Part shown: positions 1 through 64,000 of the stretch, piece after piece | Layout of the letters: each line of letters starts with the position of its first letter | Position numbering within the stretch: position 1 is the first letter of the stretch | Origin: Hyaloraphidium curvatum SAG 235-1 | Taxonomy: Eukaryota > Fungi > Monoblepharomycota | Assembly (NCBI GenBank): GCA_025558095.1 | Contig: JAIVFI010000003.1 | Coordinates: forward strand, 620,001 to 684,000 | Direction of reading: 5' to 3' | DNA: 64,000 bases | Made by a program: the position numbers and the translations under genes | Notes under the pieces: generated by a model | Told to the model about the DNA's origin: nothing | Database searches by the model: none | Seen by the model: only the letters and a program-made list of their open reading frames with translations

Positions 1-734
1 TCTCGACCCATTCGGACACTTTGGTGATAAACTCCAGGTCGAACTCGTGGTCCGTGTACCACGTTCCGCCGGATACTTCCTCCGAAGGATCCAGCTCGAA
101 AAGCATGTACACCTTCTTGATGGGATTCTGGGCACGAGAGCGGTCAGAGCTTGCGACCAACGGAACAATCCACTCAAGGCCACCTTGACGGATTTCACGC
201 TCTTGATGAACTGCTTCTTTTCCAGGCTCTTTATGGCATCCTGTACGATCTTGGAGTGGATATTGGACTTCTGCTTCAGGTCCTTGACCCAGATGCCCTT
301 GTTTCCGGCGTTCTTGATGTGCCCGTAGATCATCTTCTCGTGCACGTCCATGGTGACCAGTCTACGACGTCGAAATGAGCTCCAGAAGCCGATGCAGCCG
401 AACGGTTGCCCCACTTGGCCACCTCTTCCTGGCTCTTGGCCTTGAAGGTGACGTTACCGCCACTCCCGGCCCCCCCGACGGCATCTATCCGCGATTTGTG
501 GAGCAGGCTATTCAGAATGGCCCCCAACTGCTTGATGTTCCTGTCCGGTAGCCGCTCAAGGATGGCATCGGAACCGATGGCCTGCGGTGGAGCAATTGGT
601 CCTCCGCGTCGCTCCAAGCGCCCGAGGGACCCCACGTGGCCGTACTGAAGCAAGATACTGTAGACCCGTTCCTCATCGTGGGTCAGAGAGAGCTCTGCCG
701 GCTCTGGCTTCGCCGGCTTCGCCGAGTCCGTCAT
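1..734 (-). CDS. RPC34: RNA polymerase III subunit RPC34/RPC6 (3' part runs off the window start; spliced)
   Basis: Spliced minus-strand translation gives EKMIYGHIKNAGNKGIWVKDLKQKSNIH..AIKSLEKKQFIKSVKSVK and NPIKKVYMLFELDPSEEVSGGTWYTDHEFDLEFI, the winged-helix and 'P S E/GG W D E D EF' motifs of RPC34. ATG at 734. Confidence 0.93.
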
Positions 735-790
735 TGTTGAATTGGTCTCTCAAAACGGCGTCGCGAGGCGCCAACCCTCACAACGCGACC

Positions 791-2523
791 ATGAGCAAGG
801 CCAGCACGCGCCAATGGCAGTCCGTGAAATACTCCAGATGTCGGGACGGCGGCACTTGGGTGCATCTGGAGCAGGAGATCGGCGTTCGTTTGGACGGAAG
901 GCAGCTGTTGGTGGAAACGGACAAGGACGGAGGAAACCTCGAAAACCTGGCCCTGGATGCCAAGTCTCTCGGCAAATCCCAGCTAAAGGGTCTGCGAAAA
1001 GGCGCTGCGATCGGCTTTAGGTACGAAGAGAAGGTTCGGCGAGCACACGGTGGCGATCGGGACGCGCGGCGACGTGATCTTCCCACCGCAGGACAAGACG
1101 CGGAAGTTCCAGCTCAAGTTCTCTACCGAAACTTTTGCTACCGCCTTTCAAAGTGCCGTCGGTCAGTTCGTATCCATTCGGGACATAGCGGAGCAGCAGG
1201 ACGGCCAGCGGCAGAACGGACCAAGCGCGGAGAAGAAGCCCGAGGCGACGCAAAAGGCCGAGCAGAACGGCAAGGCGCCGCCGCAGGCTATCCGCCAGAG
1301 CTCTCTTCGAGCCGGATCTGCGTACATGTCGCTCGCACAGCCCTCGTTCGTGTTGTCGCAGCCGTTTCAAAGCGCATTCGTCCCTGCCTGCCAGCCCACA
1401 GCAAGCCACCCGCAAGACGACAGCCGATCTGACAGCGTTGGAAGCACCAGATTCTCCCAATCGCAGATTCAGCACATGCCGTCGCCGGTCGCTGGCCAAG
1501 CTTTGCCCATGATTCTGGGCCAGACCCCGACGGAGCAGCCGTGGTCGCAGCCGATCTACTTCAATGCTCCTCAGAATGTCGAGTACATGTCCCAGCAGCC
1601 CCAGATGGTCCTGGTGCCCTCGAGCCCAGCTCTCCATCACGACAACAAGATCGTGACGACACCCGTGCGATCGACGCCCATGCATGGCCACATGATGCAA
1701 GGAGGGCAGATCTTCCAAACACCAACCTCGGCGTACCGCGTCGGGAACGAAGTCTTCTTTGCGTCGCAGGCGTCGCCACTGTTGCAGCGCACGGGGCCCC
1801 CGCTCGTCATGCAACATCCGAGTCCTTTGGTTGCATCACAGGCGGTGCAGGATGGCATGTCTCAAGCGCAGGACTCTGGCCCCTCGCAGCTGGCCGCGGA
1901 TGCGGCGATACCGATGAGCCAGAAGAGACACATCGAAGACGACCCAATGAAGGCCGCACTGCCCGGCGAACCGATCTCAGAGAGCGCACGGAAACGGCCC
2001 CGAACTGATGCTGGCCAACGGCCTGCACCGCAACCCGTTCAGCAAAATGCCGGTGACAAGGACCTCGGCCTCGAGAAATCTGCTGAACAGTCCGATGCTC
2101 GAGTTTCTACGGACACGCAGACCGGGGGAGGCAGCGGAGCTTCTGCGCAAGCAGTTCTCACCGGTCCCGGAATTGGAGTCGAAGGCGACCTCCTTTCGGC
2201 GTTCCAAAGCATAGCCAACGTGATTGGTCGCCAGAATCAAGTGCCCAAGCCCGAGACCGCTGAGGAAGAGCTTGCACGGTATGCCAAATGCGTAAGCCGC
2301 ATCATGTTGCACTGTTGTTGGCCTCGTAACACCGACGAAATTGCCCCAGACCGACGAAGAAATGTGCGAGCTAATCAAAACGACGCTCAAAGAGCCAGGC
2401 TTCGTTAGCTTTTGCGAGCGGCTCGAAGGCTTGGTGAGTAACGCAACATTTTGCGCCCATTGCCAGGAAGCTGATGAAGTGCTTGCACAGTGGCTGGGAC
2501 GGCTCATGGCGGAGTTCTTCTAA
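791..2523 (+). CDS. REC114: REC114/Rec7-like meiotic double-strand-break protein (spliced)
   Basis: N-terminal PH-like region (WQSVKYSR...LKGLRKGAAIGFRYEEK/QDKTRKFQLKFS) resembles the REC114 signature motifs. It is followed by a long S/Q/P-rich disordered linker and the C-terminal motif TDEEMCELIKTTLKEPGFVSFCERLEGLW, which resembles the REC114 'L..cL.D..F..fvE.ve..l' motif. Confidence 0.72.
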
Positions 2524-2619
2524 AGCGGCGGAGATATTGGAGTCATTGTACACCGCCAGTCCAGGGTAAAAGGGTATCAGAACACGTCTCTCATGAAGCA
2601 TCTGCCGATCCATGTGCTT

Positions 2620-3824
2620 TCAGTTGTTGAACTTGACGCTGTACGATCCTGTTGCGGGATCCTGGACCATTTGGAAGTTGTCTGTAGACAGACCAAACCG
2701 TCCCAAGATACTGTTTCCGAGCTCCTTCAGCTTGCCTGCGCAACTGTCAGTTCGGTCTCACGAAGCGGGCGCGTAACTCACCGATCATTTCGTCCTTTTC
2801 GTTATCAGCCTTGGCTCTGATGCGGGCAGGCAAAGTCAACACCGCGTTTCTAGCCTCTTTGTTCAGCGGCTCCAACGCCACCAGCTTCTTGTAGTCTGTC
2901 CAACGTCTCGTCAGCTTGAGCCACGAGGCACCATGGGGAAGTTGCCCACCTTCCAAAGCTTCTGACAGCGCGGTAGAGGTATCCAGTTTCTCGTTCGCGA
3001 ATGCACGCCTTTGCAGCGCTTTGACGTAATCCGGCTTCTCTTCAAGAGCTGGGAAGGCAATCAGAGGCGTCAACAATCGAAACGCAAATCACCCACCTCT
3101 CGAGCAATTCAAGACGGCCTTCTGCCAGTCAGACAACTTGACATAGCATGCTGCTTTGTTCGAGAAGTAAATCGCCCGCTCCTCCTTGAACGTGTCTGGG
3201 CAGACCCGCAAGGCCTCGTCGTAGGAGTGAATCGCTTCCTGGAACAGTCCCCGCCCAAAGAGGTCGTTGCCCTCCCCCTTGAACGAACGAGACTCCTCGA
3301 GTAGACGCTTGATCGATCTTCAGTCCTGCTGTCCCGACGCGGCCGAAGCACGTGCCCACCTCCATCTCCGCCGGGCTGACAATGCTCTCGATCGTCTCGT
3401 CCTCCTCTTCACCAGCACCACCAACACCCGCATCCGATGCCTCATCGTCCTCAGATTCGACGATTCGGACGGAACCCTCCGCGTCCGACTCTTCTGCCGG
3501 GGCTTTGGCCCGAGCAGGCGCAGGCGGGGCCTTCGGAACCTCTGGTCGGTCCAGACGCGTCGCGATCATGTCCGGGGGCGTGCTCCGGCCTCCAGGATTG
3601 ACATCGTCAAAGATCTTGGCGAAAGTCTCCTCGACGCCGCTGGGAAACGTCGTTGGCGGCAGGTGGTCGAACTTCCGGTAAAACGCGTTGCGGTCAAAGC
3701 CGACCCCCGGAACAGGCCCCGGACGCGGCGGAACGTCGACGTTTTCGTGTTCGTCCGCCGAATAGAACTCTTCTTCTCCGTCATCGGACGTCGCAGGGTC
3801 GTCCGGACGGGAGTCGAGTGCCAT
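2620..3824 (-). CDS. TTC1: Tetratricopeptide repeat protein 1 (TTC1-like; spliced)
   Basis: Acidic N-terminus; TPRs [33 protein letters not shown] and [17 protein letters not shown]; characteristic C-terminus [36 protein letters not shown]. Confidence 0.9.
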
Positions 3825-3932
3825 TGTTGTCCGGCGTGATCGAACTGCGCTCGCGCGAGCCCGCGTTCCGGACCGAAATGGACCAGCCTCCATGCAGATC
3901 GGCACCACATTCAATTTATGTACACCAGAAGA

Positions 3933-4547
3933 TCATCGGCTGTAGCTCCAGGAGTTCTTCAGGTCTGGCGTCCCGGGCCACGTTAGCATGCCGACGCCTC
4001 CGAACAAGCGACGCAACCCACATCCGTCCTTCGTCGCCAACCGGTCCAAGCTGTCGTTCGACTCGCCCTGAGCCCGCACGAAACCCGAGAACGCGTACGT
4101 GGTGAAGGTGCCAGTCAGCCGGCCCGTCGCGTCCACGTCGCCGACGTTGATCTGGACCGAGGCGTGGTCCTTCGCGGGAATGAGCCGACCAGTGGCGGAG
4201 CTGCAGCAAAGGAACAAGGAAGGCCATTAAGTCCCTGTCCAGAACACACCGACCCGGTCCCCCGGTAACCCAAGTGGAGACCGATCCAGTGAAAAGGTTC
4301 CGCAGGCTGCGCAAGTTCCCTGGCCACTCAAGGCGACACAGCCGACCTCTGCCCACACGAAAAGCTCCATCGTCTCGCTCCAACAGACCCGAGTCCCGGT
4401 CAGAGGAGGCAGAGGATCCTGCGTGCCAATGCCATTGCCCCAAGCTCAACCGCCCGCCGAGCCTAGCACGCCCGCCCGAGTGCCTCGTGATACTCACCAT
4501 TTCCGGGGGATGTACAGGTCAACAATCTGGCCCTTGTCGTTCTCCAT
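3933..4547 (-). CDS. RPS21: 40S ribosomal protein S21 (eS21; spliced, 297-nt first intron 4201-4497)
   Basis: [16 protein letters not shown]|[24 protein letters not shown]...[21 protein letters not shown]|LKNSWSYSR. Confidence 0.97.
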
Positions 4548-4886
4548 CGTTGGTAAGATGCTGCTGGGAGGTTCTCCGTTAGCCCTGGTCCGTTCCCGAA
4601 GTCCCCAGAGTCAGCCTCTGCCCCGTTCCACCGCCCAAGGCGGCGTCGCGGAGCTCCAGCGGCAGAAGACCGCAGAGACTGGCCTCCGTGTTGGCTCGGA
4701 GCCCAGTCGGCCGCAGATGCGACAAGTCCTCGAGGCGACCAGAGAGCACCCTTCCAGCTCGGCGGACCGCCGCGGCCACTGCCAATCGCGGGCCGCCAAA
4801 GGCATCACGTCCACCTCGATGCTCAAGACCAAGCCTACGATACGCACTGAGAAAGGACGCCGGAGGAGTGTGGAGTGGCCGGAGAC

Positions 4887-4925
4887 TTTCCGAAACACTG
4901 CTTGTTGACCGCAAGGTTTCGGAAA
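4887..4925. repeat. Perfect 10-bp inverted repeat (hairpin) near the left end of the transposon
   Basis: TTTCCGAAAC (4887-4896) and GTTTCGGAAA (4916-4925), with an inner CTTG/CAAG pairing. Confidence 0.7.
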
Positions 4926-5093
4926 AGGGCTTACCTAATGTCCGCAGGACCATCCCTCGTTTCACACACAGGTCCCGCTACTCGAGCTTGCCGGAGTCGC
5001 CGCGTGCGAATTTGCAACCGCTAGAGCACAGTCTCCATCGCAAAAGGCGCGTGGTGCCTCCTGCGTCGCATCGGGGAACGGCACGGCCGAAAC

Positions 5094-6110
5094 ATGCTTC
5101 TGAGCGGGCCAGAAACCGCGGTTCGGCTCAAGCAGACCGGCAAGCTTGGCCCGGACGAGATTGCTGCTGTACTCGCAATTCACCGAACGACGTATTTCCG
5201 TTGGATCCGCCGATGTGGGGCTCAGACCGTTCCGGACCATCCCCGCAAGGCCTTCCGCAAGGTGTCCGAGGAAATGGTCCGGCACGTAGTTGACGAGGCC
5301 AAAGCTCGCGTCCGCGTGACGCAAAGGGAGCTCGCTGCTGACCTGGCGGAAAAGTTTGGCGTTTTGGTGTCGCAGCAGCATATCTCGCGGCTGCTGAAGG
5401 CCAACAGGGTCACGAGGAAGAAGCTCACCATTAAGAGCGCCGAAGCCCTGAAACAACCCGAGCGGCACCGCATGTTCCACGAGAGGGTCACTTCCTTTGA
5501 TTTGGGGCGCCTAGGTGCCTTGGACGAGTCCTCATTCCAACTCAACGATCCGGGGCGCTTCGGCTACTCGGAGAAGGGGACTCCCGCCGTCGTATACCTG
5601 CCAGGGAACCGGGGCCCCAAGGTGACCCTTTGCCTCGCCATCTCACCCACTCCGCGACCCGGTAATCACACTGGAAACGTGATCTCGTACCAGATCTACA
5701 GCGGCAACATGAACACCGAGAGGTTCTGTGCTTTTCTCAAGACTATTCGCGCCGGGGCTTGTGGGTCCGAGTCCCTGGGCGTTATCCTGGACAATGCGGG
5801 TTTCCACGGCTCTCCTCTGCGGGCAAGGAAGACCACGGACGGCACGGCAATAATAAAGAACCTCTCGGGCAAGTCGTTCCTTGCGGTCCAGGCCGTAGCA
5901 AAGGCCAACAATCTGAGCCTCATCTACCTGCGACCGAGATCGCCGGAATTTAACCCGACCGAGTACGTGTTTGCCACGATCAAGAACCTCGTGAGGCGGG
6001 ACTGCCCCAGGACGGTGCCGGATCTCGTCCGGTCCATCGAGAGGGCCATTCAAATCGTCGGCCACGGCGATCTGATGGCGACGTTCCGGCACTGCTTGAA
6101 GCTAAGCGAG
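5094..6110 (+). CDS. IS630/Tc1-mariner family DDE transposase domain (HTH + DDE_3)
   Basis: HTH (EIAAVLAIHRTTYFRWIRR), second HTH (TQRELAADLAEKFGVLVSQQHISRLLK..TRKK), catalytic LDESSF (D at 5523), VILDNAGFH (D at 5790), and YLRPRSPEFNPTEYVFATIK (E at 5961). Confidence 0.95.
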
Positions 6111-9100
6111 GCTGAGTTTGTGCGCATCGCGGAATCCGCGTCCGCCGGCAAATGTGTGGCGCGGAAGGTCACACTACAAGGTCAGATCTCTGCCTTTGCT
6201 TCTCCGGCTCCTCAGACGTGCCCTTCCGCGATGGAGGGCGCAGCAGCGACCCAGACCGAAGCAAACGCGGCCGAGCGGCTCGCTGAAGAGGTGGACTGCC
6301 ATGACGGTTGCGCATCGGGCATGCAGACCGCGCTGACTCACGACAACGCCCACTCCGAGCAGGCTCGCAACCTCGGCGTCGCCCACATCAACCCGCACCA
6401 AAAGCACACTTTGCTGACCCTGAGGGAAGTTCTCCACGTCGATGGTTCGGCGAGGGAATTCTTTGGGCCGTGGAACGACTTCACGGACTCCGCTCAAAGG
6501 ACCGCGGGCTTCGACGCTGCGGACGTCCTCGGGGGCCTCTCCAACCTCGGTGAAGCTCCTTTTGAGTTCATCTGTCAGCGGGTGGCATCGGGTCGGGGGT
6601 ACAAGCTGGAGCGCGAGCTTTTCGTCGCGCGCCTCCGGAACATCGTCGCCCGGCGGTGCCGGGTCGCCCCCAGTCTGATCGGACCAGACGCACCGGCACC
6701 CCCCTTTTTCCGCCCCGCGGACGATGGCGCGGATCTGGGACCGCCGTCAGCCCCCGACGTCTCCATCTCCCAGCTGGATAACCTCGCCCGCTATGCCGAC
6801 GTCCCACCGGAACTTAACGTCTCGTTCAAGAAAGCCAGCCGCGCCGCGTTGAAACAGCTGTTTCCGCTCTCAGCCCTTGCAAACGACACCGTGCTGGACG
6901 AGAGGTTCGCCATCCTCCTATCGGGCCTTGTACGAAACGGTCGTGGACCAGAATGGCTACGTGCGCTCGCTGTTTCTCTCTGGGGACAGCTCGGCCCGGC
7001 CGGGAGGGCACGCATGGACAGCTTCGAAACATCCGAGACAGCACGTCGTGCTCTGCATTATGTTCACCAGCCCATTTCGAAGGTCTGTCGGTTGGAGTAC
7101 CTCGAACGCGCGGCTTCGACCGAGTCTCTGCCAAGGAACCTTAGGCAGATACTGGAGGAAGCGTGCCGCACGCTGAAGGACCAGCAGGGCCGCTCGCTTT
7201 TTGATGCGTCGCCCGGCCTGGAGTACTTCCTTGCTTCGCTCTCCCTCCCGCAGCGATGCAAGATAGTCATGGCGGCGCGTTTGCCGGATAGTGTGGCGAG
7301 TCGCAATGCGGAAGGGTGCAAGAGATTCTTCGATTGGGCGGTGTGGAACCCGATGGCGGCCAACGAGGAGGCCCTCGCCATCGAGAATCCGGGTTCCGTT
7401 CCCGTGCTGGTGTGCAATCTCCTGTCGAGCAGCCCCGCAATCCCAAACTGATTTTTGCCCCGGCAGCTGCTTTCGTTCCCGGGCCTTTTCCAGATGAGCC
7501 CGGGCGTACCTGGACTGGATGCAGAGGGCGATAAGCTGCTGGCAACCCTGTTCCTGAAGGCGGAGCAGCTCGGGTGGGAACACTCTTCCATGGTGACGCT
7601 GCGGCTGCTGGAGTCGGGGCCCAAGATGCGCGATTTTACCCTGGACTTGTGCGGTATGCCCGCGCTGGTGCGCGGTAGCAACCCCGAAGCACGGCAGGAG
7701 GCCGCGCGCACCGCGCTCGACGCCAAGCTCCACTTCCTCGCGGAATCCGTTGGACTGCTGGACTTCGGCCGTATCCAGAAGCGGGATTGTCCGCTCTGTT
7801 CCTTCAGTGTGCAGGTGGAAGGCGAAGTCCCGGCGAAGGCTGGGCGGCGGCGCAAGGTCGCGGCGTCGGGGATGGTGGCTGACGGAGCTGCGCGGGAGCG
7901 TGTCTATGACGCCGAGCTTCGGCTCCTCCACCACGTCAAGGGTGCGCACCTCACCTGCAGAGCGTGCCCGGGGAAGGGACATCAGTTCGACCTCGAGAGT
8001 GAGTTCCGGCAGCATGTCGAGGAGAACCACCGTGGGGCGTGAGTTGCACCGCGCTTTCCATGCATGCCTGGGACCGATGCGAAGCTGACCGCCGCCGCGG
8101 ACAGTTTGGTCGCCCCAAGGAATCTCACCACGTCGTTCGGCCAGTTCATTGCCAACGCACACTACATTGTCCCGTTCGCGTCGACAAACCTCAAAGCCAA
8201 CATTCCTACGGGCCTCGGCGGCTCGTCCTGCCCTTTCTGTTTCGCCGGTGGCGGGAGGCACCGGCAGGAGTGCTCTCCGAAGCGGCGGTGGGTCGCGCTC
8301 AACGGCTTCCTCGCACTTGGCGACCCCCAGCACGAGCGATACAAGACGATGACGGAGCTGGCCGTCGAGTGGTTCCCGGCGGCCGAGGTGTGCCACCCAT
8401 GGGCGCGGGGCCCGTACGAGCAAGTCGGGCCCCTCATCACCAAGGCCTGCACCCTCGCCGCCATCTTATTCAAGATCATCTGGACCAAGATCTTGTTGCA
8501 GATCCACAACAAAGAGCTCCCGGACCAAGACGGATCCGTCACGCAGGACATGCTCGCCAGCTTTCCCCCGTCTTACGTCGCAAAGATTGCCATCCACGCC
8601 GTGCTTGGTGCCGGCCAGATGTCCGCCGCTGTTGGAACCCGCCGCGCGGGAAAGCAGAAGTCGGCCGGGCTCGGTGCTGGGGCGAGATACTCGGGCCATT
8701 CGGGGGCGCCAGGAGTGGAGCAGCTTGTGGACGGCGGTCCGGACCTCGGAGCCAACGACGACGATCGAGACGAGGTGCTCGAGGACGTTGACTTCGAGGA
8801 CGATGACGACGCGATGGCCGAGGACCAGACCGGCGCCAAGATCTTGGCCGACTTCTTGCACGGCGAGCTGGATCAGATTGAGGACGAGGACTTGGTTACG
8901 GCTGAGGACACCCCCGATCTCTCGCAGGTTGCTGATCAGGGCGCACCGTCCGTTCTCACCGTCGCGGAGCACAACGCAGCGGCAAAGCTTGTCCGCAAGG
9001 CGGCCGTTGCTGCGTTTGCAGAGGCGCGGGAACTTGTGGGCGAGACGTACGACAAGCTCAGGCCGCTTTTCGTGCAGGGACCTTTGCTCCGCTATGCCGA

Positions 9101-12100
9101 GCAGGTCGCTTTCAACCGAGCTCGAAGCGTGCCGCAGCGGCTGCTGACTGCGCTCAAGGTTCTCATCCGTCGCTTCCTACGCGGGGAGGTGAACGCGGGC
9201 GTCGGCCGGAGGCGGATTGGCCCAATCCTCAGCTACGCTCTGGCAAAGCTCGGATATGGGGACGACGACTTCTCCAATTTCCCGTTCGAAAGCGCATTTG
9301 GCTGTGGTCTCGCCGAGGCCACGGAGCTCAGGGTCGGGCTGGGGAGGCTCCTCCGGCCGTTCAGAGGCTTGCAGCTGAACCGGATCGTTGACCTCCGGGA
9401 TTCAAAACAGAAGCCGCCGGTGCCGGCAACCGTTTCGCAGCGGAGGGTTATCGCTCGGGTCCTGCAGGACAAGCAGGCGGGCAACCCCGTGGCGGCCGCG
9501 GTGCGAACCGTGAACCTGCCGAAGGGCAAGCCGCGCGGAAAGGTCGACGCGGAAACGGAGGCGGTGCGCAGCTACCTCCAGAACATTTGGGAGACGCTGC
9601 CGCGGGCCTCACCTGCGGAGAAGGCTGACTTGCGAAAGGTGGAGCTGCAGGAGCTGAGGGACTGGGTGGTTGCAAACCGTCTACAGCTTCGGAGCATCCC
9701 CTTCCGCTACCCGGCCGTGACCACGGCAACGATTCGGTCGACAGAGCAGAAACCCAAGTTCTGGGTCCCCGAGCACGCCGAGGACATGAACGAGGCGGCG
9801 GCGGCGGCATTGGTGGGGCAGAACCGGCCCCACTGGGAAAGCGAGAAGCTTCTGGTGGCGCGGATGAGCGAGTATGACCTCGACAAGTGTCGTTCATCCA
9901 CGAACCCCGCGGACGAAGCCTTCGGCTTCCAGATGTGCTTCATCGCCCTGCACGAGCTCGAAAAGCAGGACGAGGCGCTGAAGAAGAGGGCCGCGTCCGC
10001 GGCTGCTGCACTGCCGAAACCTGGAACGGCGCGGAGGACGAGCACCGCCAGGGACCCCGATTCAACCCCAACTTTCCCAACCATTTCAACTGCTCCGGTC
10101 AAGGACAGGGAGGCTTCGAACAAGACCAGGAGGGCCCGCAACACGTGGCGGCCGCACCGCGTCGAGAAGCGGCATTACAGCAAGAATGGCTCCCCGAAGC
10201 GATGGCACGGGTTCGTCGTGAGCTTCCGTAAGCGCCGACCGCAGCCGGGGCCCGAGGGACTCGCCAAGAAGGAGACCATGGAGACGAAGCGGCGGGAGCG
10301 CAAGGCGGCCGCCGCCGCCGCGATGGCGGGGCTTGGCGCCGCCCAGACCGGCAAGGAAAAGGCAGCCTCGTGGGCGCGGCGGAAGCTTCGGGCTGCGGTC
10401 GCCGAAATCAGCTTGTCCCCCGTGACCGTCTACATCTCGGCCTCGGATCTGCCCGAGTTTTTGTCCAAGCTGGGCGTGGAGGTCGCGCCTGGCATCGACA
10501 CCTCGCGCGTTGACTCGGACTACCTATTCGGCCACCTGCTCAACGGCGGCAACCAACTCGTCAACGAGGACCGGCTCTTCCGCCTCCGTCAGCAGGGCAA
10601 AGTCTCGGCCAGGGGCCATGCCGCCGCCACGCAGCCCATCTATCGTCGCACCGCGGACGTTCTGAGGTACTCCGGCGTCCGGGGCATCTATCATTGCGGC
10701 AGCACCCTGGGCATTCTTAACGAAGAAGTCTCCTTCGTGGAAAAGGTCTCGTTCCAGCAGTCGCAGCAGCAGGAGCGGCAAAACACGACACAGGACGTCG
10801 AGCCGCCAAAGCGCGCAGCGCATTCGCCAGCAGCCGCGCCGGCTCCTCCTGTTCAAACTCGGCCCACCGTCTCCGTTCCCGCCGCAGCTCATGTGCCCGC
10901 CGGTCTTGCTGCTTTCGAAGTGGATGTTTCGTTCCCTCGCGATGTTCCGATGGATCCCTACCCGCCGCTCTACACCGGTCCATGGCTGCCAAACGGCGAT
11001 CCGGACCCGCCGTGCGACATGGCTGTCTTCGATGGTGGGCATTTTGCTCAGTGACGCACGGGTTCGGAGGCTGATCGGATCCTCACTTTTCCAGGCCAGA
11101 ATCGGATTTGGCATGGGGGCATGGTCTACTACCTGCAGGCGACGGCCCAAGGGGACGAATCGGTCCCGATGGATTGGGAGCCCTCTTATTGTGCCAGCAG
11201 CAACCTTAACTTCACCACCATGCCTTCCGAGCCTCCGGCGGACTGCGGCATCCCCGCCGCGGTCCCGCCGGAACCCCCGCCCTTTAACTCCTTCGTCGAA
11301 CCACCAGCCTCGACTTCTCTCCCTGCCTCCATTCCCCCGGAACCGCCCCCGCATTGGGTGCACGACCCGTGCTCGTGCTGTCAAGATGCCGCCTGCAAGG
11401 CCGTGGACTGTGCGCCCAACGTGTTCGCGCCCCTGAGCTCGGGGCACAACGACCCTCCCTGCGCGACTGTCTCGCCCGGTGACTCGGTGCCCGAGACTTC
11501 TGTGCATCCATGCGCGGCCCTTCCTTTCCCCGACTTCTCGCCGCCACTTCCTTCCCCCTTCCTTTCTTGCTTCCCTCCCGAAGTCGTCGTTTGCGCGGTC
11601 GAACCGTCGCCGCCGACGGTAACGGTCGAGGGCAAGTTCGCTGCCCCCGTACCTCCTCAGCTGGCCCCGACCCCGGTTCCGCTCCCGCCGCGTTCTGCCG
11701 AGCCGTTGCCGCGGCCCCCGGTCGACTTCAAGACTGGCATTCCCGTCTACTACCTCAGCCGCCCTGACCATGTGTCCGTGCTGGCACCCAATCTCCTGCA
11801 CATGCCGACGCAGGCGGAAATGTTCGAGCGGGCCGAGCGCGGCGAGCCAGTGGAGGGCGGGGTCGTCGACGTGGATCCGAATCGCTGGTTTCTGGCTGTT
11901 GCCAACCGCCGCGTCGACGTGCGGCTCGTTGCCAAGAGCCTGAACCCCGGGCCGAACGGACGCTACGACTTCGCCAACAGTCATCTGCCGGGGACAACGG
12001 AGCGCATCACCGTGACCAATGCCGACGGCACCAAGTCGCACTACGTGCCGAAGCGGGCGAACCCGTCCAAGGCCGACGGTTCCGTCAGCTTCGGGAGGAT

Positions 12101-13466
12101 CGTCGGCTTCCACCTAGAGCACTCCTGCTCCGATACTAAGCGGATCGCAAGGTCTTTCGGTCCGTCGCCGCCTGCCGCTGGAGCGTGCAGACACCACCCG
12201 CTCTGGGAGCCCAAGATCTCGGAGTTCAAGCCGCCGGCGCCCGATTCGCGCCCCAACGACGCTGCAAAGGCGGAGAAGCACGCTCGGCGCAACGTCGAAC
12301 TGTTCCCGACCCCTGGCGGCTGCACGGACGAGTTTGGTGCCAAGCTGTGGGGCGAGGTCGCTGGTGCCGGCCGTGCGGGGACCCCGGCGCTGCCGGAGCT
12401 CATCCTCGGTGTTCCGGCCAAGCTCGACCGCCGCCTGTGCGGCTACGACAAGGCGGCCGCGCGTCTGAATGCCACCAAGCGGACCACCATGCTGGACGTC
12501 AACGATTGCGAGGGCAACCCTGTGCAGAAGTCTCTCCACGATTTCGAGCGCGACCTGCCCTCTCAACGCACAACGAACAGTGCAGCCTTCTCGGACTACA
12601 CGAGGGCGCTGCTGCCACAACTCGACCGCATCCTGGACGTCTACTGTTCCGGAGAACGGAGGTGGGCAAGCCAATCCCTGTGGCAACGACTTCGCTCACG
12701 CATCCTGCAGCCTGGATCGTGTGCGCACGATTCGCCGGCGCCGCGAGGTCCTCAGCTGGATCTGTCGCGACATGTGTCGCAACCCGTATTCGGGCAAGTA
12801 CGATCCACAGACGACCATCGCATACGGCGCCGCGCGATTCGGCCATGCGAGCAAGGGCGGCCCGGCCTCCCGGATCGTTCGCTTCAGGGCGGAGCTGGCC
12901 AAGGCCGGGATCATGGTCTTGGTCAACGAGTACCTCACGTCCCAAATGTGCAGCTGGTGCGGCAGCCGCCGTGATCATCCGACTCGCCTGACGTCCTTTC
13001 CAGCTGCAAGACCACCTATGTCGTCGGAATCCGGAACCCCGGCTCCAAGGGCGAGGTGCGCGGGGTGAAATACTGTCCCCTCTGCCGCCGCTTCTGGATG
13101 CGCGACGTGAACAGTGTGCACTCCATGGAGCACCTCTTCTGGTTCGGCCTCATCACCGGAGGGGAGCGCCCCTGGCCGTTCAGGCCGGACACCAGGAAGC
13201 CGAAGCCGCAGCCCAAGCTCCGAGCTGGGACTGGTGCAGCGCCGCGCAAGTCCGCGGGTGAGCGCGCTCGCATTCGCGACGGTCATCCCGAGCGTCATCC
13301 CGAGCTGATCCGGGAGCTCCAGGTGCCGCCACAGGCCGCAAGCGTACGGCCGCAAGCGCCGCGAATGGGTCGGTCAAGAAGCTCAAGCCGGCAAGCTGAC
13401 CTGGCCGCGGAAACAGTTACAAGTTGGCGTGCCATGCACCGCGTGGGCGCCATTGCATTTGCTTGA
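5094..13466 (+). CDS. Predicted spliced transposase-Fanzor fusion, ~2,697 aa; exons 5094-7409, 7467-8038, 8105-11034, 11095-12661, 12711-12956, 13004-13466
   Basis: Five GT..AG introns of 57, 66, 60, 49 and 47 nt, each with a CTGAY/CTCAC-type branch site. Each one removes the in-frame stop or frame change between consecutive ORFs (5094..7451, 7455..8042, 8064..11054, 11121..12974, 12469..13068, 13056..13466). Confidence 0.72.
11860..13190 (+). CDS. Fanzor (TnpB-family) RuvC nuclease and zinc-finger region, split by two introns
   Basis: RuvC-I VVDVDPNR (D at 11874); LPSQRTTNSAAFSDYTRALLPQLDRILDVY; TTIAYGAARF; RuvC-II LVNEYLTSQMCSCC (E at 12928); zinc finger ..VRGVKYCPLC; RuvC-III FWMRDVNS (D at 13104); C-terminal RPWPFR motif typical of Fanzor1. 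Confidence 0.92.
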
Positions 13467-13505
13467 TCGAGGTGGAGTCCGTCAGGGACCGCCTTTTATT
13501 CGCAG

Positions 13506-13578
13506 GCTCGATGATGAACATTGCTGCTAGGCCGCAAAGGATTGCGGCACAGGGGGCACAGTAGCAGTTTCTGAGAGT
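13506..13578 (+). ncRNA. Structured RNA candidate with box C/D motifs (omegaRNA scaffold or snoRNA)
   Basis: ATGATGA (13511-13517) and CTGA (13571-13574), closed by a GCTC/GAGT stem. Internal 9-bp stem 13520-13528/13560-13568 and a perfect 7-bp hairpin GCCGCAA-AGGA-TTGCGGC (13531-13548). Confidence 0.5.
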
Positions 13579-13600
13579 GTAGCTACCAACTTCCGCGTCA

Positions 13601-15582
13601 ATGGTAGCACTCCAGAGAGCGTTCCTGCCACTTCCACTGATGCATCGCACGCTATCTCACCCAGTCGAACGCGGAGGAGGGGTCGGTGGCGGACGAGGAG
13701 GAATGGAACGACTGGGAGCTGCCCCCGGAGCACGAGTTCCGGTTCGAGGTGGACTTTGGCGCGACCGTGTCCCTAAAGGTCGGTTTGGGCCCATTCTGGA
13801 AATCATGTGATCTGTGGAGCGGGGCGGAATGGCGACATGAGCGACCCCAGCCTCACGGAGCTCGTGGACTGTGGTGTGGGGCCGATCGTCCTGCACGGCG
13901 CCCCCAGGGAGGCCTTCGAGGACTTCAGGAACATCAATTCTTACTTGTGCTCTCTAATCTCTGTCTTCTCCTTGCAGCTCCGTTCCGGGAACGCCGAGAT
14001 TTTCGGGACCGAGATACCCGTGGACCGCGAGCTCGAGTTCTCGGGCCGCAAGCTGGCGGTCTTTACGTACCACGGATGCGTGCTTGCCGTCAAGGGCAAG
14101 CCCTCGGTGGAATATGTTGCCGACGAGACCCCGATGTCGAGCTACTTCAACACCCACCTGGCGCTGCAGCAGATCCGCGAGGCCGCTGCCGGGTCCGAGG
14201 GCCCGCGGGCAAGTCTGCGCCTTTCATGGCTTGTCACAGAGACTGACACTTAAGCCTGTCAGGTTATGGTGGTCGGCCCGTCAGACGTCGGCAAGAGCAC
14301 ATTGGCCCGCATCCTGCTCAACTATGCAGTGCGCAACGAGCAGGTGCCGTTGTTTGTCGATCTTGACACCAACGAGGTTCGATGTTCTGCTGCTTGATCG
14401 CCTTGTAGCTTACACCTTCTGTGAGCAGGGCTCCGTTTCGGTACCCGGCTGCCTTTCCGCGACCCCAATCACCCGGGTCATCGATCCCGAGGAGGACTTC
14501 TCCGCGTCCGCGGCAACCACTTCGCTTGCCCCCCTGGTGTTTTACTACGGGCAGACGACGCCGCTCGACAAGCCGAAGCTGTTCTCCCAGCAGATGACCG
14601 CCCTTGCTGACATCGTGCAAAAGAAGCTGGATGTCGACGCGGAAGGTTGGAAGCATTGGACTTTGGTGTGCCTGCCCGTGCTTGACGGATGTTCCTCTAC
14701 TCGCAGTGCGCACTGCAGGGCTGATAATCAACACGCCTAGCGAGTTTGCGGAAGCCTCGGGCAAGGACCTGCTCGCGCTCGCCATCAAGGAGTTCAAAGG
14801 TCGGTCCGATCGTCAATTTGGGAAGGGCCAGTGGTCGCTGATTACCATATGTGCTTAGTGAACGTCCTTTTGGTGATTGGCAACGAGCGCCTGCACAGCG
14901 AGCTTTCGCGCAAGTACAAGAAGGGCGTCTCCGTCGTCAAGCTGGCAAAGTCGGGCGGGGTGAGACATGCCAGTCCTGTTTCCCGTAAGGATTGCTCATT
15001 CGGCCGCCATGCTCAGGTTGTTTCGCGCGACAAGAACTTCCGAAAGCAGCTGCAGAACCGTTCTGTTCGAGAGTACTTCTACGGAACGGCCAAAGCCGAA
15101 CTGCTCCCCTACAGCACCAGCCTACCGTTTGTGGACACCGTCATCCGACGAATAGGGAATGGCGAGTGCGGACGATGGGCGCCAGTCCCTCGCTGACGTG
15201 CTTTTCCCGCCAGCCCCTTCGTACCTCTCGCTCGCAATGGAGCGCGAAAAGTACGAGTCTAGGATGATCAAGGTCGATCCCAGCGACATCCTGCTCAGCT
15301 TTGTCCTTGCCGTGTCGTCGGTCGATGCGCCGAGCACTGAGAAGCAAGGTGCGACCGCGGTGGACGAGGACGCCGAGAGCAAGCTACTCATTGAAGGACC
15401 TGTCATGGGCTTTGTCTACATGTGAGGATGCTGCGTTCAATCCCGTCTCTGTCCTGCTGCTGAAACCGCGCCGCAGATCCGAGGTAGTGACGAACCAATC
15501 TAGAATGAACGTTTTGATACCCTCGCCGGGCCGCTTGCCGCGGAAGTACATGATAATGGGCACCCTGACCTGGCGCGAATAG
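13601..15582 (+). CDS. CLP1: Polyribonucleotide 5'-hydroxyl kinase / mRNA cleavage factor Clp1 (spliced; first exon is the ATG alone)
   Basis: ATG|intron 13604-13664|[59 protein letters not shown]; Walker [14 protein letters not shown]; GLIINTP; VVKLAKSGG; REYFYG; PSPGRLP. Confidence 0.96.
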
Positions 15583-15819
15583 AATGCATGATTCTCCAAG
15601 CCATTTCGGCTTCAGCGTTGGAAGTGGGGTGATTTGGGGTGGTGCTGGAAAGCTGAGCCGAAGCACAGTCACCCCCCCGACCGACCGAAAGCCACACTAA
15701 TGATGCCCAAAAGCGGCACACCGGCCCGTGGGTCCACCCGAGCTTTTGCTTCATCAACGGCCACCCTCCTCGGTCCTCCCGCCTCCCTGTGCAGCGGCCC
15801 GTCCCTCGCCGGCTCAACG

Positions 15820-17834
15820 ATGAAGTTCCTGGCGGCTCTGTTTGCGGCTCTGTGCCTGGCCTCGGGCGCCCTCGCTGGTGAGCTTCGCGCACCTTTGCCG
15901 AGAGGCGTCCGGCCGGCGACGTTGCTGTCGAGGTCGAGGGAGGCCTGTCCGGCGCCGCGCTTGTCTCTTTCGGGCCCGGCGCGCCCAGATTGCTGACCCT
16001 CTCTTCGTCCTCCTCGATGCGCTCCGGTTCGCATGGGCACCGCGTCTCGAACACCTTCCGCCGCATTCGCATCCTCTGACACCCTGATTGCCACTCATTT
16101 CGACGCCGCGCGACTGCAGCACCGCAAGCGGGAGGTATCGTTAAGACCGGGGCGTCGTCGGTCGCTTCGACCGCCACCGTGGTGCCCACGGCCGGCTCGC
16201 TGGTCACCAAGCCCGGCGCCGTCCCGACCGTCACGGTTACGTCGACCCGCGTGGAGTACGTCACCATCCCTCAGGCCGTGCAGATCAAGAAGTGTGGGTG
16301 GTCCGAGGGCTGATCTCGCGGGCTGTTTCGTCCTCACCGTCGTTTCCCTCCCTTTCTCGCCATCCTTTCTTGCTATGCGACCTTCTTCCCCTCCAGACGA
16401 GACCGTGACCGTGCCTGCCACGGTGGTGCGTTCTACTTTTCTGCAGTCCGCGTTTTCGGTGCTGATCTCTGTGCATCAGACGGTCCCCGTGCCTCAGACC
16501 ATCCCGATCACGACGGTCGTCACGGTCAAGGTAATGCAGCGACTGCATCCGTCGACGATTATATTCCTAACATGTCGAATCTTTGCAGGTCGCCGTTCCC
16601 ACGACGAGTTGGTGCAACGAGAAGGACTTTTCCGCTCGATCTAATCGCATGCATCTGCAGTCTTTACGACCGTCACTGCCGCCAGCTTCGCGACTAGCGT
16701 ACGTTGCATCTCCCTTTTTGCTGGACGTGCTCCTCACGACGCTCGCCCGCCTCCAGGTCAGCACGGCGACTCTGACCGTGAAGGTCCCCACGACCGGTGC
16801 GTGCTCGCGCCACGGCTTCCTCGTTGCATCGGGGCTGACCTCATCCACCAGTCACGTCGTTCACGCCCGTCACCGTCGCTTCGGTCGCCTTCAGCACGGT
16901 GGCCAGCACGCAGATCCTGACTGCCGTCGGTGGGTCATTGCGACCGAGCGCGCCCGGCTGCTGATACTCCATCCCTGCAGTCACGATCACGTCCAAAGTC
17001 ATCTTCCCGACCCTCTCCGTCATCGTACGCATCGCAGAGACCGCGTGAGCCCGCAGATGCAGCCGCTGACCACCCCCTTCCCCTCCTCCGCAGACGGTGC
17101 CTTTGACAACCACGATCATCGCTCCCCAGCTCAACGTGATCACGACCTCGGTGGCCTCGACCAAGGACGTCGTCAAGACCGCGCAGACCCAGCTTCCGAC
17201 GATCCCCGGCGGGTGAGCCCGTGGCGCGTTGCACGGCAAAAGCACACGCACTCATGATGCTCTGCACTCCCAGCGGTGGCGCCACTACGGCCGCTCCCTC
17301 CGGCGCTCCGACCGGCGCTCCCACCGGTGCTCCGACTGGGTGAGCCCGATCGCCCCCGGAAGCACCGTCTCCCGCTCACCCCGCTTCCGCAGCGCCCCGA
17401 CCGGCGGTGCTTCCACTGGGTGAGCCCGAGCGCCCCGCACGCAGGGCTTCCGCGCGCTCACCATCCCGTTCCCGCAGCGCTACCGCGACCGGCGGCACCA
17501 TCCCTACCGGGTGAGCCCCGATCGCCCGCCCGGCGATCGGATCCCGACTGACGCGCGCGCGCCTTCCTTCCCAGCGCTCCCACTGGTGCTCCCACCGGCG
17601 CTCCCACCGGAACCGTCGGCGGGGCTAGCACGCTCGTCAAGGCTCCCGTTGGGTAAGCTCTCGATCGCTTGAAGCATGCCGTGCCGCTCTGACGATTCCT
17701 TCCCGCACAGTACCGCGACCCCTGGTGCCGGAGCCGGTGGCGCTGGAACCGGCAACGCGGGCGGTGCCGGAGGCTCCTCGGGAGCTGGCAGCTCGTCGGG
17801 TGCCGGCGCCGGCCAGTACGAGGGCCCTCAGTAA
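15820..17834 (+). CDS. Secreted Thr/Val/Gly-rich mucin-like surface protein built from many micro-exons
   Basis: Signal peptide MKFLAALFAALCLASGALA, then short exons such as TVTVPAT, TVPVPQTIPITTVVTVK, STATLTVKVPTT and APTGAPTGAPT separated by GT..AG introns. Ends GAGAGQYEGPQ*. The exact exon chain was not fully resolved. Confidence 0.7.
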
Positions 17835-18225
17835 GCAAGATCGGCTTGATCCGAAAAAGGGGGTTCGGACGGGGGAGATCGGGGGGTTGGCTGGCTTTTC
17901 TGAACTCTTGACATTGCTTGTTGCTTGACGCGGGCTGCGTGCTGTGCTCCATCTTTCTCCGGTGGTTAGGAAGGAACTTCTTTTGCGGGAGGCTGCGCGA
18001 GCCGGGGGGTTAGCGCGGCCATGTACCGCCTTTACCGTAATCGAAAAGCTAAAAAGCATGCGCAGAAGCCGTTGCGGGTCCGGAGTGCACGTCGAGAGCG
18101 GGAGGAGCTTGCGGAGCTTGCCTCATTCCATCCAAGGACAGGGCGCGTGCACCGGAAGGAGTAGCTGACCCAGAATGCAGAACTCAATTCATGTCCATCC
18201 AGCAATCATACAAATGCAATCTTCC

Positions 18226-20166
18226 TCAGAGTTCCCCGTGCGGGCCGTGCGCGGCGACGGCTTCGTGGTACCGGATCGGCCGGTAGTTGGTCTCGGGCGC
18301 GCGCCGCCCGAGCCGCGGCCAGTGCTGCCCGTTGGTCACGTCCGCGAGCTTGAGCGTGAGCGGCGCGAGGTCCAGGTCCAGGTACCGCGCCAGGCGCTCC
18401 CCGATCTCGGCGTTCTCCATGTTGCCGGCGAACGCCTCGGCGCCGGCGCCGTGGGCGTGCAGCACCACGTCCACGCCGCTGTGCCCGTGCGTGCTCCAGC
18501 CGACCAGCGAGCGCACCGCGACGATGTCCGAGGCGGCCCAGCCGAGGCGGACGGCGCCGTGGGACTTGTCGAGCAGGGTGCGCACCTCTGCGTCCGTGGC
18601 GTTGTGCACGCCGAGCCAGCCCTTGATGACCGTCTCGCGCACGAAGCGCTCGTCCTCGGCCGTGGCGGGGGAGGAGAGGCGCTCGGCGAGGAAGATGCCG
18701 ATGGCCTCGGACGAGTTTGTCACGCGCTCGACGACCTCGGGGTTCCACCTGTACTCGGAGATGTCGCCGACCTGGCGGCCGAGCGTCATGCCCCCGGTCT
18801 CGTGGTCCGCGACGACGACCATGAGCGTGTCGGGGTGGCTGTCGACGAAGGACTTGACGTAGGCGACGGTGTCCTCGAACTCGAGGATGTCGTGCACGTG
18901 GCCGGCGGCGTCGTTTACGTGGCCTGAATGAGCGGGTTAGCGGAAAGGCGGCGGCGCACATCGGCACGGCAACGTACCAGCCATGTCGATCCTGCTGCCT
19001 TCGATCATGACCATGAAACCCTTGCCGTCCGACGCGCTCCTGTTTGCCAGCAGGCCCAGCGCGCGCTCGGCCATCTCGCGCAGGCTCGGCTCGACGGCCG
19101 GGTCGCGGTCAATCTCGAACGACATGTGGTCCTTGTGGAACAGGCCCAGTACCGGCAGCTGCGACGCATCCCCGGGCGCGATGGCGTCGAAGCCGACGCG
19201 GTCCGTGGCCACCGTGTAGCCGTCGGCGACCGCCGCCCTGAGCAGGTCCTTGTCGTCGGCGCGGCACGAGACGGGGTCGGAGCGCGGCAGGAAGTGGCAC
19301 CTGCCGCCGCCCATGAGCACGTCCACGACGCGGCCGAAGGGGTACCCCGGGTAGCGGCCCAGCTGGAACTCTGCGATCGCGTTCTCCATGTCCCTGTGCA
19401 CGACGTGGGCCGAGAAGGCGGCCGGGGTGGCGTGTGTGATGCGCGAGGTGACGACCAGGCCGGTGGCCATGCCGCGCAGCTTGGCGGCCTCCATGATTGT
19501 GCCGAGAGCGCGGCCTGCGGGGTCGACGCCGATGGCGGCGTTGTACGTCTTCCTGCCCGTGGCGTAGGCCGTGGCGCCCGCGGCCGAGTCCGTGACGAAG
19601 GAGCTCGTCGAGCGCGTGCGGCACGATCCGACGGCGATCGAGTCGAGTGCCAGCGTGAGCGACGAGTCGTTTGCGCGGCGCTGCGCCAGCTCGCGGGCGA
19701 GCGTGCCGCTGGCGGGGCCGAAGCCGTCGGGGATCATGACGATGAGGCTGCGCGGCGCGCCGGGCGGGGGCGCGGGGGCGGGGGCGCAGGGCGGCGGGGG
19801 CCGCAGGGCGGCGGCGAGCGCGGCCAGCGCGGTGAGCAGCGCGGCCGCCGACAGCGCGAGCGCGGCGGGGCCGAGCCACCGGCGGGGCGGGCGCGGGCCC
19901 CCCGCAGGGAGCGTGCCGCCCAGCTCGACGTCGTCGGCCGAGTCGGCGTCGCCGTCGTGGCCCGCGAGCGCCGCCGCCGCCGCCTTGAGCGGCACGTCCT
20001 CCGATGCGCGCGGCGCCGAGCCGCCCGACTCCCGCGGCCGGCCCGGCGGCGACGGCGACCCCGCGGCCGTCCGCGACGTGCCCTCGGACGAGGACCGCGG
20101 CGAGGGCGGGCCGTCCATGTCCTCAACTGTTTGTGGGATGCGCTTGGTCCGCCCAGCCATCATCAC
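18226..20166 (-). CDS. PHO8: Alkaline phosphatase, Pho8-like type II membrane protein (one intron near 18925-18978; start could be at 20119)
   Basis: TM helix, SLIVMIPDGFG, active-site VTDSAAGATAYATG, THATPAAF, MIEGSRIDMA/GHVND, VVADHETGG and GHSGVDV. Confidence 0.95.
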
Positions 20167-20488
20167 CTCGAGTCACGCGAGTTCGGGCGTTGCACAGGGG
20201 CCGCTCGGAGCCCGAGGCGGACCAAGAGTTCGGCAAATGCATCCAGGTGGTGCATAGAGGTGGATGGCGTGGACTGCACGCGGAAACGGGTATGCCGGCA
20301 GCCGGAGTGGTATCGAGCACACGATCGGAAGCCATCCCGGCAAGCACCTCAGATTCCATCAATAGAGGCCAAGCACGAGACGCAGCTAGGTCGTCAACAC
20401 ATGACCATTCCGTTCCTGTCCGGATCGTTGTCGTCAGCAGCTGCGCAGTCGCCGGGACCACCTGATCCCACCTCCCGCCCGTACCCCT

Positions 20489-20821
20489 TCAAGACTTGCC
20501 CCCCGACAGCGAGTGAGACTCGACAAAATCGTTCACCTCCTTCTTGGCACCCTCGAGCGCCTCCTTGGCCTTCTCGCTCCCCTCCTTGGCCATCTCCGTC
20601 GCGGCGTGCGCGGCCTCGTTGGCTTGCTCCTTCCGCGCCGTCATGTCCTGTTCGGCACCGCCAGTAAGCCACCGAAATGGTCGTAACACAGCGAGACCGC
20701 CCACCGAGCCGAGCGTGTTGCCCAGGGACTCGGCAAACGTCGAGCCGGGCGGGGCCGTGCCCTCGGGGCGCTTCTCGTCCGCCGACCCGCCGCCGAGCAC
20801 AGAGCGAAGTAGCGAGGCCAT
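20489..20821 (-). CDS. Small hydrophilic (LEA/hydrophilin-like) protein, probably spliced; 3' end uncertain
   Basis: MASLLRSVLGGGSADEK.. and the A/E/K-rich helix ARKEQANEAAHAATEMAKEGSEKAKEALEGAKKE, with intron-like segments in between. Confidence 0.45.
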   Translation of the reverse strand: MASLLRSVLGGGSADEKRPEGTAPPGSTFAESLGNTLGSVGGLAVLRPFRWLTGGAEQDMTARKEQANEAAHAATEMAKEGSEKAKEALEGAKKEVNDFVESHSLSGGKS

Positions 20822-20983
20822 TTTCGTTTCGGGGATGTGCGGTAGCGGGGAATTGGGGTGCGGACGGCGTTGGTTGTGCGGGAGTGAAGTGGCGCTGACG
20901 TGGCGGCGCGGGCTTCGAGGTAATCACGACGCAAACAAATGAACATCAGATTGCGGTGACAAGTAGATGAGCACTTTGGATGA

Positions 20984-23900
20984 TCAACTGCGCGCAAACA
21001 TCGAAGCAAACATCCCCCCGCGATCCAGCAGCTCCGCGACCGGCCCGCTCTCCGCGACCCTGCCCCCGTCCAGCAGCACCACCATGTCCGCCCGCCTCAC
21101 GGCCGCGAACGAGTGCGACACCATCACGACCGTCATCCCCTCCCGCCGCGCGAGCCCCCGCACGTTGTCCACCAGCCTCTCGGCCGTCGCAGCGTCCAGC
21201 GAAGCCGTCGGCTCGTCCAGGATCAGGATCCGCGGCCGCCCCACGACCGCCCTCGCGATCCCGATCCGCGCCGCCTGCCCGCCGCTGACCTTGGACGTGC
21301 CGAGCTCCCCCACGGGGGTGTCCAGGCCCTGCGGCAGCTCGTCGACGACCTCGGCCAGGCAGGCGACCGAGAGGGCTTCCGCCACTTCTAACCCGCCGGG
21401 ACGCATGCCGAGCTCGACGTTGTAGCCGATGCTGCCGTCGAACAGGGCCGGGCTCTGCTGCGCGACGCCGATCTGCGAGCGTAGGTCGTGCACGTGCCAG
21501 CGGCGGAGGTCGATGCCGTCGATCGCGATCGTGCCCGAGGACGGATCCCAGAGCCGCTGCAGCAGGGAGAGCAGGGTGGACTTGCCGCCGCCGGATTTGC
21601 CGACCACGGCGCAGAAGCAGCCGGCGGGGATCTCGAGGTCGATCGCATTCAGGGCGGGTCCGCGGCCGGCGTAGGAAAACGAGACCTTGGAAAAGGTGAT
21701 CCGGCCCTGCACGGGGCCTCGGTGGGCGTCGGGCTGTGCCGCTGCCGGAGCCTGGGCCGCGGATGCACGCCGGCGACGAAGTCCCGTCCTCTCTGGAGCC
21801 CCAACTGCATGGCCCTGCTCGACCGACGCGAGCTCCCCCGAAGGAACATCCTCCGCCGGATCGGGGGTGCAATCGATGGCCGGCCGCTCCTCGAGAGTGC
21901 TCACCACCTCGATCGCGGCGGCCTTGGCCCCGGCGACGGCCTTGAAGGCGTCCAAGAGCGCGCCGATCTGGCGCGAGCAGAGGATCACGGACAGGATCAC
22001 GAGCACGATCCGCCCAAAGTCGATGACGCCGTCCACCACCAGGCGGAAGCACACAGCAAAGACCACCATGAGCGTGGCGATCAGGAGGGTCTGGAAGAGG
22101 CAGGTCCCTGCGCCGGCGAGGACCGCACGCCTGATGCCGAGGGCGTGCGCCCTGCGCAGGCGATCGTCGTAAAGTGCCTCGAACACCTCCTCCCGCCCGA
22201 GCAGCTTGATGGTCTTGACCTTGACGAGGTACTCGGTCGCCAGCCGGTTCGCATCCTCGTAGGCCTCGCGCATGGGCCCGGCGAAACCTGCGAGCCCGGC
22301 CATTTCGGCCCACCCGGCGAGGAACAGGAGCGGGGAGCATGCCACGAGCGTGAGCGTGAGCCGCCACGACAAGGTGAACGCAACGGCGAAGCCGCTCAAA
22401 ACCGTGAGCGGCACCGACAGCGCCCGGTTGAAGAGGCCGACGAGGCAGTCGCGGAGCGTGTCCGGATCGGAGAAGACCCGGAAGGCGACCGTGGCGGGGT
22501 CGCGATGTCCCCAGGACTGCGCATCGAGTGTGGCGAGCCTGCGAAAGAGTCGTCGCCTCAGGTGGGCCGCGAATCTGGTTCCGAGCGCAGTATAGCCGAA
22601 GAAGACGCCAAAGCGAGCGGCACATGCGAGTACTCCCAAGGGGATGAAGAGCAGCGCCCAGAAGGCGGTATCGGAAGACCGCGGCGGCACTTGAGAGAGC
22701 GCAGCGACGACCGATCCCAGCAGGAAAGATTCGATAGGAACCATGGCTCCCTCCAGAAGGCTTCCCATGAGACCCAATGCAATCAGCCCGGTCCACCTGC
22801 CCTTGAGCATCCAGGCAAGCTGTCGCCAGGGAAAGAAAGCCAATTTGGGACCCGGAGCGTCCCGTGCCTCGGTTATCACGGGCGGGTTTCCGTCAGCGAG
22901 CGAGGCACCCCGATCTTCAGCCAACCGCTCTTGCCCTCGGCCTACTTCATCGTCGTCGCCGGACGGCGATCGCCGCAGCGCTTCCAAAACACGGCCTTTG
23001 GACGACAGCTCGGCAAAGCTGCCCTGATCGACGAGGCGGCCCTTGTCCATCACGAGCACTTCCGCGCAGCGCGAAATATCCTCCACCTTGTGCGATATGA
23101 GGAGACGCATCGTCGCGGCCGGAAGATCATCGATAACCCTCGACAAGACCTCGGTGGAAAGCGGGTCCAGCGCAGCCGAATGCTCGTCCAGCAAAAGTAT
23201 CTCGGGCGCCGCCTCCGTTTCGCGGAAGTACAGGAAGAGGATCCTCGCAAACACCAGCCTCTGCCGCTCCCCGCCGCTCAGCGCGGCTCGAGAGCGCCTC
23301 GACGGCTCAGCAGATCCTTCGGAGGTGGATGCGCCGCTGCAGGCCTCATCCAGTCCTCGGGGGAAGCTGCGCACGAGGTCCCCGAGTCCGACCTGGTCCA
23401 GCGCGCGCCAGACAGCGTCTGTATCGGGTGGGTTTGCATCCAACGTAACGTTGAACGCCACTGAACCATCGAAGATAACAGCACTTTGGGGAACGCACGC
23501 AATGATCTGCCGCCGAAGACTTCGCGTGTCCAAATCGCCGAGCAGGTGGCTGCCGATGCGAATGTGACCGTAAGACGGTTCGTACAATCGAAGAAGCAAG
23601 CTCGAGATGGTTGATTTGCCGCTGCCTGTGTGGCCGACAATTGCGGCCGATTGGCAAGAGCGGGAGATCTCCAACGTGAGCCCCGAATCGCCGCCGAAGA
23701 TGCTCACGTCGGGATTGCTCGGGTACCTGTGAAAGACGAGTCACGGACGAGCCCACTCTCAAGCAAGCAACTCACGAGAATCGTACATTGCTGAAAGCGA
23801 TCGCGGTCTCAACCTTCGAAGCGTCGCCCAGAGTGAGCTTTTGGAGGCCGCTTGGGCCAGTTTCAGCCACCTCAGGCACGGCCATGAGGTCGAGGAGGCG

Positions 23901-25016
23901 ATTGCAGGCCCCACGGGCTCCTCGCAGTCCACTCCAATCCCCCACGCAATCCGTGAGAAAGTGCGAACCGGCAGACAGCTGGAGAAAGGAATTAAGGCCG
24001 GCCGAGAGAGTCATCCTTCCCGTTTTGATGAAGAACCCGGCCGCGAGAAACACGACCGTCCGGCTTCCATAGTACCACAACTGAACGATCGCCAGCCCTC
24101 GCGCCGCTGCATATGCGGCGTCTGTGCTCTCCCGCGCTGCCGCCAACGTTGCACGATCGAAGAGCGCACCAAAGTGTTCCACCCCTCGTGGCAGTGCTTG
24201 CACGGCCTGCAGCTTCGTCAGCACCGACAGCAAAAGCGCGGAAGCGCCGGCGCTGTACTCCGCCAAGCCCGCAAGGGTCCCATTCAGCCTATCCCACGCC
24301 TTTTGAGAAAGCCTCGTCGGCAGCGGAAAGGTCAGGGCCAAGACAATGGCCATGAGCCAGCTTCCTTGGCCATAGTTGAAGGCAAGGAACAAGCACACCA
24401 CAGTGGACGCAGCGTGCTGCACCAAGAGGCCCAGGTTCGCCAAGGCTCCTTGCACTGAATCGCAGTCCGCCTCGAGCCTGGCTGCGGCCTCAGGGGCGCT
24501 GCAGCTCAACTCGAAGAAGGCCAAGTCCTTCCGAAGCAGCCGACTGAACGCCTTCCGACGCACGCGGTACCCGACCCGAGCAGCCGAGACCTGGAAGGCC
24601 GCTGTTTGGCCGAAGGCCGCGACCATCGCAAGCGTGGCCAACGAGCCAAGCGTCCACAGATGCTCGCTCAGCGAGTCCCAGAGCGCTGACGGGGTTGGCT
24701 CCGTCCCGAGTTTCCTTTGAGACTCAAAACGCGTCGCAAAAGCTGCGATGCGCGATAGCTCGAGATTCATAAGCGGGGCGACCATCCCATTCGCTACGGC
24801 CGCGACGAGCCCGAGCATCTGCAAGGCAAGGGTCCCGGCGTCCGGTGCAAGCCGTAGGAGATCCATTCTGGAGTCCGTAGTGCGCAGCGCGGTGTACGGC
24901 ACGCCCTCTATCGTGCCGATGCTCTGGAAAGCGCAGCAGCAGGGTGTGGCACCATCAGTGAATGCGTTCGCCAAGGGGGGGCCCTCGGGAAGGGCCGAGC
25001 GCCGGGAGGCTACCAT
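20984..25016 (-). CDS. Full-length ABCB (MDR/P-glycoprotein-type) transporter, TMD-NBD-TMD-NBD; intron 23727-23775; start uncertain (25016 or 24867)
   Basis: Two Walker A motifs (GHTGSGKST, GKSGGGKST), signatures LSGGERQR and VSGGQAARI, Walker B ILLLDEHSAALD and ILILDEPTASLD, and two hydrophobic TMDs. Confidence 0.93.
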
Positions 25017-25083
25017 GTCTATTTGTTTCGCGCTCGGAGTCTCTCGTTCGAGCCACACATCCTTCAACCATGCTCTACGCTGC

Positions 25084-26896
25084 TCAAACGTCAAGGAGCT
25101 GCGGGGAACGCGCGTCAGGTAGGATTGACCGACGTCTCCCATGGCAAACCCACCAGTTTTCGGGGGTCCTCCAGATACTCCTTCAGCTTGACGAGGAAGG
25201 TGACCGCCTCCCGGCCGTCGATGATGCGGTGGTCGTACGTCAGGGCGACGTACATCATCGGCCGGACCTCGACCTTGCCGTTCACGGCGACGGCACGTTC
25301 CTTGGTCGCGTGCATGCCCAGGATGGCGGCCTGCGGGGTGTTGAGGATCGGGGTGCCCATGAGCGAGCCGTAGACCCCGCCGTTGGAGATGGTGAAGGTG
25401 CCACCCTGGAGATCCTCGATCGTGATCTGGTTATCCCGCGCCTGCCGAGCCCTGGGGATCAGCCGCGGCTCCGGAGCCCGCCGCAGCCTCGCAGACCTTC
25501 TTTCCCAGCGCGGCAATGGCCTGCTCGATCTCGACGAGGTTCATTTTCTCCGCGCTGCGGAGCACCGGGGTCACGAGACCCTTCGGTGTGGCAACGGCGA
25601 CAGAGACGTCCACGTAGTCGTGGAAGACGAGCTCGTTCCCGTCGATCTGTGCGTTGACGGCCGGCACGGCTTTGAGGGCCGCGCACGATGCCTTGACGAA
25701 AGGCGACATGAAACCGAGGCGGACGCCGTACTCCTTCTCGACGTAGCCCTTCCACGTGTTGCGGAACTCGATCAGGTTGCTGGACGAGGGAGGCTCAGCA
25801 CAAAGTGGAACTCGCGCGCGCCGACTCAGCATCCCACCTCATGTCCACCTCGTTGAAAGTCGTGAGGGAGGCTGCGGTGTTTTGCGCCTCCTTGAGGCGC
25901 TCCGCGATTCTCATCCGCATACGGGTCATCTTCACCCTGCTTTCCGAGCGGGCTCCAGCAGGCGCTGCGGGGCCGGGGGTGACAACAGGGGACGCTGCAG
26001 AGGAGGAGTCGAACCATGAAGCAACGAGCTAGTCCCCACAAGCGGCGCGGCAAGCCTTACCTTTCGGGGCCGGGGCCGGGGCCGGGGCCGGGACGGAGGC
26101 AGGAGCGGCCGCAGGAGCAGCAGCTGGCGAGGGCGCAGCTGCCGGAGCGGGTGCCGAAGGAGCCGGAGCGGCGGGCGTCGCTTCAGCGGCGGGAGCGGGC
26201 GAAGCTGGAGACGAGCGTTGGAGATCCTCCACATCATCCCTCGAACACAGTCTCACGTGCTCCGGCGCCGGGCTTGCCGTCCGTGTCGAGCTTGAAGAGA
26301 TCCTGACCGACAGCCACGGTGTCACCGTCCTTCGCCAAGAACTCCGTGATCGTGCCGGCCTCCGGCGAGTTGACAGTTATGTCGACCTTGTCCGTTTCGA
26401 TGGTGGCCACAGCCTCGTCCTTCTGGACGTACTCGCCGATCTCTGCGCGCCTCCGTGAGAACGATCGCGAGCAACGTCCCGGCATCCGACGCACGTTTGT
26501 TCCACTTGGAGAGGGTCCCCTCGGCGATCGACTCGGCCATCGGGGGCGTCTTGACAACCTTAACAACTGTAGGAGTGCCGCGATGCCAGTCATTTAGAGC
26601 CGAATCACCATAGGGCCCAGGTGACACCGACCGGTGCGAGTCTGCGAGAAACCGACTGCATCTTGGCGCGGCCTGAATAGTCGGGGCTGAGAACCAGCAG
26701 ACGGTACAATTCGTGTCTGATCCCACCTCAGGGCCTTGAGTGACGAGGTCTTGAGGCAGGGGCCCGAGAACATGGCCAGATGGCGCGTCGAGGAGGCCCG
26801 CACCACGCCGCTCGCGCGAGCCACCACCTGTGGCAACGGGCGGCCGGCCTGCATGCCGACAGCGGCGAGGCGCTGCATTCTACCGGCGACGTTCAT
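25084..26896 (-). CDS. KGD2: Dihydrolipoamide succinyltransferase (2-oxoglutarate dehydrogenase E2; spliced)
   Basis: Mitochondrial presequence, lipoyl domain [19 protein letters not shown] linker, [45 protein letters not shown]; spliced end KL|LLDV*. Confidence 0.97.
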
Positions 26897-27294
26897 TTGG
26901 CGTCGGCGGTGTTGTGAGCACCCGAGACTTCCGCCTCAGTGTTCCTAGCCGGGGCGTATGTGGCGTTGCCTCTCCTGCGAACCCGGGCTCCACCGAGGTC
27001 GCCGACCGAGGGTGGGCGTCTCTTGCCGCCGGTCCGGTCGGAGCTGTGGTCGCGATGCGACTCGCGGTGGGATGGGCCTCCCGAACGGCCTTTTGGAAGT
27101 GACGGGGTCGCAACGGCGGGCTGGATCCGAGAACGCCCGCGAAGACCCCGCGTTGCCTCCCACCGCGAACTCCAACCCTTCTGACCATCGATTCTCCATC
27201 TGCGGGACGTGGATGATTCAATCAGAACAAAGGATGACGGGTTGAGGTGTTCCTTCGCCATTCTCCGGGCCTGAGACGGTGCAATACAGAAACA

Positions 27295-28584
<1,290 letters not shown>

Positions 28585-28797
28585 CGGCGAAAAGAGATGG
28601 TGCGCGTCGCCCGCGACCACAGTAGTAGTTCCGCAAACCGTCGGCGCCTGCCGTCCCGCACGACCCCCGCATTCTTTCGGCCCCGCCATTTATCTTGCCG
28701 GGACCGTGAGCTTTTTGCCAATGATTGGCTGACCGGGGGGCTGCTCGGGCGCCGCGTGCCGTGAACCGTCCCCCTCGGGATCTGGACGGCCTTCACC

Positions 28798-31471
28798 ATG
28801 GCGGAGGATCCCAAGCAACTGCTGAAGCGGAAATTCGCGAGCACTGTCGGCAGCGTCGTCAAGCCTGCGGCGGGGCCGCAGCCGTCGAATGGCACGCGTC
28901 GCGGTCGGAGGGACCTCGTGGTGGAGGACGACCCTCGTCGCACCCAACAGTTTGCGTCGCACCTGCAGTCCCTCGCGCCGAAGAAGCCGAAGCGGCAGTT
29001 CCGGGAGTTCGATTCCAAGCGGCAGCCTTTCAGAAAGCAGCGGGCCGCGCCGGAGAACGTGGTGGAGATCCTGCCGGACGAGATCGCCTTCGTAGAATGG
29101 CCCGACAACAGCCCGGAAGCTCGGGCCACTTGGATGAAGGGCATGGACATGAGCCTTCATCCCGAGGACCTGAAGACGGAAATGTACGTCCTCCCCGCGC
29201 GGGCTACCGCCAAGGAGGGGGAGGCGGCCTCCGGTCGGAACTCCAACGGCGTTTTGGGGCCAACGAGGAGTGTTCTGATACCCAAGTGGATGTACGACAT
29301 CATCGCGGCCAAGAGGCTGCCAAAGGTGCACTCGACGTTGCTCCTGGGGCTTGGCACGGGCTCATTTAATGTTTTCAGTTGCTGCGCAAGAGCACGGAAT
29401 CCGTTCAGGTCGACGTCGGGGTCGACGGCGTTTGCGACGGCGCCACGACGGACGTCGTCAAGATAGCCAGAGCACGAGACATCAACCAGGCTAGCGGTGG
29501 TGCACCGAGAGACGTCGAGATGGACCTCGTTGCGGCAACTTCGGAGGCTGCGATGCCGGCTGCGCTCGAAAGAGCCGCGTCCTCGGGCGAATTGCACGAC
29601 AGGCGCCTTTCGGTGACGTCTGTCGCCTCTGTGGCGACGACATCCAAGTCATTTGCGACGGAGGTCGTTGCGCGAGAGGACCATGATGTGCCATTGGACG
29701 CGCGAGCTCAGTCTTCGGAGGAGCGGTGCCGGTCCGAAGAGGACCACGCTCGGCCAACGGACGAATCGTCTCCTACTGCAGTGGAACATCCCGCACCGGT
29801 GGAAGAGCAGTCTGTTGTTGAGCCCTCTCAATCCGCGGAAGGGTCCTCGAGTTCCGTGCCAGATGGTGGGGTTTTGCCCGTCGCCAGGCTTTTGCTTGCT
29901 GAAACATGATCACAGGCTCAGCTTCGTCCGAGGATGCAGAGACTGCGCAACCGGCACGCCGTGCATCTTCGCCGTTGGTGGGCGGTGCGGCACGAGGCGT
30001 CGATTCGGCGACTATGGCGACCCTGGATAATGCGCCAGCCCCGGTTGCGGCGCTCCCCGTTCCCAACGCTCCGGAGTGGCTTGACCGGTGGGAAAGCGGA
30101 TGCGAGCTCCAATGGGACAAGGTGGTCGGCGTCGCCGACTTTTGCCTGACCCCGCGTGCAGCAGAGCGTCTGGCGGCGTACCGAGCGGCGCCCGACGGAC
30201 CCTACGACGGCTATGTGCCCCCTTTGCCGAGTCCTGCGCCGGCGCGGCAGGAGCTGCAACGGAAGCGGCAATCGCCAAAGGCGCCGGGTGCGACGGCACC
30301 GCGCGTGGCTTCTCCCGTGGCCGCAAAACGGCGCGAAGAAGGGGCGAAGGCCCGAAAACGCCCCGTTCTTCCAACGGTTGGCAAATCTCCGAGCGCGCCG
30401 AAGCTGTCGCCGTCGAAAGTTGGGTCTACTCAAGATCGCGGAAAGACAGACAGGAGCGGACCTCCAGCTGTTGCCAGGTCGCCTATAGGGCAACTTCACC
30501 CTGGCGGGCCGTGCGTCATTTGTGGCGTTGAGGCCGCTTCCAAGTGGCGCGAGTATCAGGATAAACCCGCCTGGTAATCATCCTGTGTTGTCCAACACTG
30601 CTGAGGCTGATTCGTGTCTCTCTTCTCTACAGCGTCGCGTGCTACTACAAAATGCAGCAGAAGGAGAAGAATGAGCAGCGTGTTGCCAGCGGGCAGCTTT
30701 CCACCAAGGCTGCGCTTCCCGCTCCTTTATCGTCGCCAGCTCATATCTCCGGCGAGCGCCAGGTGGAGACCCACCGCGATCTTTTGCCTATTTCGCCGAG
30801 CAAGGGGTCGCCGGCGATCATTCCGCCCTGCAATCCACTGGAGCGTGCTCGCAGCTTCGGCTTGGACACCGGCGTCGGTACCGGAACTTCTGACCTGGCC
30901 GCGACAAAGGCTAAGAAGCGCATGAAAGCTCCTGATCTGTTTCACGAACAGGAGGAGGTGGATTTGTCGGAAGAGCGCGTCATCAGTTTGACGCCGCCTG
31001 GTGACGCCCGCGATGCGCGGAAGCCGCTCATGCTTGCTGGCAACCTCAAAAGCGAGCTCAGTCGCGACAGTAGGAGTCGCAGTTTTCGCTGCCTGCTTGC
31101 AATGTCTGATGGCCGTTCTGCATGACAGGTTTGTGGCCTCGGGCCGAGCGGAAGCGCTCCAACTCGGATACTGAAAACGGGATGAACCTGCCACCTCCAT
31201 CGAAACGTGCGCCGAGTTCCCGCTTGGAGGCCGAGGCGTGCGAGATCGGGACGTCTCCGATGCCGCCGAAGCTTTTCATTCCCGGCCCTCCCGCCGATCG
31301 GTTCGACAGGGCGTCGAGCCTCGCTTCCGGGGATGGCTTCGCATCGCCGTCGCTACCGGTGAAGAGCAAGCCGGCTCGATCTCAGCGGGTGGGTGCAGTG
31401 AGGCTGGTATTGGCTCGAGGTTTCTGACTCTGAAGCAGACGCGCTGGTCCGATGTCGAGCCCGGTTTCTGA
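28798..31471 (+). CDS. Uncharacterised, largely disordered protein with a GATA-like Cys4 finger (spliced; 3' end approximate)
   Basis: Chain of + strand ORFs (28798, 29379, 29906, 30652, 31122) linked by GT-AG introns. Splicing out 30574-30631 yields CVICGVEAASKWREYQDKPACVACYYK. Confidence 0.6.
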
Positions 31472-31701
31472 CCCTGAGCGTGGAGCGCTCGGCCGACGTC
31501 GACGTTGAAGCTTCGCAGGCGATCTTCCAGCAATGGCAGTAGATTATTTTGTAGTTAAGGCTCTAATAATTCCGGTGATCAATGGCTGGGATGGTCCCGT
31601 ATTAAACGTGGGGGAGTACCTACGCGAGGAGTCCGAGTCGCTCCCGAATTCCAACACGCTCCCCCCCTCTTCCTCCCTCTGCTGCCTTCGCTCCGAGCAG
31701 C

Positions 31702-34700
31702 ATGGAGGACAGCGAATTTCAGCTCCATGAGGAGCTCTTGAAGCTGGCCGACAGCTCGCTTGTTTTGGAGCATGAAGTCAACCTGGACGCGTTGGACGCG
31801 GACGACGCCGAGGCGAAGCTCAACGGTGATTTGAGCTCTCTTTCGCGGACTGGGACGCTCTGCAAGCCTCCGTGGCTTCACGGCTCGGCTGCGACGGAGG
31901 CGCAAGCGCGGGGAGGTTGCGGACAGTCGGCTCACGGGTTTCGCGTTCCGGCGCGCAGAGCTCATTGACAGCTTGCAAGAATCCCCTCTGAACGTGACAA
32001 ACGCGGTTGTGTTTGACGGGCTCCGCAGCTTCTTGAAGTGGGTGCCGTGCTTGTCCCGCTCCCGACACCTCCTCAACTCTGGCACCAGGCACTTTGACAC
32101 CCTGCCGCCACCATTGAGGACCAAAGTGGGCGACACCATTGTGTCCGGTAGGGCCGATTCTAGTTTTCTTTTGATCCTTACGTTGAAACGCCGCTTGCGA
32201 GCGAAGCCTTGGGCAGCCTTCGCAAGACAATCCAACGAGACCTCGAGGACAATGCGCAGGAAGCCTTTGGCCTCGATCGCGATGCTCTTTCGATGCTCGG
32301 CTACCTTTGGCAATGGTTCATGACGGTCGGAGAGACCCAGGCCAAAGTCTCCGACAACACCGGGGACAAGGCTGCCAAGGTGAATCAGTTCCGGAAATGC
32401 GGCTTCCACCACTGATCCCGAGTCGACCCCCCAGCGGCCCCGTGCGGGAAAAGGCAAGAAAAAGGATTTGGATCATGAGGGACTCTGGAATTGGCCGCAG
32501 GAACGCGAGACCGCCCTGGAATCCGTGGCGGCCATTCTGCCCCTCGACCTCAACAGGATCTGGATTTCGACCTCGGAACGGGACGTCTTTGTCAAGTGGG
32601 TGCATCTGCCGTTATATCTGCGCTTCACGATTTGGTTCCTGACGTGGGCAACCACAGCCTCTTCACCAAGACAACTTACCAGCTCCTTGAGGACAAGGAT
32701 CTGGTCAAGACGCTGCCTCTCGACACGGTTTACGCCATCTTGGGGCTCTGCGTAAAGCGCTACAACCATGCCTTTGGTTCGTGCACCGTTTGTTGGGTTG
32801 CGTCAATCATGACCGTTGTTTGCAGGTGCCAAGACCACGATCATGCTCGACCTCAAGTCGTACGACCATCTCTCCGACGTTCTGGCAAACTTTCTGCACG
32901 TTGTCGCGACCAAGTACGACGACGTGACGTTGATCGAGGACGTCCTTCTCGAAATCGGGAAGCTCGAGTTCAACATCAACGAGACGGACGTTGCCGGATC
33001 CAAGTCTTCCATGCCAAAATCGTTCGCTCGTTTCCTTGTCAGGCTCGCGGAAATCCTGCCCAAGGAAGTGCTCAAGCAGATGGCCATACTCTCCTCGCAT
33101 TTCGATGCCCAATCCTACTCGATCAGGTCGGGCATGATCGAGGTCCTGGGCTACCTCAACGAGTACCTCTTCTCCGAGGAGGACCGCGAGGCCGCGGACG
33201 ACAAGATCGAGTCGTTCTGCGACATTCTGCTCGAACGCTACCGGGATGCCAACGCCTTTGTCAGAAGCAAAGTGCTGCAGGTTGTGCAGAATCTCGTTTG
33301 GTAAGGGCCCGCAGCTTGTATGTCGTGCACGATTCTGACTCTGTGCCGCTTCAGCCTCAAACCCATCATGGTCGACGGAGCAGCACCGCGCTTCGGAATC
33401 CCCTTGTCGCGAAGGCACGCCTTCGTCGAGATGACCAAGGGCCGACTGCATGACAAGGCCTCCAACGTCCGCCGCAACGCGATACGGACCCTGTCCCTTC
33501 TCGTCAACAATCATCCGTACGCCACCCAGAAGAGGGAAAGGACTCTGAATCTTGAAAAGCTTTCCCAAGCTAGGCTGGAAGTACAGACCTTCTTGGAGAG
33601 CCAGGAGAAGTACTTGCACGACGTCTTGGAGGAGGCAGGGGTGCCGCTCGCACCCCCTAAGTCTGCGGAAGCCGGAGAAGATGATTCTCAGGAGGCTGGT
33701 GGCACACCTCAAGGCGAGGCGGAAGCTGGCGGGCCTGCGGAGCAATCGGAGGCTGTGGAAAAGGCCCAACAGCTACAGGAGAGGCTCATCCCGGCCTTCC
33801 AGAAAATCCTGACTGGGATCGACGATGCCGTGCGGTTTGCCCAGCAGATGGAACTCACTGTGCCTGTCATGTGCGAGTTGCTCGCCTCCAAGGCCAAGTC
33901 GGAAGTCTTGGAAGCGATGGACTTCTTCGTAACTCTGCATCGCTCGGGTCTGGAGTCGGCGAAGGTTGGTCTTGGAACGAGAACCGCGCCGCCATCGACT
34001 GCCGCTGATGCCCCATCAAGGAGGGTCTCCGCCGGATGATCCATCTTGTTTGGAACAAGGACGCCAACAGCGAAGAGGGCAGGACGGTAAAGAGCTCGCT
34101 GATGGATTGCTTCCACCAAGTGTACATCGCGAGCTCGGACGGCGAGCAGGACAAGATCAGCGCTATTGTGAAGAACTTGATTGGGTTGGTGGTCTCCAGG
34201 GTCTTGGATGCATGCCCTCCAACGTTCCCGCACAGGCTCACGAGGAACGCAACGTTGGCCGACCTTACCTCGCTGGAGCATCTCTTGGCCACCATGATGA
34301 GCGAAGGCAGGATCCCTGCTCAAGTCGTCGATGTTCTCTGGCAGCTGTTTGGTGCGTTGATTGCCATGCTCAGCCTCAAGCCGGTCTTGACTGGTACACC
34401 TGCAGCGAGCACGTCGCCCGAGGTTTCCAAAGCCAAGCGGCGCGGAGCCCTCAACCTAATCAGCATGTTCTCCAAGACAAGCAAGAATGTATTGGCTGAC
34501 CGCGTCGATCTGCTCTTGCGAGTCGGTCTGATACGTTACGGTCGGGTACGTGTCTTCTTTGCTGGTTGCCGCCCAGCAGTCCTCATCCGAGCCGTTATGT
34601 CCAGGAGGACTTTGAGCTCGCACGCCTCACATGTGTAGCCTTGCAGCATCTTATTGCGGACAAGCAGCAGAAAGGCAGCGCGACCGCCCCGACGGCAAGG

Positions 34701-36932
34701 GAATCGCAGGATCATCCCATGTTCCGCAGCATCGCGTCGCTACTTCTTGAGCGCACTCGATCGATTGCCTGGTATGTGGAGCAGGCGTCCTCGCGAGCCC
34801 CACCTCACCTGCTGTACAGGTTCGGGTTCGCCGAGCAAGCCATCAACACCATCTACCTTCTTTGCGACCACCCCGACGTTCTGTGCGGAGACCTTATCAA
34901 GCGGATGGCTTCGGCACTGGTTCCGGCTGGCATTCTCGGAGATTCCGCCATTCACGACGTGCGAGACGCCACCGCCGATGCCCCAAGCCAGGTTTCGTCC
35001 GGTGCTGGCGAGAGCTCCGACGCGAATGCGATCGGCGTTGCTGCATCCGACGCACCGTCTGCCACCAAGTTCGGTTCTTTTGATCTAAGCAAGCTTCTTT
35101 TTGCCGTCGGGCATGTCGCCATAAAGCAGATTGTGCATCTGGAAAACATCGAGACCGAGTGGAAGAGGCGCAAAGCCAAGGGTTGGTGCTGAGCCCGAGC
35201 CCGAGGCCACGCAGTCTGTCTAACGCTATTCGAAGACGAAAGCGAAAAGAAGAAGGCTACTGCTGGCGGCGACGAGATTGAGCAGGTTGTCGGCACCGTC
35301 GATGACGAGTTCTCGGAGATGGTGCACGAGATCCGGGAGAGGGAGCTTCTCTTTGGCGACCAGTCGCTCTTGTCTGCCTTCGGTCCCCTTGTTGCCCACA
35401 TTTGCGCCAACAACCGGACGTTTGCTGTTGGTGATATCGCGCGGCGCATGGGAACCAGCATTGACTTAGAACTTGGCAGGACAATGTGCTGCAAGTCCAT
35501 GCGACTCTTGCGCTCTGCAAGTTCATGTGCGTCAGTTCCGAGTTCTGCGAGTCGCACCTGCAGCTTCTCTTCACGATCCTCGAGAAGACCACGGAGCCCA
35601 CCGTCCGGAGCAACATAATCATCGCGCTCGGCGACATGACAGTCAGCTTCAACAGCCTCATCGATCAGAACATCTCGTACCTCTACAAGCGCCTCAGCGA
35701 TTCGGACATGACGGTCAAGAAGAACACACTCATGGTCCTCACTCATCTCATCCTCAACGGCATGGTCAAGGTCAAGGGCCAGATAAGCGAAATGGCCAAG
35801 TGCCTCGAGGACTCGGACTCCCGCATCAGTGACTTGGCCAAGCTGTTCTTCACGGAGCTGGCGACCAAGGACAATGCAATCTACAACAATCTCCCGGACA
35901 TCATCAGCAATCTGTCGTCTGAAAACGGCGTGGACGAGGAAACCTTCCAAAGCATCATGGCGTTCCTGTTGGAGTTCATCGACAAGGCAAGCTGTGGGCG
36001 ATCGCTGCCGTACTGTCCTGACACACCCTGCAGGAGAAGCAGACCGAAAACATCGCAGAGAAGCTCTGCTTGCGGTTCCGGAACGCAACCTCGGAGAGGC
36101 AGTGGAGGGACATTTCCTTCTGCCTGTCGCTCCTGTCCTTCAAGTCCGAGCGGACGGTCAAGAAGCTGATCGACAACCAGGCCCTCTATGCGGACAAACT
36201 TCATGAAGACGCCGTCTTCAAGCACTTCGAGGATATCATCGGCAAGGTCTGTGTGCGTTCAGTTGTGGATGTGGTCGCCGCTCAACCGCCCAATCCCAAG
36301 GCCCGCAAATCTGGCAAGCAGGAGATGAAGCAGACTTTGGATGATTTCGAAGGACAGCTCAACGAATTCCGGGCCAAATGCTTGGAAAACCAGGAGGCTC
36401 TCACGAACGCGGATGCCACGGGTCGCATTGCGCAGCTGGGTGAGTCTGAATGGAGCTCGTCCCGCGCACCGTTGACCAACGCAAAATCAGGACCCGGAGA
36501 TCTTGCCGATACGATACACCAGCTGAATCGGTTGAAACTGGCAAGTGTACCCAAGTTCGAGCGGTGTTCGGGTATCTGATGCGCGCTCCACAGACCGATC
36601 GGTCCGCTGCGGCAAAGAAGGAAGTCGCGCGGTCCCGCGCAAAGACGGTGGCGAAGGCCAAGCCAGCTGCGAAGGTCCGGCGAAGACGTGCCGATAGCGA
36701 CTCGGAGGAAGATCCCGAGGAGGCCGACGATGCACCCAAGAAGGCCGCCGGCAAAAGAAAGGTCCTTGGTGAGATCCAAAACACGAACGACAGCGATCAG
36801 GACTCCGGCATCGCACGTAAAAGGTGCGTGCATTCGCATGCACCTTCGCCCGCTGCTGACAGGGAGGCGCTTCTCAGCACCCGGAACCGTGCGCGACGGA
36901 GAGCCTATGTGGAGAGTGATGAAGAGGAGTGA
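31702..36932 (+). CDS. YCS4: Condensin complex subunit 1 (Cnd1/Ycs4/NCAPD2; many introns)
   Basis: HEAT-repeat motifs ILLERYRDANAFVRSKVLQ, GRLHDKASNVRRNAI, ATLALCKFMCVSSEFCESHLQLLFTILE, VRSNIIIALGDM, KKNTLMVLTHLILNGMVKVKGQISEMAKCLED and WRDISFCLSLL. Confidence 0.96.
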
Positions 36933-36998
36933 TCGTGAATTACATTATTGTGGTGAATGGGTATGCTTTGTACATGGTTGATGGTATTGCGGGTATTC

Positions 36999-39856
36999 TC
37001 AAAACGTCTCATCGTCCTCGTACGACTCCGGGTCGTCCCCAGAAACTTCGACACCGGCCAGTGATCCCTCTGACGGAACAGCAAGCCGCGCAAAGCTCGA
37101 CATGAGCCCGTCCAACATCATCCGATTGTGGTGGAGCTGCGATTCCTGTGCAAGAATCGAGCTTGAGGTCAGGCGGAGCGAGGGCCCTGGGCCGTCCGCC
37201 GCCGGAGAGAGAGCAGAGGAGCTCGAAAGCAGGGGATCCATGCGTTCCTGGAGCGCTTTCATCTCCAATGTCCGCTGCGCAAGCATCTCCTCTCGATGAG
37301 CGAGTAGGGACTCGAGACTCTTTGAACGTTCCTGGAAGCCAGCGAGGCGACTGGCGAGTTCCACGAGCTTTTGATCCTTGATTGCGGAGTCGGCCAGGTG
37401 TGCATCATACTCTTTGCGTGGCACTGTGATCACTTCTCCGGCGTCCTTACCGTCCGGCAACCGGCCATCCAGGTCGGCCATCGGGACGTCGATAGTACCA
37501 AGCTGGACGGCGAACGCCTGGAATGCGAAGCGTCATCAGCAGCTCCTCGAGAGGAACGTAGGGCGCATCCTTACCTGAGCTGTAGGTAGGTCTCCTTGAC
37601 GTGCGGCTTGAACAACAGCTGACATCCGCTGCACGAGGGTGCGCAACCCGTCCACCTCGCGCTGAAGATTCGAGATGACGCTGTCCCGATCAGCTATCGT
37701 GTGCTTCAGATCCAGGACCTTCTGGAAGGTTTCGACTTCGGCAGCCATTTCCGACACAGAAGGTTTCCGCGTCTGAAAAGTCGGGGTCAGAATACGCCTG
37801 CTAACTTGTGCAACCCAGGCCCACCAGCGCGGCTTGAGGGTTGATCGACGAAGCTGATGTGCCAAACGGTGCCCCATTCTCCAGCAGGGTGCGCGCCTGC
37901 ATGCCCGAGGACGTCAAGATCATCTTTTGTAGATGGTCGATGCGCTCTTTCAACGTCGTCCGGATCATTTGTTCCTCGACGATCTGCCTCTCGAACCGCC
38001 GCTTTTCCAGCTTCAGTTCGTTGTCCTTCATCGTCTCGATAATCGCCAGCTTGTGCCGCAACTCGGCAATCTCGTTGCGGTACTTTTGGATCAGGGCTTT
38101 ATCATCGAGGATGCGGTTCGCCTTCGCGTTGAGCACCACGTGCTTGACGCGAGCTGCAAACTTGAGCGTGTTGTTTGACTCCTCGAAGGACGAAGCCGTG
38201 GGTCTGTTGGACGACAGCTGTAAGCCGAATCGCAAAGCAGGAAGCGGGGGGAGCTTACGAGACTGTGCAAATGACGGAGATCTTGGCGTTTCCGGATAGC
38301 GAGCTCTGAAGGATCCGCGTGAGCTTGGAATCGCGGTACGGGATGTGCCCCAGCGCAGCCAAAGCCGTGGAGCTTGCACCGCTTGCGGCGACTTTGGGTG
38401 CTTCCGTGAGCCGGCTGATGACCGTCCCCAGGGTCAAGAGGGACTTGTTGATGTAAGCACCCTCTTTGCGCCTGTCGGCATCCGTTGCTGCCTTTTCCGA
38501 TCCAGCGAGGTCGATCAGGTTGAGTTGGGAAACGCGAACTGTCCCGTCTGCCTTTGCAGAAGCACCGTGTGACGGCAGCAGCGGAGATGACTTCGTTGAC
38601 GACTGCGGGGTGTTCTGTTCTCGCGACTCGATGACCATTTGGAAGATGGTGTGCGATCGGCTGGAGTACTCGTTGTAGTCCGTCGTGCTAGTGTGCCTGT
38701 TGATCTCTCCGCGCTGGATGACCTGCAGCACCTGCTTCGCGCTCGTTACGATTTCCTCCTTGAGTGGACTGACGTAAACGCCTCGCCGCTTGTCTTCGAG
38801 GATGCGTAGGTCCGTGAAATCGGGCTGCAGCAAGTCCCGAATCTGCTCGTTGTAGATCTCCAGGTACGAGACGCGCACGAGGTATTCTTTGGCATCGTTG
38901 CGCTGCAGACGAATGTACTCGAACACGTCGTCCACCGCCTGGGGAATGATGCCCGGCTGATCGTCCATGCCGGTCTTGAGCGCGGAGGCATGCTGAGTCA
39001 TGGCGGAGTTCAGCTCCGCAAACCCAAACCCACCATGGTGTATGTCTTGCCCGATGCTGTCTGCCCGTATGCAAAGACGGTGACGTGGTATCCCTCCATC
39101 AGATCTGCGTGCGTGCATCATGTGAGCATGTTATGGACTGCCAAGCGGCCAATCTGCTCACAGGGTATCATGTTCTTGACGCTCCTGGCATAGGCTTCCT
39201 CGTTGTCTGACCCTTGAAGAACCGAGTCTGGCGAACGCCACAGGTTAGTCCAGAACATGGCCCATGCAAGCTTCACATAGCCTACCGTAAACGTACTCGG
39301 AATGGGATCTGCGGTTCAGGTCCGCAAAGACGGGATCCAAACGAATCTTCTGCTCCCCGTCCACCGTCCATACGAGCTTGTCCGCAACTTCGGCAAAGTT
39401 CGGCGGCCTGATGCGAACAGTGACATTGCAATTGTCGTCCTTGGCAGCCTGGGACAAGCTGGCGGCCGCCAGCGCCGTCGGGTTTGCGAAAGACTGGTTC
39501 CGCGAAAGCGTGCTTCCCGCTGTGGGAGAGGGCTGCGACCCAGCGCTCTCGGAAGCCGCGACTTTCCTCTGTAGCATTGGGGATCGGAGCGCCGAGGATC
39601 CTGTGCTCAGGGTGGAGGACGATTCTCCGGAGGAGGGCGAAGGCGACGAAGGAGAGAGGGGTAGAGCGCTTTTCCTAGCGCCAGATGTTGAGGAAATGCT
39701 AGATGGCGCCACAGAGCGTACGGCACTCGAGCTCGTAGGCCGCGGCAGCGAAGTACCAGTCCGAGGGGAGCCCGTCGCGATGCTGAGCCTCGAACTACCC
39801 GCCGCCGGCCCGATCGGCTCGGCGTTGAAGCTAGCTCCAGAGTCAGTCCGCTGCAT
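36999..39856 (-). CDS. Kinesin motor protein, Kip2/Tea2/kinesin-7-like (spliced)
   Basis: S-rich N-terminus, VTVRIRP, P-loop [64 protein letters not shown] and a C-terminal coiled coil. Confidence 0.93.
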
Positions 39857-40274
39857 TGCGTTCCGCTCCCGCTACAGCCGTCCAGCGGCACCTTCCGCGA
39901 CTTTAGCGACGCTAGACTCCGGGCGTGCGCACCGTTCAAGCGCTGGCAACCCGCTCCGAGTGCAAGCAAACAGCGATGCGAGAGCTTCGCCGCCGCGAAA
40001 CGCCTCTTCTTTCAAAGAAGCGGCGATTTCGGGCGGAGAGCCACCGCAACGGGCGGGGCCTTGGGAGCGTTCTGCGCCGAAGCGTGTGTTTGTATGGGGG
40101 ACGGGCCGGGACCCGGCCGATCAACCCCGCCGTCGCGCTGACGGCCTTGTGAGACCGATCTTTGCCTGTGCGGATTGTTCAATTTGTTCATCGCCAACGT
40201 ACAGTATCTACAGACATAGAGGGGATATCATTGGAGACGGCAGTTGGGGGGTTCGACGTCTGGCAGCTTGGAAG

Positions 40275-40944
40275 CTACAGGCCGGCTTCTCCGCCCGAGC
40301 TCGATGCCGCGGGGGGTGCACCGAAGCTGCTCTGGCCTTCATTGAAGGCCGCTCTCGCTTGCTGGAAGAGAAGCTGCTGTTGTGCCAGGAGCTCCTCCTG
40401 CGAAAGCCCCGACTTGTCCAGCTTCCTCGACGACGCCTTACCCTGGCTCTCCTGTCGGGGTCCACGAGTCAAGCTCGGCAAATAGCAGTCCTCGAAGGCA
40501 GTTTGCCGACCTTCAAAGTCTTCTGATGGTCCGCATAGACTTCCTGGAGCTCCGGCACGTACTCCCCGAACCCGAGCTCCTCCAGGGCCGTCATGATGTG
40601 ATCTCCTGTGATGGTTTTCTTCTGCTCCTTGTCGCAGACGCTATTGGCCTGCATCGTCAGCAGGTGGACGAACTCTGTCGAGCCGCGTTCGCCTCCGTCA
40701 TTCGCGCCTACGCGTCCAGGCGGCCAAAAGTCACCTGTACAGCACTCTATGAGCATGTCGCGGGTCTCCTTCGTGCACGTTATGTTCGGAGGCAGCATCT
40801 CCTGAATGAGCTTCGTGACGGTCGCTGGAGGTCGCGAACCGCTTAGCGGGGAGTCGACTCGAGCCAGACGGAGGGCGGACCCTTTGGCAGCGAAAGCTCC
40901 TCTTCCGCCGGTCCTCCGCCCTTCTCAAATTCGTCGTCGGACAT
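40275..40944 (-). CDS. NCB2: Negative cofactor 2 beta subunit (DR1/Ncb2 histone fold; spliced)
   Basis: EEELSLPKATVTKLIQEMLP..CTKETRDMLIECC|EFVHLLTMQANSVCDKEQKKTITGDHIMTALEELGF; SGLSQEELLAQQQLLFQQAR. Confidence 0.96.
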
Positions 40945-41102
40945 GGTTCGGCAGCCCCGTCCCCGCGCGGTTAGGGGCGTGATTGCCGCCCTGATTGCAC
41001 AAGGGATGCCGAAGACACACTGACACCTCACGCCGTCGGCGCAATCGAGAAGTCGTCACAGGTTTCCATGCAGTTCAAGTGAATACAAAGCAGCATAAAT
41101 CA

Positions 41103-44100
41103 TCACCACAATCCCAGGGCCGAGCCGATCGAGTTTGCCGCCGCGGAAACAGGGTCCCCGTCTCCAACGGACGCCTTCAACCGGTTAGCCTCGTTTCGCG
41201 TCAACTGCAAGATGTTTGTCAAGACGAGCACCAGCTGTGGTCGCTCTGACGGGCTCTCCAAGAACTGGAGCAGCACGTTCTTCAGGTACCTGTTGAGGGC
41301 AGCGTCAGGCGCCGGTCCACGATGTTTCACCGCGCAAGACTCACTCGATATTGAGGTTGGCGCGTTTGTCCGCGCGATCCATCGACCGGATCTCCTCCTT
41401 CAGGAGAGCTTCTTGCTCCATGAGTCGGGTGACCTGGGCCTCGCTCTCGTTGAGAAGCTCGGCCATGTGCGCCAGCTTGGCGGCAAACTCTTTTTCGCGC
41501 GAGGACATGCCCGGCCCTTGCGTCGACGACGTCACCGAGTCGATGCTATCTCGTCGCGACAAAAGGTCTTGCAGCGACGAACCTGATTGATTGCACAGCG
41601 ATGAGACCAGATTTCCACGATTCGATGCAAGCGAGTACCTTGCTGGCCCCTCTTTGCCGATTGTCCTGCAGCGGCCGAAGAACCCGAAGCGTACTGGTAC
41701 GGAGGCGGGGCAGCGGCAAAGGGGCTGGATGGTTGCACGCTCGAAGCCGAAAACAGCCCCTCCTCGCCCGCATTCCTTTGGTGACCCGCAGCAGCGACAG
41801 CCCAGGCCGCTGCTGATCGTTTGGTTTCGTCCAGCTCCTTCCTAAGCCCCGTAATTTCGTCACGCGCGGCCGTGAGCTGCGAACTCAGTCCTTCCGAAAT
41901 GGCCCGAAGGCTGCCCGTTTCGTCCTCCTTCTGCCGCAGAGCCTGGCCCGCATCCTGGAGCCTAGCATCCATGTCCTTTCTTGCGGAGACCAGTTTCGCT
42001 TCCCATTCCGCGTCCCGCGCGCGCAGAGCTTCGTTTGCGCGCGCCTTGTCCAGCTCCACGGTGTTCCGGAGCGTTTCGAACTCCTGGCGGGCAACGCCAG
42101 CATCTTTGCCAAGGTTCTCCAGGGAGCGGATGCGGCCCTCGAGGAGCTCGATGCGGTCGAGGGAGGCGGAGAGCTCGGCTTCTGCAGCGGCCGATCGCGC
42201 GACCGCGGCCTCCAGTTCGTTCCGCTGCTGGCTCCTTTCCCTCTCCAGCCTCCCCTTTGCTTCCTCGAGCTCCGAGATCCTGGCTTCCAGTGCCGTCGAC
42301 GAGTTCTGCTGCAGCGCCACCGCAGCCTTGACCTTGTACTTTTGGAACTCTGAACGCGCCATGTTCAAGTCGGTCTGAAGCTGGCGGTTCTTGCCTTCGA
42401 GCTCAACAAGCATGTTGTCCCGAAGCTCCCGTTCGTCCGCAAGCTCGCGTTCCAGCCGGTCGAGCTCGGCTAACAAAGGGTTCTTAAAGGACGTCGGGTG
42501 AGAGGCCGCTGCACCAACCTCTGAGACTGCGTCGTTCCGCATCGACCTGCCGCAAGTCCTCCTCCTTGGCTTCCACCTCGCCAGCAAGACGTTCCTTCTC
42601 CTTTTCCGCGGCGGCGAGCTTCTCGCGCGTGTCGGAGATGTTCTTGTTCGCCTGCCCGAGTATGGCCTTCATCTTCCTGAACTTCTCCTCGTGCTCAGCC
42701 TTTGCACGCTCTAGGTCCGACTTAAGGGTCCCCATCTGCTCTTGCTGCTTGCTGATGGTGTCCGTCCGGGCCTTTATCTGCAGAGAAAAGTCCCGCACCT
42801 GTTCCTCCAGCGTGAAGTTGCGCGTCTCGAGCTCCCGGAGCCGGGTGGAGGACGCCTCGGCCGTAACCCCCGCCGTCGCCCCTGCGTCCGCCGGAATCGT
42901 CCTGGCATCGTCCAGGAGCCTTTCGAGCTCCGCTATTCTCCGCTGTGCTTCCTCCTGGGCATCGGCAAGAGTCTTCGAAGCCGCCTCTTCCAAACGTCGC
43001 TTCTCCTCCTCCCAGGCACCAGCTGGAGACTCGTTTTGGCGAAGATCTTCCACAAGGGATTTGAGATCCCGGATTTCCTGCTCAAAAGCAGAAATGTCGC
43101 GAGCGGCACTGTAGGGCGGAGGAGCACCATCCGTCTCATGCTTCTCATCGTCCACAACCGGCTCGGCAGAGGCAGCGGCTCGCTGATCCGCCTCCTTGGC
43201 AGCACCTCCGTTTCGCAGCTCTTCGATGCTCTCCTCCGCGCGTCGAAGGAGTTCCTGGTGGGTAGCAAGCGCCGAGATGTTCTGCTGCAGCTCCTCTTCG
43301 AGCTGTCGGATACGCTTCAATGCATCATCGTGCTCCTCGACGGACGGGGACGCCCGGTCCGCGAGCGAAGGTGCTGTCGATTTGGATCTGGCAAGCTCGT
43401 CGCGCGCTTCTTCGAGCTTCCCCGACAAGTCATGCAAGCGTTCGCGGAGCTCCTGGGCCTCCGTGTCCTTGGCAGCTAGTTGGTCGGCCATCTGGCTCAG
43501 AGCCTCGGGTTCAGGAGTCGGGGGACTCGACGCATCCGGGAAGTGAGCTTTCGAGAGTGCGTCGGCAAGCCGCGTTTCGGCCTCCAGGAGTCGACGCTGC
43601 AGGACCTCCACCGCAGCCTCAGATTCCATTCGGGTCCGCCCAAGTTCGTGCGCGGCCGCTTCACAATCCAGACGCGTCCGCGACAGCTCTTCCTGAACTT
43701 CTTCAAGCCTGCGCTGCAACTGGACTGCCTTTTCGGACAGCTTGGAAACTCTGTCCATGGCCTCGTCCCGCTCCAATGCGATCGCATCCAGCTTCGCTCG
43801 CAGCTCTGCCGTTTCGGGCTCCGGAGGTGCCCCACTGCCGAAGTCGGTTTGAGCATCTGCGCGCCGTGCCGCCTCCAGCTCGCCGCGCAGTTCGCGAAGT
43901 TCCGACTCCAGGGCGACCTGCCGCTTATCGTTCTCGCTTCGCTCCTCTTCCAACAGCGCTTCCAGCTCCTTCGCGAGATTGCCGCTGTCGCCGCCCGCGA
44001 CGGCGGCGTTTTCAAGTTCGTCCTGCAAAGCTTTTGCCCGCGTCTCAAACTCCGAGACGCGCGCTTCCAATTCGAGTCGCACTGCCCGAAGCTCCGAGCC

Positions 44101-44997
44101 ATGTCTGGCTTCAGATTCCGCGAGCTGGGACTCCAGCTCCGTGACGCGCACCCGCGATGACGCCCGGTCCGCATCAGCGGCAGCCCTGTCCGAGTCCGCC
44201 TGCGCCTCCATCCCCCGCTGCAAGGTCGAAAGCTTCTCCTCCGCGGCTTCCGCTCTCCGCCGCTCCGACTCGAGCTCGGCAGCTCGGCTGGCTACCAGCG
44301 CCTCGAGTTCCGGAATCCTCGTGTCCTGCGAAGCACCGTCTCCCACATGGGACAAGGGGCTCCCCTGGCCTGGGGACGCGGGCGATGCCGCGTCCGGGCC
44401 CCTCTTCTTCAGCTCCTCGACTTCCTTGGTCAAGGAAGCCAACTTGACGCGGGCTTTCTGCTTCACCAGGTCCAGCTGCCCCGTCGTGTCCTTCAGCTTC
44501 GTCTGGAGAGACGCCATTTGCGACAGAGCGTCGTGCAATTGATCTCGAAGAGCCGTGTTCTCCATCTGAAGGTCTACGAGTACCGCGTCAGCGCCCGCCT
44601 AGGCCGCAGCAGGCCAACAGGGCAACGAACCTCCGAACGACGCGGCCTTCACTTCGGAGCTCTTCCTGACCCCATTGAAAGCAGAGTCGTCCACAGTCCG
44701 TGTTGCCGGCTCTTCCGGGCCCCGCTGCACCGGGGACACGGGGCGAGAGTTCACCGCCGACGGCGCCGGCGACGCCGTGGGTCCCGTAGCAAGCTCTGCC
44801 GCCACCGCCGGCGGGCCATCGATCGGCGCAGCCGTCGGGACTTTCGAGGCCGCCAGCGACGCGGTCGCTTTCAGCTGCTCGTCCAGCGCGGACGCGGCCT
44901 GATTGAGGCCCTCCTTCGCCGTCTCCGCGAGCTTGCTGGCGCCATCCTGGACTTGGTCAGCGAACTGCTTCAGCGCGCTGAGCGACCAGCTTGACAT
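41103..44997 (-). CDS. GRIP-domain golgin, long coiled coil (spliced)
   Basis: Extensive heptad coiled coil, EFQKYKVKAAVALQQ, and C-terminal GRIP motif NIE|YLKNVLLQFLE..ERPQLVLVLTNILQLTRNE. Confidence 0.88.
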
Positions 44998-45159
44998 CGC
45001 AGAGTCCGGCCGCGCGAGCGCCGGTGGACGGGAGCGTCGGAAAGTACCCGTCTCGCAACCGTCTCGTCACTTGGGACGGACCCCCCTCCACGCGGACACT
45101 ATTACGGGGCCCCGATCGAGTCACAGACGGTGGGCTCGCATTCGCGAACAATGTACAGA

Positions 45160-46688
45160 TCAAATCTTCCGGATAACGAGGGAAGATGCGCCGCCACCTA
45201 GTGCAAAAGGGTTAGCGACCTCGATGATCGGGCGCATGTTCCGCTGCCCACCTCCGTTGCAGATCGCGGCAGCACCCAGCTCGCCACCCTTGAGCAAGTT
45301 GATGAGCGTGACGATGATGCGAGCTCCGCTGGAGCCGATCGGGTGCCCCAAGCTGACCGCGCCGCCCGCGACGTTGCACTTCTTGGGGTCCAGCTCAAGG
45401 ATCTTCTCGTTCGCCAGGCACACCACGGAGAACGCCTCGTTGAACTCAAAGAGCGAGATGTCGTCCTTCGAGACACCGGCACGCTTCAGCGCGATCGGGA
45501 GGGCCAACGAGGGCGCGATCGTGAACAGCTTGGGGTTCGTTTCGGCGTCGCCCATGCTGATAAGCTCCGCGATCGGCTTCAGCCCGTTCTCCTCGGCAAA
45601 CCCGCGCGTCGTCATCACGAGGGCCGAGGCGCCGTCGTTCAACGTGGAAGAGTTGGCGGCGGTCACGGTGCCTGAAGGGCTCGTCAGAACCCGTGACCGC
45701 GAGGCGCTGTAGCTGCGAACCAACCGTCCTTTTTGAAAGCGCTCTTTAGCTGCGGGATCTTCGAGAAATCGATCTTTTTGTACTCCTCGTCCTCCGCAAA
45801 GGCGACGTCCTTCTTCTTGTCCTTGATGACGACAGGCACGATCTCGTTGGCGAACTGGCCCCGCTTCCACGCCTCGGCCGAGCGCGTGTACGATTGCACG
45901 GCGTGCGCATCCTGCTGCTCCCGAGTGAAGCCGTACTTTTGTGCTGTCTCCTCGGCGCAGATGCCCATGTGGATGTCGTCGTACACGTCCGTGAGCCCGT
46001 CGCGCAGAATGCCGTCGTACATCGTGGTGTTGCCATATCCGTGGCCGCGGGGCACATAGAAGGGGACGTTGCTCATGCTTTCCATGCCTACGAACGAACA
46101 ATGAAAGAGGAAGGGGAATCTTGAGGGCATCGCGGTGCCACGCACCTCCTGCGACGACCACGTTGGCAAGTCCGGCCGCAAGGGTGAGGCCCCCGAGCTC
46201 CACGGTCTTCATCCCCGAAGCGCAGACTTTGTTGACCGTCGTGGTCACGGTCGACACCGGAAGCCCAGCTCCCAGGGCCGCCTGCCGTGCCGGAGCCTGT
46301 CCCATGCCGGCGCTGATCACGTTCCCCATAAAGACCTCATCGACCTGCTCTGGTTTGACCCCGGCCTTCTCCAGCGCCCCCTTAATGGCGATGCTCCCAA
46401 GCTGGGGAGCGGAGAACTTGCTCAGCGCCCCCCGGAAGGTCCCCACGGCGGTGCGGGCCGCGCCGACAAAGACTACGTCCTGGATGAGAGAGCGTAGGAG
46501 AGAATGTTAGACAAGGCGGTCCAGCAGAGCCCCGAAGGCGAGAGAGCGGAGGAGCGTTGCCAAGAGTCCACGAGGCAGCGATGCCGCCACCTGGACCACC
46601 GGAGCAGGAGGGCATGGACACGCACGGTGGGCTTGGGAGAGCCATTGAGGCTTGCAAATGCTCGCTTAGAGACGACTTGACGAGACAT
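45160..46688 (-). CDS. ERG10: Acetyl-CoA acetyltransferase (thiolase II), possible mitochondrial presequence (spliced)
   Basis: GQAPARQAALGAGL, TTVNKVCASGMK, GMESMSNVP, GTVTAANSSTLNDGASA, FEFNEAFS, GGAVSLGHPIGSSGARI and AAICNGGG. Confidence 0.94.
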
Positions 46689-46914
46689 CTCGGCGGTTTG
46701 GAAAAGAGTGTGACGGCGTCGCAGCGGAATTTGCGGCCGTGTCACCACCCCCTCCAAATCCTCGAAGACGGGCGAGGCGGCTTCGTCCGTCACGGAAAGT
46801 GTACTTTTGGAATGCGTACATCGACAAAAACATCACATGATCCAGCGTCAAACGTCCTCCGCCGTCCCCAGCCAAGTCCTCTTGCCCACGTCACGGCGGC
46901 GCGGGAGACGAAGA

Positions 46915-47710
46915 TCACGCGGGGGTGGGAGATGACGGTGCCGAGGGCGGAAGCTCGGGTAATTGCGGCGCTACCGGCTTGTAGCTGCCGGCGCTCATCC
47001 GCGAGATCATGATCCCCACGCCCTCGATCAGGGCAAGGAGGATTCCCCCCACCACCGCCGAACCCATTGCCGTGCGCACGCCACCCCGAGCCGCGAGCAC
47101 CCCGCCAGTCACGGCGCCGCTCATGATAGAGTTCCAAGGGTCCTCGACGCCCCGCACGCCGGCGAAAGCGCAGTCGAACGTGCTGAAGAGACCACCCCAA
47201 ACCGCAAAGTTGCCACCTGGCGTCGAAGTTACGGTGTTTATCAAACGCTTCAAACAAAAAGCAGACTTTCTGCCGCGATTCGTGCTCACCTAGCGTCGGA
47301 GACCGCACTTTGATGGCCGTAATGGCGCCGGGCAACCGTTCGCCGCGGGGCGAGTTCCGGAACCCTTTGAAGCCGTGCCACAGAGCCCCTCCGATAGCGC
47401 CCATGGCAAAAGCGCCTCCGCAGTCTGTAGAGAATCGGGCGCGAGGTTCGGGTGCGGTTTGGAGAGGGTATGATGCCGATTCGCGGGAAAGCGGTGAAGA
47501 CGCCGGTGGCGCCAAAGAACGAGGCCGCGAACATAGTAAGCACCGAGAGCGCCAGAAAGAACAGCAGCACGACGCAGTTTGATGGCGCAAAGCGCCGCAA
47601 TGTGGTAGGGGGCGCGCCAATGAGCCCGCGAGATCTAAAGGTGCCCACCCGCGGAACCCACCGTTCACGATGACATAGGGGCAAGGGTCGCGCGAGTGGT
47701 CCCTGCTCAT
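46915..47710 (-). CDS. TIM17: Mitochondrial inner membrane translocase subunit Tim17 (spliced)
   Basis: [13 protein letters not shown]|[24 protein letters not shown]..|[38 protein letters not shown]. Confidence 0.97.
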
Positions 47711-48940
47711 TGTGCTCTGGATCCCTCAAGGTCCTCTGTTCGTTGGTCCGTGCGGGGCCACCCCGAAATGCTTTGTTGATTGCGTGGCGTCGCGGGAATT
47801 GGGCAGCGAACAGCTGCCCAAGTCGCCCTCCGGCCTCTGGCTTGCAGCAGGCGAGATCACGGACACCTCTTTGCAACTAGAGTGCCTTCAAAGTCATCGG
47901 ATCAAAGAACCACCCGGGTTCTGGACATCTCTTTGCTGCGAGGGTGCGCCGTCGGATACCATCAAGTCGCCGTTCGCACTGCAGAACGGACGGATCGCTT
48001 CGTCGTCAAAGAACAGCCACAGCTTCCAACCCTCCACGTTCGCGCTCCAAGAAGCAGCACCTCTTCTTCGTCGCCTCGGCGCCCCTGAACGGCGGCCACA
48101 TCAATGTGTCCCCTAAAAGACATCCCAGCGAAACCCTCGTCGTGGTGGAGAAGCAATGCGGGGGTGCTTGATCAGCTCTTCGACGCTACATCGCTTCATG
48201 GAAATGCCGGCGGATCGAAGGCGTAACCCGGCCGGATGTTGAACTCGTGGCGCTGGCCCTCGTATCTGAGGTACGAGTCGCCCCCGAACCCGTTGCCGTT
48301 GGCCCCGATCGCATCTCGGCCGTGCACCGCGTGCCTCCGCTGCTCGTCCGGATGCCGGGCCTTGCCCCCATCTGGTGCCTCGAATCGCCCATTAACCTGA
48401 TGGTGTATCAGCTCTGGTGGACGATGGAGGGGCGCTGGTCGGGACGGGGCGCACGGACGGGGCGGGGAGAGCGCGGATGGCATGCTGAGGAGCGTGGCGG
48501 CCGCTGACCATGGGAAGGGGAGCAGGATTGGTGAGGGCTCTTTTGACTCATGGGAGTACTAGCTTCTTGCTGTGATGTACAAACGCTGAAAAGCGGCGTG
48601 TGATCATCCATCAGCAAAATAGTTCGGCGTTCTGCTCGCAAGTATCTATCCGTGTGATGCCGTCTGACTACCGACGACAGCGTGCGGAGGCTGGGTGGTC
48701 ACGAGTGAGAACGCCACGCCGTGGGCATGCGTAGGCCGTATGCCGACCGGCCCGTCATCCCCAAAACCTCAAGTTCACAATCACTCGGCGCATTCCGCAG
48801 CTCATGTACCGTTGTGCGCCTCTCGGTCTGAGGGCCCTCCCTTAGAACGCCTCTGCGCATTCTGAAGCGCGTCGGAGCTTCTGGTGGGCATCGGACGGCG
48901 GAGTTGACCCGGCAGCCGCGCACGGGCCGTCAACCCCACG

Positions 48941-50182
48941 ATGGCCTCTGCACGCTTCGTCGCGCTCCTGGACGACAGCTCCTACTCGCCGGCAATGCCG
49001 AAACTGGAAAGGGCGGCCCCTCCCAGAGGTCTCCGTGCCCTGCCGCGCCGCAAGAGTGTGTCGTCGACAAACCTTGAGCTCCACTGGGAGCGCCCGCCTT
49101 CGGCCAAGGTGCTTGATGCTCGGACTCTCCTGTGCAGCCAGTGCGGAGACGGTCCAGCTGTCGAGCAGAGCTCAACCGCCACGCTCATCGCCGATGCGGC
49201 AACGCGCAGACGGAGCCGGAGTTTGAACGTCTTGGCAGAAAAGAGCCACGACTGGGCGGATGCAGCCACTACCCCATGCGTAGCGCCGGACAAAAGTCCT
49301 GCTCAACGGAGCTCTCTGTGGAGGCGGGTAGTCGACACCATCAAGTGGATCTGGGCCAAGCGACGGCTCTACACATACGAAGAGCTCCCACCCTGGTTGA
49401 GGGCGGCCACACATCCCTACATCAGGTCTGGCTACCAGGCGAATCTGTCCGGCTACGCCGAAGCATGGGCCATGCTCTTGCAACTACACAACGAGACCGT
49501 GAACGTCTTGAGCCATTTGCTGGGCGGGCTCTTTGTGTTCCTGCCCCTCGCGGTGCGATGCTTTGTCCGACTGCACCCGGCAGCTCGGCTGTCGGACAAG
49601 ATCGCGTTTGGCTCCTACTGCTTGCTTGCGACCAAGACTCTTGTTTCCAGCGCCTTGTTCCACGCGCATTTCCACTTATCCCCGAAAGCGTACCGCACCT
49701 GGTGCGCGCTGGACACGGTCGGCATTTCGGCGCTGACGTGCGGATCGGGAGTTCTCTTGGCGCAGTACATTTTCCACGACAGCCGGCTGCGCCTAGCTTG
49801 GGTAACAGCAGTGGTCCTGGCCAACGCCGCCGGGGTGATCGGCCCGCTCTTCAGCTTCTGGACCGCTCCCCACTTTCGCAAGGCACGGGTCGCCGTGTAC
49901 AGCTCCGCTGCTGCCCTGTCGGTGCTGCCTATTCTGTACGTAATGGCGACAGGTGCGCCCCCGGGGTGGCCATCCGAGGCCACGAGATGGATCGCCGGCT
50001 CCTTTGCCTCCTACGCATGCGGAGCAACCATCTACCTCTTGAGGATTCCGGAATGTCTCTTGCCGGGGCGGTTCGACTGCCTGGGAAACTCGCACCAGAT
50101 TTGGCACATCCTGGTGCTTTGCGGAGCCCTTTGTCTCTTCCGCGGGGGTTACGAGCTCATGCGATACCGGCTGGAGGCTTGA
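48941..50182 (+). CDS. PAQR / adiponectin-receptor (Izh, haemolysin-III-related) membrane protein, intronless
   Basis: ELPPW..YIRSGY, HNETVNVLSH, SALFH, LDTVGIS, RIPECLLPGRFDCLGNSHQIWHILV, and multiple TM helices. Confidence 0.94.
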   Translation: MASARFVALLDDSSYSPAMPKLERAAPPRGLRALPRRKSVSSTNLELHWERPPSAKVLDARTLLCSQCGDGPAVEQSSTATLIADAATRRRSRSLNVLAEKSHDWADAATTPCVAPDKSPAQRSSLWRRVVDTIKWIWAKRRLYTYEELPPWLRAATHPYIRSGYQANLSGYAEAWAMLLQLHNETVNVLSHLLGGLFVFLPLAVRCFVRLHPAARLSDKIAFGSYCLLATKTLVSSALFHAHFHLSPKAYRTWCALDTVGISALTCGSGVLLAQYIFHDSRLRLAWVTAVVLANAAGVIGPLFSFWTAPHFRKARVAVYSSAAALSVLPILYVMATGAPPGWPSEATRWIAGSFASYACGATIYLLRIPECLLPGRFDCLGNSHQIWHILVLCGALCLFRGGYELMRYRLEA

Positions 50183-50271
50183 CCGGGTGATCCAAACGGC
50201 ATTGGGCCCACAGGATGCCGGGCGCCGCATGTGCGCCGATGAAATAGAAGTCACAGTGACGAAAACTGAGG

Positions 50272-50985
50272 TCATTTGGCCGCCGCCATGGCGCCTCGCA
50301 GGATCACGCCGAGATCCTTTTCCGCAGTGCTGAGAAGGCAGCTCTTGTCTCCGAGCGAGATGATGCGGGCCTTGACAACGTCACCCAGCGAGTACGTCGC
50401 GTGGAGCTGCACCCTGTCCTTATCCGTTGCCCTGACATCCTGCTGCCTGGAGCGGCAGGGCTATGAGCCCCGACGGAAGCTCTAGCCGTAAACCGTAGCC
50501 ACCTTATGATGCCCTCAAAGTCCTCCCGCACTGTTGTCCCCGTAACCTCGACAATGCGCAGAGTCGCGAACTTTGGGTTGATCCGGATCACTTCCCCAAC
50601 GACGCTAGGTTTCGGAGGCGGATTGAATGAGCACGACCAGCTCAGAGCTCCAGAGAGATGTCGTTCCTCACATGAGGTCCACCATGGGGCACAGGGGTGC
50701 AGGCTTGGTTGACACGACCTCCACCGTCTGTCCGAGACTTAGTCAACGCATGGCAGGAAACGCAAAACTGGGACTGCCCACGGATTTTCCTTTTGAATCC
50801 AGAGTTCTCGTCAGTCCGATTGTTGACGCGTGCACGGACCCGTCGCGCTCGTACGCGCCTCGCCCGGGGCCAAGCTCCTCCGCAGAGCCGAGAAGCTGCC
50901 CCGGAATCACGAGCTCCTATGATAATTGAATGCTTCAGACGACATTGTTGGCTCACGAGAGGTGAGAACACGATCTCACCTCCAT
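50272..50985 (-). CDS. CSL4: Exosome complex component Csl4 (spliced; C-terminus appears truncated or frameshifted)
   Basis: ME|ELVIPGQLLG..GPGRGAYERDGSVHAS; S1 domain VIRINPKFATLRI..EDFEGIIR|QQDVRATDKD..GDVVKARIISLGD..LSTAEKDLGVI. Confidence 0.9.
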
Positions 50986-51073
50986 TCGCGTGTAGGTTGT
51001 TTGGAGTTGTTTGTTTCGTCGCGCTGCTACCAAGGCATCTCCACTTCCTCTTGCCCCTCCTGGGCGCGTGAAA

Positions 51074-52436
<1,363 letters not shown>

Positions 52437-52573
52437 TCATTCATTCAAAATATAGTCTGCTTTCTCGCACTTGGGCCCGGGGAAGGGGGGAAGGAAGGAG
52501 GGAAGGACGTGTTGCCCCAAAGCCTCCCCAAACCTTCACCACCTTCCGTGGAAGAGCGGGCCAACCCGAGACC

Positions 52574-55500
52574 ATGGACGATGACGAGTTCGCCGACCTG
52601 CTGGCGCGGCCGCCCGCGGCGCCGGCGGCCATGGGCCTCCTGAGCAATCCCTGGGGCGGCGGCGATGCGCTCGAGGCGAACCCGTTCGCGGACCTCTCCG
52701 CTCCGTCGCCGTTTGCGGGCCCGCCGTCGCCGCTGCGTGCTTCCGCCGCCGTCGACCTGCCGAGCTCGCCGGACGCGCCTGCATTCGCGTTCGGGGCGGT
52801 TGCCGCGCCGCCGTCGCCCGGGGTTGCGGCCCCCAGCCCGCCGGCGGGCTCGCCCCCGCTGGGGTTGGCGGACGGAGCTCCGGCGCCCTTGATGCCGGTA
52901 GAGGACGAACAAGAGGAGAAACCCCTGCGCCAGATGATGCCCAAGGCCAAAGCGCCGAGGCCTGCAGCGGCAAAGGGACAGATAGTCGCCAAGGCTCCTC
53001 CGTCCCCGACGCCAGCAGCCCCGGCGCAGGCACCGGTCGAGGAGGCTCCCGAATCCGCGAAAGAGGCGCAAGAAAGCGTTGAACCGGCGGCAGTGGCCGA
53101 GGAACGCGTTCCTCCCGCGGAGGATTTCGCTATCCCGTCAACCAGTGCGGGACCCGTCGACGCGGAGACTCCAACGGACAAGGAGAATGAGACGAAGGGT
53201 TCTGAAGCGAGTGTGCAAGACGCGCGAGAGGCCCCTGCCGCCAAGTTGGACTCCGCTGGCGAACAACTCGGATCACGCCCGGAGGCCGAACAGCGGAGCA
53301 CCACCCCGGACCACGCACTTCGTCCCGGATCCTCGGAACCTGCCGAAGCGGGCACAGCAAACGGCTTCGCGTCTTCCGCCAAGGAAGTCGTAACCGTTTC
53401 GGATGCTTTGCCAGCGGCGGAGCCGACCGGTGCCGATGTTGCTGCTGAAGCTGAGGAAGCCCCAAAACCCGCTCCTGCTGATGTGGAGGAGAGTATGAGC
53501 CCCGCACACAAGACGGGGAACGTTGTCTCGGTAAACGGTTCCGTCTCGGAGGCTACCAGCTCGGAGAAGACCTCTACTTCCGCGGAGAAGCCCCAAGAGG
53601 ACGCTTCGAAAAGCGAACCGCAGCAGATCCCTGCAAATGCAACCCAGCCTGCTGCCGTGAAACCGGCAACGGGCTTCAGGAAGGCAGCGAGCGTCGCCCC
53701 GGGGCTTGGTTCGCAATCCGCAGCTCCAGCTTTTCGAAGCCAACCTTCCATTTCCGTGGCCACTCCAAAGGTGTTTGATCCATTGGGAGCCAACAATGCG
53801 GAAGCTCCGCCTTCCAAGCCGACCCCCTTGTCTTCAAATGGCGTCGCCCCTGCTGCCGCCAATCCCCTTGGAACGGCGCCAGCGACGTCCGCGCCACGAG
53901 TTGTGCCGCCTGGCCTTGGGAAGCCAACAACAGCCGTGGCAAAGCAGCCGGCACCGACTGCATTGGACCGAAAACAGCCCCTCATTCCTGCAAGCGCTTT
54001 CGGCAATGTTGCCAATCCCCTCGCTCCCGCTCGACCGAGCGTCTCTGGCCAAAATGAAGCGCCAGCGCCAGAACCGCCAGGGGCTCCCAAACCGGCTGTG
54101 CCAACTCCTCCGGTGACAGCGAGTCCCGTTCCGGAACCACCGGCGGCTGCGAAAGCTGCTCAGGTCGCCGCAGTCGCTCCTGATCCTGCTCCGAGCGATC
54201 CCTTGGCCGCGAGTGCCCCACAAGAGGCGCCCGAGAAAGTCGCGGTGGCGCCAATCTTTCCGACGCCTGCCCAAGAACCCGTCGCTTCTCGTGCGACCGC
54301 GGCGCAGTCTACGGTAGGTTTACCTCCTCAACCTCACGATCCCAGGGGATCGTATCTCATGAGCGCTTCAGACTTCCTCATCCCCAACAGCCGTCGCAGT
54401 CGAAGCTCCCAAGCCCCTCCTCGTGCTGCCGAAATTCGAAATCTCCGTCGGGGAGCCGTCGAGGGTCGGTGGACTCGATGCCCACACCAGCTACCGCATA
54501 CGGACAAAGGTTGGTGCCGATCGAGTTCCGCCAGATTGGCAGCTGACGAGGCCATGCAGACCACCTCTCCAAAGTTCCGCAACCCGGAGGTCAGCGTCAA
54601 TCGGCGGTACAGGGACTTTCTGTGGCTCTTCAATCAGCTCAGCATCGGACACCCCGGGGTCATAATCCCGCCTCTTCCGGAAAAGCAGACTATGGGCCGT
54701 TTCCAAGAGGAGTTTGTCGAATCGCGCCGGGTGGGCCTCGAGCGCTTCCTGCAGAAGATCACGTCCCACCCCATGCTCTTCGACGACGCCGACGTTAAAG
54801 TCTTTCTGGAATCCGAGACCTTCTCCGCCGATTCCAGCATGCTGACAAAGAGGGACCCGTCGAAGGCTACCGGAGGGATCCTAGGAGCCTTCAGCATGTC
54901 CAACGTTACTCAGTTCCGAGCCACGCCCGATCGCGACGATTTCCTCGATACCCGCAAGATGGAGATCGACAAGTTCGAAGCGCAGCTCAAGCAGCTCATG
55001 AAGGGGGTGGAAGCGATAGTGAAGCAACGCAAAGGTAGGCTGGCTCGGGCGCTTTCGTGGCAAAGGATTGCACCCAACGATTGCGACCGACAGAGCTCGG
55101 CGCCGCGACCAGCGAGTTCGGAGATGCCCTGCTTGCGCTGAGTGGCGCAGAGAGTGACCAGGCGCTATCGACGAAGCTGAAGAATCTGGGCAACGTGTCG
55201 CGCCGCATCAAGGATCTGCACGACAAGCAGGCCCAGAATGACGTTTCTTCCCTGGCGTACATGGTGGAAGAGTATATTCGGTTCTGCGGTGCCGTCGAAA
55301 TGGCGTATCAGTCTCGCACGCGGTACTGGAACCTGGTCAAGAACGCCGAAGGAAACGTGATGAACAAACGCCTTGCCCTGGACAAGGCTCGCGCCGCCGG
55401 GAAGAAGGGGGACAAGCTAACGTCCATCCAGACCGAGATCGACGAGGTTAGTTGCTCGGATCGGTTCATTCCGTGTGTTTTGACCGGAGTGGGTTGCAGG

Positions 55501-55763
55501 CCGAGGTCGCGCTCAAGCAAGCACAGAAAGAATTCGCCGAGGTGTCGGCCAAGCTGCGACAAGAACTCGAGAGATTCGACAGGGAACGGGTGGTTGATCT
55601 AGCAAAGTCGCTGCAGGAGTTCCTGGAGTCGCTCCTCTTCACACAGAAGGAGGTGGGCCCTCGCTCGAGCGGGCTAAACGCAGCCACTAACTCTGCCCAA
55701 AGATTGTGGTGACCTGGGAGAGCTACTACGCGGAAACTCGGCAACCGTGAAACCGTGGAATAA
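52574..55763 (+). CDS. VPS5: Retromer PX-BAR sorting nexin Vps5/SNX1-2 with a long disordered N-terminus (spliced)
   Basis: PX domain FEISVGEP..AHTSYRIRT|..VNRRYRDFLWL..HPGVIIPPLPEKQTMGRFQEEFVESRRVGLERFL, followed by a BAR domain ending ELERFDRER. Confidence 0.92.
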
Positions 55764-55781
55764 ACCTTTGTCATTAAGCTA

Positions 55782-58700
55782 TCAATCATCTTCGGACGCC
55801 TCGTCTTCAGACCCCAGGGAAACCTTCTGCTTCTTCCGGCCCCCGATCGTGGCGCCAGCTCCGTCGGCACCATCGCCTCCGACAAAATGCTTCTTTGTCT
55901 TTTGACGAAGAGCCTCGATCGAAGCGTCCTCCTCGGCCCATTCGATCACCATGTGGCGCCCGTAAAGGTGGGTACTGCTCAGGGCCTCGAAAGCATTCTT
56001 GGCCTCCTGCTTCGTCAGGAAGTCGACGAAAGCAAACCCGCGGTGCTGACCGCCGGCGAGCTGCGACTTTTTCGGGAGCCGCACCGATTTCAGCTGGCCG
56101 AACGAGGCAAAGAGCTGCTGGATGTCCTTCTTGGTGGCCTCGAAGGGGATATTGCGGACCAGAAGCTTGGTGCCCTTGGCCTCAATCGGACCGTTCTGGT
56201 TCTTGCGACCCTTGGACGACGCGCCGGCATCCGCAGACGTGCCCCGGTTCGACAACTTCAACTGCAGCGCGTGCCCGTCGAGGACGAAGCCTTGCAGAGC
56301 CTTGAGCGCCTGCAGAGCGTCCTCGCGGCGGTTGAACTCGACGAATCCAAAGCCCATGGACAGCTTGCCACCCTTGTTCTTCGGATCCGGTTTGGTCGCG
56401 ATGGTGACACTGCGGAGCCCGCCAATCGCTTCAAAGGCCTTGCGCATGCCGTCTTCCGTGGTGTTGAAGTTCAGGTTCTTGACAAACAGGGTCGAAAGAG
56501 CGGGCGTTTCCGCAGCCCCCGCGTCAGCGTTGCCTGCCTCGGCCTCGGCCTCGGCGGGAACCGGTCCTTTCCCCGCCGCAGCGGGCTTCCGTTTCGGCGC
56601 GCCGGGCACGTACTCGCTCGTAAAGACGCCGACGGGGGCCCACTCCAAGTACAGCGGGAGGTGCTTGAACTTGGAGAAAGCTAGGTGCCGGAAAGCCGCC
56701 TTGGCCTCGTTTGGCTCCAGGAACTCGACCACGGCGATCGTCTTCGCCGGCGGCAGCACTATCCGGCCGAGCGTCCCGAACTTGCCGAAAGCATCCGCGA
56801 GCTCCTCCTCAACCGTGCTAAACGGTATGTTTTTGACGAGGACGACGGTGTTGCTCCGCTCCTTCCGCATGTTGGTCTCGAAACTGTCCAGGCTGATGCC
56901 CTCCTCCTCGAGGAATGACTTGGTCTCGCCGACGACGTGCGTCTCGGCCAGCGCCAACCGCACGGCGAGGTTCTCCGACGAGGGATCGAGGATCTCGGCC
57001 TTGGAAACGTTGAGCCTCTTGGCCATGGCTTCCACGACCGCGTCCGAGTTCATGAAAAGGCTGTTCCAGAACGCCTCGCCGCTCTTTGCCGTCTCCTTCC
57101 GCTTGGCGGCCAGCTTCTTCTTGTAGGAAGACTTTTCGCGCTCCACCTCGGCATCCTTGGGCTGCGGCTTCTCCTGACCGGCAAGCACCTCGAGGATCCT
57201 CCCCTGGAAAATCGAGCCATGCAGCGCCACCATGGCCTTGACGGCGTGTTCGGGTATCAGGAATAGGACGAACGCGAACCCTTTGGGCTGCTTGGTGTCC
57301 TTGGCGATGGGTATGTGGATCTCCGAGAGCGGGCCGAACTTGCCAAACAGGCCTTTGAGGTCCTCCTCGGTGCACGAATACGTCAGGTTCCTCACAAACA
57401 GCCGGCCCGTGTCGGCGACAATGTCCGCCGGGGACTGGTGCTGCTGCTGCGCGGCAGGCTGGGCGCTGCCCGGCCGCTCTGTCCGGTCCGGCGGTGCGGC
57501 GGGGGAAGAAGGCTCGCCCCGCTCCTCCATAGCTTCGTCGCCGTCGCCAGCGGGCACCATCCCCGAGCGCCTCTGGTGGACGGCATCGAGCTCGTCCTCG
57601 GACTCCTCCTGCCCGTTGCTGGCTTCGTCACCGTCCGCCGAACCCTCCTCGTCATCGTCGGCGTCCAACCGTTGCTTCATCCGCGACCGCAGGTAGTCCA
57701 TGTCCGAAACTGCCGGATTTCGCGCAACGTCGTCGGCGTCGCCGGCTTCTTCGCCGTCCGACTCCCGGTCCTCCATGCCTTCGGGATCCGACTCTCCCGC
57801 GTCGCCGTCGGGTGCCCCAGATCCAGTCATATCCTGGTACTCCTCATCGTCCTCGCCCTCCGAGTCGTCGTCAAAGGTGACGTGCGACTTCGTCACCAGC
57901 AGGCCCTCTCCGCCCGGCTTCTTGTTGGCCACGGCCACCACCTCGGCCCGAGACTTGCCCGCGGGCCCCGGCCGGCGCCCCCCCTTGGCCTGGGCAACCG
58001 CCTGGTCCTCGTTCGCGGCCGCCTGGTCGTTTGCCCAAGTCCGCGACTGCGACCGCGGCTGCATGACCTCAAAAAACTCGTCCAGTTTCTCCCGGTCCTT
58101 GGCCAGCTTCGCCGCGGCGTCCTCGCCGTAGAGCTCCGCCATGATCCGCAGCTTCCTATCCAGCTCCCTGCGCACCTCCTCGCGGTTCTCCTTCTTCTTG
58201 TCCTCGGACGCGGCCGCGGGCGCGGCGGGCTGCGCGCCGGCCTGGCGCTTCTGGAAGCCCGAGGAGCCCTGCGAGTACTTTGACCACGGGCGGGGGATGG
58301 AGCCGTCGCCGATGGGGCGCGCGAGCTCGACGGCGATCTTGGACGTGTCGATGTACGTGTTGTTGAAGTACTTGGCCGCCGCCTTGGCCTCCTTTTCGGT
58401 CTTGTAGCCGATGTAGCCGAAGCGCCGGAAGGTGCCGTCGCTGGGCGGGCGGGCGGGGGTTAGGCCCTGCGGGGACCGGCGGGCGCCTGCGACCCACGGC
58501 AGGCGGGCGAACTTGACGTCCGTGATCTCGCCGTGGGAGGAGAAGATCTCGCGGAACCGCTGCGGGGTCATGTGCTTTGGCAGGTTCTTGACGATGATGC
58601 GCGAGGAGACGGTGGGCGCCTCGGCCTGAGGCAGCTTCGCCGACGGCTTCGGCTCCTCTGCGGGGCCCACGGGCGCCTCGATCGAGACGCCGAGCGACTT

Positions 58701-58853
58701 CAGACGGGGGTCCAGCGTGGCCTGCTTGAAGACGGCGGCGGTGAGCCGCTTCAGGCCGCGGGCCGTGCCGACCGCCGGGCGCCGTCCACGGGCCGCTCCG
58801 CCACGGCCTCCCGCGTGGCCCGCGTGGCCCTTCTGCCCCTTGGGCGGCGCCAT
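55782..58853 (-). CDS. MRD1: Multiple-RRM ribosome biogenesis factor Mrd1/RBM19
   Basis: SRIIVKNLP, RRFGYIGY, TGRLFVRNL, WNSLFMNSDAV, AVRLALAETH, PLYLEWAP, TLFVKNLNF, LSMGFGFVEF, KLLVRNIPFEAT and STHLYGRH. Confidence 0.96.
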   Translation of the reverse strand: MAPPKGQKGHAGHAGGRGGAARGRRPAVGTARGLKRLTAAVFKQATLDPRLKSLGVSIEAPVGPAEEPKPSAKLPQAEAPTVSSRIIVKNLPKHMTPQRFREIFSSHGEITDVKFARLPWVAGARRSPQGLTPARPPSDGTFRRFGYIGYKTEKEAKAAAKYFNNTYIDTSKIAVELARPIGDGSIPRPWSKYSQGSSGFQKRQAGAQPAAPAAASEDKKKENREEVRRELDRKLRIMAELYGEDAAAKLAKDREKLDEFFEVMQPRSQSRTWANDQAAANEDQAVAQAKGGRRPGPAGKSRAEVVAVANKKPGGEGLLVTKSHVTFDDDSEGEDDEEYQDMTGSGAPDGDAGESDPEGMEDRESDGEEAGDADDVARNPAVSDMDYLRSRMKQRLDADDDEEGSADGDEASNGQEESEDELDAVHQRRSGMVPAGDGDEAMEERGEPSSPAAPPDRTERPGSAQPAAQQQHQSPADIVADTGRLFVRNLTYSCTEEDLKGLFGKFGPLSEIHIPIAKDTKQPKGFAFVLFLIPEHAVKAMVALHGSIFQGRILEVLAGQEKPQPKDAEVEREKSSYKKKLAAKRKETAKSGEAFWNSLFMNSDAVVEAMAKRLNVSKAEILDPSSENLAVRLALAETHVVGETKSFLEEEGISLDSFETNMRKERSNTVVLVKNIPFSTVEEELADAFGKFGTLGRIVLPPAKTIAVVEFLEPNEAKAAFRHLAFSKFKHLPLYLEWAPVGVFTSEYVPGAPKRKPAAAGKGPVPAEAEAEAGNADAGAAETPALSTLFVKNLNFNTTEDGMRKAFEAIGGLRSVTIATKPDPKNKGGKLSMGFGFVEFNRREDALQALKALQGFVLDGHALQLKLSNRGTSADAGASSKGRKNQNGPIEAKGTKLLVRNIPFEATKKDIQQLFASFGQLKSVRLPKKSQLAGGQHRGFAFVDFLTKQEAKNAFEALSSTHLYGRHMVIEWAEEDASIEALRQKTKKHFVGGDGADGAGATIGGRKKQKVSLGSEDEASEDD

Positions 58854-58949
58854 GGGGCACCAGGAGGGGGCGGGGCGGTCGGTTCACTATTTGGATGTTT
58901 GGGACCCGTCTCAAAGCCAGCTCGGGGTGGTACCTCTGACTGGTTCAGG

Positions 58950-60553
58950 ATGGCCGACGCTCTCACGCGATGGATCGCGTTCCTCGGCGCGACGGGCGGC
59001 GCGCGGCTCGCGACGCTGGCGACGGCGCTGCTCGGCGGGTTCGTGCGCGCGGCGACCGCGCTCGGCCCGCACTCGGGGCAGGCCGCGCCGCCCATGTTCG
59101 GCGACTTCGAGGCGCAGCGCCACTGGATGGAGCTCACGCTGCACCTGCCGCCCGCGCGCTGGTACTTCTACGACCTGGGCTACTGGGGCCTGGACTACCC
59201 GCCGCTGACGGCCTACGTGAGCTGGCTCTGCGGCGCGATCGCGCACCGCATCGACCCCGCCTTCGTGGCGCTGGACGCCTCGCGCGGCGCAGAGGGCTAC
59301 GGCCTCAAACTGTTCATGCGCTGGACCGTCGCGGTCAGCGAGCTGCTCGTGTACCTGCCCGCGGTCTACTGGTTCTGCCGGACGTGGGCGCCCGCGTGGC
59401 GCGACCGCCAGCTGCTCTTTGCCCTGGTGTACCTGCAGCCGGCCCTGATCCTGATCGACCACGGCCACTTCCAGTACAACGCGGTCATGCTGGGCCTCGC
59501 CGTCGCCGCGTTCGCGCTCTTTTGCCGGAGGCGCTACCTCCTGGGGAGCGCGTGCTTCGTGCTCTCGCTCATGTTCAAGCAGATGGCGCTGTACTACTCG
59601 CTGCCCGTCTTTGTCTTTCTCCTGGCAAAGTGCTTCGACCCCAAGGAGGGGGGGTTCAAGCTGTTTGTGCAGCTCGGCCTGACGGTCGTCGCCACGTTTG
59701 CCCTCGTCCTGCTGCCGTTCCTCCGCGACCCGGCGCAGCTCATGCAGATCGTCCACCGGCTGTTCCCGGTCGCGCGCGGGCTGTACGAGGACAAGGTTGC
59801 CAACGTGTGGTGCGCACTGAGCGTAGTCGTCAAGCTCCGCGACTTTTTCAGCCAGGGCTCGCTTGCCATCCTAAGGTGGGCGCCACAACCCTGCGCTTGG
59901 CGCCGAATCTCACCGCCTCGCTTGGTCTCAGCATCGGGGCAACCCTCCTCGCAGCCCTGCCTTCCCTCGTCGACCTGTTCCTGCGGCCCTCCAGTGTCCG
60001 CCTCCTCTACTCCCTCGTCTGCGTCTCCCTCTCCTTCTTCCTCTTCTCCTTCCAGGTGCACGAAAAGACCATACTCGTGCCGCTCCTCCCCATTTCCCTG
60101 CTCGCGCTCGACGAGCCCGCCGCTTTCGGTTGGATGGTCAACACTGCGTGCTTCAGCATGTTCCACACCCTCCTCAAGAAGGACGGGCTCACGCTGCAGT
60201 ACTGCGTGCTCATGCTCTTCTGGAACTGGGCCAACTCGTCGCACCTCCGGTCCCTGCTGGACGGGAGCGCGCGATCGCTCCTAATCGGGGTGAGGTGTTC
60301 GGGCCTGTCCCGCGGACCGCCGCTCAACCGTTGCTTCCGCCAGGCGTCCTACGTCGCCATGCTCGCCGTCCATGCGATCGACCTCTTTATGCTGCCGCCG
60401 GCGAGGCTGCCGGACCTGTTTGTGGTGATGAACGTGCTGGTCTCGGCCAGCGTCTTTGTCGCGGTGTGGGGCTACTTTACTTACGCGCAATGGAAGCTGC
60501 CGGTTGGGCCGCCGGAAGTAAACGGGAACCCAAAAAAGGCGAAGGCGCCGTAG
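58950..60553 (+). CDS. ALG6: Dolichyl-P-Glc:Man9GlcNAc2-PP-Dol alpha-1,3-glucosyltransferase (spliced)
   Basis: PPMFGDFEAQRHWMELT, YWGLDYPPLTAY, LIDHGHFQYN, FKQMALYY, RLFPVARGLYEDKVANVWC and FFLFSFQVHEKTIL. Confidence 0.97.
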
Positions 60554-60709
60554 GCGGGTCGAGTGGGTCGAGTATAGAAACCTGCTGGAATGCCACGGAG
60601 CCACGGAGGTGATGGGAACCCGCCAAAGCCCGCGGCCGCTCACGGCGGGTCCCCGACTTCCCCCCGAATTAGACCGACGCAGGCGGCTGCATTCCGGCGG
60701 CACGCGACC

Positions 60710-63700
60710 ATGCCGCCCGGAGTCAAGGTTCTTATCCCTTTGCTGCTCGTCCGGACCGTACTGAGCGGGCCCGGGCAGGTGGTAACGGAGGCGGGGCAGT
60801 TGGAGTCCGAGTTGCGCTTCCTCCTCCCCGCCCTCACCCAGAAGGAGTCGGACCAGACATGGAACGGGATCAACGACGCGCTGGAGCGCTGGAAGCTGCT
60901 GACGAAGGAGGGCGGCGCGTACAAGCTGCACGACGCGTACTTCGCCTGCCTCCGGCGGATCCAGGCGCACGTCGTCTCCGCGATCCTCTCGGACCGCTCG
61001 AAGCTGTCGCGGACCGCCGTGGAGCTCGTCGAGTGCCTCGCCGTACTCTTCAGGCAGAACTTTGAGCCCTTTGCCGAGGTCTTTGTGACCGCGGTGCTCA
61101 AGCTAAGCACACGGGCAAACCGGGTCTTCGTGTCGTCGGCCACGCAGTGCCTACGCACCGTGGTCGAGCACTGCCCCGTTCCGGGCCTGCTGGAAGCGTT
61201 CCTGGAGGCGTTGCAGAACAAGAACAAGACCATGCGGGCCTGCGCCGCCGAGGCCGCCGCCGCCTGCGTCGAGCACACCCCGCTCCCGCTCCTGCAGGAC
61301 CACGTGGACGAGATTGAGCAGTTCGTGGCCACGGCGGTGGAAGATGCCGAATCCTCCGTGCGGGATTGGGCAAGGTCGTGCTTCGCCCTATATGCGGAAC
61401 GTTTCGCGTCCCGGCTCGAGGGGTGGGTGTCGTGCACGGCCGAGTACCCATCGGGCCATAAATGAGCTCCATGGCCTCCTCCTCCACAGCTTCCAGGCCA
61501 GGCTTTCGCCCAAGGCGAGGAAGTACTTGGCCGTCGCGGCCACGGAACAGACCAAGCGGACGAGCGTTTTCGACGCGCGCCTCCAGGCGCAGCGCGCAAG
61601 AGACAAGCGGACCGTCGGGATGGGCTCTTTTCTGGCCGGCTCGGACGGGGCGAAGGATCCCCACGCCGACGTCTATGGCGTGGGACCGGCTGCCCGGCTA
61701 CAGCTATCCAAGCCGCTGGAAGGCGTGGGTGCGGGGAAAAGCCTGCCGGCGGATCCTTCTGCCGGAGCACTCGGCGCTGCCCGCCGTAAAGCGAGACCAA
61801 GTGTGGCCCCTGGGCTGGATGATCGCGATGCGTCCGACGCCCGTCGTTCGGAGAGTTCGGCCAACACGTCTTCGGCATCGATAAACGTCAAGGACGTTCT
61901 GGACAAGAGCGGAAGCACGATTGCCAATGCCCTGCTTCACGCACAGAGGGTGCCGAAGGTTCCCGTAGATACCGCGTCGCAGGCTTCACGTGGACCAGTG
62001 CGGAGGCTGGCGGGCAACGGTCTGTGCCTTTGAGAATCCGTTGTCGCGCATCTGACAATCCAATCCCCGCAGGAGCGCAACGTGTGGCCGTGGGAGCAAA
62101 GCCGGATGCGGAAAAGGCGATCTCGGAGGTCAAGGTCCAGGAAAACAGCGCCCACCTTGCCCCAGCGGATCCAACACCTGCACCGAAGCCCGCATTGACC
62201 GATGCGAAAGCTCGGGACCAGACGGAGAAGGCACGGTTTGGAACTTTACCCGAGGCCCCGTCGACCTTTACCGAACGACCGCGGAGCGCCATTCCGGTTC
62301 TGAGCCTCACTGTCCACGAAGGGAGCACCCGAGCGGGCGGGCGTGGGGTGGACGACAGCTTTGACCACCTTCATGGAACAAGCGTGAAGCCCGCACTGGC
62401 GTCTTTCCGGGCTCCGCTCTGGTCCGTGCGCTTGCAGGCTTTTGAGAATCTCGCCAGCAGGCTCAAGGACTTGGGCACGGATGGGGATCTACCGGCGGCG
62501 AAAACTGCGGACATCTTGGACACAGGCCTCGACGACACGCACACGAAGGTTGCCCTAGCGGCCATGGAATGCCTCAAGGCGTTCCTCGAGCGTCATCCTG
62601 CCGATGCCAAGCTCTTGGATCTGGTCCTGGGCAAAGTCATCGGTTCGTTGCGGGCCAGTTCCGCGAGCCAGAGTCGCTCGTCAGCCACAAACGCTGCAAA
62701 CGACGTGCTGGACATCCTGAAGCGCACCTGTGATGCGGACGTGCTTCTTGCGTCCTCTCTCAACATCTTGTCGAGCTCTGAATGGAGCAAGGTCTCGCGT
62801 GTTCGGATGGGGGCGTTGGACCTTGCCGCCTCTCTCATTCAGGATCATCCCGCGTTGTTGCTACGTGCGCAAGGTAAGCTCCCCGATGCATTTCCGGACT
62901 TCAGTGTTGACATTCTTGCTCAGTCATGCGCAGCGTCGTTCACAAACTTGCTGCATTCGTCCCTGACGTCGATGCAACTTCATCGCGCCGGCTTCGCTCG
63001 TTGCTCCTCACTCTCGAGGCTTCGTCTTCCGAAAGCTTTTTTGCTGCCGCCACGTCTCTGAAACCCAGCGAGCGAAAGCTTCTCCGGTCCATCCTGATCA
63101 AGGACATTACGGACTGGGATGCCAAGGAGAAGCACGCTTTCGCCAAGCTTCACGCGACAGATGCGGCACCGCAGGTTTGTTCATTCTGCTCGCAAGTGAG
63201 ATGCCCTCTAAGTCTATGTGCGACACAGGCATCCGAGAGCATTTTGTACCCCGAGACTACGTCTCTCGCAGCGCCTCCTTTGCCCAGAAGTCCGACCAAG
63301 GCCGACACGCAGGAAACCTTGGTGCTGTCTTCGGATCAGCGCAGCATTTCCGACGCAAAGCTCCTTGCCGACGAACCTTGCGTTCAGGAGACAGAAATCG
63401 ACCGGCCAGCAGCTTTGGAATCGGAGCACTCGTTCATCGTCGACATACCGGAGCAGCCGAGCGCCAACGTCATCTCCAACGTCTTCGAAGCCCGGCCCAG
63501 CCCACCAGCGGATGTTTCGCTCATCGCGTTCGACAAGTCGTTACACCTTGCGGCGAATGGCCTTCCGAGTCATGCAATGGATCAAGAGGATCAGGACAAC
63601 GACTTTAGCCGCGACCTGATTGCGTTTGACGTCTCGATTATTGCCCGCGTGGCGGTGCCGCTGCTCGAAGAGGAGCCTCCGAAGGATCTTTTCGAACTGG

Positions 63701-64000
63701 GCAGCCCCTTCACAGGCGATGTCGACTCTGGCAATCGCGAGCTCGCGAATGCCGGCTCTGCTCCAGAGGCGCCTCTGGATCATGAACTTCCAACCGCTGA
63801 GGATGTCAGAGACATTTCGGAAGGTAACGCTACATCGGCGGCGCTTACCGTCGCTGCGTCCGAGGGGGCATCGCTTGTTGCCACCGCCGATCCGGCGACG
63901 ACCATACCAGACAGAGAGCTAGACGCTATGGGGGTGGAGGGCGAGGATGTCGAACTTACCGAGAATGTGCCGGAAGCCCGTTTTCAGCACATTGACGACT
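60710..64000 (+). CDS. CLASP/Stu1-like TOG-domain protein (spliced; probably continues beyond the window)
   Basis: CLASP_N motifs KESDQTW, AILSDRSKLSRTA, LKLSTRANRVFVSSA, NKNKTMR and VEDAESSVRDWAR; second HEAT region WSVRLQAFE..GLDDTHTKVA. Confidence 0.82.

Follow-up and report, generated by a model that had tools for sequence, protein, structure and literature searches.

An 8,629-bp transposon of the freshwater fungus Hyaloraphidium curvatum, at positions 4957-13585 of the window (the whole stretch of 64,000 nucleotides that was analysed), was found to be filled by a single gene. The best explanation, to which we give a probability of roughly 0.55, is that this is the spliced gene of a recently active cut-and-paste transposon, and that it specifies an IS630/Tc1/mariner transposase joined to an enlarged Fanzor, a protein that tethers itself to a motif in the target DNA. 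Each half is an enzyme of a familiar kind; what appears to be new is the architecture and the targeting rule, and RNA guidance is excluded from the claim. A natural transposase-TnpB/Fanzor single chain was not described in PMC or bioRxiv full text (Repbase and subscription journals being outside the scope), nor did PMC and bioRxiv full text describe an IS630/Tc1/mariner element that has lost its dependence on TA and keeps a constant distance to a remote motif when it inserts. Aimed insertion of this sort was described there only for bacterial Tn7/CAST and for engineered fusions.

The element is apparently young, intact and expressed. It has spread recently to 10 sites in the H. curvatum genome, and these copies (family A) share 99.6-99.9% identity. 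A sister family, B, is represented by 5 copies with about 40% amino acid identity to family A, and the comparisons also included families C, F and G (G from the same genome) and a distant relative, L047. Homology searches with exon 4 and the family G tail as queries gave no match and a profile search gave two fragments, while scans of viral, phage and JGI metagenome sequences for relatives were blank. The features of the element and its surroundings, in window coordinates, are as follows.

4925..4934, + strand: host-DNA target (anchor) motif; its end is 22 bp ahead of the left end
4955..4956, + strand: left copy of the target site duplication (TSD), CC, from comparison of 10 copies
4957..4982, + strand: left end, an imperfect 26-bp TIR; boundaries from the 10 copies and TIR comparison
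5094..7409, + strand: exon 1, HTH and DDE transposase (aa 1-345), then a helical region (aa 346-772), with no stop between
7410..7466, + strand: intron 1, 57 nt, omitted in X2 contigs; same position in family B
7467..8038, + strand: exon 2, a pair of C2H2-type zinc-finger-like motifs (aa 880-961), a candidate DNA anchor
8039..8104, + strand: intron 2, 66 nt, omitted in X2 contigs; compared with family B
8105..11034, + strand: exon 3, with acidic stretches as well as helical regions; identity to family B about 35%
11035..11094, + strand: intron 3, 60 nt, omitted in X2 contigs; compared with family B
11095..12661, + strand: exon 4, proline-rich linker, RuvC-I and a family-specific insert of roughly 200 aa
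12662..12710, + strand: intron 4, 49 nt, omitted in X2 contigs; position shared by families B, F and G
12711..12956, + strand: exon 5, RuvC-II with E2535 (12928), 83% identical in family B
12957..13003, + strand: intron 5, 47 nt, omitted in X2 contigs; compared with family B
13004..13466, + strand: exon 6, second CxxC, RuvC-III D2578 (13104), basic tail and stop
13419..13497, + strand: candidate omegaRNA scaffold core, two stems and a conserved linker, then a T run; overlaps the ORF end
13498..13559, + strand: family-A-specific stretch, absent from family B
13560..13585, + strand: right TIR, ending in TA, from comparison of copies and families
13586..13587, + strand: right TSD copy, CC, from comparison of copies
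13601..14737, + strand: host CLP1 gene, 5' part (Pfam CLP1_N, CLP1_P)

The earlier note had joined six plus-strand ORFs into one frame by way of five introns, and GT..AG boundaries were present at each of its coordinates. When the introns were removed by script, 8,094 nt remained, specifying 2,697 aa and a stop, with 0 internal stops. Contigs from run X2 omitted exactly 57, 66, 60, 49 and 47 nt at the five introns, at a depth of 3,200-4,700, so that the prospect of unspliced transcripts, which would have told against the joined frame, did not materialise. The type of run X2 was recorded as 'RNA?', a guess; in this RNA-like run the spliced form was abundant. In the DNA run X1 all 30 bins were covered and none of the five splice joints was present. 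The read check covered the five junctions, downstream of the stretch 5094-7279 that includes 5900-6400. The passage from the transposase into the downstream part, which the earlier note had described as free of stops, was open in 10/10 family A copies, and the family B frame was also open up to RuvC-III, so the fusion is not a one-off loss of a stop codon. The linker between the two parts was open in family C as well, and pN was below pS in 11/11 regions of the frame. Together, the splicing in X2, the open copies of both families and the excess of pS over pN in every region support a single-frame fusion.

The N-terminus matched Pfam DDE_3 (E 6e-15; 55.8 bits, cut-off 28.6) and HTH_32, and D144, D233 and E290, located at 5523, 5790 and 5961 as previously claimed, are kept across the clade. 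An HTH and a DDE_3 domain with a DD(D/E) triad, together with TIRs, are present as in IS630/Tc1/mariner elements, but their TA target site duplication is absent. At the other end of the protein, the RuvC-II glutamate stands six residues ahead of the first CxxC (E2535-x6-C2542), an alternative position that is a Fanzor trait (PMC10711439). The C4 zinc finger (C2542, C2545, C2568, C2571) is followed by R-D2578 of RuvC-III, and the RuvC-II/Zn/III region is 75% identical between families A and B. RuvC-I was provisionally placed by motif at D2200-P-N (11874); this DPN is retained in A, B, F, G and L047, and occurs in a metagenomic relative. It lies 335 aa upstream of RuvC-II, the corresponding distances for the Fanzor DPG motif being 120-160 aa (PMC10711439) or 125-275 aa (PMC3627910). 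Judged by sequence, neither the DDE triad nor the Fanzor RuvC triad appears to have lost a residue, and the nuclease activity is putative. A TnpB-type profile match for the C-terminal part, whose absence would have counted against a Fanzor, was found: Cas12f1-like_TNB (PF07282) did not reach the cut-off in this copy (a weak match, E 8e-4) but exceeded it in relative G of the same genome (32.2 versus 26.3 bits). The Atlas neighbours, with a score of 0.95-0.96, were PF07282 clusters from eukaryotes and giant viruses, while the RuvC part, searched against the PDB, yielded weak TnpB-family matches only. The nuclease is presumed to belong to the Fanzor1 class from its size, introns and DDE association.

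The middle of the protein is less easily assigned. Exon 3 (about aa 1020-1845) is, we assume from motif resemblance, probably the enlarged REC/WED part of the Fanzor; Pfam and Atlas searches, run exon by exon like the others, gave no usable match to it. AlphaFold models of exon 3 and the family G tail had pLDDT values of 39 and 43, and fold searches with them were uninformative. The Cys/His pattern of exon 2 is retained in family B, and its Pfam match was not significant.

The manner of insertion is distinctive. The TIRs are imperfect, with 17/26 matches in family A and a similar arrangement in family B. The left end starts with TC in this copy and TA in the other SNP subfamily, and since this difference follows the subfamilies, the terminus is inherited with the element. 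The TSD is 2 bp in 9/10 family A copies and comprises six different dinucleotides, none of them TA (p about 4e-10), and a 2-bp non-TA duplication was likewise seen in 3/3 intact family B copies and in family C. TA itself was rejected as the TSD, and sits inside the element ends. Family A insertions lie in a single orientation 22 bp downstream of a motif with a consensus of about AAGGGRYTTC, for which the fixed register across 10 copies scored 96 bits against a maximum of 61 in 5,000 controls; in a leave-one-out search the best match fell at the same offset in 6/8 in-register copies. Family B lies 19 bp from GCGTCGATCA (LLR 62, control maximum 48.5), and family C has a 26-bp offset from its motif. 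Four copies were out of register (2/10 in A, 2/5 in B), three of them with junction deletions, and copy C5 is unexplained. A TAM consensus was found neither at positions -1 to -5 of the insertions nor in the right flanks, and so there is no clear sign of canonical Fanzor homing.

Insertions were mostly just ahead of host start codons. A same-strand ATG occurred within 50 bp downstream of 9/10 family A copies, where 44% would be expected for each (p about 0.004). In the copy described here, the predicted ATG of CLP1 is 15 bp past the element, which places the insertion in the CLP1 5' leader, and a divergent rpS21 gene lies upstream (ATG about 4547, minus strand; Pfam Ribosomal_S21e). Recognisable genes were present at several family A sites, such as CLP1 (by Pfam) and an OSCP-like gene (by eye).

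These observations can be accommodated if the C-terminal module binds the motif by protein-DNA contact, either through the Fanzor REC/WED part, the motif serving as a long TAM, or through the C2H2 fingers. Such contact would hold the transpososome in place and set insertion by the DDE domain at a distance of about 20 bp, and tethering would have taken over from TA recognition, the old TA being absorbed into the element ends. On the best reading the mode of tethering would resemble that of Tn7/TnsD, with the transposase anchored by its own C-terminal part. More speculatively, the RuvC domain may retain the customary role of a Fanzor and cut vacated donor sites, using an omegaRNA from the right end, and repair may then copy the element back; mariner-type excision would leave the TA of the element between the duplicated bases as a possible TAM, and the upstream motif would allow donor sites to be told apart from the right end of the element itself. 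The candidate omegaRNA scaffold core has fold z values of -2.3 (A) and -2.6 (B) and recurs, with its second stem, in L047; there was no match in Rfam. Box C-like and box D-like motifs are present at 13511 and 13571. The earlier proposal of a fusion linking targeting with transposition is materially supported by the fixed-distance motif and the loss of TA specificity, but its RNA-guided component was not borne out.

That component would make the element a eukaryotic, CAST-like, RNA-guided single-chain integrase, in which a Fanzor RNP with an invariant guide finds a TAM and seed and brings the transposase there, and it is unlikely. The gap between motif and TSD (20 nt in A, 17 nt in B) has an R-loop-like length, SpuFz1 cleaves 16-21 nt from its TAM (PMC10432273), and a guide would ease a change of motif between close families. 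Within element A, the target motif is best matched in the 3' non-coding region on the sense strand (roughly p 0.003), at 13534-13547 inside a hairpin (PWM 13.0, second best of 128,000 window positions), but this copy differs from the target consensus at two positions in most sites. In family B a cis guide was rejected, there being no match to its motif anywhere in the element, the 3' end included, and a guide from the right flank of another copy was also rejected (7 matches observed, 10.4 expected). The H. curvatum genome contained no stand-alone scaffold copies. Fixed distance and orientation relative to the recognised site are thus CAST-like, while no guide complementary to the targets was found in cis (none in B, an imperfect candidate in A) or in the flanks, although one encoded in trans is possible, and the data do not support RNA-guided insertion. 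The effectors of CAST systems are as a rule inactive. Here, RuvC is intact, unlike these and a specific inactive case (PMC11406308). If RNA guidance were nevertheless true, this would be the first natural RNA-guided single-protein eukaryotic integrase, inserting 8.6 kb about 20 bp away, and insertion would be reprogrammable by a change of RNA.

It is doubtful, too, that a DNA-binding protein of the host tethers the transposase at promoters, with the Fanzor being carried along or serving as a homing nuclease and the host gene promoter being restored by the motif copy in the right end of A. Yeast Ty3/Tf1 retrotransposons are targeted via host factors at promoters, and both the downstream ATGs and the motif common to families A and C would fit, but open chromatin and survival bias could explain promoter-proximal sites, and neither motif was clearly enriched in the genome: AAGGGRYTKC occurred 423 times (525-657 expected), AAGGGRYTTYCC 23 times (control 20) and GCGTCGATCA 244 times (157-211 expected, Markov). 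For the B motif, an apparent excess of 13-fold (244 versus 18) was an artefact of a reversed control, and the idea of an abundant host promoter word was rejected. Family C has the motif of A, yet its middle region is without detectable similarity, and the closer family B has another motif, a distribution that a host factor or an RNA guide fits equally well; the difference between the A and B motifs argues for element-borne specificity. Quite improbable is that the long frame is a precursor or one isoform, the enzymes working separately after proteolysis or use of an acceptor at about 6215 and the ATG at 6231 (M380). That ATG is preceded by a pyrimidine tract and CAG (6213-6215), a Met is found only a few residues from this site in family B, aa 346-440 is the least constrained region (28% identity, pN 0.52), and relatives F and G carry a weak OTU-like protease motif mid-protein (E 0.03). 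The tract is absent in B, however, the linker is stop-free in A, B and C despite saturated synonymous divergence, and tethered targeting requires a physical link. The earlier alternative of a start at 6231, with a transposase that merely lost its stop, survives as a possible second isoform but leaves unexplained why the junction is open in A, B and C, and a Fanzor-only product may coexist with the self-tethered fusion. Chance joining of ORFs or decay is extremely improbable: broken copies do exist (C35, nonsense at aa 2265; C15, frameshift at 8242; C7b, 171-bp deletion), but it is refuted by the X2-supported junctions, the intron positions and open frame conserved in family B, and purifying selection.

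Among the closest known systems are Fanzor1-carrying Tc1/Mariner elements (PGv-1, PUl-1; SPu-1/SpuFz1), which likewise combine, between one pair of TIRs, an ITm-type DDE transposase with a Fanzor downstream of it, and also have a rearranged RuvC with the glutamate six residues before a C4 zinc finger, and a structured 3' end (PMC3627910, PMC10432273); the RuvC-I D-x-N resembles D383/N385 of SpuFz1 (PMC10432273). They differ in having two separate proteins, a TA TSD and a TAM that abuts the insertion (PMC3627910, PMC10432273), whereas the H. curvatum element has a free 2-bp TSD, a motif 22 bp away and the long RuvC-I to RuvC-II interval, and its single chain far exceeds known Fanzors, which reach about 800 aa (PMC10711439). 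IS630-associated TnpB (DDE-6 branch) similarly combines an IS630 transposase with TnpB within inverted ends, but these are prokaryotic or viral, with separate genes and a separate HTH protein, and the parts of the source consulted report no fusion or displaced target (PMC10691335). Tn7/TnsD and CRISPR-associated transposons share displaced insertion, fixed orientation and a free-sequence TSD, but are bacterial and multi-protein (TnsABC with TniQ/Cas), with a 5-bp TSD and an unrelated transposase (PMC11406308), compared with one eukaryotic polypeptide here, for which cis guide searches were negative. Engineered dCas9-Hsmar1 joins a mariner transposase to a DNA-targeting module and gives one-sided insertion 18-22 bp from the site it binds, but is artificial, still requires TA and has a dead nuclease (PMC6735945). 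Dada elements are eukaryotic DNA transposons with sequence-specific targeting; they are described as a superfamily of their own and target multicopy small-RNA genes, and Fanzor is unmentioned in the sections consulted (PMC3706591).

The role of a Fanzor for a DDE transposon is an open question (PMC13565253), and the fusion would be a natural counterpart of engineered Cas-transposase fusions, which are of low efficiency (PMC11406308). Sister families that differ in their motif and in its spacing (22 bp in A, 19 bp in B and 26 bp in C) make the way in which targeting is encoded directly testable. As a minor, post hoc observation, the motifs bear some likeness to 5.8S rRNA, with a score of 11.6 for A and only 7.1 for B.

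The family A element is real, spliced and recently mobile, and undescribed as far as searches reach. Its 8,629-bp unit (window 4957-13585) is filled by the gene, and the five introns proposed in the earlier note, all GT..AG with branch-like motifs, were borne out, as was the single 2,697-aa frame (window 5094-13466) that their removal leaves. Contigs of run X2, taken to be RNA by guess and behaving as spliced RNA, skip exactly these five intervals at a depth of 3,200-4,700, and in the DNA run X1, which spans this stretch too, there are no joints. The DNA frame and its conservation suggest that the mRNA is also unbroken across the transposase-linker region (within 5094-7279). At 6185-6233, a pyrimidine tract plus CAG ahead of the ATG at 6231 is a possible acceptor for alternative splicing, which would give an isoform that lacks the transposase.

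The exons of family A were searched one by one, and on sequence comparison the fusion appears conserved between families A and B. Family B (five copies, 8,663 bp, transposase 63-65% identical to that of A) has seven predicted introns, five of which share their positions with those of A. Once the seven are taken out, the transposase, RuvC-III and everything between them lie in a single frame; there may be an eighth intron on the 3' side. Synonymous sites are near saturation between the two (pS 0.60-0.73), and pN was below pS in 11/11 regions, being lowest in RuvC-II/Zn/III (0.17) and the transposase (0.23). Families C (18.1 kb), F and G (frameshifted single copies of about 9 kb) have a related transposase and a Fanzor-type tail but differ in the middle, while families D, E and one further remnant have RuvC-III-like matches 16-23 kb downstream. 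These transposases form one clade (support 100/98), which is found at one end of the 16-23-kb relatives, with the Fanzor-type tail at the other:

G000:C23:297,200-315,400, large relative
G000:C13:321,470-344,200, large relative
G000:C15:359,140-378,700, large relative
G000:C3:874,400-890,400, large relative

Two 6-kb contigs from ENA metagenomes have the same one-strand order, DDE first and TNB last, and their small gaps could be introns; introns and the zinc-finger exon are also present in L046, where the transposase junction is ambiguous. Family G (L044:2310-6425, minus strand) has a weak OTU-like protease motif set (Pfam E 0.03) in the part that separates its transposase from its Fanzor tail; the set is degenerate in family F (L045), and none was seen in A or B.

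In the nuclease part of family A, E2535 stands six residues ahead of a C4 zinc finger and R-D2578 comes after the finger, which is the Fanzor arrangement (PMC10711439). By its motif, RuvC-I would be D2200-P-N, which matches the D383/N385 pair of SpuFz1 and is kept across families A, B, F and G as well as in the distant metagenomic relative L047. TNB scored above the Pfam cut-off in family G, and the language-model neighbours of the nuclease part are eukaryotic and giant-virus TnpB-type clusters. From motif resemblance, we take aa 1020-1845 to be a probable REC/WED lobe with large insertions; the tools gave no confirmation of REC/WED there. A two-stem structure at 13419-13497, common to A, B and L047, is a fair candidate for an omegaRNA. 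L047 (700-2455, SRR25000059), an intron-containing Fanzor relative with its 5' part missing, has a canonical TDG WED motif near DPN and the same candidate RNA core as A, making it a good compact comparator. At 13511-13574, in an A-specific 3' stretch, are motifs resembling boxes C and D that have short terminal pairing; 0.56 such arrangements are expected by chance in the whole window, and the stretch is absent from family B and has no Rfam match.

The ten copies of family A are 99.6-99.9% identical, with lesions in three (one a deletion) and too few differences to show any selection. They end in imperfect 26-bp inverted repeats. At the left terminus six copies have TC and the other four TA, a difference that tracks the internal SNP subfamilies, so the terminus belongs to the element. 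A 2-bp duplication lies outside the termini in 9/10 copies (p about 4e-10). Duplication of TA is what marks out IS630/Mariner (PMC13565253, PMC3627910). The duplications of family A (CC, AT, TG, AG, AC, GC, CG and repeats) are never TA, so the element has kept the 2-bp stagger but departs from the rule.

In the left flanks of family A (n=10, no realignment), positions -32 to -23 form a common motif, with T at -25 in 10/10; its conservation reached 96 bits, the highest value among 5,000 controls being 61, and leave-one-out scoring placed the best match at that offset in six of the eight in-register copies. Upstream of all five family B copies are GCGTCGATCA-like words; where the junctions are intact (three copies), 19 bp separate the end of the word from the element. 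One family C copy has an A-type motif at 26 bp and an AA duplication. Insertion orientation relative to the motif is the same throughout. The right flank and the bases adjoining the insertion point showed no conservation, and the target motifs are not over-represented genome-wide. Most sites lie 12-50 bp ahead of a same-strand ATG, the window copy, in the divergent promoter that CLP1 shares with rpS21, being 15 bp ahead of the predicted start of CLP1. Compared with the start of 5.8S rRNA (L055:1501-1654, minus strand), the A target motif gave 11.6 and the B motif 7.1; the likeness of the A motif, noticed after the fact, is probably chance.

By analogy, the element would work like a Tn7-style targeted transposon made of a mariner-type transposase and a Fanzor, and it departs from both ordinary ITm elements, which duplicate TA, and ordinary Fanzor elements, which have an adjacent TAM. 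Recognition at a distance, a constant orientation and a TSD of free sequence, as in Tn7/CAST, are what a tethered transposase would be expected to produce, and the insertions of dCas9-Hsmar1 likewise fall to one side, at 18-22 bp. Anchoring of the fused transposase by protein-DNA contact is favored (probability roughly 0.55), the fused C-terminal part being the simplest choice of tether; a host factor could instead be the tether, but this seems rather improbable. Reading the element as a targeted transposon carries no claim of RNA guidance, for which the guide search came out negative. Insertion guided by RNA is slightly less probable again: element A does carry its best match to the motif in 3' non-coding sequence, yet the consensus of the targets differs from this match, family B has no equivalent match, and right flanks of copies do not match the targets of other copies. 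Least probable of these four is that transposase and Fanzor act as separate products of the one frame. The intact RuvC may cut vacated donor sites, leading to copy-back repair, and possibly uses the element-derived TA in the excision footprint.

Small deletions and insertions in family A cluster 14-36 bp inside the left end or at the junction, against just two indels in the rest of the 8.6 kb, and affect 4/4 TA-ended copies versus 1/6 TC-ended ones (Fisher p 0.024). Comparable indels lie 31-39 bp inside the left end of family B. The independent events are:

window 4970-4992 and equivalents in the loci L017, L018, L019 and L020, left-end indels
loci L021, L024 and L025, left-end indels

This cluster suggests repeated breaks at that place. 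At L004/L011 (G000:C15 about 545,000-553,800), a copy of family A sits inside the left end of a remnant of family C, with the same motif upstream of both. Short, near-identical pieces of family A also occur at low depth in two freshwater metagenome samples (X4, X5).

Follow-up and report, generated by a model that had tools for sequence, protein, structure and literature searches.

Evidence for an intron-interrupted Fanzor1 gene in a recently spread DNA transposon of Hyaloraphidium curvatum

Fanzor1 proteins are eukaryotic, TnpB-like relatives of the CRISPR-Cas12 nucleases and belong to the kind guided by omega RNA. To our knowledge, Fanzors are the only RNA-guided DNA nucleases in eukaryotes; they are under development as compact genome editors. 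Several of their properties have been documented: Gly or Pro at the RuvC-II position together with a downstream Glu, introns, nuclear localization signals (NLS), and an association with Mariner/Tc1 transposons (PMC10530073; PMC3627910). The Mariner/Tc1 elements carrying Fanzor1 were described by Bao and Jurka 2013 (PMC3627910) and the Fanzor1c clade by Jiang et al. 2023 (PMC10530073). The rearranged Glu is essential (PMC10530073); in Fanzor1 the corresponding Gly and Glu, G500 and E536, are 36 apart, and the spacing from RuvC-I to RuvC-II in the 2013 Fanzor motif ranges from 125 to 275 (PMC3627910).

The window analyzed here is a stretch of 64,000 nucleotides from Hyaloraphidium curvatum SAG 235-1 (GCA_025558095.1, contig JAIVFI010000003.1, positions 620,001-684,000 of the forward strand), and all coordinates are window positions unless another sequence is named. 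The host genome is small (32 Mb). Our subject was the segment 11860-13190, which is very probably the catalytic half of an intron-interrupted Fanzor1 gene occupying the 3' part of a recently spread transposon. For comparison we used two paralogs that lack the introns (L031 and L032), a second, diverged family of the element (family 2, carried by L033), and an independent metagenome scaffold (L052). Two profiles were built: A4, a family profile that includes the region of window exons 4-6, and a second one from 27 long database relatives only, with the window sequence left out. Transcript evidence came from the contigs of run X1, compared over 10900-13700 only; the RNA label of this run is a tool's guess, and its intron-free contigs argue for RNA.

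SpuFz1 of Spizellomyces punctatus (PDB 8GKH, 9CEU-9CEZ) was both the best profile match and the best fold match. It is alike in its IDPNKRD-type RuvC-I, a 'G..F' strand without Glu, the motif DEYKTSS (NEYLTSQ here), a zinc ribbon, and WNRD. SpuFz1 has ~640 aa, whereas here the Fanzor part is the C terminus of at least ~1,700, possibly ~2,650, codons; RuvC-I and the Glu are ~335 residues apart here, which is ~180 more than in SpuFz1 (158) and above that 2013 motif's range, and the N-terminal WED and REC domains, which hold the guide RNA in Fanzor1, were not recognizable upstream in the window's protein. The Mariner/Tc1-borne Fanzor1 elements share with this one a DDE transposase and a Fanzor1 in one element, short terminal inverted repeats, introns, and an NLS-like tail. 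The published elements have TA duplications and separate ORFs, whereas here the duplications are 2 bp of arbitrary sequence (in 9/10 copies), the ORFs are apparently linked by introns into one frame, and ~3.6 kb of coding sequence without assigned function lies between transposase and nuclease. CrFNuc of Chlamydomonas reinhardtii is likewise a multi-copy, intron-containing Fanzor1 of a unicellular eukaryote, but it sits in Helitron2 elements and the window's Fanzor in a DDE_3 element. Bacterial TnpB (ISDra2; PDB 8BF8/8H1J) and Cas12f share the RuvC and zinc-ribbon (TNB, PF07282) core and a presumed guide from the element's 3' end; however, their profile match was much weaker (E 1e-6 and 1e-4), the canonical TnpB RuvC-II Glu is Gly here, and the nuclease is paired with a eukaryotic cut-and-paste transposon rather than with IS200/IS605. 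The locus is a further member of the known Fanzor1 kind, with possibly one new variant feature.

The element (Table 1) is present in ~10 copies in the genome that are 0.1-0.3% apart (9-27 substitutions), and most of them keep the exons open. On either side of the window copy stands a CC target-site duplication of 2 bp (4955-4956 and 13586-13587). The bases flanking the ends were duplicated in nine of ten family-1 copies (CC, AT, TG, TG, AC, GC, CG, AG, CC) and, in family 2, as CC, CG, and CT; the TA duplication expected of Tc1/mariner/IS630 was not found in either family. The terminal TA of family 1 belongs to the element, because family 2 has CA there. The left end, T[A/C]GTTTCACACAC, agrees at 11 of 16 positions with the reverse complement of the right end, TAGCTACACTCTC; the family-2 equivalent of the left end is TAGTCGCACACAT. 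The transposase matched PF13358 (DDE_3) with E 5.9e-15 and 55.8 bits (cut-off 28.6), and HTH_32, HTH_33, and HTH_Tnp_IS630 below their cut-offs. X1 contigs passed 13585 into the flanks of other element copies, and the expressed copies carried TT at 11286-7, which shows that the transcripts came mostly from copies other than the window's. The element is a cut-and-paste DNA transposon that has spread very recently and is abundantly transcribed.

Table 1. Features of the element in the window (all on the + strand)
Feature	Position	Strand	Description
Whole mobile element, 8,629 bp	4957-13585	+	Genome search: copies at ~100% identity over exactly this span
Left terminal inverted repeat	4957-4972	+	T[C/A]GTTTCACACACAGG; sharp boundary in copy end alignment
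Exon 1, DDE_3 (Tc1/mariner/IS630-type) transposase	5094-7409	+	N-terminal HTH, long C-terminal extension
Predicted intron	7410-7466	+	57 nt, GTGTGC..CTGAT..GCAG; holds transposase stop; from family-2 comparison
Exon 2, 'middle' region	7467-8038	+	36% protein identity to family 2
Predicted intron	8039-8104	+	66 nt, GTGAGT..CTGAC..ACAG; holds in-frame stop; from family-2 comparison
Exon 3, large	8105-11034	+	Open frame; 33-41% identity to family 2
Intron, missed by first-pass annotation	11035-11094	+	60 nt, GTGGGC..CTCAC..CCAG; X1 joint, shorter side 134 nt
Exon 4	11095-12661	+	Pro-rich low-complexity ~11200-11700, then RuvC-I VVDVDPNR, then helical region before RuvC-II
Intron, first of first-pass annotation	12662-12710	+	49 nt, GTGGGC..CTCAC..GCAG; joint in X1 contig
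Exon 5	12711-12956	+	IAYGAARFGH strand, VNEYLTSQ, first zinc-ribbon Cys at 12949-12951
Intron, second of first-pass annotation	12957-13003	+	47 nt, GTGCGG..CTGAC..TCCAG; X1 joint, shorter side 247 nt
Exon 6	13004-13257	+	Remainder of C4 zinc ribbon, RuvC-III WMRDVNS, conserved GERPWPFRP tail
Intron, missed by first-pass annotation	13258-13322	+	65 nt, GTGAGC..CTGAT..TCCAG; X1 joint, shorter side 231 nt
Exon 7	13323-13399	+	C-terminal tail, bipartite NLS-like KR-x10-KKLK; stop TGA 13397-13399; read across X1 joint
Non-coding tail and right end	13400-13585	+	Conserved block ~13424-13500; hairpin 13471-13493, then TTTT 13494-13497
Right terminal repeat	13573-13585	+	..GAGAGTGTAGCTA

The first-pass annotation had proposed two introns, 12662-12710 and 12957-13003, and an active site complete only after their removal. 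Its introns and residue coordinates proved exact to the base: both introns are GT..AG, the exon pieces translate as written, and the X1 contigs skip exactly these two stretches, with intron depth zero by bin arithmetic on the depth table. Retention of the two introns in mRNA, which that annotation had named as counting against it, is not what was found, as X1 contigs lack both. Two more introns had been missed. All four joints in the region compared are GT..AG with no depth within the introns, and exon 4 is covered by contigs with no further joints inside. With 11035-11094 spliced out, the TGA at 11052 is lost and exons 3 and 4 read on in one frame; an intron also lies at this point in family 2, between MAV(F/V)D and G. 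The position of intron 12662 is also occupied in family 2 and in L052 (at 9180-9252 of that scaffold), and L031 has no intron there. The intron at 12957-13003 splits a Cys codon within the first CxxC, and at this site L031, L032, and L052 are uninterrupted (QKCNRCK, NCSDCH, and KRCSRCR). These three are natural sequences that read through the window's junctions, L052 with its intron at the first one. At the site of the fourth intron family 2 has GTACGC..TTGCAG. Removal of this intron shifts the stop to 13397-13399, so that the protein does not continue to 13466, and yields an NLS-like tail, for which family 2 has KR-x..-KKVRL; this tail may act as a nuclear localization signal. ORF annotation of unspliced DNA would miss the gene, as had been anticipated, since none of its exons, taken unspliced, matches a Pfam model.

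How far this gene extends upstream is a separate question. Six short introns in all may join the DDE_3 transposase, ~1,170 codons without assigned function, and the Fanzor1 into a predicted polypeptide of ~2,653 codons, and we regard the case for this as evenly balanced. The two predicted upstream introns share the 5' site, a CTRAY branch-like motif, and the CAG 3' site with the four confirmed ones. Their family-2 counterparts are L033:3525-3583 (59 nt, GTGAGC..GCAG), which takes frame 3 into frame 2, precisely the change called for by the homology downstream, and L033:4165-4218 (54 nt, GTAGGT..CCAG). Conserved coding sequence starts at the 3' splice sites, ahead of any start codon: the window ATG at 7494 is CCC in family 2, where the first possible start is at 4283 and homology runs from 4217. 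There is also no intergenic room for a promoter. It is nevertheless a real, if somewhat weaker, possibility that the two upstream introns are unused and that the transposase, whose unspliced ORF of 785 aa stops at 7449-7451, and a Fanzor protein of ~1,700 codons, starting from or near ATG 8064, are separate. In transcripts, the comparison of which was limited to 10900-13700, splicing was seen only at the four downstream introns; the unspliced transposase tail and stop position are alike in both families (..VCNLLSSSPAIPN and ..VSNVLASSSSILG); attempts to thread the corresponding junction on L052 did not succeed; and Mariner-borne Fanzors were published as separate ORFs (PMC3627910). Under the single-gene reading, retention of the first intron would give a stand-alone transposase. 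No transposase-Fanzor fusion was described in the literature searched. Along its full length, exon 1 shares 44% identity with family 2. Pfam searches gave no match for exon 2, and searches of Pfam, the Atlas, and profiles gave none for exon 3, the 3' part of which may hold candidate Fanzor WED/REC elements; there the upstream exon had no significant match to the family profile or the paralogs, with few motifs in the expected order.

The active site is assembled from three exons. The RuvC-I Asp is the second D of VVDVDPNR (codon GAT 11874-11876). D-P-N-R is unchanged across four paralog lineages, a DPN/G-K/R motif occurs in ~24/27 long relatives, and the motif is IDPNKRE in L052 and IDPNKRD, at D383, in SpuFz1; DPN, previously taken as a minor deviation, is the norm in this clade and is shared with SpuFz1, L052, and several relatives. 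Assignment of this Asp rests on motif and position, because the RuvC-I segment was poorly modelled in the AF2 model of L031 (pLDDT <50, residues 186-209) and a profile of exon 4 only matched none of the solved Fanzor structures. The Gly of IAYG (codon 12826-12828) occupies the position of the RuvC-II Glu of canonical TnpB, and 34 residues from it lies the alternative Glu of NEYLTSQ (codon GAG 12928-12930). The RuvC-III Asp is in WMRDVNS (codon GAC 13104-13106), and the C4 zinc ribbon comprises a CxxC at 12949..13007, across the intron, and a second CxxC at 13074-13085. The G, E, and D columns are invariant in ~60 relatives, and in the profile alignment to SpuFz1 the window's D/E/D line up with the catalytic D383, E541, and D606, all of which bears out the earlier proposal of a Gly replacing the RuvC-II Glu with a downstream Glu in its stead.

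It is plausible that the Fanzor1 nuclease is potentially active. An unlikely alternative is a genuine Fanzor fold in a protein that does not cut, because it is a decaying passenger or because it binds DNA under a guide RNA solely for targeting or regulation. The huge N-terminal extension and the long spacing between RuvC-I and RuvC-II are atypical, and CrFNuc, an intron-containing Fanzor1c, bound RNA but gave no cleavage in vitro (PMC10530073). Against this alternative, L052 and four paralog lineages with 25-47% mutual identity all retain D/E/D, the four zinc-ribbon Cys, and the motifs around them, the exons are open in most copies, and the gene is strongly transcribed and correctly spliced.

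Assignment to Fanzor1, as the first-pass annotation had it, was upheld by both profile and fold. Profile A4 matched the solved Fanzor1 structures SpuFz1 (E 1.6e-44 over ~420 positions), GtFz1 (8.8e-31), and PpFz1 (1.2e-29) far better than Fanzor2 (4e-11) or the TnpB and Cas12f structures at the values given above. The relatives-only profile matched exon 12712-12954 with 56.7 bits (profile positions 460-532), exon 13005-13256 with 39.8 bits (positions 542-595), and the 3' end of the preceding exon with 10.9 bits (positions 413-452); because these matches are colinear and in consecutive positions, the exons abut and a chance resemblance is ruled out. L031, L032, and L052 passed PF07282 (32.2, 31.3, and 38.1 bits; cut-off 26.3), and the top four Foldseek matches of the L031 model were all SpuFz1 (E 7e-6 to 4e-5, prob 1.0). 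Although window exons searched singly had no Pfam match and no PDB sequence match, the idea that a transposon protein unrelated to TnpB/Fanzor carries a zinc-ribbon and acidic-residue pattern by chance has a negligible probability and was rejected, given the colinear matches, the three solved Fanzor1 structures matched at E 1e-29 to 1e-44, and the agreeing fold match.

Downstream of the stop, families 1 and 2 share 92% identity over 36 nt (13461-13497), as against 65-71% for their coding DNA, and a block of 36-75 nt with a hairpin is common to both. This conserved 3' block is a candidate guide-RNA (omega RNA) scaffold. Of the region 13200-13620 proposed earlier for the guide RNA, 13200-13399 is mostly coding sequence and intron, and the element itself goes no further than 13585. 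The fold of the 3' tail was no better than that of shuffled sequences (z -1.27), with few lineages compared, and an Rfam search of the tail gave no match. By analogy with TnpB and the characterized Fanzors, the NLS-like tail would take the protein into the nucleus, and the protein would bind an RNA that is made from the 3' tail and continues into the DNA beyond the element. Its target would be DNA matching this flanking sequence, such as the donor site left empty by excision; once this was cut, repair from a copy would restore the element.

ORF-based or bacterial-style gene calling overlooks such genes entirely. If the transposase-Fanzor frame is true, nature would already offer a precedent for single-chain RNA-guided transposases, and the covalent fusion could link targeting by the guide RNA with excision, homing, or integration. 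The locus combines intact catalytic residues, correct splicing, and strong transcription with a very recently mobile transposon in a small 32 Mb genome, and a second diverged family and intron-less paralogs are on hand for comparison. Because it is intact, expressed, and recently mobile, it offers a practical setting in which to ask whether cutting by the Fanzor aids the persistence or spread of a cut-and-paste element.

X1, a public run stored as contigs and labelled RNA by a guess of the tool, was placed on window positions 10900-13700. Its contigs skipped four introns (see the table of introns), and in all four regions the bin depth equaled the exonic fraction of the bin multiplied by the contig depth; the depth inside the introns is therefore zero. 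The spliced form was the only one assembled, an argument for X1 being RNA, and a genome search revealed no intron-less DNA copy of the window family. The first-pass annotation had proposed that a Fanzor RuvC site becomes complete only after removal of the 49-nt and 47-nt introns; both were spliced out rather than retained in the mRNA. Its coordinates were exact, and its translations were reproduced from the flanking pieces: GAT 11874-11876 encodes the second Asp of VVDVDPNR, GAG 12928-12930 the Glu, and GAC 13104-13106 the final Asp. The 47-nt intron interrupts a Cys codon within the first CxxC. Removal of the 60-nt intron takes out TGA 11052 and thereby brings a 996-codon ORF (8064-11054) into frame with the nuclease part. 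Removal of the 65-nt intron alters the C-terminus, with the stop at TGA 13397-13399, and the new tail resembles a bipartite NLS (KR-x10-KKLK); the diverged second family of this element, family 2, has KR...KKVRL there.

Introns of the element and exon segments matched by a profile built from database relatives only (window positions)
Feature	Position	Strand	Length and signals	Observation
Predicted intron	7410-7466	+	57 nt, GTGTGC..CTGAT..GCAG	contains stop 7449
Predicted intron	8039-8104	+	66 nt, GTGAGT..CTGAC..ACAG	contains stop 8040
Intron	11035-11094	+	60 nt, GT..AG	skipped in X1 contigs; not in first-pass annotation
Intron	12662-12710	+	49 nt, GT..AG	skipped in X1 contigs; first intron of first-pass annotation
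Intron	12957-13003	+	47 nt, GT..AG	skipped in X1 contigs; second intron of first-pass annotation
Intron	13258-13322	+	65 nt, GT..AG	skipped in X1 contigs; not in first-pass annotation
Matched 3' end of exon 4				10.9 bits; profile positions 413-452
Matched exon	12712-12954			56.7 bits; profile positions 460-532
Matched exon	13005-13256			39.8 bits; profile positions 542-595

All searches were performed with single exons or natural intron-less relatives as queries. Because no single window exon reached a Pfam model or matched a PDB sequence, ORF-based annotation would miss the gene, as had been suggested. Single exons also had no match in phage records. Diverged paralogs are present in the same genome, and two on contig C2, L031 and L032, lack the introns. 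The unbroken 686-codon ORF of L031 (3237-5294, minus strand) reads GFDPNRKEF ... AVGAAVFPHNS ... IHEHGSSQKCNRC ... CRTC ... WNRDINSARN; it scored 32.2 bits, and a 211-codon ORF of L032 31.3 bits, against Pfam PF07282 (Cas12f1-like TNB, formerly OrfB_Zn_ribbon; cut-off 26.3 bits). The window exons are colinear with L031, and the second junction aligns without an indel (QMCS-C-CK vs QKCNRCK). Exact-product look-ups with the transposase ORF and with P0001 returned no record; P0001 was rejected as an independent relative because it is the L032 ORF of the same genome.

Exhaustive searching with L031 yielded 119 relatives, and all full-length members of this set (550-850 aa) carry PF07282 at the C-terminus. 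A profile of the alignment of these relatives (A4) matched the Fanzor1 structures of Spizellomyces punctatus (SpuFz1; E 1.6e-44 over about 420 positions), Guillardia theta (E 8.8e-31) and Parasitella parasitica (E 1.2e-29), followed by Mimivirus Fanzor2 (E 4e-11), TnpB (E about 1e-6) and Cas12f (E about 1e-4). The AlphaFold model of L031 had a pLDDT of about 90 across the RuvC-II, zinc-ribbon and RuvC-III half, and its best four Foldseek matches were all SpuFz1. The window exons were tested directly with a profile made only from the 27 long database relatives. The matched profile positions (see table) show that the exons abut as expected of correct splice junctions. With corrections, profile, fold and window-exon scores support the Fanzor1 interpretation of the first-pass annotation.

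The catalytic residues of SpuFz1 are D383, E541 and D606 (PMC11423790), which in the profile match appear in MBP-fusion numbering as D777 (VIDPNKRD), E935 (LLDEYKTSS) and D1000 (WNRDMLS). Window residues D11874, E12928 and D13104 occupy these three columns. In about 60 relatives, (F/Y)-G-x-x-x-F has an invariant Gly, (N/D)-E-x-x-T-S-x-x-C an invariant Glu and W-N-R-D an invariant Asp. The claim that a Gly at the canonical RuvC-II position with a Glu farther downstream is established for Fanzors agrees with the literature: the canonical position is Gly or Pro, and the alternative downstream Glu is essential in ApmFNuc (PMC10530073). In Fanzor1, G500 and E536 are extremely conserved and 36 residues apart (Bao & Jurka, PMC3627910), compared with 34 residues in the window. 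DPN had been regarded as a minor deviation from the usual RuvC-I motif, but it also occurs in SpuFz1, in the metagenome scaffold L052 (VGAIDPNKRE) and in several relatives, and h-h-h-x-h-D-P-[G/N]-[K/R] lies upstream of the Glu in about 24 of the 27 long relatives. Among the three residues, support remains weakest for the RuvC-I Asp, because the L031 model has low confidence there and a four-lineage profile of exon 4 alone matched no solved Fanzor in the PDB. Its distance from the Glu is about 335 residues in the window, whereas it is 155-180 in most relatives and 240-375 in a few. Just upstream of RuvC-I, positions 11200-11700 of exon 4 comprise about 150 codons of low-complexity, Pro-rich sequence; in the copy on C7b, an in-frame 171-nt deletion (11228-11398) falls within it, and at 11286-11287 the window copy has AA vs TT in most copies and in the transcript.

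An 8,629-bp repeat (window 4957-13585) has the nuclease gene on its right and, on its left, a gene for a transposase of the DDE_3 type (Tc1/mariner/IS630) that carries HTH domains. A genome search found 9-10 copies at about 100% identity, with 9-27 substitutions separating the others from the window copy. Three copies are damaged (C15 by a 1-nt deletion, C35 by 5' truncation and a TAG, C7b by its deletion); no exon of the window copy is disrupted. The ends are imperfect inverted repeats, T[A/C]GTTTCACACAC... and ...GAGAGTGTAGCTA. A TA target duplication was our first reading, but the right end of family 2, ...GTGTGTAGCCA, terminates in CA where family 1, the window family, has TA. The terminal TA of family 1 thus belongs to the element, and that reading was dropped. 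Instead, the target duplication consists of any 2 bp (end sites 4955-4958 and 13584-13587), matching in nine of ten family-1 copies and 3-4 of the five in family 2, and differs from the TA hallmark of Tc1/mariner despite the DDE_3 transposase. At the second position of the left end, four copies have A and six have C. This base goes together with variants inside the element (4958 with 5652, 7128 and others) and is thus inherited as part of it. Recent activity of the element is evident.

Frame 0 of the window is open from 5094 to 12974 apart from stops at 7449, 8040 and 11052, the last within the 60-nt intron confirmed by X1. The first two fall in predicted introns whose signals match those of the four confirmed ones. 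Their counterparts in family 2 are 59 and 54 nt, and the 59-nt intron gives exactly the frame-3-to-frame-2 shift demanded by downstream homology; two more short introns required in that family were both found in the correct phases. Conserved coding begins at the predicted 3' splice sites, ahead of any start codon. From these signals it is possible that six introns would join transposase and Fanzor in a single reading frame; by arithmetic on exon lengths only, the seven exons total 7,959 nt, or 2,653 codons. Against such a fusion, the unspliced transposase tail and the position of its stop are also alike in both families, so that intron retention may yield the transposase as a stand-alone protein. 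Also against it, threading of the junction between the transposase and the next ORF of L052 was unsuccessful, a strong GTGAGC..CAG candidate opening into a closed frame. One unbroken 934-codon ORF of L032 runs from the large upstream region into RuvC-I, so a very long N-terminal extension is real in this lineage. Profile-profile and BLASTP tests for WED/REC domains in the upstream exon were not significant, and an Atlas feature search of that exon was uninformative (scores 0.84 or less).

Family 2 consists of five identical copies (L033, at G000:C5:543000-552999, and four more on C4, C16, C25 and C36) with the layout of the window family. Protein identity between the families is 44-84% by exon (transposase 44%, exon 5 84%, exon 6 64-68%). 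Intron positions match, with two extra short introns in family 2 (37 nt, GTGAGG..ACAG; and GTAGGT..AACAG). The transposase-then-Fanzor1 layout recurs in L052 (ENA ERZ19025894 scaffold_8283, 10.8 kb), an independent metagenome scaffold whose source is another GC-rich organism. Its transposase, 42% identical, is the sole database relative of the window transposase, and its five genes as called lie on one strand with gaps of just 38-127 nt. An intron is present in L052 at the exon 4/5 position; the exon 5/6 equivalent is unbroken (PF07282, 38.1 bits). Nothing was found when metagenomes were scanned with the four-lineage alignment or with a DNA probe from within an exon.

L031 (G000:C2:394000-403000) and L032 (G000:C2:423000-432999) are single-copy Fanzor1 paralogs 30 kb apart, without some or all introns, and each forms the C-terminal end of a frame that exceeds 1,800 codons. 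Farther upstream, these frames gave a weak OTU-like protease match (E 0.026, below cut-off; 'KGDCLFES' motif). A DDE transposase was not seen beside either paralog; the two may have been domesticated, or may be part of another element. Weak exon 5/6 matches in long open frames (446-1,230 codons) at G000:C31:259849, C7:693821, C2:359657, C2:417663, C34:485791, C33:354680 and C13:344102 suggest that the genome probably has several further, more distant Fanzor-like genes.

The tail after the stop is 186 nt and contains a conserved block at about 13424-13500, in which 36 nt share 92% identity in the two families, compared with 65-71% for their coding DNA. A hairpin at 13471-13493, followed by TTTT, lies within this block, and the tail is a candidate guide RNA on these sequence features. 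The non-coding tail had no Rfam match, folded no better than shuffled sequence and did not align with the C2 paralog tails; the block is available from two lineages only, too few to show covariation. The X1 contigs cross 13585 and enter the sequence that flanks other copies, at least three in number (C7b, probably also C28 and C7a), and such read-through of the right end is a requirement of a flank-derived guide. They are absent from the flank of the window copy itself (depth 0 at 13626-13700), which may be silent or differently terminated. The gene for CLP1, an mRNA cleavage and polyadenylation factor, was noted at 13686-14400 (CLP1_N 90.7 bits, CLP1_P 43.5 bits) and begins about 100 bp beyond the right end, placing the insertion in its promoter or 5' region; the flank copied by a Fanzor guide would thus be CLP1 upstream sequence.

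Because Fanzor1 genes that have introns, a rearranged Glu, an NLS and a partner of the Mariner/Tc1 type are already documented, the window gene is a further case of a known type. It is unusual in that splicing probably links transposase and Fanzor in one frame, the N-terminal region is very long, the 2-bp duplications are not TA, and recent activity is evident.
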